Assembly: GCA_965243025.1 (NCBI GenBank)
Contig: CBDETY010000003.1
Coordinates: 4,768,001-4,832,000 of the forward strand
Length of the DNA: 64,000 nt
Direction: 5' to 3'
Source of the DNA: Candidatus Latescibacterota bacterium
GTDB taxonomy: Bacteria > Latescibacterota > UBA2968 > UBA8231
Shown here in pieces: positions 1 to 64,000 of this stretch. Each line of letters begins with the position of its first letter. Position 1 is the first letter of the stretch. Made by a program: the position numbers and the translations under genes. The notes beneath the pieces are model-generated. The model was given only the letters and a program-made list of their open reading frames with translations. It searched no databases and had not been told where the DNA came from.

Positions 1-301
1 TGTATTCCTCGTTGAAATACCGGACCCTCAACCTGGTGATGGTGACGTCGTACTCGGAGCTCAACTCGAGCGAACGCGCAAAGGCCGCCGCCATGGCCTC
101 GAAGTCGCCCTGGGCGGCGTGCACCCGGCCCAGCCAGAAGTGGGCTTCGGGGTTCCCGGGAGACTGCTGTATCCCCAGCTCCAGGTACTGGCGGGCCTTG
201 TCGTAATCCTTCTCTTCTTCGTAGTAGGCCTTGCCCGCTATGATGGCGCTCTGGCAGCCGCACAGGGCTGCCGCTACGCAGGCCGCCCCGAGAACCCGCA
301 T
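1..301 (-). CDS. TPR-repeat lipoprotein (5' part; runs off window edge)
   Basis: Not in ORF track; hand-translated from ATG at 301 (TGATG overlap with ltaE stop): MRVLGAACVAAALCGC|QSAIIAGKAYYEEEKDYDKARQYLELGIQQSPGNPEAHFWLGRVHAAQGD, i.e. a lipobox-like LCGC plus TPR-type helices. Confidence 0.75.
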   Translation of the reverse strand, partial: MRVLGAACVAAALCGCQSAIIAGKAYYEEEKDYDKARQYLELGIQQSPGNPEAHFWLGRVHAAQGDFEAMAAAFARSLELSSEYDVTITRLRVRYFNEEY

Positions 302-1347
302 CAGGGGGTGTAGCCCCCGACGATCCTGGCGACCGCGGCGGCGAACCGCTCGACGTCGTCCCTGGTGGTGTCGAAGGAAGCCATCCAGCGCACCACGCAG
401 GCGGGACCGCTGAGGTTGAAGGCAACGAAATTGAACTCCTTCTGGAGCTCGGCGACGCAGGGGGTGGGGATTTCGGCGAAGACGCCGTTGCTTTCGGTGG
501 GATACAGGATCTTCAGGTTCGGCACGCCGCTGACTTTTTCCGCCAGCAGCCGGGCCATGCGGTTGGCGTGCCCGGCGGTGCGGCGCCACAAGCCGCCGCG
601 CAGCACCGCTTCGAACTGGGCGCTGATGAACCGCATCTTCGAAGCCAGCTGCAGACCCTGTTTGCGCACGTAGCCGAAGTCCCGCGCCAGCCCGGGATCG
701 AAGAACAGCACCGCCTCCCCGATCATCATGCCGTTCTTGGTGCCCCCGAAGCTGACGATGTCGACCCCGGCGTCCCGGGTAACGGCGCGCAGCGACAGGC
801 CGAGGGCGGCGGCGGCGTTGGCGAGTCGCGCCCCGTCGAGATGCAGCAGCATCCCGTTTGCGTGGACGAAATCGGCCAGCGCCCGCGTCTCCGCAACAGT
901 ATAGACCGTGCCCCACTCCGTGGCCTGCGTGATCGAAAGGAGGCGCGGCTGGCTGCTGTGTCCGGGAATTTCCTCGCGGGTCAGCGGCTCCACGGCGTCG
1001 ACCGTCAGCTTGCCGTCGACGGTAGGGGCGGGGTAAACCCGGCAGCCGATGAAGCGCTCGACGGCGCCGCTTTCCGAGACGTGGATATGCGAGCAGTCGC
1101 CGCAAATCAGCGCCTGGTACGGCGTGCAGACCCCGGCGGCGCTGACGACGTTGGCGGCGGTTCCGTTGAATACCAGGAACACCTCCGTCTCCTCCCCGAA
1201 GTGGTCGCGAAAGGCCTGGACCGCCCTCTCCGTGTACGGATCCTCACCGTACCCCACCTCGTGGCCGGCGTTGGCGTCGATCATCGCCTGCAGCACCTCC
1301 GGGTGAATGCCGGCGTTGTTGTCGCTGACGAAGCTGCGTTTTTCCAA
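301..1347 (-). CDS. ltaE: Low-specificity L-threonine aldolase (PLP-dependent)
   Basis: FVSDN, YGEDPYT, HLDGARLANA, SFGGTKNG (PLP lysine), RKQGLQLASKMRF; TTG start chosen after GGAGG. Confidence 0.9.
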   Translation of the reverse strand: MEKRSFVSDNNAGIHPEVLQAMIDANAGHEVGYGEDPYTERAVQAFRDHFGEETEVFLVFNGTAANVVSAAGVCTPYQALICGDCSHIHVSESGAVERFIGCRVYPAPTVDGKLTVDAVEPLTREEIPGHSSQPRLLSITQATEWGTVYTVAETRALADFVHANGMLLHLDGARLANAAAALGLSLRAVTRDAGVDIVSFGGTKNGMMIGEAVLFFDPGLARDFGYVRKQGLQLASKMRFISAQFEAVLRGGLWRRTAGHANRMARLLAEKVSGVPNLKILYPTESNGVFAEIPTPCVAELQKEFNFVAFNLSGPACVVRWMASFDTTRDDVERFAAAVARIVGGYTP

Positions 1348-1620
1348 CAATTCCCCTCCGTGTCTGCTTTCGGGACATTCAACCCCCAATCGGGCCGCCC
1401 CTGAGAGGGGATCAAAGATAAACCTCGGAAGACAGCGGCAGAAACGAGGCTTTCAGCCGGCCTCCTCTCCGGCGTGGGCCGGGTCCGCAAACGCGCTTCG
1501 TCCGCGGCGAAGCCCGTTTTTTGAAGCCCACCCGGCGTTGGCGGCCGCGGACGCCGGGGCAGACCCCGGCCCGGATGACCCTGAATCCCGGTCGGGATCC
1601 CGGGAACCGGACTCGGCGAG

Positions 1621-1656
1621 GCAATTGTTGCAGCCGATTCCGTGCAATTGTTGCAG
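1621..1656 (+). promoter_or_regulatory. Twin upstream activator sites (putative bEBP enhancer)
   Basis: GCAATTGTTGCAG at 1621-1633 and 1644-1656 (23-bp period, near-palindromic), about 90-120 bp upstream of a sigma-54 box. Confidence 0.65.
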
Positions 1657-1741
1657 GAATTGTCCCCCCGCACCGGCGCCCTGGAAGCCTGAACAACCCA
1701 TCTGCTTTAATCCACAGGGAGTTACAACCGGCGCCGGCACC

Positions 1742-1757
1742 TGGCACATATCTTGCA
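1742..1757 (+). promoter_or_regulatory. Sigma-54 (-24/-12) promoter
   Basis: TGGCACATATCTTGCA: GG (1743-44)-N10-GC (1755-56), matching TGGCAC-N5-TTGCA; predicted start near 1768. Confidence 0.8.
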
Positions 1758-1853
1758 TGCTGTCTGGCGCAACTGTTCACCATGCAAACACTCGAGGAAA
1801 GCATGGCCCAGCTGTCGACAACCGAAGGAACGAGCTGAGAGAAACGCTGCCGA

Positions 1854-2006
1854 TCGCACTCAGCCCAATCTCCTTCGGAATACCTGAAGGTGTGTGCGAG
1901 TGCGACCCGGCGGAGCCGACGATCTGTAGATGATCGGACCGGCCCTCGCAAGGGGAACCCGATCCGACGGACGAGCCGCAGACACCGCGAGTGCCTGCGG
2001 TTTTTT
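1854..2006 (+). ncRNA. Structured leader RNA / putative sRNA or attenuator (possibly ldcC-motif-like)
   Basis: Stems TCGCACTC/GAGTGCGA (1854-61/1898-1905), CCTTCGG/CTGAAGG, TCTGT/ACGGA, GATCGG/CCGATC enclosing a GCAA tetraloop hairpin, ending in a terminator. Confidence 0.5.
1976..2006 (+). terminator. Intrinsic terminator
   Basis: CCGCAG-ACAC-CGCGA-GTGC-CTGCGG followed by TTTTTT. Confidence 0.75.
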
Positions 2007-2092
2007 CGTGCCTGTCCCGGAAGGCAAAGGAGGCGGGAGTGATACTGATATCCGAATCGAAAGCAACCTCAAAACCGAAAGGAGGCATGCCC

Positions 2093-2176
2093 ATGCGACG
2101 CGAGCTGTTGAACCAGGGCCTGATGTACGGACTTGTCAGCCTCTTCGTGTTCATCGTCGCCCCCCTCGTAACCTGA
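2093..2176 (+). CDS. 27-aa single-TM small protein (alternative in-frame GTG start at 2039)
   Basis: AAAGGAGG 7 nt before ATG; MRRELLNQGLMYGLVSLFVFIVAPLVT. Confidence 0.6.
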   Translation: MRRELLNQGLMYGLVSLFVFIVAPLVT

Positions 2177-2291
2177 GCGGCGCGACGACGGTCGAGGCAT
2201 CTGGTTCGTGAAGGGCGAATCGAAACATGCCGTGGAGACGAATGCGATTCGTCTCCGTCCACCCCGACCATGCGACGATGAAAGGATTGCG

Positions 2292-2408
2292 ATGATTTAC
2301 AGATGGCGAACCTGGAGGGACTCGACCGCTGCAGTTCAGCGCCTGTTCTGGTGGGTGCTTGCCCTTTCCCTGACGCTTGCCTTGCAGGGCGGCCCGAAGG
2401 CGGGCTAG
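2292..2408 (+). CDS. 38-aa small hydrophobic protein
   Basis: GAAAGGA before ATG; MIYRWRTWRDSTAAVQRLFWWVLALSLTLALQGGPKAG; followed by a terminator. Confidence 0.5.
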   Translation: MIYRWRTWRDSTAAVQRLFWWVLALSLTLALQGGPKAG

Positions 2409-2461
2409 CTTCTTCTCCGGACTGCCGCCCCGGGCTGCATCCGCGAAACCCTTCGAAACCG

Positions 2462-2500
2462 AAAGGGCCGGCTCCCGTTCACGGGGCCGGCCCTTTGTTC
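2462..2500 (+). terminator. Intrinsic terminator closing the small-peptide unit
   Basis: AAAGGGCCGGCTCCCGT-TC-ACGGGGCCGGCCCTTT then GTTCTT. Confidence 0.7.
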
Positions 2501-2708
2501 TTACCAAACCTCTTCGTGCCTGCGGCGCCGGTCGAATCCCCGCAGGGGTACGCGCCGCGCCCGAAAAAGGAACCGAAGCTGAAGAACCTCCTCCCCACGG
2601 CCGGCAATGCTGGCGATTGACCTTTCACCGGACCTGCGGGCACCTTTCACGGGGAGAACGAGAACCCCCCAGACCAGGGCCTGCGGCGAACCACCGGCAC
2701 CCGATCCC

Positions 2709-3788
2709 ATGTCACGATCCCAGCAAGTGAAGCCGGGTACAGCCACCGGCGAGCGGCTCGAGAAGCTGCTCGACATCCTGCCCTCTTTCGCGCTGCTTGC
2801 GGGTTTGCGGCTCGACCTGTTCGCCATGCTTGAAAGCGGTCCGGCCACCGCCTCCGAGCTGGCTGAACGGCTCGGCGCCGACCGCCGCCGCCTCGACCAG
2901 CTGCTGTACGCCCTGGCCGCGGTCGACCTCCTCACTGCCGAAAAACCGGCCGCGCCAGGAAAACCTGCACCCGGTGAGCTCCGCTTCCGCAACAGCCTGG
3001 AAGCCGGCCGTTACCTCGTTCCGGGGAAAGGGGAGTACCTCGCCGGCCACCAGGAGCTGCTCGCCATCCTCTGGAACGCCGCCCTGAAAACCGCGGATTC
3101 GATCCTGGAAGGCCGTCCGCTGGCAGAGAAGGACTTCGCCGCCATGCCCGGGGAGGAGCTGGCTGCCTTCCTCGGAGGACTGCATTCCATGGCCCTCCAG
3201 CGGGGACGGGAGCTGGCGGGCGGCGACTGGCTCGGCGGCTGCCGCCGCGTCGCCGATATCGGCAGCGGCTCCGGGGGGGTCCTCATCGCCCTTGCCGGGG
3301 AGCTTCCCGAGCTCCGCGCCGTGGCGGTGGAGCTGCCCCGCGTCGCCGAGATGACCAGGGAATTCGTCTCCAGATCCACGGTGGCGGAGCGGATCGAAGT
3401 CGCCGCAGCCGACCTCACCGCCGACGAGGTGGTGATGTCCGAAACCGACCGCTCCCGCCTGGCCCCCGGCTCCTTCGACGCGGTGCTGATGGTCTCCTTC
3501 CTGCAGGTGTTGAGCCCGGGGCAGGCGCGCCGGGTCGTCGGCCGCGCCGCCGGGCTGCTGCGTCCGGGAGGCGCCCTCCACGTCATCGGCGCCGGCATCC
3601 TCGACGACGGCCGCGCGACCCCCGCCAAAGGGGCGCTGTGCAACCTCGCCTTCCTCAACATCTACGGGGAAGGGCGCTCGTACACCGGGGGAGAGCATCG
3701 CGACTGGATGCGCCAGGCCGGTCTGGCCCCTCCGGAACTGCGGGAGCTGGAAGACGGCACCCGGGTCATCAGCGCTCGCAAGCCCTGA
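2709..3788 (+). CDS. SAM-dependent O-methyltransferase family 2 with dimerisation domain
   Basis: N-terminal LDLFAMLESGPATASELAERLG winged helix; VADIGSGSG SAM motif; start uncertain (2607 or 2709). Confidence 0.85.
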   Translation: MSRSQQVKPGTATGERLEKLLDILPSFALLAGLRLDLFAMLESGPATASELAERLGADRRRLDQLLYALAAVDLLTAEKPAAPGKPAPGELRFRNSLEAGRYLVPGKGEYLAGHQELLAILWNAALKTADSILEGRPLAEKDFAAMPGEELAAFLGGLHSMALQRGRELAGGDWLGGCRRVADIGSGSGGVLIALAGELPELRAVAVELPRVAEMTREFVSRSTVAERIEVAAADLTADEVVMSETDRSRLAPGSFDAVLMVSFLQVLSPGQARRVVGRAAGLLRPGGALHVIGAGILDDGRATPAKGALCNLAFLNIYGEGRSYTGGEHRDWMRQAGLAPPELRELEDGTRVISARKP

Positions 3789-3857
3789 TTCCCGGGACGA
3801 GCGCCCGCCGCCCTTTGCCATTTGTAGCCCCGTACGGCACTGGCTTATCTTGGCGGC

Positions 3858-5825
3858 GTGAAGGAAGCCCTCGCCCAGGTCAGCGAAAATCTCGAGGAGA
3901 TCCTCTCCAGGTACGACGAAGCCGCGCAGGAGCTTCTGCGCGTCGCCCGCGCCGACGGGCACTTCGCCGGCTGGAACCCCGACGATGTCGCCTGGCCCTG
4001 CAGTCCGGGGCCGGGCCAGGTGCCAGGACCCGATGCCCTCGCCAGGCGCGCCGCCCTGATTGCCGAGATCTACGACGGCACGCCGTCCCGCCGCGACAGC
4101 CGCCTCGGGGAGGCGTACGAACGCTACAGCGCGAGGCTGCCGGCCTACCACGAGAGCAACCGCCTCTTCGCCCGGATCCAGCGCCAGTTCCGCGAGCGGG
4201 GCGCCGGAGACGAGCGCGACTTCCTGCAGCTCTACCAGACCGTCTACCTCGAAGCCCTGCGCCGCGAAGACCCGGTTCCCCTCGACGAGGGGGAGGCGGC
4301 GCTCGTCGAGTTCCGCGTCGCCCGCGCGCCCCTGGCGCTGGCGACCTCGGTCGCCGAGAAAGTGCACCGGGACGCCGACCCGGACGACCCCCGCTGGACG
4401 CAGGAATACTCCTGCACCGACGCGGCCGGGAACCCGCGGACCGCGACGCTGCGCGACCATCTCACCGGCATCGCCGAGGCCGTGGTCGACATGCTCGCCG
4501 CCGGCGAGCACCTCGCGGTCCGCTTCAACACCTTCAGCAATTTCATCTGGTTCGGGATCTCGATATGGAAGGCGGTGACCGACCTCGACCTGCTGGTCTC
4601 GCGGCTGCGGGGCAAGGTCCGCCGCAGCTGGCTCGAGAAGCTCGAGTTGCACGTGCGCCTGGCGCAGGGGATGCTGCTGGAGTTCCTCCAGGCCCACCTC
4701 GAGGACCCGGCCCAGATCCGGCCCCGCGAATACTGGTACGGCCAGCAGTACAGCTATCTCACGCGGGACATGATCGACCTCGTGACCGCCCTGATCCCCA
4801 AGGCCAACGCCCTGCGCCGGCGCGCCCGCGGCGGAGATGAAATCCCGCCGGTGGAAGTGCCTCTGCTTTTCCTCGACGACAAGACCGGACGGTTCCTCGA
4901 GTACCCCGGCGTCGGAACGACGGGGACGATTTCCGTATGGAAACGGAGGGCGCGGCTGTTGGCCTGGCTGCGGCTCTTCCGCCAGGCACGCAAGGTAAAA
5001 TTGAGCCTCTGGCGCCCCGAGGTCCCCGAGCAGGTGCGCATCGAGAAGGCTTGGAAGTGCATGCTCGACATGGGCTCGAGGGTGCTCGACCTGTTCGGCA
5101 TCGAGCTCGAGGTGACGGTCGATCCGCTGTTCGAGGAGATGGCGCGTGAGCTCCGCCTGGGAGAGCCGGGGGCGCGCAAGGTCGCCTTCCTGCCGACCCA
5201 TCTCAGCCTCCTCGACCACCCGGTGATGTACGGCGTCCTGCAATCGCCGCAGCTGTGCCGGGCCATGGGATGGGAAGGACCGCGGCCGTGCACCATCCTG
5301 TCGCGGGAGCGGCTCCTCGACGCCACGGCTTTCAGGATCGGAGGCCGGGAGTTCTCGCTGATCGGCATCACCCCGGACCGCATCGACACCTTGAGCGAAG
5401 AAGTGGACGGCTACGTCATCCTGCGCCGCAGCAAGGACACCGGCAATCCGACGCAGCGGTTCGCCGAGTTCCTGGAGCAGCGGCCGGGGGTGGTTTACGG
5501 CGCCGGAACGGTGGCTGCGTACGCGCTGCAGATCCTGCCGATGCAGCACGCCCTGTTCGCCTACCTGCCACAGGACACGGTGATCGTGCCGCTCGCCTTT
5601 CGCGGCATTCACCAGGTCTGGCCCAAATGCCCTCGGGGCAACCTCGACATCAACCCGGGACGCGTAGAGGTCGTGGTGTCGCCGCCCATGCTCGGGGAAA
5701 CGACGCTGCTGCCGCGGAAGCGGGCGTTGCGGACGCAGCTGGAGCCGGCGACGCTGTTTCAGGCGGTGCACATAGCGACGCTGCTGAACCCGGAGCCGGC
5801 GGAGCCCTCCGCGAGCGCCACCTGA
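3858..5825 (+). CDS. Divergent PlsC-like acyltransferase fused to a ~400-aa unknown N-terminal domain
   Basis: FLPTHLSLLDH (HxxxxD), YGAGT at the FPEGT position, IVPLAFRG. Confidence 0.6.
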   Translation: MKEALAQVSENLEEILSRYDEAAQELLRVARADGHFAGWNPDDVAWPCSPGPGQVPGPDALARRAALIAEIYDGTPSRRDSRLGEAYERYSARLPAYHESNRLFARIQRQFRERGAGDERDFLQLYQTVYLEALRREDPVPLDEGEAALVEFRVARAPLALATSVAEKVHRDADPDDPRWTQEYSCTDAAGNPRTATLRDHLTGIAEAVVDMLAAGEHLAVRFNTFSNFIWFGISIWKAVTDLDLLVSRLRGKVRRSWLEKLELHVRLAQGMLLEFLQAHLEDPAQIRPREYWYGQQYSYLTRDMIDLVTALIPKANALRRRARGGDEIPPVEVPLLFLDDKTGRFLEYPGVGTTGTISVWKRRARLLAWLRLFRQARKVKLSLWRPEVPEQVRIEKAWKCMLDMGSRVLDLFGIELEVTVDPLFEEMARELRLGEPGARKVAFLPTHLSLLDHPVMYGVLQSPQLCRAMGWEGPRPCTILSRERLLDATAFRIGGREFSLIGITPDRIDTLSEEVDGYVILRRSKDTGNPTQRFAEFLEQRPGVVYGAGTVAAYALQILPMQHALFAYLPQDTVIVPLAFRGIHQVWPKCPRGNLDINPGRVEVVVSPPMLGETTLLPRKRALRTQLEPATLFQAVHIATLLNPEPAEPSASAT

Positions 5826-5928
5826 CTTCCCGCCCCGCCGCCGTTACATCCGCTTCCCCCAACTCTTCTCGAAAAATTCCCTGCCCCCGCCGACGGATCA
5901 GGAAGGGTCCGGCGCGAAGAACCGTCCG

Positions 5929-6687
5929 TCACCCGCGTCCGATGTACGGCATCTTCGTCGCCATCACCGTGATGAACTGCACGTTCGCCTCCAGCGGCAG
6001 GCTGGCCATGTAGACCACCGCCCGCGCCACGTCGTCGGCGTCCATGCGCGGCTCCACCATCGTCGATCCGTCGGGCTGCGGAACCCCGTCGTCCATCCGC
6101 CGGGTCATGTCGGTGGCGGCGTTGCCGATGTCGATCTGCCCGCAGGCGATGTCGTACTTCCTTCCGTCCAGCGAGGTTGCCCGGGTCAGTCCCTGAACGG
6201 CGTGCTTGGTCGCCGTGTACGGCGCCGAGTTGGGCCTGGGCACGTGCGCCGACACCGAGCCGTTGTTGATTATGCGGCCGCCGCGCGGGTCCTGGTCCTT
6301 CATGATCCGGAACGCCTCCTGCGTGCACAGGAACACCCCGGTCAGGTTGACGTTTACGACCGCCGTCCACTGCTCGAAGGTCAGGTCCTCCAGGGGCACC
6401 CCGGGCGCCCCCATGCCGGCGTTGTTGAAAAGCAGGTCCAGGCGCCCGAACTCCTCCCTGGTTCTGGCGAACAGCGCCCGCACCGCGTCCGGGTCCGCGA
6501 CATCCGACGGCACGGGCAGGGCGCGCTCCGCATCCGGCCCGGCGAGATCGACGGTCGTCCGCAGCGCCTCCTCGCGGCGGCCGGCCAGGGCGACCGAGTA
6601 TCCCTCCTTGAGCAGGGCCAGGGAGGAGCGCTGACCGATACCGCTTCCCGCCCCTGTAACGAGGGCGACCTTGTCGTTTGAGCTCAT
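5929..6687 (-). CDS. Short-chain dehydrogenase/reductase
   Basis: [17 protein letters not shown]. Confidence 0.92.
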
Positions 6688-6872
6688 TGTGAAATCTCCA
6701 TGTCGGTTTCAGTGAGGAAACTTGGGGCCGGTTCAGGCGGCTTAATCGAAAGCGCCTGAGCTCCGCGCCGGCCGACCTTCAGGTGCCGCCCGGCCCGGGT
6801 TGATGCTGCGTGCGGAAAGGCGAAAACTGCAGGACGGCAAAGCGGTCCTTCTCGAGCTTCGCCAACCTCCCT

Positions 6873-7358
6873 TCAGGACTCCTCGACCCTCGCGCCGCGC
6901 ACCTGCCAGGCCGTCAGGCCGACCCCCAGCAGCAGCAGCAGACCGCCAAGCGGAATCAGAAAACCGCCCAGTCCCGGGTCCGCCCCGTAGAAGAAAAGCC
7001 CGCCCAGGAAGAAACCCCCGGGAAGCAGGACGCTCGACCCGATCAGCGACCAGGAGGCGGTCCGCCTGGTCCGGCCGCTCCAGTCCGGGACCGCGCGGAG
7101 CGCCGACGCGAACGCGAGGTGGACGAGCCCCAGCAGGGTTCCGTGGGCGTGGCAGAGGGTCCACATTCTCCGGCGCGTCTCGTTGTCCGCATCGAGATAC
7201 CAGCCGACCTTGAAGCCGTGAAAGCCGTCGAGAACCAGCCCGAGCGAGAGAAACAGCAGCAGGGTCCCCCACCCGAAAACCAGGTGGCGGCGCCGCAAGC
7301 TCCCGCCTCGTGCTCCGCGGCCTGCTTCGTCCTCCATTCCGTTTTCCCCCTTGTTCAT
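6873..7358 (-). CDS. Four-TM membrane protein with HAHG motif
   Basis: Four hydrophobic segments, MWTLCHAHGTLLGLVHL; ATGA-coupled to the cytochrome gene. Confidence 0.7.
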   Translation of the reverse strand: MNKGENGMEDEAGRGARGGSLRRRHLVFGWGTLLLFLSLGLVLDGFHGFKVGWYLDADNETRRRMWTLCHAHGTLLGLVHLAFASALRAVPDWSGRTRRTASWSLIGSSVLLPGGFFLGGLFFYGADPGLGGFLIPLGGLLLLLGVGLTAWQVRGARVEES

Positions 7359-9235
7359 TCCTGAATCACCACCGGCGAGTTGTCGCGCTCCCGGGCCAGG
7401 CGGGCGATCTCGGTGAATACCGGGTCGCGCGGGCCGCGGAGAAGGATCTCCGGCCCGGCACGCCCCGCCCCCTCGACGGGCAGGCCCGACCAGTGGTCCC
7501 GCGCGCGGCGGGCAGCCCCCCGGCGGCGCGAGGGCGGGTCAAGGAAATCGTAGTCGAACTCTTCGAAGCCCGGCAGCTTTTCCAGCGACCGGTACGCCAT
7601 GTTGCGGACCGCCGAGTACGGATCCTGGAGAAGCCCGGCCGTGAACGGAGCGAGCCAGTCCGATCCCGAGGCCTCGAGCGCGGGAGCCCAGCCCATGTGC
7701 CAGGCGACGATTCCGCGCTGGGCCGCGTCTCCGCGAAGCGCCCAGAGAAGCGAGGCGGCGATCTGCGATTCGTCGGCAGTGAGCTCCGGCTGCCGGTGCC
7801 CGTACCACTCGCTGAGCTTCTCCCCCGTCCAGCCCAGCGTCCTGTCGAGGTGACAGAGGTTGCAGGCGTTGGGCCGGTTCGTCACCGCATTGCTCACCGC
7901 CCGCGGGTTGTCGATGAGATGGGACCGGATTGCGCCCATCAGTGCATAGCTGGTGTGGGGCATGTGGCAGTTGTAGCAAAGACTGCCGCTCGAGTTGGGC
8001 TCGTGATGCGTATGTGCTTCGAGGTCCGCTGCGAACTCGGCGTGGCATTGCAGGCAGGCGGCGTTGCGGTCCATCTCCGGAACGTGCAGCTCGTTGAGCT
8101 GATCCGCGCGGTCGATGTAGCCGTGCATGGAGTGGCACGAAAGGCAGGACAGTTCGCCCCCCTCGAAGCAGGCGGACCCGACGACGCCGTGGAACTCCCG
8201 TCCCCCGGTGCGGTCGACCCCGTCCGACCACCCCTCCATGCGCGAGTGCACGAAGTGGTCGAACACGTCGTCCCCGGGACGGAAGGTCAGCCCGTGACGG
8301 CGCGAATATTCCTTGTCGGGCGGCTTCACGAATGCATGGCACTGGCCGCAGACCTGGGTTGATTTCGGGGCCGGCATCCGGGCCGGGTTGGCGATCGTCG
8401 GATCGCCGGCGCCGGCGGAGAAGTACTGTCCATAGCGGCGCAGGGGATCCTGGTTGACCCGGATGTGCTCGTCGCCGGGTCCGTGGCAGGCCGCGCAGGC
8501 GATCCCGAGCTCGGTGACGCGGAAATCGTAGCGGCCGTTTGCCGGGTCCTTCCTCGGGGCGTAGTCGGTGGCATGGCACTGCGGGCAGGAGAGCCATTCC
8601 CCTTCCTCCACCACCTGCTCCGGCGGCCTGAGAAAGGAGTCGGGGGTTGGTATCCAGCGCTTCTGGTCGATGCTCCAGATCCAGGGGAACTCGACGAACC
8701 CGCCGTCGAAGCCTTTGACCCAGTAGACCTGCATGTGGTGCGAACCGGTCGTCATTACGACGCGCCCGTCCCCGGGCCGTATGCGGGGCGGCATGCGGCT
8801 CCTGCCTCCGGTCTGGGTGAAGGTGAACCAGAACTGGCCGCCCCGCCGCTCCAGCGCCATGCGCCTGCCGCGTCCGACGAGCACCCCCTCCCAGGGCGCT
8901 GCGACCGCCTCGGGCGAGGCCACCTGGGTCATGGTGCGGTGGAAGCTTCGGTGCCAGGAAGCGTGCTCCCGGGGGTGGCAGGAGATGCACCTGTCGGACG
9001 CCGCGTAGCCTTCCCCGGGCGTGAACTCCGGCACCGCCTCGGTCAGCTCGCGGTCGACCTCCGGCCGGCCGAGAACGGCGGCGGCCGCCGCCGCCGCGAG
9101 GAGAACGATCGCAACCAGCGCCAGGAGCAGCCTTCGCCCGGGCAGGAAAAAGGCGGCCAGCAGCGGAAGCATGCCTGCTGTGACGGCGGCAATGAACAGT
9201 CCGGCCTCTACCGATTCGGCGAAAACCTCGGGCAT
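7355..9235 (-). CDS. Membrane-anchored multiheme cytochrome c (8 CxxCH)
   Basis: CISCH, CPQCH, CAACH, CGQCH, CLSCH, CLQCH, CYNCH, CNLCH; two N-terminal TM segments; helical C-terminus. Confidence 0.9.
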   Translation of the reverse strand: MPEVFAESVEAGLFIAAVTAGMLPLLAAFFLPGRRLLLALVAIVLLAAAAAAAVLGRPEVDRELTEAVPEFTPGEGYAASDRCISCHPREHASWHRSFHRTMTQVASPEAVAAPWEGVLVGRGRRMALERRGGQFWFTFTQTGGRSRMPPRIRPGDGRVVMTTGSHHMQVYWVKGFDGGFVEFPWIWSIDQKRWIPTPDSFLRPPEQVVEEGEWLSCPQCHATDYAPRKDPANGRYDFRVTELGIACAACHGPGDEHIRVNQDPLRRYGQYFSAGAGDPTIANPARMPAPKSTQVCGQCHAFVKPPDKEYSRRHGLTFRPGDDVFDHFVHSRMEGWSDGVDRTGGREFHGVVGSACFEGGELSCLSCHSMHGYIDRADQLNELHVPEMDRNAACLQCHAEFAADLEAHTHHEPNSSGSLCYNCHMPHTSYALMGAIRSHLIDNPRAVSNAVTNRPNACNLCHLDRTLGWTGEKLSEWYGHRQPELTADESQIAASLLWALRGDAAQRGIVAWHMGWAPALEASGSDWLAPFTAGLLQDPYSAVRNMAYRSLEKLPGFEEFDYDFLDPPSRRRGAARRARDHWSGLPVEGAGRAGPEILLRGPRDPVFTEIARLARERDNSPVVIQE

Positions 9236-9445
9236 TGGCGCAGCAGTCTCCCCGTGGATGAGCGCCCGTGAAAATTAGGGTATCCCCCTGGGGGAGTATA
9301 GGAATGGTACGGGCTGTTATCCGGGAGCCCGGTTCGGCCGTATCCTATTGAAACGCTCGTGGATCAGTTGGTTGACACCGCAGCGTCGGGCCCGGCCTCG
9401 ACGAGGATGGCCATGGCGGGCCGGACGAGCCGGGCGCTCGACTCC

Positions 9446-10189
9446 ATGGAAACCCTGATTACTGTAATCGGCCGCGGTCATTCCGGGACCCGTGCCATTT
9501 CCCACACCTTGTACGCCAGCGGCGTCTACATGGGGAATCGCCTGAACCCGTCAGGGGACAAGATCCCGGGGCGGGCGATGTACGACGCGTGCCGGGCCAT
9601 GGCGCGATACGTCGAATGGAAAGGTGGGCTGGCGTGGGGTTTCGATCCCCTGTTTTCGATGCCGATCGATCCGGACTTCGAACGCCACATCGGCACCTAC
9701 CTGGAAGACGTGCTGCACAACCCGACCGCGCACAAGGGGTGGAAGATTCCCGAGACGACCCTCGTCTATCCCTGGATCGCCCGCCTGTTTCCCGAGGCCC
9801 GGTTCATTCTCTGGATCCGCGATCCGAGGGACTGCATCCTGGGCGGCCACAAAACGGACGATTTGCGCGATTTCGGAATCGAATACCCCCGGACTGAGGA
9901 CGTATGCGAAATGCGGGCGGTCTCCTGGTTCTATCAATACCAGTTGATGAAAGCCACCCCGAGGCCGAAACATTCCATCGAGATCCGCTTCGAGGACTTC
10001 GTGCTGAAACAGGAGGAAACCCTCGAACGGCTCGAGGCGTTTCTCGGCCTTCCACTGGGACGGATCGTGGTGCGGCCGGAAGCGGTCGGGCGCTGGAAAA
10101 GGGAGGCTGAACCCCGCGCCCTGCCGTTCGATTTCCTGGCGGATGCCATCGCCGGGAACGGCTATCCCCCGACCGCCGACCTTCCTTGA
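9446..10189 (+). CDS. Sulfotransferase family protein
   Basis: IGRGHSGT (5'-PSB loop), WKIP, IRDPRD, RFEDFV. Confidence 0.85.
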   Translation: METLITVIGRGHSGTRAISHTLYASGVYMGNRLNPSGDKIPGRAMYDACRAMARYVEWKGGLAWGFDPLFSMPIDPDFERHIGTYLEDVLHNPTAHKGWKIPETTLVYPWIARLFPEARFILWIRDPRDCILGGHKTDDLRDFGIEYPRTEDVCEMRAVSWFYQYQLMKATPRPKHSIEIRFEDFVLKQEETLERLEAFLGLPLGRIVVRPEAVGRWKREAEPRALPFDFLADAIAGNGYPPTADLP

Positions 10190-10276
10190 GTATTCTCCGG
10201 AACCAGGTTTGGAAGTGCCGGCAGTACCCTGGTTCCCGGCCCCGATTGCGAGCGAATCCGGCGGCCGCCCCGGCCC

Positions 10277-11119
10277 TCATCCCCGCGACGGCTCCTCGCT
10301 CTCGGCCCGCAGCCGGGCGTGCACTTCCTTCACCTTGAAGTCGTTCTCGATGACCTGCCGCAGGTGCACCATGCGCTCCGGCCCCGCGGTTCTCAGCATC
10401 TCTTCACCCAGGATGTGGTCGATCCAGAAGCGCCCCTCGTGCGCCAGGGCGTTCTGGAAATCCTCGAGGCGCTCCTCGGGGACGTGCTCGATGAAGTTCA
10501 TCGTGTACATGCGGCGTCGCACCGAGCCGCCGAAGGCCGAGTGCTTGGTGTTGTGCCAGAAGACGACGATGTCCCCGGGCTCGGTCTCGACGATGACGGC
10601 GGGCACCTCCCCGGGGGCGACGCCCCACTGATCCCCGCTCTCCCTGACGGACCGCTCCAGGCTGTCGGCGTAGGCGTCCCCGCAGTGGTGGCTGCCGGGG
10701 ATGACGCGCACCGCCCCGGTGTCGGCGGTCACCCGGTCGAGGTAGAAGGCGATCTTGATGCTGGGGATGCGGGTGCCGCTGTAGCCGTCGGAGTGCCAGC
10801 CGGTGTCGCCGACGTAGAGGTTGCCGTCGCCGCTGGTGTAGTTGAAGTCCTCGCCGAGCAGGCCGGCGGCGATGTCGTGGATGCGCGGGTCGTCGAGGAG
10901 GCTGCTGAGGTACTCGCTCTTGTCGGGGAACGGCACGATGCAGGAGCGCCGGTTCCCGTCGTGCGGACTGCCGTGGTGGCCGCCGCCGTGCCGCTCCCAG
11001 ACGCGCTCGAACTCGGCGATTATCCGGTCGACGCAGTCGGCGAGCAGGCCGGGGAAATACAGGTACCCGAAGGTGTTGAAGAAGTTGATCTGCTGCTGCG
11101 TCAGCCTGGTGCCGGTCAT
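10277..11119 (-). CDS. Phytanoyl-CoA dioxygenase (PhyH) family
   Basis: FFNTFGYL, WHSD, VIPGSH, PGDIVVF..NTKHS. Confidence 0.9.
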   Translation of the reverse strand: MTGTRLTQQQINFFNTFGYLYFPGLLADCVDRIIAEFERVWERHGGGHHGSPHDGNRRSCIVPFPDKSEYLSSLLDDPRIHDIAAGLLGEDFNYTSGDGNLYVGDTGWHSDGYSGTRIPSIKIAFYLDRVTADTGAVRVIPGSHHCGDAYADSLERSVRESGDQWGVAPGEVPAVIVETEPGDIVVFWHNTKHSAFGGSVRRRMYTMNFIEHVPEERLEDFQNALAHEGRFWIDHILGEEMLRTAGPERMVHLRQVIENDFKVKEVHARLRAESEEPSRG

Positions 11120-11122
11120 CGT

Positions 11123-14100
11123 TCAGAACAGGCTCAACTGGCGGGTTCGCCGCGATTCGGACATCGCCTCTTCCTCTTCCCGCAGGAGGGCCCCTGGTAT
11201 CATGTCCAAAAACCGCGACTTCTGCAACTGCACCCGCTGCCCGTGGCGCATGCGGCTGCGGGCGCGAAACAGGACCAGCTCCTTCCCGGCGCGGGTCACG
11301 GCGACGTAGAACAGGCGCCGCTCCTCCTCTTCATCGCACTCCCGCCCCGGCTCGGCCAGCGGTATCACCCCGTCCTCGACGCCGCAGATCAGCACCACCG
11401 GGAACTCCAGCCCCTTGGCGGCGTGCATCGTCATCAGGCTGACCGTTTCCTGCTGCCTGGCGCCGCCCCGGCGCTCGAAGTCGGCGTCCTGGCCCAGGAC
11501 CACCCGCTCGAGCAGCTGCTCCATGGTTTCCGCGTTCTCCGCCAGCGCGACGAAACGGGAGAACCCCGTCTCCTCGGGCGCCGCATCGGAACCGAACTCC
11601 GCCTGCCAGCAGCGCAGCAGTTCCGCCGGCGGCTCCCCCGCCCTGCTCCGGTAGCGCTCCGCGGCTTCGGTCAGGGCCGCGAGCTTCGCCCGCTCCCGTT
11701 CCGACAGCGACGCGCCGAGGGCCGCCAGGTCCACGGGCCCGGAGGCTTCGAGCAGGGCCGCGGTGATCTGCGCGGTGGCCGCCCGCCCCGGGTTGAACGG
11801 CTGCGGCCTCAGCGCCTCGAGCAGCCGCAGGCCGCTGCCGGGCTGGGCGACCCAGCGCCAGAAGGCAAGCGCCTGCCGCACAGCGGGCGTGTCGAGAAAG
11901 CCGCGCTGGCCGATGAGCCGGTAGGGGAGGCCCTCGGTCAGGAAACAGGTCTCCAGCACCTCGGCCTGCCTGCCGGTGCGGAACAGCACGGCGATGTCGC
12001 CGAAGCCGTACTCCCCGCCGCTTCCCGCGGCGTTGTCGGAAGCGACCATGTCGGCGCCCCCGACGAGCCGGTTGATCTCCCTGACGACGGCGATCCCCTC
12101 GGACATCTCGCTGCCGGTCGCGACCATGCGGATCACCCCCCGTCCCACCGCCGCCCCGGCTCCGTTTTCCCCGGTTTCTTCCGGCGGGCCGATCAGGGAG
12201 CGGCCGGCCCTCACCAGGTACGGGGAGGAGCGGTAGTTGGCGGCCAGGCGGAAGCGCCTGCTTCCGGGGAATGCGGAGTCGAGGCGGGCGAAGTACTCCG
12301 GGTCGGCCCCGCGGAAACCGTAAATCGACTGGTTGGGGTCGCCGATGACGAAGAGGCCGCGGCCGTCGCCGGCCAGCCGGACCGCCAGGCGGTACTGCAC
12401 GGCGTTGACGTCCTGGAACTCGTCGATCAGAAGGCACTGGATGCAGCCGCCGGCGTAGGCGGAGAACCCTTCGTCCTCCTCGAGCAGGTGCAGGAAGTCG
12501 AGGAGGATGTCGTCGTAGTCCCGGGCTTTCAGCCTGGCCAGCCGCTGCTGGTACCCCTCGTATACGCCGGCGAGCTCCTCCCCGGATGCGGCCACATCGC
12601 CCGGCAGCCGCCCCTCGGCCTTCCACCGCGAGATCCGCTCCTGCGCCGCCGCCGGGCGGAAGCCGGCCCCCTGTTCCTCGATCGCGGCGGCGACGATGGC
12701 CCGCGCGTCCTGTCCGTCGATGACGGCGGCTTCCGGACCGCGGCGGAAGGTGCCCATCAGGTGCAGGGCCAGACGGTGGAAGGTGCCGGTGAACAGCCGC
12801 TCCAGGTTCGGCAGCGGCGGGTCCATGGCGCGCAGCCGCTGCCGCATCTCGTCGGCGGCGCGGTTGGTGAAGGTGACGGCATGGATCTTGCCCGGCGAGA
12901 CCCCCTCGCGGCGGACCAGGTGGGCGATCCGCTGCACCAGGGTTCGCGTCTTGCCCGAGCCCGGCCCGGCGGCGACAACCACCGGCCCCGCCGGCTCCTC
13001 GACCGCGGCCTGCTGTTCGCGGTCGAGGGCGGTCCCGGAGAACAGCAGGCGTTCCAGAACCGAACCTCCCTGCTCCAGCAGGGTTTCCACCCTGGCCCCG
13101 CCCGCTTCCGCCGCCATCGACTCGACGACCTCGGCGGCCCGCAGCGACTCCTCGCCGAGGACGGCCCCGATGTCGAACAGCTGCGACTGCCCCTCGATGC
13201 GGCGCCGCTCCTCGTCGCTGAAAACCTCGATCTTCCCGTACTCGCCGTCGTATCCCGGGGCGATCGCCACCTTGCCGCTGCGCATCCGCCGCACTCCCTC
13301 GGCTACCAGGGACTGACCGCTGCATTGGGCGATCTTCGCCGTGTCGGCGTTCCGCAGGATCTCCAACTCCGGGCCGATCTGCTCGACCAGAGCGAAGTAG
13401 ACCCCCTGAACCTTCTTGCTTTTCGGCCCGACCCCCAAAGCCGAGCCGATCACCTCCTCGAGGGGTATGAGGTACTCGAACCGGCGCTCCGGCGCCGCCT
13501 CCCCTTCGCCGCGGTCGGCGAGCTTCTCGACGCGATGGAGCACGCCCACGGTCAGCTTGCGGCCGCACTCCGGGCACAGGCCCGCGGCGGCGATGGTCTG
13601 CTCCGGCTTCCAGCAGACCCCGCACTTGCGGTGGCCGTCGTAGTGGTACTTCCCCTCTTCCGGGTAGAACTCGATGGTGCCGGTGAACCGGCTCGGGTCG
13701 CGGTCGCGCAGGGCCTCGAGCATTCCCCGGTAGGACAGCTCGGTGTCGAAGCAGGTCGCCTCGCGCGCCAGCTTGCGGGGGGAGTGGGCGTCGGAGTTCG
13801 AAACCACCGCGAAGCGGTCGAGCTGCGAGAGGCGGCCGTTCATCGGCGGGTCGGACGACAGCCCGGTCTCGACCGCGGGGATGTGGGGCAGCAGGTCGTC
13901 GAAGCACTCCTCCATGCTGTCGAACCCGGAGCTGGCCCCCAGCACGGCGAAGTGCGGGGTCCAGATGTGGGCGGGGATGAACAGCACCTCGGGACAGACC
14001 TCGAGGCAGATTTCGAGCAGGTCGCGGCTGTCGAGGCCGAGGATCGGCCTCCCGTCCGACTTGAGGTTGCCGATCCGCCCCAGGCGCAGGTTGAAGCGGT

Positions 14101-14476
14101 CGGCGGCGTCGAAGTCGGGGAGGATGACGACGTTGTGGACCTTGCGGGTGCGGCCGTGGCGCTTGTAGATCGAGCTGATTTCGACGGACAGGAGAAACCG
14201 CACCTCGCCGCGGCAGGAGGCCGGCAGCTCCTCCTCCACCGCCTCGAGCAGGTCGCCGCGCAGCCGGTAAAGCCCCTCCTCGGCCGGGACGAGCTTCTCC
14301 TTCAGCTCCGCCAGCCACTCCGGGTGGGTGAAATCGGCGGTGCCGACGACGTCGACGCCCTTGAGCGCCGACCACTTGTGCAGGTTTTCGGGATTGAGCT
14401 CTTTGCTGGTTGCACGCGAGTGCCGCGAGTGCAGGTGCACGTCGGCGACGAAACGCCTGCTGCCGCGATGCGACAT
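11123..14476 (-). CDS. Endonuclease Q-like PHP domain fused to a UvrD/PcrA SF1 helicase
   Basis: DVHLHS, GTADFTHP, PAHIWTP, ETGLSSD, SNSDAHS, GKYHYDGHRKC..C..CPECG; helicase GPGSGKT, DEFQD, GDPNQSIYGFRGA, NYRS, HAAKGLEF, EERRLFYVAVTRA. Confidence 0.92.
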   Translation of the reverse strand: MSHRGSRRFVADVHLHSRHSRATSKELNPENLHKWSALKGVDVVGTADFTHPEWLAELKEKLVPAEEGLYRLRGDLLEAVEEELPASCRGEVRFLLSVEISSIYKRHGRTRKVHNVVILPDFDAADRFNLRLGRIGNLKSDGRPILGLDSRDLLEICLEVCPEVLFIPAHIWTPHFAVLGASSGFDSMEECFDDLLPHIPAVETGLSSDPPMNGRLSQLDRFAVVSNSDAHSPRKLAREATCFDTELSYRGMLEALRDRDPSRFTGTIEFYPEEGKYHYDGHRKCGVCWKPEQTIAAAGLCPECGRKLTVGVLHRVEKLADRGEGEAAPERRFEYLIPLEEVIGSALGVGPKSKKVQGVYFALVEQIGPELEILRNADTAKIAQCSGQSLVAEGVRRMRSGKVAIAPGYDGEYGKIEVFSDEERRRIEGQSQLFDIGAVLGEESLRAAEVVESMAAEAGGARVETLLEQGGSVLERLLFSGTALDREQQAAVEEPAGPVVVAAGPGSGKTRTLVQRIAHLVRREGVSPGKIHAVTFTNRAADEMRQRLRAMDPPLPNLERLFTGTFHRLALHLMGTFRRGPEAAVIDGQDARAIVAAAIEEQGAGFRPAAAQERISRWKAEGRLPGDVAASGEELAGVYEGYQQRLARLKARDYDDILLDFLHLLEEDEGFSAYAGGCIQCLLIDEFQDVNAVQYRLAVRLAGDGRGLFVIGDPNQSIYGFRGADPEYFARLDSAFPGSRRFRLAANYRSSPYLVRAGRSLIGPPEETGENGAGAAVGRGVIRMVATGSEMSEGIAVVREINRLVGGADMVASDNAAGSGGEYGFGDIAVLFRTGRQAEVLETCFLTEGLPYRLIGQRGFLDTPAVRQALAFWRWVAQPGSGLRLLEALRPQPFNPGRAATAQITAALLEASGPVDLAALGASLSERERAKLAALTEAAERYRSRAGEPPAELLRCWQAEFGSDAAPEETGFSRFVALAENAETMEQLLERVVLGQDADFERRGGARQQETVSLMTMHAAKGLEFPVVLICGVEDGVIPLAEPGRECDEEEERRLFYVAVTRAGKELVLFRARSRMRHGQRVQLQKSRFLDMIPGALLREEEEAMSESRRTRQLSLF

Positions 14477-14594
14477 ATCCCTTCCTTGGGGGGAGCCGGG
14501 GACGGGAAAGCTTGCGAAGGGCGGTGCGGGGAGAGCGAACGGTTTCCGATTATAGCGGTTCCCCCGCACCTGGACAAACCGGAGAATCTCACCG

Positions 14595-15773
14595 ATGGAA
14601 ATCGCCGAAGTCCGCGCCTTCCCCATCGAGGCCGCCCCCCGCCCGACGACGAAGCCGCGCGTCCCGGAAATCACGGACGCCCCCCCCATCGTCAGCCCCA
14701 TGCACCGCTATCCCGGCCTCCTGACCCGCTCGCGACGCGCCTGGCGGGACGTCGCCTGCGTGGTCACCGCCCGCGACGGCACCTGGGGCTTCGGCCTCGG
14801 CTGTTACTCCGCAGCAACGGCCCGGATCATCGAGGACCACCTCGGCCGGATAGTCACCGGGGAGAACTGCATGGCCACCGAGAAGCTGTTCGACGCCATG
14901 CAGCGCGCCACCGCCCACTACGGCACCGCCGGCCTGGCGAGCTACGCGATCAGCGCCGTCGACATGGCCCTGTGGGATCTCAAGGGAAAGCTGCTGCAGC
15001 GCCCGGTCTACGAGCTGCTCGGGGGGCCGCAGAAGACCGCCATCCCCTGCTACGCCAGCGCCACCGGCCACAACTGGGGCATCGAGAACAGCATCGAGTG
15101 GTACCTCGAGCTGGGGTTCGACGCGGTAAAGGTCTTCTTCCGCCACGGCCCGGAAGAGGACATGGAGGGGTTGCGCCGCAACGAGGAGTTGGTAGCCAGG
15201 GCGCGCGAGCTGATCGGCGACGAGCGCGAGCTGATGGTCGACGCCTGGATGTCGTTCGACGTCGAGTACGTCGTGCGCCTGTCGGAAGCCCTGAAGCCCT
15301 ACCGCATCAAGTGGTTCGAGGATTACGTGCGCCCCGAGGACCTCGGCAGCTACGTCAAGCTGCGGGAGCGCATCCCCCACCAGATCCTGGCGACCGGCGA
15401 GCACTGGTACTCCATCCCGCCGTTCGCCTTCGCCGCCGCCAACGGCCTCGTCGACATCTTCCAGCCCGACGTCCGCTGGGTCGGCGGCATCAGCGCCGCC
15501 CTGCGCATCTGCCACCTCGCCGAAGCCCACGGACAGCACGTGCTCGCCCACGGCGGCATGAACTACCCCTACGGCCAGCACCTCTCCTTCGCGATGCCGG
15601 CCGTCGCCTGGGGCGAGCGTTCGGAGGGGGTGTCCCCGCCCGGGGTTCCCCTGGAGGAGATGGTGAGACTTCCCGGGACCCCGGTCGTCGAGGACGGCTT
15701 CGTCGTCCCCAGCGACGCCCCGGGGTTCGGGCTCGAGATCACCGGGGAATGGCTCGAGGAGAAGGCCTGCTGA
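14595..15773 (+). CDS. Mandelate racemase/enolase-superfamily acid-sugar dehydratase (RhmD-like)
   Basis: AISAVDMALWDLKGK, PVYELLGG, metal ligands in VDAW/FED/GEH, QPD. Confidence 0.88.
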   Translation: MEIAEVRAFPIEAAPRPTTKPRVPEITDAPPIVSPMHRYPGLLTRSRRAWRDVACVVTARDGTWGFGLGCYSAATARIIEDHLGRIVTGENCMATEKLFDAMQRATAHYGTAGLASYAISAVDMALWDLKGKLLQRPVYELLGGPQKTAIPCYASATGHNWGIENSIEWYLELGFDAVKVFFRHGPEEDMEGLRRNEELVARARELIGDERELMVDAWMSFDVEYVVRLSEALKPYRIKWFEDYVRPEDLGSYVKLRERIPHQILATGEHWYSIPPFAFAAANGLVDIFQPDVRWVGGISAALRICHLAEAHGQHVLAHGGMNYPYGQHLSFAMPAVAWGERSEGVSPPGVPLEEMVRLPGTPVVEDGFVVPSDAPGFGLEITGEWLEEKAC

Positions 15774-15783
15774 GGCGAAAAGG

Positions 15784-17172
15784 TCAGCCGGCGGGCCAGG
15801 GGCCGGTGATCGCCATGGTCACCCCGTCCTGCTGGGCGTTGACGAACAGGGTGCTTCCGTCCGGAGAAAAGGTCGCCCCGGCCAGCTCCGACGAGGAGAC
15901 GGTGCGCGCCAGCTCGTAGAACGTCCCGTCCGGGCGGATGCCGACCAGGCGGTCGGTCCCGCCGCCGTCCTCACAGAGGATCACGTCCCCCCACGGGGCG
16001 ACGGTGAGGTTGTCGGCGTTCTCCACGAGGCCCTTGTCGTTCGGCTCGGCGTAGAGCATCAGCTTTCCCGCCCCGGCACCCTGCTCCCCCGCGGTGCCCT
16101 CGTGCGGGCTCGGGGTGTAGCGCCAGACCTGCCCCTGCCCGGCGTGGCCGCCGCTGGTGCAGGCGAAGAAGACGCTCCCCAACCCGTACCACATCCCCTC
16201 GCCGCGGGCGAAGCGGGCCGCCCCCTTGTTGTACCCCTGCAGGTGCAGGTCGCCGTCGGGGGACTGCACGTTTTCGATGTCGACCCAGCGCACCGGGAAC
16301 TCGGTCCCGACGGGGATCTCCGTCCTGGCGGAGGCCCCTTCCCCACGCCAGTTGCGGGTGTCGAGGGAGGACTTGTCCAGGGAAGCGAGCGCCTGCAGGC
16401 GCCCCCCCTCCTGAAGGCGGCCCGGCTTGTGGGGAATGAACCGGTAGATCAGGCCGTCGCCGCGGTCCTCGGTCTGGTAGACGATCCCGGAAGCGGGGTC
16501 GACCGCCACCGCCTCGTGAACGAAGCGGCCCATGTCCACCAGCGGCACCGGCTCCTGCAGCTCCTGCTTTTCCGAGGCGAACACCTCGAAGTTGTAGCCG
16601 TGGTCCTTCGTGTACCCGTCCCCCGCCTTGTCGGTTGTCTCCTCGCAGGTGATCCAGCTGTTCCACGGGGTCGGCCCCCCGGCGCAGTTGCGCACCGTGC
16701 CGGCGAGACTGAGGAACTGCTTCTCCACCAGCCCGGTGCGGGTGTCGCAGACGATGGTCGTCACCCCGCCGAGGCACTGGCCGTCGTCGTCGCGCGGGTC
16801 GTAGACCAGCCGTTCCGGCAGCTGCGACAGCAGCTTCGCCTGCTCCCCCTTCGGACCGTCCTCGTCGTCCGAAGAGCTCGCCTCCGAGTTGCACAGCAGC
16901 AGGGTCCTGCCGTTGGAGGCGGGAAAGGCGGCCATGCCGTCCGGGGCCCACGGCACCAGGAAGCCGTCGGCCATGCGCTCCTCGACCCGCGAGACAACCC
17001 GGTAACCGAAGCCGCCCGGCAGCTCGAGCAGGTCGTTCGGGTCCTTCTCCAGGGAACCGAAAATCTGCTCCGGGGACTCGTCGCCGTAGACCCATGAAAG
17101 CTCGCGGAGACCGGCGAACCCGGCGGATACGGCCGCGGTCCTGCGGAGAAACGTCCTGCGTGAAACGGTCAT
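15784..17172 (-). CDS. phoX: PhoX/DUF839 alkaline phosphatase with Tat signal
   Basis: SRRTFL Tat motif; PDGMAAF, NCAGGPTPWNSWITCEE, GRFVHEA, RGEG, ADNL, CEDG, ELAG. Confidence 0.88.
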   Translation of the reverse strand: MTVSRRTFLRRTAAVSAGFAGLRELSWVYGDESPEQIFGSLEKDPNDLLELPGGFGYRVVSRVEERMADGFLVPWAPDGMAAFPASNGRTLLLCNSEASSSDDEDGPKGEQAKLLSQLPERLVYDPRDDDGQCLGGVTTIVCDTRTGLVEKQFLSLAGTVRNCAGGPTPWNSWITCEETTDKAGDGYTKDHGYNFEVFASEKQELQEPVPLVDMGRFVHEAVAVDPASGIVYQTEDRGDGLIYRFIPHKPGRLQEGGRLQALASLDKSSLDTRNWRGEGASARTEIPVGTEFPVRWVDIENVQSPDGDLHLQGYNKGAARFARGEGMWYGLGSVFFACTSGGHAGQGQVWRYTPSPHEGTAGEQGAGAGKLMLYAEPNDKGLVENADNLTVAPWGDVILCEDGGGTDRLVGIRPDGTFYELARTVSSSELAGATFSPDGSTLFVNAQQDGVTMAITGPWPAG

Positions 17173-17459
17173 TTTTTTCCGTCCTTTCCCTGGCGTCCCG
17201 TCTCGTCGTTGCCTCGCACCTCTTCCGCCGACCCGTCCCGGCTCAGGTGGAAAAACATCCCGGCTCCCATCGCGGTTCCCCGTTCCCAGGCGTTGGCAAC
17301 TGTTTTTCAAAAGGGACTGCTGGAGTTTCGCCTCTTCTTGATCGCGCTCATTTTAGCGCAGTATATATGCCTTGACAACCTCGAGCGCCGTATGTCACGC
17401 AATCGCCATCCAACGGAAAGGAGGGTTCGCCGCCGGAATTCCCGGCCGCGGACGGTCCT

Positions 17460-18392
17460 GTGCTGATACTGACGGAAGACGCCGTATTCCTGGCGGACGA
17501 AGCGGCCCCGGAACCGGCACCGGTCCGGGTGCTCGACGAGGCCGCGGTCGCCGGCGCAGCCGCCAGCGGCGGTGGGGTGGCAGCCCTGCCGAGCGGCGAG
17601 GTCGCCTTGATCGGGGAGGACGGGACCGAGCGCAAGGAAAGCGGCATCGGCGACGAAATCTGCTGCCTGCACCTCCTCGCCGCGGACCCGCTGGTGCTGC
17701 TGATAGGGACCGAGCCTCCCCACCTCTACCGGATGGAACAGGGACAGCCGGCGCGGCGCAGCGAATCCTTCGCCGCCCTCGCGGTCCGCGACGAGTGGTA
17801 CACCCCCTGGGGAGGTCCGCCGGCGGTGCGCAGCCTCGCCGGTACCGGCGCCGACGTGTACGCCGACATCCACGTCGGCAGCATCATGCGCTCCGCCGAC
17901 GGCGGCGGGTCCTGGAAGCCGGTGACCCCGGACCTGCACCAGGACGTGCACCAGGTCGCCGTCTGCCCCGCTGCCCCGGAGCGGGTGTACGCCAACACCG
18001 CGGATGCGGTGTTCGTCAGCGGCGACCGCGGCGGCTCCTGGGAACACCGTTCCGGCGGACTGCCGTCCCGCTACGGCAGGGCGGTGGCCGTGCATCCGTC
18101 CGACCCGGACTGCCTGCTCGCGTCCGTCAGCAGGGGGCCGCACGCCGGGGGCACGGGAAAGCTGTTCCGCAGCGACGACGCCGGGCGCTCCTGGACGCAC
18201 GTCCGCGACGGCTTCCCCGCGGTCGCCCGCGACAACGTCGACACCTTCCACGTCGCCTTCGACGCCGCCGGCGCCGCCTGGGCGGCCGTCGAGGAGAAGC
18301 TGTACCGCAGCGGCGACCGCGGCCGCCGCTGGGAGGCGGTGTGGAGCGCCTCCTCCGACATCCGCGCCATCTCCTGCGCCGCGGCGCGGTGA
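17460..18392 (+). CDS. BNR/Asp-box beta-propeller protein
   Basis: Repeated Asp boxes SADGGGSW, SGDRGGSW, SDDAGRSW, SGDRGRRW; start uncertain. Confidence 0.8.
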   Translation: MLILTEDAVFLADEAAPEPAPVRVLDEAAVAGAAASGGGVAALPSGEVALIGEDGTERKESGIGDEICCLHLLAADPLVLLIGTEPPHLYRMEQGQPARRSESFAALAVRDEWYTPWGGPPAVRSLAGTGADVYADIHVGSIMRSADGGGSWKPVTPDLHQDVHQVAVCPAAPERVYANTADAVFVSGDRGGSWEHRSGGLPSRYGRAVAVHPSDPDCLLASVSRGPHAGGTGKLFRSDDAGRSWTHVRDGFPAVARDNVDTFHVAFDAAGAAWAAVEEKLYRSGDRGRRWEAVWSASSDIRAISCAAAR

Positions 18393-18499
18393 AGCCCGTG
18401 CACGACCCCGAACTCCACCTGGACCGCATGCCAATGCCCGGCTCTCATCCCGTGAGCCGGAAGTTCCCGCAATCCCACCTCCAACCGGAGACCGAAGCC

Positions 18500-18880
18500 A
18501 TGACCGACCTCACCACTCTCGCCATGATCACCGCCAGCGAGCCGGAGGGTCCCCTCCCCGACATGCCGATCGACGCCGGATCCATCACCGCCGGCAACCC
18601 GGTCGCCCGCGGCACCGTTCTCAACCAGTCGACCGACAAGACCCTGTCCAGCGGACTGTGGACCTGCGAGCCGGGGGAGTTCGACTGGACCTACACCTGG
18701 GACGAGTTCGTCTACGTGTTCGCAGGAGAAGTGACGATCACCGAGGAAGGGGGCAGGAGCTACGACATCGGCCCCGGCGACATGGCCCACTTCCCGATCG
18801 GGCTGAAGGCCCACTGGAACGTCAGGACGGCGGTCCGCAAGTTCTTCGTGCTCAAGACCCCGGAGCCGCTCGAGATTTAA
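18500..18880 (+). CDS. DUF861/EutQ-like cupin
   Basis: GLWTCEPGEF, DEFVYVFAGEVTI, PGDMAHFP, VRKFF. Confidence 0.88.
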   Translation: MTDLTTLAMITASEPEGPLPDMPIDAGSITAGNPVARGTVLNQSTDKTLSSGLWTCEPGEFDWTYTWDEFVYVFAGEVTITEEGGRSYDIGPGDMAHFPIGLKAHWNVRTAVRKFFVLKTPEPLEI

Positions 18881-18897
18881 CTCTGCCAGGAAGTCCC

Positions 18898-19965
18898 ATG
18901 AGTCCCGATACCCGCTACCCGCTGCGCGCGGTTCCCGGCTTCTTCTCTACGACCCCGGGAATCCAGGTCGCCGGGCAGACCTCCCACAACGCCAGCGACG
19001 AAGACCTGCGGTTCTTCCAGCAGCTCGGGGTCGAGTGGCTGATGGTGGGGATCGACGACCCCGCGCTGCATTCGGTGGAAACCTACAAGCAGCTCAGGAA
19101 CCGCTTCGCCGGGTTCGGCCTGCAGATCTACCGCATCGCCCACCACGGGGTGCACAACGTCCCGGAAATCACCCTGAACCTCCCTGGACGGGACGCCAAG
19201 GTCGAGGAGCTGATCCGCTTCATCGGCAACCTCGGAGAAGCCGGCATCCACTACCACACCTACGCCCACATGGGCAACGGCATCTGGAGCACCGGCCGGA
19301 CCACCCGCCGCGGCGGCATGACGGCCCGCACCATCGACGTCGCCGACGCCGTCGGCCGCTGGAGGGACCGGAACTTTTCGGGGGAGCTGACCCACGGCCG
19401 CCCCTATACCGAGGAAGAGCTGTGGGACAACTACGAGTACCTGGCCCGCAGGCTCGCCCCGGCGGCCGAGGAGGCCGGGGTCTTCATCGGCATCCACCCG
19501 GACGACCCGCCGGTCTACGCTCTCGGCGGCGTGCCCCGCTGCCTGTTCGGCAACTTCGCCGGATACAGGCGGGCCATCGACGTGGCCGGCAGTCCCAACA
19601 TCGGCGTCTGTCTCTGCGTCGGGTGCTGGCTCGAAGGGGGCAAGCAGGGGATGGGGGGCAGCGTCGAAGAGGCGATCGATTACTTCGGCAGCCGCAACAA
19701 GCTGTTCAAGGTCCACTTCCGCAACGTCTCCAACCCGCTCCCCGAGCTCTGCGTCGAGACCCTGATGGACGACGGCTACCAGGACATGCACCGGGTGATG
19801 CAGGCGCTGCGCGCCGTGGAGTACGACGGGGCCGTCATCCCCGACCACATCCCCGAGCTCATCGGCGGCAGCCGCGCCGGGGTCGCCTATTCCATCGCCT
19901 ACATGCGGGCCCTGGTGCAGGCGGTCAACAACGAACGCTCCGAACCGGACCCGCGGTCTCCATGA
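18898..19965 (+). CDS. Mannonate dehydratase (UxuA) family
   Basis: EEELWDNY, AEEAGV.IGIHPDDPP, VHFRNV, IPDHIP. Confidence 0.85.
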   Translation: MSPDTRYPLRAVPGFFSTTPGIQVAGQTSHNASDEDLRFFQQLGVEWLMVGIDDPALHSVETYKQLRNRFAGFGLQIYRIAHHGVHNVPEITLNLPGRDAKVEELIRFIGNLGEAGIHYHTYAHMGNGIWSTGRTTRRGGMTARTIDVADAVGRWRDRNFSGELTHGRPYTEEELWDNYEYLARRLAPAAEEAGVFIGIHPDDPPVYALGGVPRCLFGNFAGYRRAIDVAGSPNIGVCLCVGCWLEGGKQGMGGSVEEAIDYFGSRNKLFKVHFRNVSNPLPELCVETLMDDGYQDMHRVMQALRAVEYDGAVIPDHIPELIGGSRAGVAYSIAYMRALVQAVNNERSEPDPRSP

Positions 19966-21083
19966 CGACCGACTACGACCTGCTGGTCACCGCCGGACGC
20001 GTCTTCTGCGCCGACACCGGCCTCGACGGCCCGGGAGCCGTCGCCGTGCGCGGCGGCCGCATCGCCGCCTCCGGCCCCGGGGTCGCGGGAACCGCGGCGC
20101 AAACCCTCGACTACCCCGGCGCCCTGCTGCTGCCCGGCCTCGTCGACATGCACGCCCACCCCGCCCGGGGCGGGTCGCGCTACGGCATCGACCCGGACGA
20201 GCACTTCCTGCCGCGCGGGGTAACGACCTGCATGTCGCAGGGGGACGCCGGGGCCCTCAACTGGCCGGCCTACCGCGACGAGGTGATCGGCGGCTACCGC
20301 ACCCGGGTGCGGCTCGCCCTGCACCTGTCGAAACACGGCGAGTCGCAGGAGGCCCATTGTTTCGAGCACCTCGACAACGCCGACGTCGACCTCTGCGCCG
20401 CCGCCGTCGCCGGGGCCGGGGAGGAGATCTGGGGCATCGCCTTCAACACCATGCACAACCCGGCGGTCCCCCACGACCCGAGGGAGATCATGCGCCGGGG
20501 TATCGAGGCGGCCGAGCGCAGCGGCCGCCCCGTCCTCTACGGGCCTCGTTTCCACAGCGACTTCCCCCTCGAGGAGCAGCTGCCCTGCCTGCGGGCCGGC
20601 GACCTCGTCACCTACACCTTCAGCTTCCTCGAGGACAACATCATCTCCGGCGGCAGGGTGCGGCCGGCGGTCCGGGAGGCGAAGGAGCGTGGGGTGCTGT
20701 TCGACGGCTGCCACGGCATGCGGTCCTTCAGCTTCGCCCACGCCGAGCCCGCCATCGCCGAGGGGTTCTACCCCGACACGGTTTCCACCGACCAGTACCT
20801 CCGCCACGTCGGCAGCGACCCGCAGCACGACCTGCCGAGGACGATGTCGAAGTTCATCGCCGCCGGCATGCCGGAAGCCGAGGTCCTGGCGCGCGCCACG
20901 GCGCGCCCGGCGGAGCTGCTCGGGCTGAAGGGAGAGGCCGGCACCCTGGCGCCCGGCGCCTGCGCCGACCTCGCGGTTCTGCAGTGGAACGAGGAGGGCC
21001 GGCTGCGCGACACCCTGGATGTCGAGCGCCCCGGGGGCTGCTGGGAGCCGCTGGCGACGGTGAGGGCCGGGCAGCTGATCTGA
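19962..21083 (+). CDS. Amidohydrolase/deacetylase metallohydrolase (dihydroorotase-like)
   Basis: PGLVDMHAH, GVTT, DAG, STD, TARPA..LG, ADLAV; ATGA-coupled to the previous gene. Confidence 0.85.
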   Translation: MTTDYDLLVTAGRVFCADTGLDGPGAVAVRGGRIAASGPGVAGTAAQTLDYPGALLLPGLVDMHAHPARGGSRYGIDPDEHFLPRGVTTCMSQGDAGALNWPAYRDEVIGGYRTRVRLALHLSKHGESQEAHCFEHLDNADVDLCAAAVAGAGEEIWGIAFNTMHNPAVPHDPREIMRRGIEAAERSGRPVLYGPRFHSDFPLEEQLPCLRAGDLVTYTFSFLEDNIISGGRVRPAVREAKERGVLFDGCHGMRSFSFAHAEPAIAEGFYPDTVSTDQYLRHVGSDPQHDLPRTMSKFIAAGMPEAEVLARATARPAELLGLKGEAGTLAPGACADLAVLQWNEEGRLRDTLDVERPGGCWEPLATVRAGQLI

Positions 21084-21291
21084 CCGGCCGTTTAAACCCG
21101 GGCTGCGGCCTTCCCTGCCGGTCGAAGACGGAGTTTCCGCGCCGGCATCGGAGTCCAGCTCCTTGCCCGGGGAAAATCCGAGCACCAGCCGCGGCCTTGG
21201 AAACCGCCTCGGCGCCGCCGGAATCGAAGTTCCCAACCTGCCTCGGGATCAGGTACCTGGCCGCGCCCTGGCAACCCGCAGCCCGGTCCGG

Positions 21292-23265
21292 TCACTGCAT
21301 CAGGTAGTTGCCGACCATGCCGGTGAACGAGTCCAGCACCCAGAAGACCCCGTAGATCGCGAACTGCCCGACGATCATCCCAAGGAAAAAGGGGCGGATC
21401 GACTCGTAGAGGCCCGGCCCCCCGTATTTCAGGACGACCGCCTTGCAGGACCAGGCGAGAAAGGCGTTGTACCCCATCCAGGAGAACACCGAGCTCACCG
21501 GGTACCCTATCGGGTGCAGGGGCCACCAGACCCAGAACCGCTGCGCGGCCATCAGGAAAGCCATTGCCAGACCGCCGATCCCGGTGTGCAGCCAGCCGGT
21601 CCAGCTCGGTCCCACCGGCTGGTAGATATGGGTGGCGGCGTACTCGTAGACGTAGCGCGTCATCCACAGGAAGGTGATCCTGCTCATGTTGATGGCCCCG
21701 TAGGTGTAGGCGAGGTAGAGCAGCATCGCCGTGGCGCCGACCAGGCCCAGCATCATGGCCAGCAGCGACGTCCAGAACAGCGGCCGGCGGCTGCCGGGTA
21801 CCTGCTCGCTCAGCTTGAGACTGTTGGCGCAATGGGGCATGGCGAAGTTGAAGATGTCGTTGGCCCAGATGCGGCTGTAGGTCAACGCCATGATGCCGTA
21901 GGCCCCGTAGCAGCTGGTTCCCAGGGCGGAAAGGGCGGCGTCGGTCGGAACGAGCGGGGTGTAGAGCATGGCGACTCCCCCCTCGACCACGACCCGCGTC
22001 AGGGCGAGAAAAATGACGTAGGAGAAAAACAGCAGGGCGAAGACGCCGAGCAGCGGCATGCCGGCGAGGTGGAGCCAGACCGCCATCACCGCCAGGCTGG
22101 CCACGGCCCCGATCACGGCAACGCGGTAAGAAACGATCTCGTCTGAATCGTCGACGTCCCGGGCGTCGAAGAGCGCCTTGCGCAGGACGTCCCCCAGGTG
22201 TTCCCTGGCCACCCAGAGCCCCCCGAACACCAGCACCACCATGGCCCCCATGCTCTGGTGCACCACGGTGGGCGGACCGTAGTTCCAGGCGCTGAGCACA
22301 GGTTCGGGACTGGCGCCGATGCCGAGGATGTTGAATACCGACCGCTGCAGGTAGTTCAGCAGGGAGAACACCCACAGGCTGAAGGCGATCTCAAGCTTGA
22401 TGAGAAAGAAGAACGAGAGGGCGACGATGCTGAGGATCAGGGGGATGGAAACGCCCCCGGGCAGCGGCAGCGTGGTGCTCGTCCGCACCTCGGGAAAGTC
22501 GGGGAAGTAGGCGTTCAACCCCTGGAGCGACCCGATGACGAAGGGCACGGCGAACCCCAGCCACATCACCGGACTGCGGAAGAACGGCTTGACCAGGGAC
22601 TCGCGCTCGTCGTCCTGTATCATCGAGCCGGCCACCTGGATGAGCGGATACAGCAGGCGCTCGCGCTCGGCCCACTGGCGGCGCAGGATGACCATCAGGC
22701 AGAGCATCGAGGCGTGGATGGCCAGCAGCATCGGGAACCAGAAGACGAACGGCCGTATCCAGACCTTCCACAGGCCCGGCTCGTCGTGTACCGAGCCCCC
22801 CTCGTAGAAGGCCCGGATCGATTCGCCGTCGTTCGGCAGGATCCAGTCGACCAGGAAGGGATGTATCAGCTGAGCCCAGTTGTTCTCGGCGGAAGCGTGG
22901 TAGTAGGGGCCGGACAGCAGCGGGGCCCAGTAGAAGGCGATCTTGATGCTCTGGTTCCCCAGCATCATGAGAATGAACACCGTGACCAGCTCGCCGCGGC
23001 CGAGGGCCCAGGACCTGTTGACGGCCCCGACGGCGACGTTGAAGACGCCGACGATGAGGAAGAACACGAAGTGGGAGAGCGGGTTGGTGAAGAAGCCGCC
23101 GCCGGTGTTCGACCCCTGGACCAGCATCGACAGCCAGGTGCCGGTGAAGGCGACGACAAAGGCGAGCACAAGCCCGATGCAGAGGGCGCGGGCGGTCAGG
23201 AAGGAACGCCGCTGTCCCGGGTCCGGGGAGCGCTGCGGGCCGGATGCTCCGCCCGACTCACTCAT
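21292..23265 (-). CDS. Large polytopic membrane protein (DUF6785/DUF6784-type)
   Basis: Many TM segments; LRRQWAERERLLYPL, WWPLHPIGY, KYGG..LY...RPFFLG. Confidence 0.75.
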   Translation of the reverse strand: MSESGGASGPQRSPDPGQRRSFLTARALCIGLVLAFVVAFTGTWLSMLVQGSNTGGGFFTNPLSHFVFFLIVGVFNVAVGAVNRSWALGRGELVTVFILMMLGNQSIKIAFYWAPLLSGPYYHASAENNWAQLIHPFLVDWILPNDGESIRAFYEGGSVHDEPGLWKVWIRPFVFWFPMLLAIHASMLCLMVILRRQWAERERLLYPLIQVAGSMIQDDERESLVKPFFRSPVMWLGFAVPFVIGSLQGLNAYFPDFPEVRTSTTLPLPGGVSIPLILSIVALSFFFLIKLEIAFSLWVFSLLNYLQRSVFNILGIGASPEPVLSAWNYGPPTVVHQSMGAMVVLVFGGLWVAREHLGDVLRKALFDARDVDDSDEIVSYRVAVIGAVASLAVMAVWLHLAGMPLLGVFALLFFSYVIFLALTRVVVEGGVAMLYTPLVPTDAALSALGTSCYGAYGIMALTYSRIWANDIFNFAMPHCANSLKLSEQVPGSRRPLFWTSLLAMMLGLVGATAMLLYLAYTYGAINMSRITFLWMTRYVYEYAATHIYQPVGPSWTGWLHTGIGGLAMAFLMAAQRFWVWWPLHPIGYPVSSVFSWMGYNAFLAWSCKAVVLKYGGPGLYESIRPFFLGMIVGQFAIYGVFWVLDSFTGMVGNYLMQ

Positions 23266-23393
23266 GGCCGCGTTTCACCGCGGGAAAGCGAGGTCCGGCG
23301 GGGCGGGGCGAGGCCCCGCTTTCCAACCGAACGGTGTGTACATGGAAGTGACTTGCGCATGGCTGCACTGCCAAAATTGAACAGGAGAACCCC

Positions 23394-25193
23394 ATGACCC
23401 AATCCCCCCGGGAGCACGAATCCCTTCCTGTCTGGGACCTTACCGACCTCTACGGAAGCGCCGACGATCCGGGTCTCGACCGCGACATGCGGGACGCGGC
23501 CAGGCGCGCCCGGCAGTTCGAGGGAAACTACAAAGGCACCATCGCCGCGGCCGGCCTCTCGGCCGGGCACCTCCGCCAGGCCCTGGCCGACTACGAGGAC
23601 CTGCTGACCCTGAGATCCAGACCGGGGGCCTACGCCGGCCTGCTCTACTCGACCGACACCACCGACCCGGCGCGGGGGGCGCTGCTGCAGAAAACGAGGG
23701 AGTTCGACAGCTCCACCGCCACCCACCTGGTATTCTTCGACCTCGAGATCGGGCGCATTCCCCCGCAGACGTACGAACGCATAAAGGACTCGCCGGAACT
23801 GGCCCCCTACCGGCACTACCTCGACCACGAGCGGCGGATGGCGGCCCACAATCTCGACGAAGCTGAGGAGAAGATCCTCGTCGAGACCGCCAACTCGCGG
23901 GGAAGGGCCTTCGCCCGCCTCGCCACCGAGGTCAACTCGCGGACCCGGTTTCGGATGGAGGAAGAAGGCGGGGCGGCGGAGAAAACCCAGAGCGAAATCC
24001 TCGTGCTGCTCTACGATCCGGACCGCGACACCCGCAGCCGGGCGGCGGCGGCGATCACCGAGGGGCTGCGGCGGAACACCCACGTCTGCACCTTCGTCTA
24101 CAACACCCTGCTGCACGAAAAGGACGTGCTCGACCGCCTGCGTTCCTACCGCGCCCCGGAGGACAGCCGTCACCTGGACAACGAGCTGAGCGGCGAGGTC
24201 GTCGACGCGGTCAGCGAGGTCTGCGCCGCCAACTACGGCACCGTGGCAGCCTACTACCGCCTCAAACGGCGGCTCCTCGGCCTCGACGAGCTCACCCACT
24301 ACGACCGCTACGCGCCGATAACCGGCGGCGAGACCGACATTCCCTTCGGACAGGCGCGCGACATCGTTCTGGAGGCGTTCGGCGAATTCTCGCCGCGCCT
24401 CGTCGACATCTGCGAGCCGTTCTTCGAGAGACGCTGGATCGACGCCGCCCTGGCGGACGGCAAGCGCGGGGGCGCCTACTGCGCCGGCATCACCCCCGAC
24501 CTGCACCCTTACGTCTTCCTCAACTACACCGGCTCGCCCCGCGACGTCATGACCCTGGCGCACGAGCTCGGCCACGGGATCCACGACGTCCTGGCCAGCG
24601 GCAACCACCTTCTCGACTACCATCCCGTGCTGCCGATGGCGGAGACGGCCAGCACTTTCGCCGAGATGCTGGTGTTCGACCGCCTGCGGGGAGAGCTCGG
24701 GACGGACGGGGAGCGCCTCGCGCTCCTGTGCGGGAAGATCGAGGACACCTTCGCCACCGTCTTCCGGCAGATTGCGATGTACCGCTTCGAGCAGCAGGCC
24801 CACCGCGCCCGCCGGGAAGAGGGGGAGCTGCCCTCCGAAAGGCTCGACGAGCTCTGGCAGCGGAACATGCAGGAGATGTTCGGCGACGCCCTCACCCTCG
24901 GCGACGACCACGCCTGCTGGTGGCTCTACATCCCCCACATCGTCGACGTGCCGTTCTACGTCTACGCCTACGCCTTCGGCGAGCTGCTGGTGCTCGCCCT
25001 CTACGCCCGCTACCGGAGCGAGGGGGAAGCCTTCGTCGACCGCTATTTCGAGCTGCTGGCGGCCGGCGGTTCGCGGGCGCCGGCCGAACTGCTCGCCGGC
25101 CTGGAAATCGACGTGGCCTCGCGCGACTTCTGGCAGGGAGGCTGCGACCTCATCCGGCAGCGCGTCGACGAGGCTGCCGCCCTCGCCGGCTGA
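23394..25193 (+). CDS. M3B oligoendopeptidase F
   Basis: WDLTDLY, GKRGGAY, TLAHELGHG (HExxH), AETAS, IPH..FYVYAYAFG. Confidence 0.93.
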   Translation: MTQSPREHESLPVWDLTDLYGSADDPGLDRDMRDAARRARQFEGNYKGTIAAAGLSAGHLRQALADYEDLLTLRSRPGAYAGLLYSTDTTDPARGALLQKTREFDSSTATHLVFFDLEIGRIPPQTYERIKDSPELAPYRHYLDHERRMAAHNLDEAEEKILVETANSRGRAFARLATEVNSRTRFRMEEEGGAAEKTQSEILVLLYDPDRDTRSRAAAAITEGLRRNTHVCTFVYNTLLHEKDVLDRLRSYRAPEDSRHLDNELSGEVVDAVSEVCAANYGTVAAYYRLKRRLLGLDELTHYDRYAPITGGETDIPFGQARDIVLEAFGEFSPRLVDICEPFFERRWIDAALADGKRGGAYCAGITPDLHPYVFLNYTGSPRDVMTLAHELGHGIHDVLASGNHLLDYHPVLPMAETASTFAEMLVFDRLRGELGTDGERLALLCGKIEDTFATVFRQIAMYRFEQQAHRARREEGELPSERLDELWQRNMQEMFGDALTLGDDHACWWLYIPHIVDVPFYVYAYAFGELLVLALYARYRSEGEAFVDRYFELLAAGGSRAPAELLAGLEIDVASRDFWQGGCDLIRQRVDEAAALAG

Positions 25194-25315
25194 AGCGGAC
25201 AGCGGGCCGCCGCGACGGGCCCGGGGGCAATTCGCTATCTTTGGCGGACGGCCTTCCCTCCGCCCGCCCTGCCCTCCCGCTCCCCTGCTTTCCCGATCGA
25301 CCAGCTGATAACAGT

Positions 25316-27148
25316 ATGTGTGGAATAATCGGATACGCCGGAAGGAAGTCCCTGCGCGATGTGCTCCTCAACGGGTTGCGCCGGCTCGAGTACCGCGGTT
25401 ACGACTCGGCCGGGGTATGCGCCCTCGATTCGGGGGCGCTGCGCCTCTGGAAGACCGCAGGCCGCATCGCCGACCTCGAATCCCGGCTCGACGGCGAGCC
25501 TGTCGCCGGCCCGGTCGGCATCGCCCATACCCGCTGGGCCACCCACGGAGCCCCCACCGACGGCAACGCCCACCCCCACGTCGACGCGTCAGGCCGCATC
25601 GCCCTGGTCCACAACGGCATCATCGAGAATCACGCCGCGGTGCGCGCCTACCTCGAAAGAGAGGGGATCGAGTTCCGGACCGAGACCGACACCGAGTCCC
25701 TGGTGCAGCTGATCGGGTTTCTACATGCCGATTCGGGCGACCTGATGGACAGCGTGCGCACCGCCCTCAAGGAGGTGGACGGCACCTTCGGCGTCGCCCT
25801 GGTCTGCACCGAGGACCCCGACACCCTCGTCGCCGCGCGCCGCGGCAGCCCGCTGATTGTCGGCGTCGGAGACGGGGAGTACCTGGTCGCCTCCGACGGC
25901 AACGCCATCGTCGAGCACACCAGCCAGGTCCTCTACCTCGAAGACCACGAGATCGCCCGCATCGACGCGGACGGCCTGCACGTGTCGACGGCAGACGCGC
26001 AGCCCGTGCACCGGGAAACCGACGTCCTCGAGACCACCCTCGAACAGATCGAGCTCGGCGGCTACCCCTCCTTCATGCTCAAGGAGATCCACGAGCAGCC
26101 GGAGGGGCTGCGCAACTGCATGCGCGGGCGCCTCGACCTGCGCTCCGGCCGCGTTCACCTCGGCGGACTGCAATCGATGGAAGAGGAGCTGGCCAGCTGC
26201 AGCCGGCTGGTGCTCACCGGCTGCGGCACCGCCTGGCACGCCGGCCTGATCGGCGAGTACCTGCTCGAGGAGTGGACGCGCATCCCGACGGAAGTCGAGT
26301 ACGCCAGCGAGCTGCGCTACCGCAACCCCGTCGTCGAGCCGGGTACCGTCTGCGTCACCATCAGTCAGTCGGGCGAGACCGCCGACGTCCTCGCGGCGCT
26401 GCACGAGATGCGCACCAAGGGAGCGGCGGCGTTCGGGGTCGTCAACGCCGTCGGGTCGACGCTGGCGCGGGAAACCGCGGCAGGGGTATACCTCCACGTC
26501 GGGCCTGAAATCGGAGTGGCGAGCACCAAGGCTTTCACCGCCCAGATCGCGGTGCTGGCGATGATCGCCCTCGACCTCGGGCGGCGCCGGCACCTTTCGG
26601 CGGAGCGCACCGTCGTCATTCTGAAGGAGCTCGAGAAGATCTCCGACAAGGTGGCCGAGACCCTGGAGCTCGACGGCCAGGTGGCGGCCCTGGCCGACCG
26701 CCTCACCGGGTGGGACAACTGGCTCTACCTCGGCCGCGGCGTCAACTACCCGGTGGCCCTGGAGGGAGCCCTGAAGCTGAAGGAGCTCAGCTACATCCAC
26801 GCCGAAGGGCTGCCGGCCGCGGAGATGAAGCACGGCCCCATCGCCCTGATCGACGACGGCATGCCGGTGGTGGTGATCGCCCCGCGCGACCACACCTACA
26901 ACAAGGTGCTGGCCAACATCGAGGAAGTGCGCAGCCGCAAGGGCCGCGTCATCGCCGTCGCCACCCGGGGGGACAGCCAGCTTGAGAAGCTGGCCGAGGA
27001 AGTCCTCTACGTGCCGCCGACGCTGCCGCTGCTGTCCCCCATACTGACGACGGTCCCGCTGCAGCTGCTGGCCTACCACGCCGCCCTCATCCGCGGCCAC
27101 GACGTCGACAAGCCGAGAAACCTCGCCAAGAGCGTGACCGTGGAGTGA
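25316..27148 (+). CDS. glmS: Glutamine--fructose-6-phosphate aminotransferase
   Basis: MCGIIG, LEYRGYDSAG, HTRWATHG, SQSGETAD, EGALKLKE, PRNLAKSVTVE. Confidence 0.97.
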   Translation: MCGIIGYAGRKSLRDVLLNGLRRLEYRGYDSAGVCALDSGALRLWKTAGRIADLESRLDGEPVAGPVGIAHTRWATHGAPTDGNAHPHVDASGRIALVHNGIIENHAAVRAYLEREGIEFRTETDTESLVQLIGFLHADSGDLMDSVRTALKEVDGTFGVALVCTEDPDTLVAARRGSPLIVGVGDGEYLVASDGNAIVEHTSQVLYLEDHEIARIDADGLHVSTADAQPVHRETDVLETTLEQIELGGYPSFMLKEIHEQPEGLRNCMRGRLDLRSGRVHLGGLQSMEEELASCSRLVLTGCGTAWHAGLIGEYLLEEWTRIPTEVEYASELRYRNPVVEPGTVCVTISQSGETADVLAALHEMRTKGAAAFGVVNAVGSTLARETAAGVYLHVGPEIGVASTKAFTAQIAVLAMIALDLGRRRHLSAERTVVILKELEKISDKVAETLELDGQVAALADRLTGWDNWLYLGRGVNYPVALEGALKLKELSYIHAEGLPAAEMKHGPIALIDDGMPVVVIAPRDHTYNKVLANIEEVRSRKGRVIAVATRGDSQLEKLAEEVLYVPPTLPLLSPILTTVPLQLLAYHAALIRGHDVDKPRNLAKSVTVE

Positions 27149-27191
27149 GGAGACCCTGCGACCTCCCGGCCGGAGGCCGCGCCGCAAATCC

Positions 27192-28436
27192 ATGAACGTC
27201 GTCCTCTACGAAGACGGAGGCTGGCCGCGGCTGCTGCCGCTCGTCTACACCCGCGCCGTCTTCCAACTGCGCTGCGGCATGGGAGACCTGCTGTCCCAGG
27301 TCCGTTTCCTGCTGCGGGACCAGCCTGCAGCGGATCTCTCCCTTTGCTGCCGGCCCGGGCTCGCCGGCCTCGTGAGGGAACAGACCGGCCTGCCCGTAAA
27401 CGGGAAGCCGGCCGGACCGTCCCTGCTGCTGAACGGCCGCGCCCTGTGGTCCTCCCTGCCCGAATGCGAAGAAGACGGAAAGCCCTGGGTCGGCACCGCG
27501 CAGGGAGGTACCGCCTGCGTCTTTGCCGATTCCGGGCTCACCGGTGCGCTCGCGGCCGAAAACCTGCAGGAGGGCGCCGCGTTTTCCCGGTTGCTCGAGG
27601 GCCTCCCGCGCCGCGACGCAGGCGGCAATTGCCGGCTGTTCTCCTGGCCTTGGGAAGTCGTCGGGGCCAACGCCGACGCCATGATCTCCGGCTGGGAGCG
27701 GCTCGGGCTGGGGCGCCCGGAGCGGGGCGAGATCGGACCGGGAGTCACCGTGCTGGGGGAAGATGTTTTCGCCGCCGGGTCCGCCCGCATCGACCCGGGA
27801 GCGGTCGTCGACAGCCGCGGCGGACCCGTTTACATCGACGCCGGCGTCCGCGTGCGGCCGCACGCCTTCATCGAGGGGCCGGCCTGCATCGGTCCCGGCA
27901 GCATCCTGCAGCCGCACGCCTGCGTCCGCGGCGGCACCACCCTGGGGCCGGCCTGCCGGGTCGGAGGGGAGGTCGAGGCCAGCATCCTGCAGGGGTACGG
28001 CAACAAGCAGCACTTCGGCTATCTCGGCCACAGCTACCTCGGCTCGTGGACCAACCTCGGCGCCGGCTGCACCAACAGCGACCTCAAGAACACCTATGGC
28101 ACGGTGCGCGTGCCCGTAAACGGCGAGGTGGTGGAGACCGGCGAGCGCTTCGTCGGCATGGCGATGGGGGACCACTCCAAGGCGGGGATCGGGGTCTGCT
28201 TCCCGACCGGGGCGGTCGTCGGGTTCAGCTCCAGCGTCGCCGCGGCGCGGCCGCCCGGATTCGTGCCCAGCTTCACCTGGATCGACGGCGACCGGGTCGA
28301 GCCCTACGACCGGGAACGGGCGCTCGCGGTGGCGAGGAGGGTGGTGGCGAGGCGGGATTGCCGCATGAGCGCCGAGGAGGAGAGGGTGTTCTCGTCAGTC
28401 GCCGGCGAGGCCGAACGGCTGGAGAAGGTGCCGTAG
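27192..28436 (+). CDS. GlmU-like sugar-nucleotidyl/acetyltransferase with hexapeptide repeats (alternative bacterial type)
   Basis: LLPLVYTRAVF.LRCG, left-handed beta-helix, NKQHFGYLGHS, NSDLKNTY; next to glmS. Confidence 0.85.
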   Translation: MNVVLYEDGGWPRLLPLVYTRAVFQLRCGMGDLLSQVRFLLRDQPAADLSLCCRPGLAGLVREQTGLPVNGKPAGPSLLLNGRALWSSLPECEEDGKPWVGTAQGGTACVFADSGLTGALAAENLQEGAAFSRLLEGLPRRDAGGNCRLFSWPWEVVGANADAMISGWERLGLGRPERGEIGPGVTVLGEDVFAAGSARIDPGAVVDSRGGPVYIDAGVRVRPHAFIEGPACIGPGSILQPHACVRGGTTLGPACRVGGEVEASILQGYGNKQHFGYLGHSYLGSWTNLGAGCTNSDLKNTYGTVRVPVNGEVVETGERFVGMAMGDHSKAGIGVCFPTGAVVGFSSSVAAARPPGFVPSFTWIDGDRVEPYDRERALAVARRVVARRDCRMSAEEERVFSSVAGEAERLEKVP

Positions 28437-28601
28437 AAAGGGCGAGCCCGACGCGAACTCGGGATTCGGCGAATCGGCGGATCCGGGCGCCGTCCGAGCT
28501 CCCGGCTCCCCCGGGGCTTGTTTCCGCTGACAGGCTGCCCGCCCGGGCTGACGGTTTAATTGCCCGGGATCTGAGGAAACGAAGCGGCTTCTCCCGGGCC
28601 T

Positions 28602-29516
28602 TCAGGCACGCGGCCCGCGCGCCGCGACCGCGATCCCGGCCGCCACCAGGACCATGCTCGCCAGCAGCATCCAGGACAGCTCCTCTCCCACCAGCAGCGC
28701 GCTCAGGGCCACCCCCGCCACCGGAGTCGTGAACGCGAACACCCCGAGCTGGCTGGCGCTGTGCCGGCGCAGCAGGAAAACCCACGAGATGAAACAGAGC
28801 CCGGCGACCACGACCCCCTGGTAGAGCACGGCGGCGACGACCTCCGGGGTGAAGTCCCAGGCCGCCTCCCTCTCGAGCCAGACAGAGGCCGCGGCGAACA
28901 TCGGCAGGCTCAGCAGCGACTGCCAGAACAGCACCTTGTAGGGGTGAAAGCCGCGCACCATGCGCTTCATCACCGTCTGCCGCAGCCCAAGCAGCAGGGC
29001 GCTGCCGAGAATCATCAGGTCCCCGGCGAGGTAGCCGGCGTCGGCGAGCGACAGCGACTCCGCGAAGATCAGCACGACCCCGGCGAAGGCGAGCAGAATG
29101 CCTGCGACCTTGGCGGGGGTGAGGCGGTCGCCGGGAACGAAGAAGTGGCAGAAGAGGGCGAGGAAGAACGGGTGCGCCGAAATCGTGACGCTGGCGCGGC
29201 TGGCGGTCGTGTGGAAGACTCCCTGGTTGAGCAGGCCGATCTGCACCAGGAAGAGGAGGGCGAGGAAGAGCAGCTGCCGCCGCTCTCCCGGGCGGGTCTT
29301 CAGCGGCTCCCGCGACGCGGCCGCCGCGGCTCCCACCACCAGCAGGCCGATGGCGAAACGGGCCCCGGCCATCGCCAGCGGGGGCATCCCCTGCAGGCCG
29401 ATCTTGATGAATACCTGGTTGCCCCCCCACAGGAGGGAGGCCAGCAGCGCGAGACCGGCGGCGCCGGCCCCTATGCGTTCGGCGCTGTACGGGGCAGAAA
29501 CCGCCGCTCCGCTCAA
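28602..29516 (-). CDS. DMT/EamA transporter
   Basis: Ten TM segments, LWGGNQVFIK, ARF; TTG start overlapping the cyclophilin stop. Confidence 0.88.
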   Translation of the reverse strand: MSGAAVSAPYSAERIGAGAAGLALLASLLWGGNQVFIKIGLQGMPPLAMAGARFAIGLLVVGAAAAASREPLKTRPGERRQLLFLALLFLVQIGLLNQGVFHTTASRASVTISAHPFFLALFCHFFVPGDRLTPAKVAGILLAFAGVVLIFAESLSLADAGYLAGDLMILGSALLLGLRQTVMKRMVRGFHPYKVLFWQSLLSLPMFAAASVWLEREAAWDFTPEVVAAVLYQGVVVAGLCFISWVFLLRRHSASQLGVFAFTTPVAGVALSALLVGEELSWMLLASMVLVAAGIAVAARGPRA

Positions 29517-30172
29517 TCGACGATGGTGGCGGTGCGGATGTAGTCGAGGTTGGGGTAGAGCTTCTCGAGGTACTTGTTCCCCTTCTGGGCGATCTGCCCC
29601 TGGTTGGGGGTCCGCTTTTCGTACTCGGGATTGATCGCCTGGACCGCATCCATCCCCGAGACCACCTTGCCGAACGCGGCGAACTTCTGGCCGTCGAGGT
29701 TGGTGTTGTCGGCGAGGTTGATGAACACCTGCACGGTGCGGTTGTTCTTTCCCCGCCCCGGCTTGGCGTAGGTTATGGTGCCGACCTCGTTCCCCTGTTT
29801 GACCGGGTCGTCCGGAATCCTCGCACCGTGCCACTTAGCCGTCACTTCCGGGTCCCCGTGCATCCCCCACTGGACGATGAACCCCGGGATCACGCGGAAG
29901 AAGCGGGTGCCGTTGTAGAAGCCGTTCCTCACCAGGTTGTAGAAGCGGTCCGCCCCGTGCGGAGCCCAGTCCCTCGTCACCTCGATCACGAAGTCCCCGG
30001 CCGAGGTCTCGAACTTCGCCTTGAACGATGCCGGGGCCGTCTTGTTCATCTCGGGGCCGTCGGGATTCATCAGCGCCTCCAGGTTGGCCTCACCGGTTGT
30101 CGCCCCTTCTTCTTCCTGGCAACCTCCGGCGACGATTCCGACCGCGGCGGCCGCAGCCAGTATGCGTTTCAT
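29513..30172 (-). CDS. Cyclophilin-type peptidyl-prolyl isomerase lipoprotein
   Basis: Lipobox VAGGC; FFRVIPGFIVQWG, QVFINL.DN, FGKVVSGM. Confidence 0.92.
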   Translation of the reverse strand: MKRILAAAAAVGIVAGGCQEEEGATTGEANLEALMNPDGPEMNKTAPASFKAKFETSAGDFVIEVTRDWAPHGADRFYNLVRNGFYNGTRFFRVIPGFIVQWGMHGDPEVTAKWHGARIPDDPVKQGNEVGTITYAKPGRGKNNRTVQVFINLADNTNLDGQKFAAFGKVVSGMDAVQAINPEYEKRTPNQGQIAQKGNKYLEKLYPNLDYIRTATIVD

Positions 30173-30189
30173 CTTTCATCCTCCTGCTT

Positions 30190-30558
30190 TCAGTTCAAAC
30201 TTCTCGCAGATCTGCCCGGTGCACCGTATCGGTTCACGCCGTCCGTACCCCTCCGAAAAAACAGTTCAAAGGACAAGAACCAACCTATCATCGGGATCAT
30301 GTACAAAAGCGCGTACTTGCCGGAAAAATCGAAGTCATGGGCCCGGCGGACGGCAGAAGTCCAGCCCGTCCAGATCATCAGTAAAACCCATATCCATAAC
30401 CCTGCCGATTTTATGGTGTCCCCGAAGACGGGAAGTACGACAATCAGGCATATCAGGATGCACCATGGGAGAAGGAAGGAAAAAAGAAAAAACCTGCCTC
30501 GTCCCATGCGGCCATCGATCCATAGATGATTCCCCAGAAAACCCGTGATCCGTTGCAC
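30190..30558 (-). CDS. DUF805 membrane protein
   Basis: GRMGR..F, AVRRAHD..SG, GT.GVNRYG; lower GC than neighbours; start uncertain. Confidence 0.8.
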   Translation of the reverse strand: MQRITGFLGNHLWIDGRMGRGRFFLFSFLLPWCILICLIVVLPVFGDTIKSAGLWIWVLLMIWTGWTSAVRRAHDFDFSGKYALLYMIPMIGWFLSFELFFRRGTDGVNRYGAPGRSARSLN

Positions 30559-30584
30559 ACCCGACACGGTTCCGGGGTCCTCCT

Positions 30585-32843
30585 TCACAAGCCGGCGACG
30601 GCGGCGGTGATCGCCCGCGCCGTGATGCCGAAGTGTTCCCACGTTTCCATGTGCCCCTCGGAAGGGGCGATGCGCGGGTCGGTGATCCCTATGTGCGCCC
30701 GCGGCAGCCCGGGTTTCGCCGCGCCGGCGACCAGTCCGGCGAAGCCGCGGAGACCGGTCCGCGCGGTGCCGATGAATCCGTCCTCGACCGTCACCACCCC
30801 GCGGGTGTACCGGGCAAGCAGCTTCTCGAGAGCCGACGGCGACAGCGGCAGTCCGTTGACGACGTGGACGTCGGCGGCCATCCCCTTCTTCTCCAGCCGG
30901 GCCGCGGCCTCCGCCCCGAGGAAGGCAGGAGCCCCGAAGGCGAGAATGGCGCGCCTGGCGCCCGGCCAGGTCCGGTACGTGGTGACCGGCTCCCAGCCGT
31001 CGTCAGCCTGCCACAGCGGCCCCGAGCCGTCCTGCCTTGCGAGAACCGGCAGCTCGTCGCGCGGGATTCCGATCACGTGCCCGCCGTAGTGGGCGGCGAG
31101 GTCGCGGACCGCGACGAAGGCGGCGCGGGCGTCCGCGGGGGCGTAGAACCGATGCAGGTAGGGCAGGTAGGTCAGGCCGACGTTGATCCAGTCCAGCCCC
31201 CACCCGGAAAAGTGGTCGCGGCCGGTGCAGGCGCCGACGTGCGACAGGTGGTAGGCGACGTTCAGGCCTTCGTTGACGCCGGTGAGGTTGCGCTGGTAGC
31301 GCCACATGTCGAAGCCCTCGCGGGCGATCCCCTCGAAGAAGGCGGCGAAAGTGGAAATCACGTTGAGCTGGGGCTCGGCGCTGCTCATCGCCAGTCCGTT
31401 GGCCAGCAGGGCGGATGCCTGTTCCTCGATGCTCATCTCGAACTGGTGGTCGGGCGCCAGAAAAGCCCGGGCCTTGGCGAGCTTGGTCGAGGCGTCGAGG
31501 TCGCAGCTGACGACGAAAACGCTCTCCGGGTGCGCCCCGGCCACCGCGGCGTACCCGGCCTCCGAGCCGGCCCGCGGGCTGACCTTCTCTCCTGCCGCCG
31601 GCAGCTCGACGGCCTCCAGGGCTTCCGCCGGCAGGACGAGGTTGGGACTGCCCGCTTTTGGCCGCGCCCTCGTGACCACGGTCCGCCTTGGGGCGCCGGC
31701 CGCCGCCGCCAGCGCCTTCCGCTGCCTTGCGGTCTCGCGGAACATCGGGTTGGAGAGCACCTCGCCGGCGTCGCGGCCCTTCATGTGGCCGTCGTGGTGC
31801 CCCTCGCCCCCCGGCAGCCGGTTGACGAGGAACAGGCACTCCAGCATCGGGACGAGGTCGCGGTAGCTCATCAGCGATCCGGGCACCCAGATCTCGCGGT
31901 CCATGAGGACGCCGTTGGCGCGCGCGAACTTCCGGGTCTCCCGCCTTATCCCGTGCTGCCCGGCGAACCAGTCGAGGGTGACGGACTCGCCGCCCCCCGA
32001 CCTGTGGCCCGTGGGGTAGATCAGGTTCGGCCGCCCCTCCTGCGCGAGGCGGTAGCCCTCGCGGTAGGCTTCGTACAGCCTGGCGCTGTCGTGCAGCGCC
32101 GGTATCTCGATGATGCTGATCCCCAGCGCCTCGATGATCGGACGCGGGTCCTTGTCCATGATGCTGTGCGTCGCCCCGGAAAGCTGGATGCCGTTGCGGT
32201 GCATCACGAAGGTGATGGGGGCCCCGGCTACGTCGGCGCCGTTGAACCCGTTGAGGGCCTGCCCCGACACCCAGCCGGCGTCGCCGCAGTGGGTGATGAC
32301 CCAGGCGCGGCCGTGGCGGGCGCGCTTGCCGAGGGCCTGCCCGACGGCGACGGGGATCATCACCCCGAGGCGTCCGCCGTTGAGCTGGGTCCCCCCGGGC
32401 AGCCAGGAGACGTGGCCGGGAAAATCCAGGCCGCGGCGGAAGCCCTCGACTACCGCCTCTTCGCCGACGAACCCGAAGGCGGCGAGGCCGGCGTAGTAGC
32501 CGATGCTGGTGTGGGCGTGCTCGATGGTGTACTCGACGCGCTCGTAGTCGGTGCAGCTCAGGGTCAGCAGCAGGCCGGGAATCAGCTCGAGGCCGCCGCC
32601 GAGGTGATCGAGCTCGCCGATGGCCGCCAGGGAGGCGAGGGAGCGGATCGCGGTGCGGGCGGACTGGATCTGCAGCGCCTCGAGAAGGTCGGCCTGGGCC
32701 CGGGTCAGCCTCTCCTGGGAGTCGACGTCGATCTGCAGCGGCAGCACCTCGGAGGCAACTTCCGCTCCGAGGTAGCTGACGGACCTGAGCAGCTTCCGGT
32801 TGCGCCGCTCCTGACCCTGGATTCCCGCTCGCAACCCGTTCAT
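30585..32843 (-). CDS. Divergent single-chain transketolase-family TPP enzyme
   Basis: DHLGGG, EHAH, FPGHV, CGDAG...HRNG TPP motif, DLDAST, SIEEQ, STFAAF, VTVEDG. Confidence 0.8.
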   Translation of the reverse strand: MNGLRAGIQGQERRNRKLLRSVSYLGAEVASEVLPLQIDVDSQERLTRAQADLLEALQIQSARTAIRSLASLAAIGELDHLGGGLELIPGLLLTLSCTDYERVEYTIEHAHTSIGYYAGLAAFGFVGEEAVVEGFRRGLDFPGHVSWLPGGTQLNGGRLGVMIPVAVGQALGKRARHGRAWVITHCGDAGWVSGQALNGFNGADVAGAPITFVMHRNGIQLSGATHSIMDKDPRPIIEALGISIIEIPALHDSARLYEAYREGYRLAQEGRPNLIYPTGHRSGGGESVTLDWFAGQHGIRRETRKFARANGVLMDREIWVPGSLMSYRDLVPMLECLFLVNRLPGGEGHHDGHMKGRDAGEVLSNPMFRETARQRKALAAAAGAPRRTVVTRARPKAGSPNLVLPAEALEAVELPAAGEKVSPRAGSEAGYAAVAGAHPESVFVVSCDLDASTKLAKARAFLAPDHQFEMSIEEQASALLANGLAMSSAEPQLNVISTFAAFFEGIAREGFDMWRYQRNLTGVNEGLNVAYHLSHVGACTGRDHFSGWGLDWINVGLTYLPYLHRFYAPADARAAFVAVRDLAAHYGGHVIGIPRDELPVLARQDGSGPLWQADDGWEPVTTYRTWPGARRAILAFGAPAFLGAEAAARLEKKGMAADVHVVNGLPLSPSALEKLLARYTRGVVTVEDGFIGTARTGLRGFAGLVAGAAKPGLPRAHIGITDPRIAPSEGHMETWEHFGITARAITAAVAGL

Positions 32844-33216
32844 GGACCCTGAATCGAACCGCCGGCGGTCATGCCGGGAACTGCTGGCACGCCGGCCGGT
32901 ATGGCCGGCGAGTTGTGGGTGAACATATGATGTAACTCGTTGTTTTTCCGCGCTTTGAAATACTCGGATCGCAGCGGTCAGGCACCCCCCGCGCGAACGG
33001 GAAGTTCGCCGATGCACCTCCTGTTTGCAAGCAGCCGACCGACCCTGTGCATGCCGGTGGCGACCTTCATGGAGCTTGTGCAGGATTGAAAGACGGGAAA
33101 GAGTTGATAAACCTGCGCGCTTCCCGGCGCCGGTTGACTCGACCTGGTAGGAGCCGGCCGCCTGGAACTCGTCGAGGATGGTCGGAACGGTCAAGGTTTT
33201 ATCCCGGGGTGATTCC

Positions 33217-34242
33217 TCATCGATCCCGGGGCTGAAACTGATCCGCCAGGTGCTCCGCCCAGGAGCGGTTGGCGTCGGCGGTGCGCCCGGCGATATGGGG
33301 CGTGTGCACGACGTTGTGCCTGCCGATCAGCGGGTCGTCCGGCGGCAGCGGCTCGCTGTCGAAGACGTCGGCGGCGAGGCTCAGCTCGTCGGCGAGCACC
33401 CGGCGCCGCAGCGCCGCCATGTCGCAGATCCCCGCCCGGGTCACCAAGACTACCAGGCAGCCGGAAGGCAGGGCGTCGATGTGGTCAACGGTTACCAACC
33501 CCCTGGTCGAACCGGTGAGGGGAACCATCGGCGCGAACACCTCGGCATCCTCCACCAGGCGCGCCAGGTGGTGCTCGCGGCGGGCGCCGGCGCGGTGAAA
33601 GGCCGGTTCGGCGGCAAACGGATCCCAGGCTGCGACCTCGGCCCCCAGGGCGCTCGCGAAGCCGGCGTAGCGGCTGCCGATGTTGCCGGCGCCGACCACC
33701 CGCACCCGCTTGCCGGCGAGGGTCCCGTTGGTGAAGGCGGAATCGTCGCTGTACTGCGCCCCCCGCTGCCCCGGGGCGCCGATGCCTCCGGGCGGGCGCC
33801 AGTCCCAGTCGGGTGCGCCGGTGGCGATCCCGGTGTGCAGCTGCGGAATGCGGCGCAGCGCGCACAGGGTGAGGGCCAGCCCGCACTCGGCGACCGACTG
33901 TCCCCAGAACCCCTCGGACAGCGGCCTGTACAAGACCACACCCCTGTCGGCGAGCGCCGCCTCGCAATCGCCGCCAAGCCGGTTGGGCGGCCCCTGGAAG
34001 GTCGCCTCCCGCAGCGACGGAAACGCCTCGAGGCAGTCGAGGGTGACGCGGACCCCGAGGCAGGCGAGCCTGCGCACCGGGGCTGCCTGTTCGCCGGCCA
34101 CCTCCCCCAGGGGGCGGTCGTCCCCGTGGGCCAAGCGCCGGAATCCGACCGCTCCCTGCCGTTGCCACAGGTCGCGGAAGTGGTCGGCCGCCCAGGGCCA
34201 ACCGCCGTCGAAACCGCTGTGCACGGCGATGAAGCTGTCCAT
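33217..34242 (-). CDS. D-isomer 2-hydroxyacid dehydrogenase
   Basis: SVAE, GAGNIG, WDP, VTRAG, DVFDSEP, TPHIAG. Confidence 0.88.
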   Translation of the reverse strand: MDSFIAVHSGFDGGWPWAADHFRDLWQRQGAVGFRRLAHGDDRPLGEVAGEQAAPVRRLACLGVRVTLDCLEAFPSLREATFQGPPNRLGGDCEAALADRGVVLYRPLSEGFWGQSVAECGLALTLCALRRIPQLHTGIATGAPDWDWRPPGGIGAPGQRGAQYSDDSAFTNGTLAGKRVRVVGAGNIGSRYAGFASALGAEVAAWDPFAAEPAFHRAGARREHHLARLVEDAEVFAPMVPLTGSTRGLVTVDHIDALPSGCLVVLVTRAGICDMAALRRRVLADELSLAADVFDSEPLPPDDPLIGRHNVVHTPHIAGRTADANRSWAEHLADQFQPRDR

Positions 34243-35304
34243 CTACTCTCCCTCCCAGTAATCGACGGCGTCCCGCTTCCGGAAGATGCGGGAGCCGGGC
34301 CCACCGACGAAGTTGATCTTGTCCGAGTCGGGGTACTCGGCGACGTCCCCCTGCCGGCGGTCGCCGAGAGCGAGCAGCTCGCAGGGCTCGTCCCCTTCGT
34401 TCGTGAACTTGTGGGCGCCGCCCGGTCCCGGCGGAAAGGCGATGAAATCCCCTTTCCGAACCGGCCGCTTGCCCCGCGGCGTGACCAGGGTGCACTCACC
34501 CTCGACGGCGAAGAACAGCTCTTCGGCGCGGTGGTGGAAATGAAGGGGAAAGGTCGACTGTCCCGGCGGCAGGCGGATCAACCGGTAGCCGAGGTTGCGG
34601 GCGCCGACGAGGGCGTCGATCTCCCTGGCGTCCCACGCGTACCCTTCGCGGCGCGAACAAGGAGTCCAGTCCACCTCCCCGCTGTTGATCTGGTTGATGT
34701 AGATGTCCGTTCGCCTTTCGAGGCACTCGAGCAGCCGCTCCCTGGCGTCCCGCATGACCGAGTGGCCGTCGCCGACGACGATGGCGTCGAAATCGAGCGC
34801 CAGCAGCTTGCGCACTTCCAGGGCCGCCGCCGGAGGGTCTTCCAGGACGTCGTCCATCAACAGCGAGAACCGCCCCACCGGCGCTCCCACCACGAGGTCG
34901 CTGGCGAGGATGGTCCGCTTCTCAGGCCAGTACAGGGCGATCTCCCCGGCGCTCTTCCCGAAGCGGAGGTGCACCGCCCGCAGCCCGGGCAGGATCTCCT
35001 CGCCGTCGCCGACGGTGCGGTCGACCTGCGCTTCGATACCCTCCACGTCTTCGGGGTGAGCGACGACCTGGGCCCCGCAGCGCTCGCGGAATGCGGCGGC
35101 TTCCCGCTGGTGGTCCCTGTTGGTCACGACGATCCACTTCGCGCCCCCGAGATCGTCGAGCTGCCGCAGGTCCGACTCGATCATCGGCACCGGATCGATC
35201 AGGACGTTGCCTCCCTCCCGGACCCAGAGGTGGCCGTTGAAATCGATCTGCCGGCGCTCGCTGAACTCCGACCAGCAGAACAGGTCGTCGAATACCGCTT
35301 TCAT
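34243..35304 (-). CDS. Degenerate MBL-fold domain fused to a cupin
   Basis: LIDP, VTNRDHQR, SD, GDGH; cupin HFHHRAEE, FPPG..GAH, YPDS; GAGGAGG RBS. Confidence 0.8.
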   Translation of the reverse strand: MKAVFDDLFCWSEFSERRQIDFNGHLWVREGGNVLIDPVPMIESDLRQLDDLGGAKWIVVTNRDHQREAAAFRERCGAQVVAHPEDVEGIEAQVDRTVGDGEEILPGLRAVHLRFGKSAGEIALYWPEKRTILASDLVVGAPVGRFSLLMDDVLEDPPAAALEVRKLLALDFDAIVVGDGHSVMRDARERLLECLERRTDIYINQINSGEVDWTPCSRREGYAWDAREIDALVGARNLGYRLIRLPPGQSTFPLHFHHRAEELFFAVEGECTLVTPRGKRPVRKGDFIAFPPGPGGAHKFTNEGDEPCELLALGDRRQGDVAEYPDSDKINFVGGPGSRIFRKRDAVDYWEGE

Positions 35305-35664
35305 GCTTCGCCTCCTCAACCGGGTGTATGCCGGGAAACCTTCGTTGAATTCTGTCACCGGAGGGCATCGTGCCTTCGAAGTTCCGTGGCGCGGATGTCC
35401 GGGTGTGGCTGATCATGCGGCACCGGCAGGCGGCGATTTCCCGCCCCGGAACATTCGCGATACCGGTTCGTTGACCCTGCCATGCCCCCGGTTATCTTCC
35501 GGCCCTTCCTGGACCGGGAGGTGAAAATAGCGGATACGGGCGCCCCGGGTCTGCCGGCCCTCCGACCCACGATGCAGGCAAGACGCCACCCGGCCATGGC
35601 CGGCCGCAGCCAAAAACCAGCCCCTTCCTCCCAATCCGCCCTCCGAAAAACCCGAAAGAGACGA

Positions 35665-38145
35665 ATGACCTCCACCGCTGAAGCGACGCGCCCCCGGATC
35701 GCCGCCATCGTCACCGAGTACCGCAAGTACTCCCACGGCCAGCACATCTGCGACCGCTTCCTCGAAGGGTACGGGTGGGGCGGCCGCCACCACCGCCCGG
35801 CGATGGACCTGGTGTCGCTCTACGTCGACCAGTTCCCCGAGAACGACCTCAGCCGCGAGCGCGAGTCCCGCTTCGAGCACCTGACCATTTACCCGACCGT
35901 GGCCGACGCCCTGACCCTGGGCGGCGGCGGCCTCGCCGTCGACGGCGTCCTCCTCATCGGCGAGCACGGCTCCTACGGCACCAACGAGAAGGGGCAGCGG
36001 CTCTACCCCCGCTACGAGCTCTTCCGGCAGATCGTCTCCGTCTACCGCACCACCGGCAGAACCGCCCCCGTCTTCAACGACAAGCACCTCTCGTGGAACT
36101 GGGAGTGGGCGCGCGAGATGTACGACACCTCCCGGGAAATGGGATTCCCCTTCATGGCCGGCTCCTCCCTGCCGGTCACCTGGCGCACACCGGCGGTCGA
36201 CCTGCCCCTGGGCGCCCGGGTCGGCGAGGCGGTCTGCGTCGCCGTCGGCGGGGTCGACAGCTACGACTTCCACGCCCTCGAAACCCTGCAGTGCATGGTC
36301 GAGCGCAGGCAGGGGGGCGAGACCGGGGTGCGCTGGCTCGAGGCGTTCCGCGGCGACCGCTTCTGGCAGGCGCACAGCGACCGGCTCTGGTCCCGCGACC
36401 TGTTCGAGGCTGCCCTGTGCCGCAGCCATACCCTGACCCCGGCGCGCAGCGGCTTCAACAACCCGTTCCCGACCATCGACGAGATGAAACGCCTGGTCGA
36501 GGACCCGGTCGCCTACCACTACGAGCACCTCGACGGCCTCAGGTGCACGATGACCCTGTTCAACGGCCTGGTGCAGGACTTCAACTTCGCGGCGCGGCTC
36601 GAGGGAAGCGGGCGCCCGTTCTCCACCCAGATGTACCTGCCGATGCCGCCGGTGCGCACGACCCTGGCCAACTTCTTCAGTCCCCAGTGCTACCAGGTCG
36701 AGCGCATGTTCCTCAGCGGCAAGCCGTCGTACCCCGTCGAGCGCACCCTGCTGACCACCGGTCTCGTCGCTGCCGGCGTCGACAGCCTGCACCGGGAGCA
36801 GGCCAGAATCGACACTCCCCACCTCGCCATCGCGTACCGGGCGGAAGAGGAATCGACTTTCCAGGGGGCGCCCGGCAGTGAGCCCGGGCAGCCGGCAGTT
36901 CCCGCCGCGCCCGGCGATCAGCCCCTCCACGCCGACATCGTCAGCGGCCGCCGCACCGCCGCGAAACCCCCAATACGGGTAGCCATCATCGCCACCATCT
37001 ACCGGTACCTGTCCCACGGCCAGCACTTCGGCGACCGCTTCATGGTCGGCTATGCCTACGAGGGATCCTGGCACCGGCCCGACATGCAGGTGGTGTCCAT
37101 GTACGTCGACCAGCGGCCCGAAGGGGACCAGAGCGAGGACCGCGCCCGCGAGTTCGGGTTCAGCGTCCATCCGACCATAGCGGAAGCGCTCAGGTGCGGG
37201 GGAGAGCGGCTCGCAGTCGACGCCGCCGTCATCATCGGCGAGCACGGCGAGTACCCCGACAACGAGCTCGGGCAGAAGCAGTACCCGCGCTACGAGTTCT
37301 TCAAGCAGTGCGTCGAGGTGTTCGAGGAGGACGGAAGGGCGGTGCCGGTATACAACGACAAGCACCTGTCGTACAGCTTCGAGAAGGCAAGCGAGATGGT
37401 CGCCGACGGACACCGCCTCGGGTTTCCCGTCATAGCGGGATCCTCGCTGCCGGTGACCTGGCGGCTGCCGGACGTCGAGCTGCCCCTCGGCTGCGACATC
37501 GAGGAAGCGCTGATGGTCGGCGTCGGCGGCTCCGACGCCATGGACTACCACGCCCTCGAGGCGATGCAGTGCATGATCGAGCGGCGCCGGGGGGGCGAGA
37601 CCGGGGTCGCCGCGGTGCAGCTGCTCGACGGGGACGCGGTCTGGAAGGCCGGGGACGACGGACTCTGGTCGTGGGAGCTGCTCGAGGCGGCGCTGTCGCG
37701 TTCAGACTCGCCGTGCGGATCGACGCTGGAAGACGGTCGCACCCAGGACCTGACGGGCAGCGGCGAGGTCAAGCGGCTGGCCGGGGAGCCGGCGGCCTAC
37801 CTGATCGAGTTCCGCGACGGCCTGCGGGCGACGCTGCTTATGCTCAACGGCGCGGTCAGGGACTACTGCTTCGCGGCGAGACTGAGCGGTGAGGAGCGTC
37901 CGGTGTCGGCCCAGATCTTCCTGACGCCGACCCCGCCGGTCACCTACTCCGCCTCGCTGGTGGCCAAAATCGTCGAGACGATACTGACGGAAAAGGCGGC
38001 GTTCCCCGCGGAGCGCACGCTGATCGTCAACGGCATCCAGGAGAGCTGCCTGGTGTCGCGGTCGCAGGGAAACGCCCGGCTCGAAACCCCGCACCTGTCG
38101 GTGACCTACCAGGCCCCCGAGGCATCCCACCACGCGCGCCGGTAG
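35665..38145 (+). CDS. Protein with two tandem copies of an uncharacterised Rossmann/Gfo-Idh-MocA-like domain
   Basis: Duplicated motifs SHGQH..DRF, IGEHG.Y, YPRYE, NDKHLS, AGSSLPVTWR, HALE..QCM.ERR.GGETGV, P.ERTL. Confidence 0.85.
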   Translation: MTSTAEATRPRIAAIVTEYRKYSHGQHICDRFLEGYGWGGRHHRPAMDLVSLYVDQFPENDLSRERESRFEHLTIYPTVADALTLGGGGLAVDGVLLIGEHGSYGTNEKGQRLYPRYELFRQIVSVYRTTGRTAPVFNDKHLSWNWEWAREMYDTSREMGFPFMAGSSLPVTWRTPAVDLPLGARVGEAVCVAVGGVDSYDFHALETLQCMVERRQGGETGVRWLEAFRGDRFWQAHSDRLWSRDLFEAALCRSHTLTPARSGFNNPFPTIDEMKRLVEDPVAYHYEHLDGLRCTMTLFNGLVQDFNFAARLEGSGRPFSTQMYLPMPPVRTTLANFFSPQCYQVERMFLSGKPSYPVERTLLTTGLVAAGVDSLHREQARIDTPHLAIAYRAEEESTFQGAPGSEPGQPAVPAAPGDQPLHADIVSGRRTAAKPPIRVAIIATIYRYLSHGQHFGDRFMVGYAYEGSWHRPDMQVVSMYVDQRPEGDQSEDRAREFGFSVHPTIAEALRCGGERLAVDAAVIIGEHGEYPDNELGQKQYPRYEFFKQCVEVFEEDGRAVPVYNDKHLSYSFEKASEMVADGHRLGFPVIAGSSLPVTWRLPDVELPLGCDIEEALMVGVGGSDAMDYHALEAMQCMIERRRGGETGVAAVQLLDGDAVWKAGDDGLWSWELLEAALSRSDSPCGSTLEDGRTQDLTGSGEVKRLAGEPAAYLIEFRDGLRATLLMLNGAVRDYCFAARLSGEERPVSAQIFLTPTPPVTYSASLVAKIVETILTEKAAFPAERTLIVNGIQESCLVSRSQGNARLETPHLSVTYQAPEASHHARR

Positions 38146-38219
38146 CGGTCCGTGCCGGAGGTGAGAGGTTCCCCGGTTCATGGCCGCGCCAGAATCTCCC
38201 TGCGGGTCAGCCGGGAGGG

Positions 38220-38468
38220 TCAGTCGATCAAGCCGCGTTCCTTCATCCAGCTTTCGACTTCGTCGCTGCCGACGTCGACCAGCATCTCTCCGTCGATCTC
38301 GACGCAGGGAGAGGAGTCCTGCCCGCTTTTTGCGACCATCTCGCGGTAGTCGCCGGGGTTTCCGATGATATCGCGGTATTCGAACTCCAGCTGGTGCTTT
38401 TGGAGAAAGTCAACAACCCCGCGCGCCCACGGGCACCCGGGATTCAGATAGGCGACGATCTTGGGCAT
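38220..38468 (-). CDS. Glutaredoxin-like protein
   Basis: 82 aa, GCPWA, KSGQ.SSPCVEIDG. Confidence 0.85.
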   Translation of the reverse strand: MPKIVAYLNPGCPWARGVVDFLQKHQLEFEYRDIIGNPGDYREMVAKSGQDSSPCVEIDGEMLVDVGSDEVESWMKERGLID

Positions 38469-38538
38469 GGTCCCTGATTTCGCGGTGGGTTTTTTCGAAT
38501 TGGAGGCTGCCGACTGCGCGGCCGGTCTACGATAGACC

Positions 38539-39423
38539 GTGCCCGCTGTTTCGACAAGCGAATGGCTGGCCCTGGGATCCGCCCTGTTGTGGGCGGCCAA
38601 CGGCATCGTCATCCGAACCCAGAGCGCCAAAGCTTCCCCGGCGGCGATAAACGCAATCCGCTGCGGGGCTTCGGCAGTGGTCTTCTGGCTCATCCTTCCT
38701 TTTGAAACCCCGCAATACCCCCTGTGGTCGATCCCCTGGCAGGACGCGGCCTGGCTGGCCGCTTCGGTAATCACCAACATCGTAATCGGCGACACCTTCT
38801 ATCTGGCGTCCCTCAAGGAGCTGGGGGTTTCCCGTTCCCTGGCCCTGTCCGGCACCTTTCCCCTGACCACCCTGCTGTTCGAGTATCTCCTCCTCGATTT
38901 CGCACCGGACCGCACTCTGGCCCTGGGGGCCTTGCTTGTGGTCGCCGGGGTCGCACTGCTTTCGCAGCGCAGCACACAGGTCGACGCTGTGGGCGGGGGG
39001 CGGACCGGGATCGGAATCGCCTTCGCCCTGAGCGCCTCTTTCGTTTGGGGGTTGGGAGTCGTTCTCCTCAAACCGGCTCTCGCCCACGTTACCCTGGTCC
39101 AGGCGAACGCCCTGCGCATGCCGCTGGTCGCCCTGCTCCTCCTCGTCTTCCGCATTCTCCCGGCTCGGGAGGCCAGCATCGGCCGATTGGACCGCCGCGC
39201 CTTCCTCATCATTGCCGGCAGCGGCCTGATCGGCATGGGATTGGGGTCCTGGATGTTTCTGGCCGCGGTGATGGATATCGGCCCGGCGCGCACCGCCACC
39301 CTGACCTCCATCTACCCGGTGTTCGGCCTGATCCTGGCGGTTCTGTTCTTGCGGGAGCGGCTTTCCCTGCCGATGGCGGCCGGAGTAGCCGCCTGCGTCG
39401 CAGGAGTGTGGGTAGTGGTGTAA
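38539..39423 (+). CDS. DMT/EamA transporter
   Basis: Ten TM segments, two EamA repeats. Confidence 0.88.
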   Translation: MPAVSTSEWLALGSALLWAANGIVIRTQSAKASPAAINAIRCGASAVVFWLILPFETPQYPLWSIPWQDAAWLAASVITNIVIGDTFYLASLKELGVSRSLALSGTFPLTTLLFEYLLLDFAPDRTLALGALLVVAGVALLSQRSTQVDAVGGGRTGIGIAFALSASFVWGLGVVLLKPALAHVTLVQANALRMPLVALLLLVFRILPAREASIGRLDRRAFLIIAGSGLIGMGLGSWMFLAAVMDIGPARTATLTSIYPVFGLILAVLFLRERLSLPMAAGVAACVAGVWVVV

Positions 39424-39481
39424 GACTGACCGCCGCCCCGGTGCCGCCAAACCGGAGGCGGGATTCCGGCAGGGCTTCCGC

Positions 39482-40177
39482 CTATTCGAACTGGCGCTTG
39501 AACTCCTCGAACCCCGAGCGCAGCGAGGCGATTTCCGCGCCCATTTCGGCAACGGCGGCTTCGAGGCGGTCGAGCCGTTCGTCTTCGGCGGCCGCGGCCT
39601 GGCGGGCGGCTTCCGGCCTGGCCCCGCCCGGCTCTCCGGGGCCGGCCGGGCCCTCGCCCGGGGGCTCATCGATCTCGGGGGGACCCCCGAGCAGATGGGC
39701 GAAGCGGGACTCCTTGAACCCGTGCTGACGGGGCAGCCTGACGACCGCGGCCCCGGCCTCCCGGTTCGCCAGCGCTTCGAGCGCGGCCTCCACCGCGGCG
39801 AGGTCCTCGAAGGGGTGCATGCGGCTGCCGCGGCTGCGCAGCTCGCCCGGCGTCTGCGGCCCGCGCAGCATCAGCTCGCAGAGCACCGCCACCTCCGGTT
39901 CGGGAAACCCCCTGACGTCGGTGAACCGGTGGTAGTACTTCGGGACCCGGGCGTCGTGCCCGCTGACGACGCGCACCAGCTCCTTGTCCCGCAGCGAATC
40001 GAGGGTCCGCACCACCGCCTTCTCGCTGTACTGAACCACCGGGGCGCGGTTGGACTTCTGGTTGCAGGCCGCGGTCAGGGCGTTCAGGGTCATCGGGTAG
40101 TAGTCCGGTGTCGTGATCCCCTTCTCGATCAGGCAGCCGAGAACGCGCAGCTCCTCGGGGGTGAGCAAAGGTTCCAT
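39482..40177 (-). CDS. YceH/DUF480 family protein
   Basis: RVLGCLIEK..TTPDYYPMTLNAL..ACNQKSNR.PV, LRGPQTPGELR. Confidence 0.92.
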   Translation of the reverse strand: MEPLLTPEELRVLGCLIEKGITTPDYYPMTLNALTAACNQKSNRAPVVQYSEKAVVRTLDSLRDKELVRVVSGHDARVPKYYHRFTDVRGFPEPEVAVLCELMLRGPQTPGELRSRGSRMHPFEDLAAVEAALEALANREAGAAVVRLPRQHGFKESRFAHLLGGPPEIDEPPGEGPAGPGEPGGARPEAARQAAAAEDERLDRLEAAVAEMGAEIASLRSGFEEFKRQFE

Positions 40178-40212
40178 CGCCGTGTCGTGGGTGGATTCGA
40201 GGCCGAACCGCC

Positions 40213-41406
40213 TCAGCTGCGCGGCCAGTTGTCCCAGAAGCGGCGCGCGACCTCCACGTGCATGCGCACCCCGTGCGGAATCGCCCCGTCGGAAAAATCG
40301 TAGTTCGGCTGGTGCAGGTGGGGGTACTGGTCCACGCCGGCCGGACAGACGCCGAGGGCGTAGAAGGCGGCGGGGATCCGCTGCGCGTAGAAGGCGAAGT
40401 CCTCGCCCCCCATCACCGGGTCCATCGACTGAAAGGAGATGCCGGCACCGGCCTCGGCTACAGTTCGCTCGACGAAGTCGGTGGCAACCGGATCGTTCTC
40501 CAGCACCGGGTAGCCGTCGAAGATCTCAACCTCCGCGGCGCCCCCCAGGGCGGATGCCGTGCCCTCGGCGACCTCGGCAATGCGGCGGTGTATCATCTGG
40601 CGCGTCTCCGAATTCAGGGTGCGCACGGTCCCTGCCAGCTCCACCTGCGGCGGGATGATGTTGTAGCCCGAGCCGCCGCCGACGCGGGCGACGGTGACGA
40701 CCGCGGAGTCGAGGGGATCCGTGGTCCGCGAGACGATGGTCTGCAGGGCGACGATCACGTGCGAGGCGATGACGATGGGGTCGACTCCCTGGTGCGGGAA
40801 GGCGGCGTGCGCGCCCCGGCCGCGGACGGTGATCTCCATCTTGTCCGAGCTCGCCAGGACGGGGCCGGGGCGCAGGGCGATCTCGCCGATCTTCAGGGAC
40901 GGCCACCCGTGAAGGCCGAAGATCGCCGTCACCTCGGGGTCGGCGAGGACTCCCTCCTCACACATGCGGCGGCCGCCGGCGCCCCCCTCCTCGGCCGGCT
41001 GGAAGACGAACTTCACCGGACCTGGCAGATCGTCGGCGAGCGCCGTCAGCACCCGCGCCGCTCCCACCAGGCAGGTCACGTGGCCGTCGTGGCCGCAGGC
41101 GTGCATCTTGCCCGGCACCTTGGAGGCGTAGCTCCTGTCCGACTGCTCCTGTATCGGCAGGGCGTCCATGTCGGCCCGCAGGGCGACGCACGGCCCCGGC
41201 TTGTCCGCCCCGAGGGTGGCGACCACGCCGGTCTCCGCCACGCCGGTGCGGATGCTCAGACCGGGAAGCTCCTGCAGCTCGCTGAGAATGCGCGCGGAGG
41301 TGCGCTCCTCCTCGTAGCCGAGCTCCGGGTGTTCGTGAAGGTCGTGGCGCAGCTGCGTCAGCCCGGGAAGGGCCGCCTCAATCAGTTGTTCAATCCTGTC
41401 GCTCAT
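40213..41406 (-). CDS. M20 family amidohydrolase
   Basis: HEHPELGYEE, LRADMDALP, MHACGHDGH, FQPAEEG, GGEDF. Confidence 0.94.
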   Translation of the reverse strand: MSDRIEQLIEAALPGLTQLRHDLHEHPELGYEEERTSARILSELQELPGLSIRTGVAETGVVATLGADKPGPCVALRADMDALPIQEQSDRSYASKVPGKMHACGHDGHVTCLVGAARVLTALADDLPGPVKFVFQPAEEGGAGGRRMCEEGVLADPEVTAIFGLHGWPSLKIGEIALRPGPVLASSDKMEITVRGRGAHAAFPHQGVDPIVIASHVIVALQTIVSRTTDPLDSAVVTVARVGGGSGYNIIPPQVELAGTVRTLNSETRQMIHRRIAEVAEGTASALGGAAEVEIFDGYPVLENDPVATDFVERTVAEAGAGISFQSMDPVMGGEDFAFYAQRIPAAFYALGVCPAGVDQYPHLHQPNYDFSDGAIPHGVRMHVEVARRFWDNWPRS

Positions 41407-41537
41407 CTCTCCGAAGCCTGGGAAAGGGGTCTGCGGATTTCTGGGATTTTCCGGCGGAACAAGCTAAACCGGGCCCGTTGCGCCTGCCAAACGGGAGGCC
41501 CTTTCCCCGCCCGGGCCCCCGTACCTTCAAACCCCGC

Positions 41538-41849
41538 CTATTCCCGCTTCAGCTGCACCAGGGTGGCTCCCCAGCCGCCGCCGCCCGCACCCGCCAGCCG
41601 GAACGACTCGACGCCGGGGTGGCGCTCGAGAATCCTGTGCACGCTCTCGCGAAGGATCCCCTTGCCTTTCCCGTGCACGATGCGGACCTGAAAGATCCCC
41701 TTCTCGCGGCAGGCCTCGAGGTAGTCGGGCACGAGCGTCCCCACGTCCCTCGGGAGAAAGGTGTGGAGGTCGAGGGTGCCGTCGATCGGGTGCTCGATCG
41801 GTTCGTCGCTCAAAATGCTGATTCCAGGGGGGCGGCGTCCGTCAGACAT
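41538..41849 (-). CDS. Stand-alone Smr domain protein
   Basis: LDLH, RIVHGKG.G.LR, GGWGAT. Confidence 0.9.
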
Positions 41850-43296
41850 CCAGGGCGGCGGCAGCCGCCGTCTCCTGGGTCATCACGGCGCTGCGCACGA
41901 GGGCGAGCTTGTTGGCGGCGTTGAAGGCGGCAACCTTGTAGCACTCCGCCAGGGTGGGATAGTTGAACACCGTGCGGATGAAGTAGTCGAGGCCGCCTCC
42001 CAGACCCAGAACCGCCTGCCCCACGTGCACCAGCTCGGTGGCCCCCGAACCGATGCAGTGGGCGCCGAGAAGGCGCCCGTCCTCGCGGTGGAAGATCAGC
42101 TTCACCATCCCCGAGTCGTCGCCGAGAATCTGCCCGCGCGCGATTTCCTTGTAATGGGCGATTCCGGTCTCGTACGGCACGCGGTCCCCGGTGAGCTCCT
42201 CCTCGGTCGCTCCCACCATGGAGATTTCCGGGATGGCGTAGATCCCGACCGGGAAGTGGCGGCCCATCGGCTTCGCCTCGACTCCGAACATGTGGCAGGC
42301 AGCGAGGCGTCCCTGCTCGCTTGAAGTGGCGGCCAGCGCCGGGAAACCGATGACGTCGCCGGCGGCGTAGATATTCTCCGTCGCCGTGCAGAGATGCTCG
42401 TCGACCTTCAGGCGGCCCCGCTCGTCCGCCCGCAGGCCGACCGATTCGAGATTGAGATCCTCGGTCGAGCCGATGCGGCCGGCCGAGAACAGCACCACGT
42501 CGGCGACGATATGCTTGCCGGACTCGAGCTCGATGAGACCCTTGCGCTGGGGCACCTCGACCACTTCGAGACGCTCGACCGCCTCGCCGCAGCGGAAGGT
42601 TACGTCCGCCTTCCGCATCTGGTGGATGAGCTCGTCGACGATCTCGTGGTCGAGGAACTCCAGCGGCCGGGGACGCCGGTCGATCACCGTCACCTGCACC
42701 CCGAGGGCGGCGAACATCGAAGCGTACTCGATGCCGATGACCCCGGCGCCGACCACGGCGATGCTGCGCGGCAGGTTCTCCAGGTCGAGGAGGCAGTCCG
42801 GAGTCATGATTGTCCGGTCGTCCGCCTGGATGCCGGGGGGATCGCTGGGACGCGTGCCCACGGCGATCAGCACCTTGTCCGTCGACAGCCGGCGGCGCCC
42901 CTGGGCGCCCTCCACCTGCAAGGTGTGCCCGTCGATGAAGGAAGCCGTGCCGCGCACGACCTCGATGTCGTTGCGCCCCAGGTTTTCCTGGACGACGAAG
43001 AGCTCGCGCTCGATGACGCGCTCCACGTGGTCGACCAACTGCTGCATGGTGGGCCTGGACCGGGGCCGGAACTGCTCGGATGCCTCCAGGCCCGGACGGG
43101 AATAGGCGCGCTGCACGGCCTCGCGAAAGGTCTTTGAAGGGATGGTCCCCGACTCGATGCAGACGCCGCCGATCATCTGCTGCTTTTCGACGACCGCCAC
43201 CTTCCTGCCCAGCTTGGAGGCCTGGATGGCGGCGCGCTGGCCGGCCGGTCCGCTGCCGATGCAGACGAGGTCATAGGTGTAGCTGTTCGTGCTCAT
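41842..43296 (-). CDS. sthA: Soluble Si-specific NAD(P)+ transhydrogenase
   Basis: [18 protein letters not shown] (single Cys), [28 protein letters not shown]. Confidence 0.93.
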
Positions 43297-43348
43297 ACTT
43301 CCCCTCCCGAGGTGGGGAGTTCCGGAGCGCCGGGCGGGTGCCGGGCGG

Positions 43349-43367
43349 GTGAATATTCAATATTCAC
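43349..43367. promoter_or_regulatory. Palindromic operator candidate
   Basis: GTGAATATT-C-AATATTCAC perfect 9-bp inverted repeat in the divergent intergenic region upstream of sthA, next to TTGACA (43375-80). Confidence 0.55.
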
Positions 43368-43583
43368 AAAGGAGTTGACAATTCCGCGATGCCGAGGCGG
43401 CCTTGAAAACTCGGGATGGAGGAGGACCAACCCCGGGGAATTCCCCTGCCCGGCTGCTGTTGCGGCCCCGGACGGGACATGCCCGCTTTACAAGGAACCT
43501 CTTCTGTCGCGAAAGTACGGCGAGCCGGCTTGCCGTTGAGAAATCACGGTGTTTCGTATTTCCAGGTGAGGAGCACGAGTAAA

Positions 43584-44924
43584 ATGAACGCCATGCTGTC
43601 AACCGGGGTTTTCGCCCTGCTCGCCGCCGCGCTGGCGCGGCCCCTCGACGCCCACAACGGCAGCGTCGCCATCGCCGTGCCGCTGCAGGGAATCGCCGTG
43701 GACGGCGACCTGTCCGACTGGCCCCCCGGGCTCGTGGAATACCCGATCGCCTTCCCGGAATGGGGGGATGCCCCCGTCAGCGAGGAGGATTTCCAGGGGG
43801 TCTTCCGGGTCGGATACAGCGTCGAACAGAACTCCCTGTACGTCGCCGTGGAAGTTTCCGACGAATCGGTCGTGCTCGACTCGACCGTTGTCGCTCACTG
43901 GAACACCCAGGAGGGCAGCGGCCTGCCCGTGGCATTGCACGGGGACTCGTCGGTCGAGGTGATAGGGATCTCCGGCTACGAGATGAAGTACAACACCCTC
44001 ACAGCTCCCAGCGCCCTGGCGACGATGACGACACCCGGGGGGCGGAACTACGAGTACGCCGTGGATGCCGGTTCTCTCGGCGACGGACTGGTCCGTCTCG
44101 AGCCCGGCATGATGCTCGCTTTCGACGTCGTCGTCCACGACAAGGACGAAGACGGCTCCTTTTCCTGGATCGCCTGGGGAAGAGGCATAAACAAGTCAGG
44201 CCATCCCGATTCGTACGAGAGGCTGGGCGACCTCGTGCTGGTAACGGAAGGGGCCATGGCGCCGGTGGCCTCCCCCGACCCCCGCCCGGAGGTGGTGGTC
44301 GCCGGGGCGGACCGGCTTGCCGAGGCCATGGAAAGGGGGGACGCCGACCGCGTCCGACAACTGGTCGGGGAAGGCGGGTGGTACACCCTGCGCGGCAAGA
44401 GCGGCGAGCTCTTCAACGGCTTCAGCCTGGGGAACTGGTGGCCCCTGTCCGACCTGTGGCGCGTCGAGGACGGACAGATCGTCTGCCCCACCTCCGACCG
44501 CATCCATTTCCTGATCTCGGAGTACGTCGTCGGAGAGCCGTTTCAGCTCCGCTGCGAAGTCGCCGCCCTGGACCGGTCCCCCGGTGACGGAAAGATGGTC
44601 GGGTTCGTCGATGCGGCCGGCGACAACGTGCTGGTCGCCCTCGACGACGACGAGCCGCACACCATTCAGATAGACAGCGGGCGCAAGGTGTTCGACGCTT
44701 CCGGGGTCAGGGGCCCCTGGAAAATGGAGACGTCCGCCGGCCTCCAGATGCAGATCGGGAAGTGGTACGAAGTGGTCTGCACGGTGGACGGCACGAACTT
44801 CACCGTCTCGACTGGAGACGTGGAGCTGCAGCATCCCTTCGAGCCGCAGTTTCCGGTGTTCATCTGGCTAGAGGTGCAGCGCACCGGGGCCAGGTTCCGG
44901 GGTCTGCGGATATCGAAGCTTTAG
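43584..44924 (+). CDS. Secreted protein with a CBM9/DOMON-like sugar-binding domain and a DUF1080-like beta-sandwich
   Basis: Signal peptide ending LDA; IAVDGDLSDW, LYVAVEV.D, FDV.V.DKD; C-terminal LFNG..L..W..WRVEDG, RFRGLRI. Confidence 0.65.
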   Translation: MNAMLSTGVFALLAAALARPLDAHNGSVAIAVPLQGIAVDGDLSDWPPGLVEYPIAFPEWGDAPVSEEDFQGVFRVGYSVEQNSLYVAVEVSDESVVLDSTVVAHWNTQEGSGLPVALHGDSSVEVIGISGYEMKYNTLTAPSALATMTTPGGRNYEYAVDAGSLGDGLVRLEPGMMLAFDVVVHDKDEDGSFSWIAWGRGINKSGHPDSYERLGDLVLVTEGAMAPVASPDPRPEVVVAGADRLAEAMERGDADRVRQLVGEGGWYTLRGKSGELFNGFSLGNWWPLSDLWRVEDGQIVCPTSDRIHFLISEYVVGEPFQLRCEVAALDRSPGDGKMVGFVDAAGDNVLVALDDDEPHTIQIDSGRKVFDASGVRGPWKMETSAGLQMQIGKWYEVVCTVDGTNFTVSTGDVELQHPFEPQFPVFIWLEVQRTGARFRGLRISKL

Positions 44925-45046
44925 GGGCAGTCGCGGCCGGAGCGGACCCGGACGCCGCGCGCGCAGCGGCAGGGCGCACAACCGCGTTCTACACAGGTGA
45001 ATCGACCGAGCCCGCCTGAACCAGGAGAGGCAGCGACACCAGCTGC

Positions 45047-46408
45047 TCAACCCTTCGCTTTCCCGACCGCCTCGTAAACCCTGGCCGGATGGGGGTAGTC
45101 CTCGACCTCCCTGAACAGCGCCCTGGCCTTTTCCGCCATCCCCGCCCGGCCGTAGAAGTAGATGAGGTTCCCGGCCTCGTTCGGTCTCCCGGTCAGGTCC
45201 CACACCTTTTCCTGAACTTTCACCGCGCCGCTCCAATCGCCCCGGTGAAACCCCAGGCAGGTTCCCATCTGCCGGAGCGCAACGTAGGCCCATACAGTCT
45301 TTCGGTCTAACTCGTAAATCTTTCCATACACCGGGTATGCCTCATCCCACCGGTCCTGCCGCGCCAGGGACAGGGCGAGGTAGTTCAGGCACCGCTGGTC
45401 TTCGGGAGCCGCGGCGGCCGCATGGCGGGAAACTTCCTCCATCTCCTCGAAGTCGCCCTTCCACAGGAGCATCTGCGCCGTGGCGGTCAGAGCAACGAGG
45501 TTGTCGGGATCCCTCTCGAGCCGGCGGCCGCACAGGTCCAGGCATTTCTCGATTGCCGCGGCCTGCCTTTCCCGTTCGCCCGACCACATGGCGGTGAACT
45601 CCAGAGCGACCTCTATCGATTCCGGGGCAGCCTGCGCGGCTCGTCGAAGGGTCGCTTCTTCTTCCCGGGACGGCCCCTCTATCGGGTCGTAGGTCCGTCC
45701 CAGCTCCATCAATGCCTCGGGATGGTCCGGGCACACCTCCAGTGCTTCCCTGAAGCGCGCGCGCGCGTGGTTCATTCTCATGTACAACCGATCCTTCCTG
45801 CCCTGTTCCAACAGGCGGGCAATGGTCCGCGCTGCGAATCCCTCGGGCAGATCCTGCCTGCTGCCGGCGTCTCTTGCCATGCGGGTTACCTCCTCCTGAA
45901 GCTGTCTGCGCGCCCTGTACAGCCGCTGTTTCACCCCCGCGGGGGTTGTTCCCGTCCGCAGAGCCACGTCCTGAATCGAACGGCCCTCCAGATAGTGCAG
46001 TGTAAACGCCCGGACGCTTTTCTCGGGGAGCCTGGAGAACAGCTCCTGAAACGCTGCCCGGCGGATTACCGCCGGCTCCGGATGCTCTTGGAGATCCGTC
46101 TGCGCGGCCGCCGACTCCGACGCGGCTCGACGGCGGCGGTCCTCCCTCAACCTGTTGAGGCAGACGTTGCGGAGTATCTGCCCGACCCAGGCCGGGAATC
46201 GGGAAGGCTCCTTCAGAGTCTCGAGCTGGCGGAACGCCTTCAGGAATGCGTCCTGGAGAGCATCCTGTGATTCCTCCCGGACACGCAGGTAACTCAGCGC
46301 CTGCAGGTAGAGGCGGTCCTGGTGGCGGACCACCAGCGCTTCGAAGGCGGAAAGGCGGCCGGAAAGGGCGGCAGCTATCAGCTGGGCATCTGTGGATGGG
46401 CTTTCCAT
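45047..46408 (-). CDS. ECF sigma factor with C-terminal TPR extension
   Basis: DAQLI, AFEALV.RHQ, DALQDAF, FPAW; sigma-4 GVKQRLYRARRQL; TPR helices downstream. Confidence 0.9.
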   Translation of the reverse strand: MESPSTDAQLIAAALSGRLSAFEALVVRHQDRLYLQALSYLRVREESQDALQDAFLKAFRQLETLKEPSRFPAWVGQILRNVCLNRLREDRRRRAASESAAAQTDLQEHPEPAVIRRAAFQELFSRLPEKSVRAFTLHYLEGRSIQDVALRTGTTPAGVKQRLYRARRQLQEEVTRMARDAGSRQDLPEGFAARTIARLLEQGRKDRLYMRMNHARARFREALEVCPDHPEALMELGRTYDPIEGPSREEEATLRRAAQAAPESIEVALEFTAMWSGERERQAAAIEKCLDLCGRRLERDPDNLVALTATAQMLLWKGDFEEMEEVSRHAAAAAPEDQRCLNYLALSLARQDRWDEAYPVYGKIYELDRKTVWAYVALRQMGTCLGFHRGDWSGAVKVQEKVWDLTGRPNEAGNLIYFYGRAGMAEKARALFREVEDYPHPARVYEAVGKAKG

Positions 46409-46769
46409 CGCTTTATTCCAAGACCCCTGACGAGGCGGGGAGGTAACGCGGAGATCCGACTTGCTCGGGATTTCCTGGTTTTCAGGGCTGTCTGATGGGT
46501 TTTCCAGCGCCAGTACATGGTCCCCCCTGCCTGGGAATGACCGGAGTACGTTCCTTGCCCCACCCTCGCAACGCGGCCTTATTTCCGAAGCTTGCAGCAG
46601 CAGTCCTCGCTGATTTTTTCCTTTGAACGGGGGCGTCCGGGATCTCAAACTCCTGCCAGCCCATCGGACGTCACCGCCAACCTGCTGACATCTTGAACGC
46701 CTCTTCGACGCAACGTTCCACCGCCTCAACCGATATGCGGGACGAGCGTTGGCAATCGGAATTCCCCGA

Positions 46770-47531
46770 ATGAGATTCAGCGCCGTCATTCCCGCCCGCA
46801 ACGCCCCGAACCTCCCGGCGGCGATCGACAGCTGCCTGAACCAGAGACTGAAGCCGCACGAGATCATCGTCATCGACGACGCCAGCCGCGAGCATCCCGT
46901 CGAATCGCTGCGAGAGCGATTTGCCGCCGAGTGCGACAGCGGTCTGCTGAAGATCATTACCCTCTCGACAAACCGCGGGCCCTCGGCAGCGAGAAACACC
47001 GGATGGGATGCGGCCACCGGGGACTTCGTCGCCTTCCTCGACGCCGACGACCGCTGGAATGAAGAAAAGCTGGCCGTTGTCGCTTCGTGGCTCACCGACA
47101 ATCCGGACATCGACTGGCTTGCCCACGGCTACGCGGTCGGTCCGACGGAGCCGGAGAATGGTGAGCCGGCTCCCGCCAGGCTTTCCCTGCGCCGGCTCCT
47201 GGTCTCGAATCCGGGCCAGACCTCCTCGGTTCTGCTGCGCCGCTCGATTTCCCAGCGGTTCGACGAGCGCATGCGGCACAGCGAGGATTACGATCTCTGG
47301 CTGCGGATCGCCGCGGCCGGCAATGGCTGCTACTTCTCACCTGCAAAGCTGACCGCGCTGGGCCGTCCCCAGCTTACGGCCGGCGGCCTCAGCGAGAATC
47401 GCCGGGCGATGCGAAAGGGGGAGATGCGAGCCTTCCTTCACCTGATCGCCGCCCGCCCGATTCTGGCCCCCTTGCTTCCCCTTCTCACTGCCTGGTCCCT
47501 GCTCAAACATTTCCGCAAGGCGATCTCCTGA
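46770..47531 (+). CDS. Glycosyltransferase family 2
   Basis: SAVIPA.N, VIDDAS, GPSAARN.G, FLDADD, EDYDLWLR. Confidence 0.92.
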   Translation: MRFSAVIPARNAPNLPAAIDSCLNQRLKPHEIIVIDDASREHPVESLRERFAAECDSGLLKIITLSTNRGPSAARNTGWDAATGDFVAFLDADDRWNEEKLAVVASWLTDNPDIDWLAHGYAVGPTEPENGEPAPARLSLRRLLVSNPGQTSSVLLRRSISQRFDERMRHSEDYDLWLRIAAAGNGCYFSPAKLTALGRPQLTAGGLSENRRAMRKGEMRAFLHLIAARPILAPLLPLLTAWSLLKHFRKAIS

Positions 47532-47593
47532 AGGGGCCGGGCAGGAAATCCGGCAAAGTCGTGGCCTGCTCGGCGGCTTAACCGCAATGCAGG

Positions 47594-48535
47594 TTACAGT
47601 TCGTTCCTCCCTCCTTCCCTTTCCTTTTCTATCAGCGCTTTGATGTCCAGGCCGTCGATGGTCAAGCCTTCTATGGAACAGTTTTCCAATTTTACATTGC
47701 TCAGATTTACACGCCGAAAATGAGAATCCGACAGATCCATATGAATAAAGTGGCTATCCTGCATGGTGCAGTGTTCGAAGGTGATGTTTCTGGCCGGGGT
47801 ATGATCTCCTCCTCCCGTATTTCGAAAACTGACCCGGTTGATGTTGACATAGTCGAAATTGGCACCGGTCAAATCGATGTGGCGAAATACTGCCTCGCTC
47901 ATGTCCACGAACTCGAGGGTGGCCCCAGGAATTCCCTTGTTCCTGATCTCCATGACGATCTCCTTTTCCAAGTGGATGTCAAAGCCGGAAAGCTGCAGAA
48001 ATGGGTTTTTCTTCAATTGTTTGCGGGCCTCATGCAACCGCCGTTTTACCGTGCCTGTTGGAATATCCATCCATGCCGAAATGTCTTCTACTGAAAACGC
48101 GAAGAAATAGTGAAGAAGCACAGGCTCTCGAAAAATGGGTGAAAGATTGGCCAAGGCCTTCCACAAATTTTCCCCGGCTTCTCGTTGTTCGAGGCTACTG
48201 TGAGGATTTGGGTTGTCATCCTCAGCTCGCTCGGAGAGGATCCTTTCCCGACCTCTCTTCTCCAAGGTCTTCAGGCAGGTGTTGTAGAGTATGGTCCTTA
48301 CCCATGCTCCAAACCGATCCCTTTTTTTCAGGGAGTTCAGCGACAGGTACGCATTGACAAAGGCATCGTGGACACTTTCTCCAGCCTGTCTGTGATCTCG
48401 GAGCCTCGAACAGGCCATTGCCCACAAGACCTGCTGATAGCGCTGGACAAGCAGGCCATACTGGTCCACATCTCCGTTCAATACCGCACGTACGATATCC
48501 TCGTCTCGTTTCTCGCTGCCGACATGTTGGACCAT
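47594..48535 (-). CDS. ECF sigma factor with C-terminal pentapeptide-repeat domain (low GC)
   Basis: DEDIV, LVQRYQ, FGAW, GTVKRRLHEARKQL; DMSEA/DLTGA/DLSDS/NLSNV repeats. Confidence 0.88.
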   Translation of the reverse strand: MVQHVGSEKRDEDIVRAVLNGDVDQYGLLVQRYQQVLWAMACSRLRDHRQAGESVHDAFVNAYLSLNSLKKRDRFGAWVRTILYNTCLKTLEKRGRERILSERAEDDNPNPHSSLEQREAGENLWKALANLSPIFREPVLLHYFFAFSVEDISAWMDIPTGTVKRRLHEARKQLKKNPFLQLSGFDIHLEKEIVMEIRNKGIPGATLEFVDMSEAVFRHIDLTGANFDYVNINRVSFRNTGGGDHTPARNITFEHCTMQDSHFIHMDLSDSHFRRVNLSNVKLENCSIEGLTIDGLDIKALIEKEREGGRNEL

Positions 48536-48628
48536 GGGTAGTGTTCCCTCAGGGGTTACCAGTTAGATCCTGAAGTCGGAGATTGGTTCGCCAGAAATGG
48601 ATTTCATACCTCACGCCGTGAATACACC

Positions 48629-50395
48629 GTGCCCGGAATAGTCGGATTCACCGCGCCCGCGGGCTGGAGCGATGAGGATGCCGGCGCCGCCCTGCTCAAG
48701 ATGCGGGACGCACTCCAGTACTGCGAAAAGCACCAGGCCGGCCCCTGCCTCTCCTTCCCCGGGGTGCGGGGGTCCTGTGTTTCCACCAACCCGCACCAGG
48801 AACAGGTCTTCAGCACTCCCGACCTCACCGTCTGGATGGACGGCGAATGCTGGACCGGGGACGAGAGCGCCCCCATTCCCGGGGCCGGGGCCGCGTCCTG
48901 CCCGGCGCTCCTCCACGCTCTGTTCCGAACCGACGACCCCCTTTCCGCGCTCGCCGCCCTGGACGGCACCTTCGCCGCGGCGGTGTATGACGCCCGCGCC
49001 CGGAAGGTCCACCTCGTCTCCGACCGCTGCGGGCTGCGCCAGCTCTGCTGGACCCGCCGCGGAGACTTTTTCGCCTGGGGGACGGAGTCCAAGGCCCTGC
49101 TGCACCTGCCCGGGTTCAGCCCCGTCCTCGACCCCCTGTCCCTGGAGGCCTTCCTCGGCATCGGCTACCTCGTGGGAAACCGCACCTGGCTGGAAAACGT
49201 CGAGCGGCTGGCGCCTGCCACCTGCCTGACCTGGGACCTCCGCGAGCGGACGATACAGGAACGGCGCTACTGGGATTGGGGGAGGGTTTCTCCCGACATC
49301 GGCAAGGCCTCCCCCCGGGAGCTGGCCGAAGAGCTGGGCCGGCGGTTCGCGCGGGGGGTCGAACGGCGCTGCGGATCGGGAGAGCGCGTCGGCCTTGCCC
49401 TCAGCGGCGGCCTCGACTCCCGGGCGATCCTGGCCGCCATGCCGCAGGGCAGGGAGCCGGTCCCTGTCCTGACCTTCGGCTCCGGGAACAGCAGCGAGGT
49501 CCGCATCGCCGCCATGGCCGCGGCGCGCAAGGGGGCCAGGCACCACACCTTCGAGATCGGTCCCGGGAACTGGTTTCTCCCCCGCATCGGCGGAGTCTGG
49601 GCAACCGACGGCGAGCTCGACCTCTACCACATGCACGGCGTCGAGTACCCCGGCCTGGGGGACCTGTTCGCAACCGCCCTGTCGGGGGCGGGCGGAGACG
49701 GAATCGTCGGGGGCGGCCACCTGTTCGAAGCAGCCGGCTTTTCCGATTACGCCCGCAACGTGCTCTATCTCGACCCGGAGCGTTCCCCCGCCCTCGCCGC
49801 GGTCCTCGAGGAGGAGTTTTCCCGCGCCGGCTCGGCGCACGCCCTTTACATCACCCACCGCATGCGCTGCTTCACCCTCCACGGCCTGCGGCTGTGGATC
49901 GCCAGGGGCGCCGACTACCGACTCCCCTTTCTCGACAACCGGTTTCAGGAGCTGCTCTTCGCCACCCCCACCGCCCTGAAACGGCACAACCGGCTCTACC
50001 GGACCATGCTTCTGGCCGCCTTCCCCGACTACTTCAAGGACATCCCCTGGCAGGCCACCGGGCTGCCTCTTTCCTGGCCGATGTGGGCAGTCCGGACGCG
50101 CGCAAAGCTCCGCGGGCTGGGGAGACGGCTGGGTTTGCGGGGACGGGGCGAGCGCACCGGCCTTTTCGATTACCCCGGATGGATCCGCACGGAACCGGCC
50201 CGCGGCACCTTCTCCGGGCTGCTGGCAAATCCCGGCGCCCTGTATCGTGACTACATTTCAGGGAACCAAGTGACCGCCGCGCTCGAGGAGCACCTGAACG
50301 GGAGCGACCACAGCCGGCAGCTCTGCCGCTACCTGACGCTCGAGCTCTGGCTCCAGCAGGTTTTCGAGGGCCGCTGGCGGCAGGGACCTGAGTGA
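48629..50395 (+). CDS. Asparagine synthetase-like amidotransferase lacking the N-terminal Cys
   Basis: Starts MPGIVG; DGTFA, DRCGLR, LSGGLDSR PP-loop, GAGGD, RLPFLD. Confidence 0.85.
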   Translation: MPGIVGFTAPAGWSDEDAGAALLKMRDALQYCEKHQAGPCLSFPGVRGSCVSTNPHQEQVFSTPDLTVWMDGECWTGDESAPIPGAGAASCPALLHALFRTDDPLSALAALDGTFAAAVYDARARKVHLVSDRCGLRQLCWTRRGDFFAWGTESKALLHLPGFSPVLDPLSLEAFLGIGYLVGNRTWLENVERLAPATCLTWDLRERTIQERRYWDWGRVSPDIGKASPRELAEELGRRFARGVERRCGSGERVGLALSGGLDSRAILAAMPQGREPVPVLTFGSGNSSEVRIAAMAAARKGARHHTFEIGPGNWFLPRIGGVWATDGELDLYHMHGVEYPGLGDLFATALSGAGGDGIVGGGHLFEAAGFSDYARNVLYLDPERSPALAAVLEEEFSRAGSAHALYITHRMRCFTLHGLRLWIARGADYRLPFLDNRFQELLFATPTALKRHNRLYRTMLLAAFPDYFKDIPWQATGLPLSWPMWAVRTRAKLRGLGRRLGLRGRGERTGLFDYPGWIRTEPARGTFSGLLANPGALYRDYISGNQVTAALEEHLNGSDHSRQLCRYLTLELWLQQVFEGRWRQGPE

Positions 50396-50432
50396 GCTTC
50401 CAACCAGATCGACTACAAGGGAACGATTCCCC

Positions 50433-51245
50433 ATGACGAGAAACGACGAGGAAACGCTGCATCCCCCGGCCATCAGCGAGAGCGAGCTGTCGTACTGGCG
50501 GGAGAACGGCTACGTCCGCCTCGGCCGGGCGGCGCCCCTTGCCCGGATCGAGGCGCTGTGCGAACGCATCGACGAGATCATGCTGGGAAAGGTGAGTTAC
50601 CCGGACATGCTGATGCAGCTCTGTCCGTCGGTCGGCAACCCCGAGAAGGCGAAGCAGACCAAGGTGTTCAAGGGCTCCACTCTCAAGTACCGCAAGATCC
50701 AGGACCTCGAGCAGGATCCGCTGTTTCTCGCCTACATCCGGCAGCCCCTGTTCCGCGACATAACCCGCAGGATCATCGGCGAAAGGGTCTCGTCGTTCCG
50801 CTCGATGTTCATGAACAAGCCTTCTGGACGAGGGACCTTGCTCAACTGGCACCAGGACGGGACCGGCAGCTGGGGCTTGAGCATCTCACCGGTGGTCACC
50901 ATCTGGACGGCGCTCGACGCGACCTCGGTGGCCAACGGCTGCCTGCAGATAGTCCCGGGGTCCCACAAGTCGATGATCAACGCCAATCACGACCAGCTCT
51001 ACCCGGAACAGATTCCCGTGCACGCTTCGGACGACAAGCGGCTGCACCTCGAACTGGAAAAGGGAGAGGTGGTGCTCCTGCACAACTGGACCCTGCACCG
51101 CTCCGAGCCCAACACCACGGACCGGCCGCGCCGTGCTTTCAGCGTCTGCTACGTAGACGCCGACACCGTCCACAACGAAACAGGGAAAACCTGGCCCCAG
51201 GTGTTTCCGGAGTTTGTTCCCGTAGCCGCGGAGGTGGCGGCCTGA
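50433..51245 (+). CDS. Phytanoyl-CoA dioxygenase (PhyH) family
   Basis: ENGY, NKP, WHQD, WTALD, NGCL..VPGSH, LHRS.PN..RR. Confidence 0.92.
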   Translation: MTRNDEETLHPPAISESELSYWRENGYVRLGRAAPLARIEALCERIDEIMLGKVSYPDMLMQLCPSVGNPEKAKQTKVFKGSTLKYRKIQDLEQDPLFLAYIRQPLFRDITRRIIGERVSSFRSMFMNKPSGRGTLLNWHQDGTGSWGLSISPVVTIWTALDATSVANGCLQIVPGSHKSMINANHDQLYPEQIPVHASDDKRLHLELEKGEVVLLHNWTLHRSEPNTTDRPRRAFSVCYVDADTVHNETGKTWPQVFPEFVPVAAEVAA

Positions 51246-51396
51246 CTTACCCTGTCGAGAACCGGACGGCAGCGGTTTTCCGGGTTGGTTCCCGGCATTT
51301 TCGGATGCCGGCGCGCGCATCTTCGACCTCGAGGCTGGTGACACGGACGGAGCGCCCGTTGCCGCCCCCGATTTGGACCCCTCTTCAATAGACCCC

Positions 51397-52182
51397 TCAA
51401 GCCGAGGCGCCGGAATAGTGGCGCACCCCGATCTTCCAGAACAGCCGCGAGACCACGAGCAGGACCAGGGCCAGCACCGCGGTACCGATCAGGAAATCCG
51501 CGGTGAGCCGCCCCACCAACGCCTGCGCCGGCACGGTAACCGCGAAGGTCACCGGGACGAGGAACGTAAGCGCCGCCCGCAGCCACCCCGGGTAGATGGT
51601 GACCGGCCAGCGCGCCGCCTCGTACATGCCGTGGAAGACCATCAGGATGTTCTCGATGCGGATGAACCAGAACGAGATGGTCGCCAGTATCAGCCAGAAG
51701 CTGTACATGATCACGCTCCCGGCTGACAGCGCGATACCGAACTTCACCGCCGCCTCCGGGCCGGCGCCCCGCCCCAGGTAGTACAGCGCCGCGGCGATGA
51801 TGACGGGGCCGGCGGCGACGTCGAGGAGGCGCCAGACCCGCACCTGGCCGACGCTGACCAGCAACTGCGCCTCCTCCGGCTTGGTCAGGGTGAAGTCGAG
51901 GGTCCCTTCCCGCACGTCTTCGATGAACCTCTCCATGCTCGGCTGAATCACCACGCCGATCAGCCCCCCCATCAGCACGAACACTCCCAGCAGCGCCACT
52001 ATTTCGGCGGGCTGCCAGCCGTTGAGATCGTCCGTATGGCCGAAAACGACGGCGACCGCCCCTATCGACCAGGCGAAGTTGAAGCCGGTCTTGAACAGCT
52101 GAAGCAGGAAGTTCGCCCGGTACTGCAGCTCGTTGAGCAGACCGATGCGAAAGAAGACGCAGAGCAGCCGCAGGATGCTCAT
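51397..52182 (-). CDS. ABC-2 type permease
   Basis: QYRANF, GW, GTLDF.LTKP, P..IYP; coupled trio. Confidence 0.88.
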   Translation of the reverse strand: MSILRLLCVFFRIGLLNELQYRANFLLQLFKTGFNFAWSIGAVAVVFGHTDDLNGWQPAEIVALLGVFVLMGGLIGVVIQPSMERFIEDVREGTLDFTLTKPEEAQLLVSVGQVRVWRLLDVAAGPVIIAAALYYLGRGAGPEAAVKFGIALSAGSVIMYSFWLILATISFWFIRIENILMVFHGMYEAARWPVTIYPGWLRAALTFLVPVTFAVTVPAQALVGRLTADFLIGTAVLALVLLVVSRLFWKIGVRHYSGASA

Positions 52183-52982
52183 GCTCCCACCGCCGAGTAT
52201 CTCTTCACGGCGCGGTTCCAGGACAGGCTCAGCACGGCCAGCGCCAGGACCAGCCACGCCCCCTGGGCGATGAAGCCGTCGACCGCTTCCCGCGGGGTCA
52301 GGCGCCCGAGAAGGAGCTCGACGGGAAACGCCACCATCCACTTGAAAGGCAGCACCCCCGCGGCTTTCTGCACCCACTCCGGCATCAGCGACAGCGGCGC
52401 CATCCTGCCGGCCAGGAAGGTCACCGCGATGAAGTAGACCTGGTTCAGACCGGAAGTGTCGGTGATCCAGAAGGCGAGAAGGGCAACCGTCCACTCGACG
52501 AGAAAGCGGACGAGAAAGGCGAGCACGAGGGCGGGCAGAAAAGCGCCCCATGCCCAGGCCGAAGACGGGAACGACGGTTCGAAGAACCAGACGAGGAAGG
52601 CGGCGACCGGAAGCATGACCGACAGGGTCAGCAGCTTGTACGACACGTTCTCGGACAGGTCGCGGTGCAGCGGGTGCAGGGGCTGCAGCAGAATTGGGGA
52701 AAAGGAGCCGCTGCGGACGCGCCATCCCATCTCGAACATGTGCCAGTCGAAGGTCACGTGACTGACCAGCATGAAGGCGATGTAGTAGGCGGCCAGCGCG
52801 CCCTTGTCGAAGTCGCCGACGGTGCCCCCCCGGGCCTCGGCGACCGTCAGCCAGACCACGAGGTAGACGACCGGTTGCAGCACCCCGAAGATGAGGTAGA
52901 TCAGCATCGCCGCCCGGTACTGCATCATCACCGCCAGGTCGGTCTTCACCAGGACGCCGTAGATGCGGCCCAGGGCGGTCAT
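52179..52982 (-). CDS. ABC-2 type permease
   Basis: QYRA, VRSG.FS..LLQP, PLSLMPEW, LPF..FPV; ATGA overlaps. Confidence 0.88.
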   Translation of the reverse strand: MTALGRIYGVLVKTDLAVMMQYRAAMLIYLIFGVLQPVVYLVVWLTVAEARGGTVGDFDKGALAAYYIAFMLVSHVTFDWHMFEMGWRVRSGSFSPILLQPLHPLHRDLSENVSYKLLTLSVMLPVAAFLVWFFEPSFPSSAWAWGAFLPALVLAFLVRFLVEWTVALLAFWITDTSGLNQVYFIAVTFLAGRMAPLSLMPEWVQKAAGVLPFKWMVAFPVELLLGRLTPREAVDGFIAQGAWLVLALAVLSLSWNRAVKRYSAVGA

Positions 52983-53968
52983 GGCGCCTCCTGCGCGAAC
53001 ACCTGTTCGATCACTCCCTCGATCGGCGGATCCTCGACCGTGAGGTCGGCCACCGGCAGCTCCGCCAGCAGCTCTCCGGTGACGCGCGCGGTCTCCTCCT
53101 TGGGCACCAGCAGGGTATGCCGCAGCCCTTCGCTGGCGACCATCTCCCCGAACCGGGTGACGTCGATTCCTTCCCTTTCCAACTCGACGACAATCGTCTT
53201 GTGGGGAGCGAAACCCGCCACGAGGTCGGCGAGATCGCCGTCGAACAGCAGCTGCCCGTGGTGGATGACGACGACGCGCTGGCAGAGGGCTTCGACGTCG
53301 GCCATGTAGTGGCTCGTCAACAGGACGGTGGCGTTGAAGATCCGGTTGTACTCGGCGATGAAGGCGCGAATGCGGCGCTGCATGGTGACGTCGAGTCCGA
53401 TGGTCGGTTCGTCGAGAAAGAGGATCTTGGGCCGGTGCAGCAGCGCCGCGGCGATTTCGCACTTCATCCGCTCCCCGAGGGAGAGGTTGCGCACCGGTTT
53501 GTCGAGCAGCTCTCCGAGCTCGAGCAGGTCGGTCAGGCCTGCCACCGTCTCCCGGAACGACGCGGACGGCAGCCGGTAGATGGCGCGGTTGCGCTCGAAG
53601 GAATCGGAAACGGGAATGTCCCAGATCAGCTGGTTGCGATTTCCCATGACCAGGGTGATCTGCCTGAGGAAATCGCGCTCGCGGCGGTACGGCTCGTGGC
53701 CGAGAACGGATGCCTTCCCGGCGTCGGGATTGAGCAGGCCGGACAGCATCTTGAGAGTCGTCGTCTTGCCGGCCCCGTTGGGCCCCAGGAAGCCGACCAC
53801 CTCTCCGGCGGCGACGGAGAAGGAGATCTCCCTTACCGCCTCGACGTCGCGGGTCTCGCGTCTGAAGATGCTCCTGAAGGCGTTGGCCAGGCCCGGTTGG
53901 CGGACCGGAACCCGGTAGGTCTTCGACATACCGTCGACGGCGATCATGGGCGCGTGGTTTTCAGTCAC
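52979..53968 (-). CDS. ABC transporter ATP-binding protein
   Basis: GPNGAGKTT, LSLGERM, LDEPT, TSH. Confidence 0.94.
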   Translation of the reverse strand: MTENHAPMIAVDGMSKTYRVPVRQPGLANAFRSIFRRETRDVEAVREISFSVAAGEVVGFLGPNGAGKTTTLKMLSGLLNPDAGKASVLGHEPYRRERDFLRQITLVMGNRNQLIWDIPVSDSFERNRAIYRLPSASFRETVAGLTDLLELGELLDKPVRNLSLGERMKCEIAAALLHRPKILFLDEPTIGLDVTMQRRIRAFIAEYNRIFNATVLLTSHYMADVEALCQRVVVIHHGQLLFDGDLADLVAGFAPHKTIVVELEREGIDVTRFGEMVASEGLRHTLLVPKEETARVTGELLAELPVADLTVEDPPIEGVIEQVFAQEAP

Positions 53969-54022
53969 TGCATTCTTCTCCCGGTTCGAGCCGCTTGCTT
54001 CCCGCGGCGGCCGGTTTCGAGG

Positions 54023-57000
54023 CTACTCCCTTTTCAGGGCCGGCAGCAGCCGCTGGCGCAGGGCAAACCCCGAAGCGGCCGCTCCCGCTGCAACCCCGAA
54101 CGCCAGCACCGCCGCCAGGGTCACGGCCAGCGATCCCCAGGGCACTCCGCCCAGGTGCCCTGCGAGGTGGGGGGCGACGGCGACGAGGGCGGCAACGGTT
54201 CCGATGGCGCCCCCGGCCAGCAGCAGGAACGCATTCTCCAGCACCAGGATGCTGCGCAGGCGGGCGCGGCTGAACCCGCAGGCGCGCCAGGCCGCCAGCT
54301 CGCCGCTGCGCTCGATGGCGTTGCGCAGCAGCACCAGGGCCAGCCCGACCGTTCCCAGCAACAGCCCGAGCCCCCCCAGGGTCTGGAAGGTCGAAAGGTA
54401 GGTGTTCTCCACCGCCCCGAAGCGCGCCAGCAGGGACGCGGTGCCCGTCGCCTCGAGGCCGTACGCCTGCAACCGCCGCTCGAGGAGGGCGGCGGTCTCG
54501 TCCGGCTCCTGCTGTCCCCCCTCGACGAGGAAGTACCGGTAGCCTTCGGCGCCCGGAAAACGGCGCTTGAACTGCTCCTCCGATACCAGGATCTCGCTCT
54601 GGAAGATGCTGCCCTGGAGCAGCCCGACCAGGCGCAGGCTCAGCTCGCCTCCGGCCTCGTCGGCGAGGAGGATCTCCTCCCCGAGGCCGGAGTGGAGGAT
54701 CCAGCGCACGGAGTTGTAGTCGCCGATCGCCGGCACCACCCCGGGCTCTAGCTCTTCGTTGAGCAGCTCCCAGGGGTTGGACCCGGCTTCCGGGGCAACC
54801 TGCGCGAAGCGGAAACCGCCGCGCTCGATGAAGTCCGCCGGCAGGCCGAGCAGGGTGGGCCGCGCCGGTTTGTAGAGGTTGAGGCAGCTCGCGTCCTCTC
54901 CGGGAGAGCCGCGCAGGCGGAAGATCCGGGAGCCGTCGAGCCGGGCCCGCTCCTCCGGCGTGAACCCCTCCTCGATCAGCGCGTCGCCGCTGTCGAGATC
55001 GGCGAACACCGGGATGTCGGATTTCGCCCTCACCGCGTAGCCGCCGGTTCCCGAGTCCTTGGCGAGCGCGTCCGGCCCCGGCAGGCCGGCGCGGCGGTTG
55101 GCCGCCACCGCAACGATCGCGAAGCAGGCGCAGGCCACCAGGCCGGCGGCGAGCAGGCTGCGCCCCGGCTGGCGCCGCGTCGATGTGACCGCCAGCCCGA
55201 GGGTCGACAATGGCGGCCCGGAGGCGGGGCTTCCTCCTGCTCTCAGCCAGCTCGCAAACCCGGCCACCCCGGCGGCGAGGAGCAGCGCCCCGCTGGCGAA
55301 GAAGAGGCCGCTGGCTGCCGTGACCGAGGCAAGCGATCCGGCTGCGGACAGGGCGAGCGCCGCGGCCGCAGCCCCGGCGGCGAACAGGAACGCCCCCCTT
55401 CCGCGGCCGGCGAACGAACGGGAGGTTTCCCCGGCGAGCAGGGCGCGGGGCGCCAGGCGGCCGAGGCTCCTCACCGTCCAGGCGACGAGCGCGGCGGCGA
55501 CGATCAGCGAGGCGGCACAGCCGATGGCGAGGGTAGCCGGGGTGACGGTCAGGGACAGGTGCGAAGTGCCGACGGCATCGCGCCACAAGGTGCGCAGCCC
55601 GGCCATCATCAGCCCGGCGTATGCGGCGGCGCCCGCCGTTCCGACCAGGCCGCCGAGGGCGGCGACCGCCAGACCTTCCCCGAGGAACCGCCGGCGCACG
55701 CGGGCCAACGGCATTCCCACGGCGCGGAGAAGCCCCATCTCGCGGGCCCGCTGCTCGACCCCGAGACGGAACAGGAGCCCCGTCAGCATCGCCGCGGCGG
55801 CGATCAGGAACAGGCTGAAGCCGATGAAGAGCCCGCCGAAATCCGTTGCCCCCTCGGCTGCCTTCAGGCTGCGCTCGCGCACCGGAATGAAGCTCATCCC
55901 CAGGCGTTGCGGCTGCACGGCGGCGAGAAAGGCGCGCTCGAATTCCGCGGCCGCGGCGGCCGGCTCCTCCCCCGGCCTGGCGCCGAGTCGAAGGGAGGTG
56001 AGGCTGCCGTGGCGGCTGCCCCACAGCTTTTTCCCGGTGGCCTCGGAAACGAACGCTTTCGGCGCCGCCCCGTGCTCGTCCCAGTACGCCTCGTCCCTGG
56101 GCCGGATGCGGCCGAAATCGAGCGGGAACGGCGGCGACCAGGCGGACATGTCGCCGGCTTCCTGAATGCCGGGATAGCGGGGGGTCAGCTCGCGGTCGGC
56201 GGCGAGGCCGCGCATCTGCAGAACGGCGGCGACCCGCAGGCGGACGGAGTTTTCCGACAGCCGCTCCCCTTCGTCGACGACGAAGTACTCCAGGCGCAGG
56301 GAGTCCCCCGCGGCGACGGCGAGGTCCGCAGCCGCCCACCCGTCGAGGGCGATCTCACCTTCCCGCAAGGGCGGCAACGGCCCGCCGCCGGACAGCAGCA
56401 GCTCACCGAAACCGCCGCCGAAGGCGCTCTCCCCGAGAGCGGAGACCGTCGAGTACGGCAGCGAGCGCCCGCCCGCCGACAGGCTGTTGGCGAGGTAGGT
56501 GAAGACGGTCAGTTGCGGAATGCCCAGCTCGGAGGCGACCGCTTTTGCCAGATCGGCGGTCCCGTCATCGATGATGAACTGCTCGCTCTCGAGGGCGAAG
56601 ACGCCGCCCCCCGGCAGCTCCCGCAGCACCAGTCCGAGGTCGGTGAAAGCGAAGGCGGCTTTCAGGTCCCTTTGCAGGGCGTCGGAGGCGGCGGGGCCAG
56701 AGACCCCCGGATACCTGGCCAGCAGCCCGTTAGCCCTGCCCGGGAGTCCCAGCTCCCGCTGCAGGTCCCCCAGGTCGAGGTAGACGTTGTAGGGGGCGGC
56801 CTGGTGGGGATGCAGCCCGAAGCCGCCGGCCCCGCGGTCCGGCACGACCGCGGCGACGACCGCCCGCAGGGTCTGCACCACGTCCTCGGAGGAGCGGCGC
56901 CCGAACACGGTCGCGCGCGGCACCTCGGCGCGGCGGGGCAGCGCCAGCAGCACCGCGTCCCCGGGGCCGGCGCCGAGCTCTGCGGCCAGCCCGTTCAGAA

Positions 57001-57397
57001 TCGCGGACGGAAACGGTCCCTGTCCGTGGAACGCGGGAAGTCCCGCTTCTCCGAAAAAGGCGTTGAAGCGGCCGTCGACCCCGAGGACCTGCACCGAGGC
57101 GCGGGCCCCGGAGCCCGCGTGGGTCGCGGCCCCCTCGAGGAGGATGACCGGCGCCACTCCGGCGCCGGCGCCGCTCTGGTCGTCGATGGAAAGGTCCGCG
57201 GCGAGACCGTCCCGGAAAAAGCGGGGGGCCACGAGGGCGCAGTCGACGGACCCGAGGCGGTCGAGGACGAGGGAGCGGAGGCTGGCGCGCACCGAATCGC
57301 CGACCAGCAGGGCCCCGGTCAGCACCGCCGCGGCCACCGCGGCCCCGAGGGCGACCGCGGCGTTGATTTTCCAGTAGTGCGTCAGCGTCCGGCGCAT
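54023..57397 (-). CDS. Large double-FtsX (MacB/LolCE-like) ABC permease
   Basis: 1124 aa, two FtsX TM clusters (EQRAREMGLLRAVG; ERSGELAAWRACGF) and large periplasmic domains. Confidence 0.88.
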   Translation of the reverse strand: MRRTLTHYWKINAAVALGAAVAAAVLTGALLVGDSVRASLRSLVLDRLGSVDCALVAPRFFRDGLAADLSIDDQSGAGAGVAPVILLEGAATHAGSGARASVQVLGVDGRFNAFFGEAGLPAFHGQGPFPSAILNGLAAELGAGPGDAVLLALPRRAEVPRATVFGRRSSEDVVQTLRAVVAAVVPDRGAGGFGLHPHQAAPYNVYLDLGDLQRELGLPGRANGLLARYPGVSGPAASDALQRDLKAAFAFTDLGLVLRELPGGGVFALESEQFIIDDGTADLAKAVASELGIPQLTVFTYLANSLSAGGRSLPYSTVSALGESAFGGGFGELLLSGGGPLPPLREGEIALDGWAAADLAVAAGDSLRLEYFVVDEGERLSENSVRLRVAAVLQMRGLAADRELTPRYPGIQEAGDMSAWSPPFPLDFGRIRPRDEAYWDEHGAAPKAFVSEATGKKLWGSRHGSLTSLRLGARPGEEPAAAAAEFERAFLAAVQPQRLGMSFIPVRERSLKAAEGATDFGGLFIGFSLFLIAAAAMLTGLLFRLGVEQRAREMGLLRAVGMPLARVRRRFLGEGLAVAALGGLVGTAGAAAYAGLMMAGLRTLWRDAVGTSHLSLTVTPATLAIGCAASLIVAAALVAWTVRSLGRLAPRALLAGETSRSFAGRGRGAFLFAAGAAAAALALSAAGSLASVTAASGLFFASGALLLAAGVAGFASWLRAGGSPASGPPLSTLGLAVTSTRRQPGRSLLAAGLVACACFAIVAVAANRRAGLPGPDALAKDSGTGGYAVRAKSDIPVFADLDSGDALIEEGFTPEERARLDGSRIFRLRGSPGEDASCLNLYKPARPTLLGLPADFIERGGFRFAQVAPEAGSNPWELLNEELEPGVVPAIGDYNSVRWILHSGLGEEILLADEAGGELSLRLVGLLQGSIFQSEILVSEEQFKRRFPGAEGYRYFLVEGGQQEPDETAALLERRLQAYGLEATGTASLLARFGAVENTYLSTFQTLGGLGLLLGTVGLALVLLRNAIERSGELAAWRACGFSRARLRSILVLENAFLLLAGGAIGTVAALVAVAPHLAGHLGGVPWGSLAVTLAAVLAFGVAAGAAASGFALRQRLLPALKRE

Positions 57398-58098
57398 CGC
57401 CCCTGGGTCAGCTCGATGCGCCGTTCACAGCGGGCGGCCAGCTCTTCGCTGTGGGTGACGACCACCAGGATGTTCCCCTCCTCCCGGTGCAGGGCGAACA
57501 GCAGTCCGGCAACCGACTCGGCGGTGGCCCGGTCGAGGTTGCCCGTCGGCTCGTCGCACAGCAGCAGGCGCGGGGAGTTGATCAGCGCCCTGGCGACGGC
57601 CACCCGCTGGCACTCCCCGCCCGACAGGGCGGCGCGGCGGTGATCAGCGCGGTCGCCGAGGCCGACGCGCTCCAGCAGTTCCCGCGCCCGCCGCTGCCTG
57701 GCGGCGTCCGGCCTGCCGAAGGCGAGCGCCGGGATCAGCACGTTCTCGAGGGCGGAGTACTGCGGCAGCAGGTGGTGGTCCTGGAAGACGAAGCCGATCG
57801 CCTCGTTGCGGAAGCGCGCCAGCTCCGGTTCGGCCAGGGCGAAGGGGTCGCGGCCGCCGATCTCCACGGCGCCGCCGGTCGGCTCGTCGAGGGTGCCCAG
57901 AATGTGCAGGAGAGTGCTCTTGCCCGATCCGGAGGGTCCGGTGACCGCCAGCGACTGGCCCGCCTCCAGGTCGAGGTCGATCCCGTCGAGAACGCGCAGC
58001 GGCTGCCCGCCCTGCTCGAACTGCTTGCGCAGCCCGCGGACCGCGAGCCGGAAGGTCTCGCCCCGGGAATCGCCGTCGGAACCGCGGTCTCCGCTCAC
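57382..58098 (-). CDS. LolD-like ABC ATPase
   Basis: GPSGSGKST, IGFVFQ.HHL, LSGGE.QR, DEPTGNLD, VTH. Confidence 0.93.
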   Translation of the reverse strand: MSGDRGSDGDSRGETFRLAVRGLRKQFEQGGQPLRVLDGIDLDLEAGQSLAVTGPSGSGKSTLLHILGTLDEPTGGAVEIGGRDPFALAEPELARFRNEAIGFVFQDHHLLPQYSALENVLIPALAFGRPDAARQRRARELLERVGLGDRADHRRAALSGGECQRVAVARALINSPRLLLCDEPTGNLDRATAESVAGLLFALHREEGNILVVVTHSEELAARCERRIELTQGRCAGR

Positions 58099-58517
58099 GG
58101 CGGCGGCGCTTCCTCGAGCTGCGCGGCGACGATGGCGGGAATCTCGACCGACCGCATCGGCTCCCCCGGGTTGCAGATGCAGCAGGCCGACGAGATCTCG
58201 CCGCTGGCCAGCTTCTCCTCCCCCCTCCAGAAAGCGCAGGCGTAGGTCACCGACCGGGCGCTCAGGCGCGCCACCCGCAGGTGGATGTCGATTTCCTCCT
58301 CGAACCTCGCGGCGGCGTAGAACTCGCAGGAGGAGGCCATTCGCGGCCAGCTCACCCGGTCGCCCTCGAAATCCATGTGCACGCTGAGGCCGAGGGAGCG
58401 CAGGAAGGCGTGCTCGGCCTGCTCCATGAACACGTGGAAGCGGGAAAAGTGGACTATGCCGGCCGCGTCGGTGTCCTCGAACTCGACGCGGCGCCGGGTG
58501 CGGTACTCCGAGGCCAT
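58095..58517 (-). CDS. 4HBT/YbgC-family acyl-CoA thioesterase
   Basis: RVEFEDTDAAGIVHF..F..FMEQAE. Confidence 0.9.
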   Translation of the reverse strand: MASEYRTRRRVEFEDTDAAGIVHFSRFHVFMEQAEHAFLRSLGLSVHMDFEGDRVSWPRMASSCEFYAAARFEEEIDIHLRVARLSARSVTYACAFWRGEEKLASGEISSACCICNPGEPMRSVEIPAIVAAQLEEAPPP

Positions 58518-58523
58518 GGCTGC

Positions 58524-58994
58524 TTACGACCCCGGCCTGAAGAGGGTGACCAGGCAGCCGCCCCCCGCGGCCATGGCGATCCCGAGCAGGAACGGCCAGC
58601 TGAGGGCGCCGAGGCCGCCGGCGGGCGGGTGCAGGATCATCGCCGCGACGGCGTTGACGACCGGGGCGCCTGCGAACACGATCGCCATCACCACGGCCGG
58701 CGACCCCTTGGCGCCGAAGGCGAGCAGCACCCCGAAGGCCCCCAGCGCCCCGGCGGTTCCGGCTACAGTCGACAGGACGACCCCTTTGGCCGGGAAGTCC
58801 CAGTCGACGCCGTTGATCTTGAGCACCAGCAGCGAACCGAGGACGGCGGTCAGGAGATAGGCGACGCCGACGAACAGGAACGCCTTGTAACGGCCGTTGA
58901 CGGTATCGGCCATCGCCGTTTGTCCGCTGTGCAGCAGGACCCCGTACAGTCCCCAGGAAGCCACGGTGATGAAGGCGAACAGCAACCAGGTCAT
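58524..58994 (-). CDS. Five-TM EamA-like membrane protein
   Basis: SWGLYG, VGVAY, AG.GALGA, VFAGAPVVN; ATGA-coupled to GT4. Confidence 0.75.
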   Translation of the reverse strand: MTWLLFAFITVASWGLYGVLLHSGQTAMADTVNGRYKAFLFVGVAYLLTAVLGSLLVLKINGVDWDFPAKGVVLSTVAGTAGALGAFGVLLAFGAKGSPAVVMAIVFAGAPVVNAVAAMILHPPAGGLGALSWPFLLGIAMAAGGGCLVTLFRPGS

Positions 58995-60322
58995 GCGATC
59001 TCCTCTCTGTGGACGGACCGGCGGGAAGGAACGAAGCGCTCGAACAGGGCGTGGGTGCCGGCGGCCATGACGTCGTCGCTGAAGCGCTCGCGAACCGCCT
59101 CGCTGCCGCTGGCGGCGAGCCGCTGGCGCAGAGCCTCGTCGTCGATCAGCCGCCCGATACCGGCCGCCACCGCTTCCGCCCTGGCACCCTCGGCGAGGAG
59201 GCCGCCCCCTGTCGCTTCGATCAGCTCGGGGAATGCCCCGTGGTCGGGCTGGACCACCGGCACGCCGTTGGCGAGCGCCTCGAGGACGTAGAGCCCCTTC
59301 GGCTCCCTGAACGGGGCCGGCACCGAGAGCACGTGAAGCTCCCGCAGGAAACGGATCTTCTGCGTCCGGTCCAGCACCCCCCGGTACTCGAAGCGCCCTG
59401 CGAGTCCGGCGCGCCGCAGCGTTTCTTCGACCTCCCTGAGATAGGGGCGGTCGCCGTCGCCGAGCCACCCGGCAGCGAGCAGTCTCACCGTTTCCGCACC
59501 GCGTTCTTCCGCGAGGTGTGCGAACGCCTCGGCGAGCACGTGCAGCCCCTTGTCCGGGCAGATCCGCGCCAGGAACCCGATAGTGAACGGCGTCTCCGAG
59601 GCAGGGGGAGCCGCTGCCTCCCCTTCGCCGTGTCCGCCGAGATGCAGGCCGAGCGGCACCACGTGGAAGCGGCCGCGCTCCACCTCGAGGTACCGCGACA
59701 TGAAGTCGGCGGCGTACCGGCAGGGGGCTACGAACCCGTCGGCGTCGGCGGCGCGCTCACGCAGCAGGTTCAGGGCTTCCGTCCGGAACGGCTCGACGAG
59801 CCCCTCGAGGAAGATCTCCTCCCCCTGCACCGCGCACACCACCGGCACTCCGAGGACGCTCTTCAGCCTCCCCGCCAGGCCGAGGAAGAGGCTGTTGGTC
59901 AGCAGCACGATATCCGGTCTGAAATCGGCGCGCAGCCACTCGACGAGCCGTTCGAGCTCGCGCCGCTGGTGGCCCTCCGGGCCGCGGAGCACCGACACGG
60001 TGAGGGCCCCGAGGTCGCCGGGCTGGGTCGCTCCCGAGAAGCGCGACACCCCTTTCAGCAGGGCGGGGCGCCTCAGGGCCCAGTCGACGAACCGGGGCAT
60101 GCGCCGGAAGGGCGGCAGCTTCTGCTCGAGAAAGACCCCGATGCCGCCGTAGAACACCTGTTTCATGCTGACGTCGGTTTCGTCGGTGCGCAGCGGGGTG
60201 TAGGTAGGCACCAGGGCGACGTCGACCCCGCGGCGCATCAGCGCCGCGGCGAGGGTGTTGTCGTGGATGCAGGCGCCGCAGTACATGCCCGCGGCCCCCG
60301 CGGTGATGTGGGCTACGCGCAT
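58991..60322 (-). CDS. Glycosyltransferase family 4 with N-terminal CxxC
   Basis: AGMYCGACIHDN, ARICPDKG, EPKGLYVLEA (ExxxxxxxE), GVPVV. Confidence 0.9.
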   Translation of the reverse strand: MRVAHITAGAAGMYCGACIHDNTLAAALMRRGVDVALVPTYTPLRTDETDVSMKQVFYGGIGVFLEQKLPPFRRMPRFVDWALRRPALLKGVSRFSGATQPGDLGALTVSVLRGPEGHQRRELERLVEWLRADFRPDIVLLTNSLFLGLAGRLKSVLGVPVVCAVQGEEIFLEGLVEPFRTEALNLLRERAADADGFVAPCRYAADFMSRYLEVERGRFHVVPLGLHLGGHGEGEAAAPPASETPFTIGFLARICPDKGLHVLAEAFAHLAEERGAETVRLLAAGWLGDGDRPYLREVEETLRRAGLAGRFEYRGVLDRTQKIRFLRELHVLSVPAPFREPKGLYVLEALANGVPVVQPDHGAFPELIEATGGGLLAEGARAEAVAAGIGRLIDDEALRQRLAASGSEAVRERFSDDVMAAGTHALFERFVPSRRSVHREEIA

Positions 60323-60355
60323 GGGGGAAAGAGAACTGCCATGCGGCGGACTTCT

Positions 60356-61828
60356 CTACGAACCGCCGCCATCCGGAAAGAAGCGCCGCAGCACCTCGGG
60401 CGCGGGCGGCTTCGTCAGCAGCGACCCGGCGACCATGGCGGCCGCCGACACCGCGAGGATGACGGCCACCGGCATGACCCCGCTGCCGCCGACGGTGTAC
60501 CCCGGGGTCTCCCATCCGAGGGAGAAGAACCAGGTCCAGAGCAGGACGACGCTGACGATCGAGGCGAAGGCGCCGGCTTTGGTGCTCCGCCGCCAGAACA
60601 GCGCCGCCAGGACCACCGGGAAGAGCGAGGCGAAACCGGTGAAGGACCAGACCGCGAGCTTGAAGATGCTGCGGTCGGCCACCTGCGCGAGGAGGAAGGT
60701 GACCACCAGGACCGCGGCGACGAAAAGGCGGCCGTACAGCACCTGCCGGCGCTCGCTCATGCTTTCTTCCCCGCCGTAGTGGCGGACGATGTCCTGGGTG
60801 AACATGGTCCCGATCGACAGCACCTGCGAGTCGAGGGAGGACATGACCGCGGCGAAGACCCCGGCCGCCAGCAGCCCCGCCAGCAGCTCGGGGGCGTGCA
60901 GGTCGATCATCTTCACCAGCACCGAGTTGGCCGCCGGCCCGGCGAGATCGGGGAAGTCGAGGCGCCCGGCGATGCCGAGGGTCACGCTCGGGATCCAGAC
61001 CGCGGCGATGCACAGGGGGTAGAACATCAGCGGGTAGCGGAAGGTGCGGGCGCTGCGCGCGGTCAGCCAGTGCATGAACATGTGCGGGAACATGCCGACC
61101 GACAGCGGAATGCAGGTGTAGGAAAGCCACTTGGCCGGCTCGATGTGCTCCGACCTGACCATCAGGTCGGGGTGGGCGGCGGCCACCGCGGACATCGCCG
61201 CCTCGAGGCCGCCCAGCTCCCCGAGGATGACGGCGAAGGCGACGCCGCCGAGCACCATGAAGACGAGAGTCTGGAAGGCGTTGGCCCAGGCGGTCCCGCG
61301 CAGCCCGCCGTAGCAGACGTAGGTCATCACCACCACGCAGACCAGAAGCCCGCCGACCCACTCGGGGACCTGCCCCTTGGTGATCTGGTGCAGGGTCAGG
61401 CCGCCTCCCATCACGCCGATCAGCAGGTAGGGGACGACGAGGGCGATCAGCACCGCGAACAGCAGCAGCCCCAGCCCGTCTGAGTCCCAGCGCCGGCGGA
61501 AGTACTGCACCTGGGTCAGGAAGCCGTGGCGCTTGCCGATCGCCCACAGCCGCGTGCCGACGAAGAAGAAGACGCAGGGAATCACCAGGGCGGAGGCGGA
61601 GGCCATCAGGCCGAACACCCCGATCCCCTCGTGGTAGGCTTCGCCCGAGGCCCCGAGGATGGCGAAGGCGGTCATGTTGGTGCCGAACAGCGACATCAGC
61701 AGCAGGAACGGACCGACGGTGCGGCTGGCGACGAAGTAATCCTCGCCGGTCCCCCTGAAGAGGCGGTGGCTCAGCCCCCCGACGAGGAGGACGAGCAGCA
61801 GGTAGACGAGGATGACGCCCAGGGTCAT
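60356..61828 (-). CDS. Sodium:solute symporter
   Basis: DYFVASR, GGLRG.AW, AA.MSSLDS, about 13 TM segments. Confidence 0.92.
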   Translation of the reverse strand: MTLGVILVYLLLVLLVGGLSHRLFRGTGEDYFVASRTVGPFLLLMSLFGTNMTAFAILGASGEAYHEGIGVFGLMASASALVIPCVFFFVGTRLWAIGKRHGFLTQVQYFRRRWDSDGLGLLLFAVLIALVVPYLLIGVMGGGLTLHQITKGQVPEWVGGLLVCVVVMTYVCYGGLRGTAWANAFQTLVFMVLGGVAFAVILGELGGLEAAMSAVAAAHPDLMVRSEHIEPAKWLSYTCIPLSVGMFPHMFMHWLTARSARTFRYPLMFYPLCIAAVWIPSVTLGIAGRLDFPDLAGPAANSVLVKMIDLHAPELLAGLLAAGVFAAVMSSLDSQVLSIGTMFTQDIVRHYGGEESMSERRQVLYGRLFVAAVLVVTFLLAQVADRSIFKLAVWSFTGFASLFPVVLAALFWRRSTKAGAFASIVSVVLLWTWFFSLGWETPGYTVGGSGVMPVAVILAVSAAAMVAGSLLTKPPAPEVLRRFFPDGGGS

Positions 61829-62052
61829 GGCCGCGAGTCCTCCTGCTCTTCCTCCCCCTCGGATTCGGCCAGGTGCCGCGGCCAGGCGAAGTTGACCAGC
61901 AGCACGAGGAGGGCGGACGCGGCCACGCAGTAGCCGATGTGATAGAGGAACCCTGCGGGCAGGCCGAGCACCAGGGTGCCGTCGTCCCACAGCCACAGGT
62001 CGTTGTGCAGGGCGTAGAGGATCAGCAGCAGGATGTAGAGGCTCGGGCGCAT
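61825..62052 (-). CDS. DUF3311 small membrane partner of the SSS transporter
   Basis: LHNDLWLW...VLGLP.GF.YH; ATGA-coupled to the SSS gene. Confidence 0.85.
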   Translation of the reverse strand: MRPSLYILLLILYALHNDLWLWDDGTLVLGLPAGFLYHIGYCVAASALLVLLVNFAWPRHLAESEGEEEQEDSRP

Positions 62053-62301
62053 GGGATTTCCCTAAAACTAAGAGAAAACCGGGAATGGCTTGTTCCAGCC
62101 GGCCGCGGCGACACGCCGAAGGCCGGCTTCAAGAGTAACCCTGCCGCAGGCGGCAGCCCCGATCAAGGGTTGCGGGGGCAATCGACGCCGCAGGCGAGGC
62201 TTTGCAGATTCTCCCCGGGATCGACGGCGCGGATGTCCGAACCGGGTCGTCAACTTCCGTGTGAGCAAGTTGCCACATCCTACCGAAAGAGCGAACAAAG
62301 T

Positions 62302-63018
62302 ATGAGCGTTACGCGAGCCGACATCTCCGGCAGCCTTGCGGCCATGGCCCTGAAACCCGGGAACCGGGTGATGGTCCACAGCTCCCTGTCGAGCATGGGC
62401 CACGTCGAGGGCGGAGCCGCAACAGTGGTACAGGCGTTCCTGGACGTTCTGGGGCCGGAAGGCACCCTGATGGTGCCGACCTTCACCCATAGCGACTGCG
62501 AGTACTTCGATCCGCTGAAGTCCCCCTCGCTCAACGGGGCCGTCACCGAAGCGGCCCGGCGGTTCCCCGGAGCGGTCCGGAGCCTCCACCCGACCCACGC
62601 GGTAACGGCCATCGGTCCGGATGCCGAAAGCCTGGTCGACGACGACCTGAACCGCGGCCCCCTCGGCAGGGACTGCGCCCTGGACCGCCTGATCAGAAAC
62701 GGGGGTTACGTCTTCCTCCTCGGGGTGGATCACACCTCGAACTCGGCGATCCACATCGGCGAGGACTACGCCGGGGCGGACCGCCACGGGATGTTCTCAC
62801 CGGAGAACCCGAAGGTCGTGGCCCTGAACCATCCCGAGCTTGGCGAAATGGAGATAACCCTGACGGAGATGATGGGCTCCACGGTCGCCTTCAAACGCAT
62901 GGAAGAGGTGTTGCGCGGACGCGGCCAGATCGTCGACGGAACGATCGGCAAGGCAAACTGCCAGCTGATGAAAGGAGCGGATATCCTGGGGGCGACTTCG
63001 GATATCCTGCTGCACTGA
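62302..63018 (+). CDS. AAC(3)/YokD-family N-acetyltransferase
   Basis: VHSSLSSMG, GTLMVPTFT, RSLHPTH, LLGV..NSAIH.GE. Confidence 0.88.
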   Translation: MSVTRADISGSLAAMALKPGNRVMVHSSLSSMGHVEGGAATVVQAFLDVLGPEGTLMVPTFTHSDCEYFDPLKSPSLNGAVTEAARRFPGAVRSLHPTHAVTAIGPDAESLVDDDLNRGPLGRDCALDRLIRNGGYVFLLGVDHTSNSAIHIGEDYAGADRHGMFSPENPKVVALNHPELGEMEITLTEMMGSTVAFKRMEEVLRGRGQIVDGTIGKANCQLMKGADILGATSDILLH

Positions 63019-63060
63019 CGCTTCGAAAGAAGCCCTTTGGCGGTTGCCCGGGACGGGCCG

Positions 63061-64000
63061 TCAGGGCTGTGACAGGACCTTGTCCGCCGGCAGGTCGACC
63101 ATCTCCGACATCGGCCCGAACAGGTCGAGCACACCCTCCTTGTAGACGTCGCCGCTGAGGATGTCGACGATGCCCTGCTTGCACTCCGGGTAGCGTTTCA
63201 GGAACTCGGCGAAACTGAATTCCCTGGTGTAGAACGCGTAGACCAGCTTGCGCACCGCCTCCATTCCGGAAACGAACCGGGGCCCGAACCTGCCGAGCTG
63301 CCGCGCCGACAGGTCGCCCCGGTCCAGCCCCTCGCAGATGGCGTCGGCCGCCATCTCCCCGGATTTCAGGGCAAAGAAGAGCCCGGAGGAGTAGATCGGG
63401 TCGATGAAGCCGAAGGCGTCCCCGACCAGCACCCAGCCGTCTCCTGAGATGCGGTCGGCGCGGTAGGAAAAGTCCCTGGTGACCTTTACGGGGAACACTT
63501 GGCGGGCAGGACGCAGCCGTTCCCGCAGCGGCTCGCAGAGCGCCAGCTCGGCGTCGAAAACCCGCTGCGCCCCGCCGCCGGCGCGGTCCCGCATCAGGTA
63601 GTCGAGCGATCCGACCACTCCGACGCTGACGCGGTCATCCGGCAGCGGGATGTACCAGAACCAGGAGTCCTGGTTGCTGGTGTGCAGGATCAGGGTGGCC
63701 CCTTCGTCGATCCCGCCGTCGCGGACGCCCCCCTCGAAATGGGTGAAGATCGAGGCTTTCTTCAGTTCGGGCTCGTCGCTTTTGAGCTCGAGCCGGCGCG
63801 CGATCAGGGCGCTCTGGCCGGTGGCGTCGACGATGACGCGCCCGCGGATCTGCTTTCGGGTTCCGTCCGGCATTCCGGCGACGACGCCGGCGGCGCGCCG
63901 ACCCTCGAAGACCACCTCACGCACCGGCACCCCTTCCTCCACCACGGCCCCTTTTTCGCGCGCGTTCTCCAGCATCAGCCGGTCGAACTCGCTGCGCAGC
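63061..64000 (-). CDS. FAD-dependent halogenase-family oxidoreductase (5' end outside the window)
   Basis: RSEFD, DATG, WFWYIP, SVGVV, GWVLVGDAFGFIDPIYSSG. Confidence 0.85.
   Translation of the reverse strand, partial: LRSEFDRLMLENAREKGAVVEEGVPVREVVFEGRRAAGVVAGMPDGTRKQIRGRVIVDATGQSALIARRLELKSDEPELKKASIFTHFEGGVRDGGIDEGATLILHTSNQDSWFWYIPLPDDRVSVGVVGSLDYLMRDRAGGGAQRVFDAELALCEPLRERLRPARQVFPVKVTRDFSYRADRISGDGWVLVGDAFGFIDPIYSSGLFFALKSGEMAADAICEGLDRGDLSARQLGRFGPRFVSGMEAVRKLVYAFYTREFSFAEFLKRYPECKQGIVDILSGDVYKEGVLDLFGPMSEMVDLPADKVLSQP

What the first reader, a model, noticed from the sequence alone, without database searches (positions are those of the whole stretch)
1621..2500. Enhancer-dependent sigma-54 unit that encodes only a structured RNA and micropeptides
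Seen in sequence: twin 13-bp near-palindromic sites (1621, 1644), a relatively AT-rich stretch (1705-1726, possibly an IHF-type bend site), a consensus -24/-12 box (1742-1757), then short uORFs, a multi-hairpin RNA, a terminator (1976-2006), two RBS-led hydrophobic micro-ORFs and a second terminator (2462-2500). No normal-sized gene lies inside the unit. Established: sigma-54 needs an AAA+ enhancer-binding protein bound about 80-150 bp upstream, and sigma-54-driven sRNAs such as CrcZ and Qrr exist. Inference: a signal-controlled RNA/small-protein regulatory cassette that pipelines would annotate as empty intergenic DNA. The activator is not in this window.
Basis: partly seen in the sequence, partly recalled or inferred. 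Interest (0 to 1): 0.8.

Follow-up and report, generated by a model that had tools for sequence, protein, structure and literature searches.

The report
Sigma-54 operon for two micro-proteins
This apparently empty gap holds a signal-controlled promoter that most likely drives a long leader RNA and two tiny, conserved membrane-protein genes, probably as part of a wider stress-type gene circuit in an uncultured bacterial lineage.

Summary
The described features are all present. The -24/-12 box (1742-1757), the twin 13-bp sites, both terminators and both micro-ORFs are conserved in all 3 genomes of the genus.

The two ORFs are real genes:
- ORF1 (27 aa, 2093-2176) belongs to a ~30-aa family found in 38 of 76 genomes of this bacterial family. 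It has 41 representatives among 1.84 billion proteins.
- ORF2 (38 aa, 2292-2408) occurs in only 9 of 76 genomes, always right after ORF1.
- Neither matches Pfam or NCBIfam.

All 7 ORF1+ORF2 loci I examined, from two genera, carry a sigma-54 promoter. None of the 29 ORF1-only loci does.

The twin sites match a palindrome, TGCAA-N3-TTGCA. Only 5 perfect copies exist in the chromosome, and 3 of them lie 99-123 bp upstream of perfect sigma-54 promoters. The other two promoters precede an RpoS-like sigma factor gene and a PtsN-like gene. The PtsN-like gene sits beside a histidine kinase and an NtrC-type activator, which is my candidate activator, 4.6 Mb from the window.

The 240-nt leader is conserved only within the genus, matches no Rfam family and shows no covariation, so "structured RNA" is unproven. 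In the second genus the micro-genes run directly into a normal-sized methyltransferase gene.

Transcription itself was not shown. Verdict: a new variant of a known kind, of moderate interest.

The parts
1620..1632 (.). Upstream activator site 1, GGCAATTGTTGCA (9/10 to TGCAA-N3-TTGCA), 122 bp upstream of the -24 box
   Evidence: Conserved in all 3 genus genomes.
1643..1655 (.). Upstream activator site 2, TGCAATTGTTGCA (perfect palindrome arms), 99 bp upstream of the -24 box, 23 bp from site 1
   Evidence: It is one of only 5 perfect sites in the chromosome.
1715..1725 (.). Invariant block CAGGGAGTTAC inside the relatively AT-rich spacer. It may be a bending-protein site, but this is unproven.
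   Evidence: Invariant columns in A1; the spacer is otherwise only 67-68% identical. There is no E. coli-type IHF consensus. Two HU/IHF-family genes are in the genome.
1742..1757 (+). Sigma-54 -24/-12 promoter TGGCAC-N5-TTGCA. The start is predicted near 1768, by the usual spacing rule (recalled).
   Evidence: 0 mismatches. Kept in G001 (1 mismatch) and G002 (0 mismatches) and, at the equivalent place, in 4 of 4 examined loci of a second genus.
1768..1975 (+). Genus-specific conserved 5' leader RNA with a long central hairpin (about 1846-1912)
   Evidence: It is 81-82% identical to G001/G002, against 45-47% just upstream of the sites. Fold z -2.57; no covariation; no Rfam family; no counterpart in other genera.
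1976..2006 (+). Intrinsic terminator 1 (possible attenuator): hairpin plus U6
   Evidence: It is stronger in G001 (-27.4 kcal/mol). A possible competing pairing of 1885-1900 with 1975-1990 scores -17.2 kcal/mol.
2081..2176 (+). GGAGG ribosome-binding site (2081-2085) and ORF1 (ATG 2093 to stop 2176; 27 aa, or 29 aa from ATG 2087). Single-pass membrane micro-protein MRRELLNQGLMY plus a hydrophobic segment.
   Evidence: 4 synonymous and 0 non-synonymous codon differences against G001. The family is in 38 of 132 class genomes, all of them in family f1. It has 41 representatives in 1.84e9 proteins. E4, Q8, Y12 and P24 are invariant in 27 sequences.
2234..2256 (+). Intercistronic hairpin GGAGACGAAU-GCG-AUUCGUCUCC with no U tract
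   Evidence: Read. A related hairpin is present in G001/G002. Function not examined.
2281..2408 (+). AAAGGA ribosome-binding site and ORF2 (ATG 2292 to stop 2408; 38 aa). Single-pass membrane micro-protein with an R-x2-WW-x2-AL motif.
   Evidence: Alignment A9 has invariant R, WW and AL. 24 unnamed clusters in 5.8e9 proteins. Found in 9 of 76 family genomes, each time next to ORF1.
2462..2500 (+). Intrinsic terminator 2
   Evidence: -31 kcal/mol, z -4.6. Conserved in G001 (82%) but not in G002 (36%).

Best explanation
The region is an enhancer-dependent (sigma-54) transcription unit. Its conserved cargo is a pair of single-pass membrane micro-proteins, ORF1 (27 aa) and ORF2 (38 aa).

Proposed sequence of events:
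1. An NtrC-type response regulator (REC-AAA+-HTH, with GAFTGA) is phosphorylated by the histidine kinase encoded next to it. My candidate is the gene at contig 3:167938-169326.
2. The regulator binds the twin TGCAA-N3-TTGCA sites at -122 and -99 from the -24 box.
3. It remodels sigma-54 RNA polymerase held at 1742-1757, and transcription starts near 1768.
4. In this genus the transcript first runs through a ~240-nt conserved leader that ends in an intrinsic terminator (1976-2006). Part of the output is therefore a short RNA. Only read-through, possibly conditional through a competing pairing, reaches ORF1 and ORF2 and stops at 2462-2500.
5. The two micro-proteins insert N-in into the inner membrane and act together on an unknown membrane partner.

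The same palindrome sits at sigma-54 promoters of a PtsN-like EIIA gene and an RpoS-like sigma factor gene, and in weaker form at dnaK. The unit is therefore most likely one arm of a stress- or physiology-responsive sigma-54 regulon.

Shown here: the sequence features, their conservation, the coding signature, and the shared motif. Inferred: which activator binds, the transcript ends, attenuation, membrane topology and function.
For: **Promoter and machinery**
- The -24/-12 box is perfect.
- rpoN is present.
- The genome has 20 proteins with the sigma-54 interaction domain.

**Conservation**
- 1616-2410 is about 82% identical in both other genomes of the genus.
- Against G001, the sites are 82% identical, the leader 82% and ORF1 with its RBS 96%, compared with 47% in the flank just upstream.

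**Coding**
- ORF1 has 4 synonymous and 0 non-synonymous differences against G001.
- The family profile hits 37 of 75 other genomes of the family and 0 of 56 in the other three families of the class.
- It hits 41 representatives (E<=1e-3) of 1.84e9 proteins, always at the C-terminal end of the prediction.
- ORF2 is in 9 of 76 genomes, always adjacent to ORF1.

**Link between promoter and cargo**
- A sigma-54 box (<=2 mismatches) lies within 800 nt upstream of ORF1 in 7 of 36 loci. These are 3/3 loci in genus g1 and 4/4 examined in g18.
- It is absent from 0/27 loci in g14, 0/1 in g3 and 0/1 in g16.
- The 7 loci with the box are exactly the examined loci that also have ORF2.
- No sigma-70-like promoter was found anywhere in 1300-2800.

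**Regulon**
- There are 5 perfect TGCAA-N3-TTGCA sites in 6.78 Mb. Three lie 99-123 bp upstream of perfect sigma-54 boxes.
- 4 of 44 sigma-54-like boxes have a site within 300 bp, against 2.1% of random positions.
- The sites stay at the same offsets at the orthologous promoters of five other genomes in two genera; 20 of 22 promoter regions scanned have a site.

**Activator candidate**
- It has REC, Sigma54_activat and HTH_8 domains and GAFTGA at residue 227.
- It lies immediately upstream of one of the three promoters.
- Its orthologues are 94-95% (g1) and 72-73% (g18) identical, while the next-best paralogue is 45% or less.
- It is present in 69 of 76 family genomes.
Against: - No transcript start, end or sigma-54 dependence was shown. 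Contigs from RNA libraries also cover DNA upstream of the predicted start, so they prove nothing.
- The promoter match alone is within chance for a 64-kb window at <=1 mismatch.
- A strong terminator separates the promoter from the ORFs, so the ORFs could have their own unrecognised promoter.
- ORF1 homologues in 29 other examined loci have no sigma-54 promoter. The protein therefore does not need this control.
- In three g18 genomes the palindromes lie downstream of the promoter (+74 to +140), not upstream. That is unusual for activator sites and could mean a different role, such as repression.
- Assigning the sites to one of 20 activators rests on adjacency and co-conservation only.
- The dnaK sites are weaker (TGC-N7-GCA) and were not found in 2 of 6 genomes.
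- Leader structure: 0 compensatory pairs.
Confidence: 0.62

Rival explanations
1. There are two independent units. The sigma-54 promoter makes only a ~240-nt regulatory small RNA that ends at 1976-2006. ORF1 and ORF2 are transcribed separately from an unrecognised promoter in 2007-2090.
For: - Terminator 1 is a good hairpin with U6 and is conserved.
- The leader is as conserved as ORF2 (81-82%), which suggests it has a function of its own.
- ORF1 loci in genera g14, g3 and g16 work without a sigma-54 promoter. In g14 and g3 (G004), and in one g18 locus (G126), a terminator also precedes ORF1.
- A block GATAC(T/G)GAT is conserved in 2007-2074.
Against: - The scan found no sigma-70-like promoter in 1300-2800.
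- In 3 of 4 examined g18 loci the sigma-54 promoter sits about 220-230 nt upstream of ORF1, and I saw no terminator with a U tract between them.
- The leader has no homologue outside the genus, whereas promoter plus ORF1 plus ORF2 travel together.
- No Rfam family and no covariation.
Confidence: 0.2
2. ORF1, perhaps with ORF2, is a precursor peptide or accessory of a small biosynthetic cluster (aldolase-like gene, O-methyltransferase-like gene, 655-aa unknown protein), not a membrane regulator.
For: - The order aldolase-like gene, then ORF1-ORF2, then methyltransferase-like gene, then the 655-aa gene is kept between g1 and 3 g18 genomes.
- In g18 the methyltransferase gene starts 17 nt after ORF2 in G129 and similarly close in two others.
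- ORF1 has a conserved N-terminal third and a more variable C-terminal part, as precursor peptides do.
Against: - The variable part is a uniformly hydrophobic 15-residue segment with an invariant proline, as expected of a membrane helix.
- Neither flanking gene I scanned belongs to a recognised peptide-maturation family (radical SAM, YcaO, lanthionine synthetase); I name these families from memory, not from a test. The methyltransferase is of the small-molecule Methyltransf_2 type, and the 655-aa protein matches no Pfam or NCBIfam family.
- ORF1 occurs in 29 genomes of other genera, where ORF2 was not found by its profile. In the loci examined there by tblastn, the aldolase-like and methyltransferase-like genes were not found.
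Confidence: 0.06
3. ORF1 and ORF2 are toxic small membrane peptides of a type I toxin-like module, and the surrounding RNA serves their control.
For: Both are short and hydrophobic, lie behind a structured, terminator-bearing leader, and are often duplicated in genus g14 (two copies in most genomes).
Against: - E4, Q8, Y12 and P24 are strictly conserved across 27 diverged sequences, which points to a specific partner rather than general membrane damage.
- The locus is chromosomal and syntenic over two genera.
- I did not examine the opposite strand for an antisense RNA gene.
Confidence: 0.05
4. The promoter-like and site-like sequences are non-functional chance matches.
For: One match at <=1 mismatch is expected by chance in 64 kb.
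Against: - The box is an exact match and is conserved in 3 of 3 genus genomes. It recurs at the same locus in a second genus although the leader sequence is unrelated.
- The twin exact 13-mers belong to a motif with only 5 perfect copies per chromosome, 3 of them at sigma-54 promoters.
Confidence: 0.03

Closest known systems
Sigma-54-dependent small-RNA genes (Qrr with LuxO; CrcZ with CbrB), recalled from general knowledge. RpoN-dependent sRNAs in Campylobacter: PMC11187230, seen only as a search listing with the start of its abstract.
   Same: An NtrC-type activator with upstream sites, a -24/-12 promoter, and a short terminator-ended RNA with no normal gene behind it.
   Different: - Here the part conserved between genera is not the RNA but two micro-protein genes downstream of the terminator.
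- The RNA has no Rfam match and no homologue outside the genus.
- No base-pairing target is known.
Dual-function RNAs that both regulate and encode a small protein (VcdRP, PMC8672173; AzuCR, PMC8915982; both seen as search listings with abstract starts. SgrS/SgrT is recalled.)
   Same: One short transcript carries a structured non-coding part and a micro-ORF of about 30 aa.
   Different: - None of those examples is, to my knowledge, sigma-54-driven.
- Here there are two ORFs, separated from the RNA part by a terminator.
- A riboregulatory function has not been shown.
Phage-shock (Psp) response: PspF plus sigma-54 driving genes for small inner-membrane proteins (recalled)
   Same: An enhancer-dependent promoter whose products include small single-pass membrane proteins, within a stress circuit.
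   Different: - No sequence relation was found. Pfam and NCBIfam give no family for ORF1 or ORF2 even at E<=10.
- The candidate activator has a receiver domain. By my recollection PspF has none.
- ORF1 and ORF2 are far smaller.
Rrp2-RpoN-RpoS cascade of Borrelia (PMC3037356 and PMC11109971; search listings with abstract starts only)
   Same: An NtrC-like response regulator and sigma-54 directly transcribe the gene of an RpoS-like sigma factor. The same arrangement is predicted here for the regulon that the window's unit appears to join.
   Different: - This concerns the wider regulon, not the window's unit.
- Here clear palindromic sites flank the promoters.
- The regulon also includes a PtsN-like gene, the micro-protein operon and perhaps dnaK.
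Stress-induced small membrane proteins of E. coli such as YncL (31 aa)
   Same: The same size class and single hydrophobic helix. The YncL cluster is among the nearest by language-model features (score 0.81).
   Different: A score under 0.9 is a lead only. There is no detectable sequence homology, and Pfam's own search found no family.

Membership tests
Sigma-54 (enhancer-dependent) promoter | GG at -24 and GC at -12 with fixed spacing; match to TGGCAC-N5-TTGCW | tested here: met
   Exact match at 1742-1757. Kept in G001/G002 and at the same locus in 4 of 4 examined g18 genomes.
Sigma-54 (enhancer-dependent) promoter | rpoN gene in the genome | tested here: met
   TIGR02395 at 443 bits, above the 277-bit cut-off, at contig 3:4185562-4186992.
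Sigma-54 (enhancer-dependent) promoter | An AAA+ enhancer-binding protein with GAFTGA, and binding sites about 80-150 bp upstream | tested here: met
   20 PF00158 proteins in the genome. The candidate has GAFTGA at residue 227. Twin palindromic sites lie at -122 and -99. Which protein binds them is inferred, not tested.
Sigma-54 (enhancer-dependent) promoter | IHF-type bend site between the sites and the promoter (common, not obligatory) | tested here: inconclusive
   No WATCAANNNNTTR match at <=1 mismatch in 1660-1740; the consensus itself is recalled. An invariant 11-nt block lies at 1715-1725. Two HU/IHF-family genes are present.
Sigma-54 (enhancer-dependent) promoter | Transcription that depends on sigma-54 and on the activator's ATPase | not testable with these tools
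   Only assembled contigs of RNA libraries were available, and they cannot show starts.
Intrinsic (factor-independent) terminator | GC-rich hairpin followed by a U tract | tested here: met
   1976-2006: found by the scan; folding 1970-2012 gives -18 kcal/mol. 2462-2500: -31 kcal/mol followed by UUUGUUCUU.
Any described RNA family (Rfam 15) | Covariance-model score at or above the family's gathering score | tested here: not met
   Nine weak matches at E<=10 in 1300-2800. All are far below gathering score, and most lie on terminator 2. Nothing relevant in the loci of G001, G002 or G004.
Structured regulatory RNA (general) | Base pairs supported by compensatory changes | tested here: inconclusive
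   0 of 72 predicted pairs show a double change. Only 3 close sequences exist. z -2.57.
Transcription attenuator | Mutually exclusive terminator and antiterminator pairings, plus a sensor (leader peptide, ligand or protein) | tested here: inconclusive
   - 1885-1900 can pair with the 5' arm of the terminator (-17.2 kcal/mol).
- When 1846-1865 is blocked, the predicted fold changes (-76.3 against -94.0 kcal/mol), and by my reading the terminator hairpin is then lost.
- The 11-codon uORF (1803-1838) is intact in all 3 genomes, but its codons vary.
- No sensor was identified.
Known small-protein families (Pfam-A, NCBIfam) | Profile match | tested here: not met
   0 families at E<=10 for ORF1, ORF2 and the G004 ORF1 homologue.
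Dual-function sRNA | The same transcript has a base-pairing regulatory activity and a translated small ORF | not testable with these tools
   The coding side is supported. No target search or experiment was possible.
Sigma-54 to RpoS-type sigma cascade (Rrp2-RpoN-RpoS-like); applies to the wider regulon | A sigma-54 promoter directly upstream of an RpoS-like sigma gene, with an NtrC-type activator | tested here: met
   - Perfect box at contig 3:6269481, about 245 nt upstream of a 285-aa sigma-70-family gene.
- The best NCBIfam model for that gene is RpoS, at 238 bits, below the 379-bit cut-off.
- In g18 that gene sits in the activator's own operon.

The most novel reading that the evidence does not exclude
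The unit is a dual-output sigma-54 cassette. A conditional terminator divides transcription between a genus-specific ~240-nt regulatory RNA and a heterodimer of two previously undescribed membrane micro-proteins. Together with an RpoS-like sigma factor, a PtsN-like protein and DnaK, the cassette forms an undescribed two-component/sigma-54 general-stress regulon that is core to a whole family of uncultured (sponge-associated) bacteria.
Probability: 0.2. Interest if true: 0.7.

Novelty: new variant of a known kind. Interest (0 to 1): 0.45.

Why it matters
- It adds two conserved micro-protein families (about 30 and 38-47 aa) that no family library names. It also gives them a regulatory context, which is rare for such proteins.
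- It shows that a region lacking any normal-sized gene can be assigned to a regulon by comparison alone. The regulon has one two-component activator, one palindrome and at least three (perhaps four) sigma-54 promoters. One of these drives an RpoS-like sigma factor, and a dnaK promoter of sigma-54 type may be a fourth.
- For an uncultured lineage this gives a short, testable list: one activator, one 13-bp site and four promoters.
- It also offers a natural case for studying how the same micro-protein gene is wired to sigma-54 in some genera and, apparently, to sigma-70-type promoters in others.

Tried and rejected
- **More relatives of the leader.** A DNA search of all 76 genomes of the family with 1600-2090 found full-length matches only in G001 and G002. 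It also gave three 29-34-nt hits at E 0.002-0.009, which I take as chance. A scan of metagenome contigs with an invariant 18-mer gave 25 loci, none homologous beyond 20 nt. Covariation could therefore not be tested.
- **Homology between the g1 leader and the g18 leaders.** Only 8-9-nt chance words were shared.
- **Expression.** One run search and one lay of four runs, all as assembled contigs.
  - RNA-library X19 has contigs on 1594-1703, 1868-2031, 2248-2458, 2541-2700 and 2579-2646. X20 has one on 2160-2379.
  - One X19 contig lies upstream of the predicted start, and RNA libraries can hold DNA. I draw no conclusion on transcription, starts, ends or read-through.
- **The search for homologous proteins on ORF1.** I used the search of protein representatives instead.
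- **Protein atlas.** ORF1's nearest clusters score 0.78-0.83, which is a lead only. ORF2 had no usable hit.
- **IHF consensus.** Not found.
- **18-codon uORF as a gene.** Rejected because of the frame-shift in G002.
- **50-codon GTG ORF at 1890-2042.** Rejected because G001 and G002 carry a 1-nt indel in it.
- **Long GTG-started version of ORF2 (2208-2408).** Rejected because the extension is not conserved as protein and carries indels.
- **The 655-aa neighbour (3858-5825).** No Pfam, NCBIfam or PDB relative.
- **Literature.** Four searches turned up nothing on these proteins, this palindrome, or sigma-54-driven micro-protein operons in such bacteria. Only listings and abstract starts were read.
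Full report
**1. What is in the sequence**

The window is contig 3:4768001-4832000 of a 6.8-Mb genome in 3 contigs, with GC 0.654 for contig 3. Between a leftward aldolase-like gene (301-1389, Beta_elim_lyase) and a rightward O-methyltransferase-like gene (about 2709-3788, Methyltransf_2 with a dimerisation domain) lie about 1.3 kb with no normal-sized gene.

- Two exact copies of GCAATTGTTGCA at 1621 and 1644. Only 3 exact copies exist in the whole genome.
- An exact TGGCAC-N5-TTGCA at 1742-1757.
- A hairpin with T6 at 1976-2006.
- Two Shine-Dalgarno-led hydrophobic ORFs.
- A -31 kcal/mol hairpin followed by UUUGUUCUU at 2462-2500.

One caveat applies. The promoter match alone is not beyond chance for 64 kb at <=1 mismatch: the shuffles give a mean of 1.25 matches. 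The argument has to come from context.

**2. Conservation within the genus**

Both other genomes of the genus (G001 and G002) hold the region 1616-2410 at about 82% identity, in the same gene context. Identity to G001 by segment:

| Segment | Identity to G001 |
|---|---|
| Flank upstream of the sites | 0.47 |
| Sites | 0.82 |
| Spacer | 0.67 |
| Leader | 0.82 |
| Terminator 1 | 0.87 |
| 2007-2074 | 0.72 |
| ORF1 with its RBS | 0.96 |
| ORF2 with its RBS | 0.81 |

The sites, the leader and both ORFs are therefore under constraint.

**3. The micro-ORFs are genes**

ORF1 (ATG 2093, 27 aa):
- A second in-frame ATG at 2087 sits only 1 nt after GGAGG.
- It differs from G001 at 4 codons, all synonymous.
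- A profile of it finds 38 of 132 genomes of the class, all of them in the window's own family f1 (37 of 75 other genomes). It finds 0 of 56 in the other three families.
- Against 1.84 billion representative proteins it finds 41 at E<=1e-3. The match always lies at the C-terminal end of the prediction, and most predictions are 29-33 aa long.
- In 27 aligned members, E4, Q8, Y12 and P24 are invariant. The first three are spaced i, i+4, i+8, which I infer is one face of a helix just before the hydrophobic segment.

ORF2 (ATG 2292, 38 aa):
- It has an invariant R-x2-WW-x2-AL core.
- It has 24 unnamed, Pfam-less clusters in 5.8 billion proteins.
- It occurs in 9 of 76 family genomes: 3 of 3 in genus g1 and 6 of 10 in genus g18. 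These are the same six g18 genomes that have ORF1, and ORF2 is next to ORF1 each time.

Neither protein matches Pfam or NCBIfam at E<=10. Each has one hydrophobic stretch with the positive charge on the N-terminal side. N-in single-pass topology is an inference.

**4. The promoter travels with the ORF pair, not with the leader**

I looked 800 nt upstream of ORF1 in 36 loci for a sigma-54 box with <=2 mismatches:
- It is present in 7 loci: all 3 of g1 and all 4 examined of g18.
- It is absent from all 27 loci of g14, 1 of g3 and 1 of g16.

The g18 boxes are exact and lie 220-393 nt upstream of ORF1. Three g18 loci also keep the divergent aldolase-like gene. The g18 leaders share no sequence with the g1 leader. 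Loci of g14 and g3 instead show sigma-70-like promoters, which I judged by eye, and a separate upstream gene of about 50 codons.

What is conserved across genera is therefore the sigma-54 promoter plus ORF1 plus ORF2.

The claim that the unit holds only small genes needs a limit. In G129 the methyltransferase-like gene starts 17 nt after ORF2 with no terminator, and it is similarly close in G131 and G019. There the micro-genes probably head a longer operon. Terminator 2 is conserved in G001 but not in G002.

**5. The twin sites belong to a regulon**

The sites fit the palindrome TGCAA-N3-TTGCA.
- The chromosome has 5 perfect copies and 54 copies at >=9/10.
- Three of the 5 perfect copies lie 99-123 bp upstream of exact sigma-54 boxes. 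These are the window's promoter, one at contig 3:167796 and one at 6269481.
- Eight of the 54 copies lie within 400 bp of four sigma-54-like boxes.
- 4 of 44 such boxes have a site within 300 bp, against 2.1% of random positions.

The other promoters:
- The 167796 promoter precedes a PTS-EIIA (PtsN-like) gene. It lies directly downstream of a histidine kinase gene and a REC-AAA+-HTH_8 activator gene that carries GAFTGA.
- The 6269481 promoter precedes a 285-aa sigma-70-family gene whose best model is RpoS, below its cut-off.
- The fourth is a TGGTAC-N5-TTGCA box about 60 nt upstream of dnaK. It is conserved as a sigma-54-type box in 5 of 5 other genomes checked, but its sites are weaker.

Across six genomes of two genera, 20 of 22 orthologous promoter regions carry a site at >=8/10, at nearly fixed offsets. 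Background is 0.061 such sites per kb.

The activator has single clear orthologues: 94-95% identity in g1 and 72-73% in g18, with paralogues at 45% or less. It is present in 69 of 76 family genomes. In g18 the RpoS-like gene lies in the activator's own operon.

I infer that this activator binds the window's sites. Nothing here tests binding.

One oddity remains. In three g18 genomes the micro-ORF locus has its two sites downstream of the promoter, at +74 to +140. The ptsN-like and sigma-factor promoters also carry extra downstream sites.

**6. The leader**

The stretch 1768-2006 is conserved within the genus only and matches no Rfam family.
- It folds somewhat better than shuffles (z -2.57).
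- It shows no compensatory change in 72 predicted pairs, with only three close sequences to compare.
- Of the uORFs, the 18-codon frame is broken in G002.
- An 11-codon frame (1803-1838, behind GAGGA) is intact in all three genomes. Its codons 3 and 5 change the residue, and metagenome variants change codon 10. Coding is therefore doubtful.
- A competing pairing between 1885-1900 and the terminator's 5' arm is possible (-17.2 kcal/mol). It becomes the predicted fold when the 5' arm of the central hairpin is blocked.

This makes an attenuator plausible, but it is inference. A terminator also precedes ORF1 in one g18 locus and in g14 and g3.

**7. Mechanism proposed, and comparison with known systems**

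The mechanism and its rivals are set out in the corresponding fields. In short, this is an enhancer-dependent micro-protein operon with a genus-specific, terminator-bearing leader, wired into a two-component/sigma-54 regulon.

It works like known sigma-54 units (sRNA genes such as Qrr and CrcZ, and the Psp membrane-stress operon, both recalled). The regulon resembles the Rrp2-RpoN-RpoS cascade (PMC3037356 and PMC11109971; listing and abstract start only). The micro-proteins, the palindrome and the leader have no described counterpart in the libraries and papers I could search.

**8. What remains open**

- Transcription, its start and ends, read-through, translation, binding of the activator, and the function of the micro-proteins.
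- The RNA-library contigs could not settle expression.
- The complex prediction never ran because the queue was full.
- Earlier notes of this scan describe this genome as that of a sponge or coral symbiont. Runs labelled sponge metagenome hold part of the stretch, but I did not lay those runs.

Noticed in passing
own genome, contig 3:1348657-1348850 (minus strand); loci L102-L107: dnaK is preceded by a sigma-54-type box (TGGTACATCGATTGCA, about 60 nt upstream of the start codon). The box is conserved in 5 of 5 other genomes of two genera (G002: TGGCACAGAAATTGC). A TGC-N7-GCA site lies about 107-114 bp upstream in 3 of the 6 genomes, and at -162 in a fourth. A sigma-54-dependent dnaK would be unusual.
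   Followed up: partly
own genome, contig 3:166950-170216 (L048) and 6269300-6270585 (L049): The order is histidine kinase, then NtrC-type activator, then [palindrome, sigma-54 box, two more palindromes], then a PtsN-like EIIA gene. A second sigma-54 promoter with the same palindromes precedes an RpoS-like sigma gene. In genus g18 that sigma gene sits directly after the PtsN-like gene. This looks like a sigma-54 to alternative-sigma cascade that is core to the family: the activator is in 69 of 76 genomes.
   Followed up: partly
loci L021, L023-L047 (genera g3 and g14), about 300-600 nt upstream of their ORF1: There is another unannotated small gene of about 50 codons (MIGVHRFDM...LFAPRG...). 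It has a TTGACA-type promoter, an AGGAG site and its own strong terminator. All indels among 26 distinct sequences are multiples of 3. There was no Rfam hit in the G004 locus.
   Followed up: partly
L081, L082, L083 (genus g18), downstream of ORF2: The O-methyltransferase-like gene follows ORF2 within about 17 nt. The order aldolase-like gene, micro-ORFs, methyltransferase gene, 655-aa unknown gene is syntenic with the window. This suggests a functional link between the micro-proteins and these enzymes.
   Followed up: partly
window 3858-5825 (+): A 655-aa protein conserved in g18 (56-58% identity) has no Pfam, NCBIfam or PDB sequence relative. By eye it contains an H-x4-D-like stretch (HLSLLD) of the kind seen in acyltransferases. 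This was not tested.
   Followed up: partly
window 1495-1522 (+): A terminator-like hairpin with T6 on the plus strand lies between the aldolase-like gene and the activator sites. The region 1447-1615 was not aligned with G001/G002 by BLAST, and 1560-1615 is 45-47% identical, so it may be a genome-specific element.
   Followed up: no
window 2234-2256 (+): A perfect 10-bp hairpin without a U tract lies between ORF1 and ORF2. A related hairpin is present in G001 and G002. It may be a processing or stability element.
   Followed up: no
genus g14 genomes (e.g. L022, L085): Most g14 genomes carry a second, shorter ORF1 paralogue (27 aa, ending ...KPLLN or ...MPLLN). It sits behind a TTGACT/TACTAT-type promoter and is followed by a different small hydrophobic ORF of about 52 aa.
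   Followed up: no
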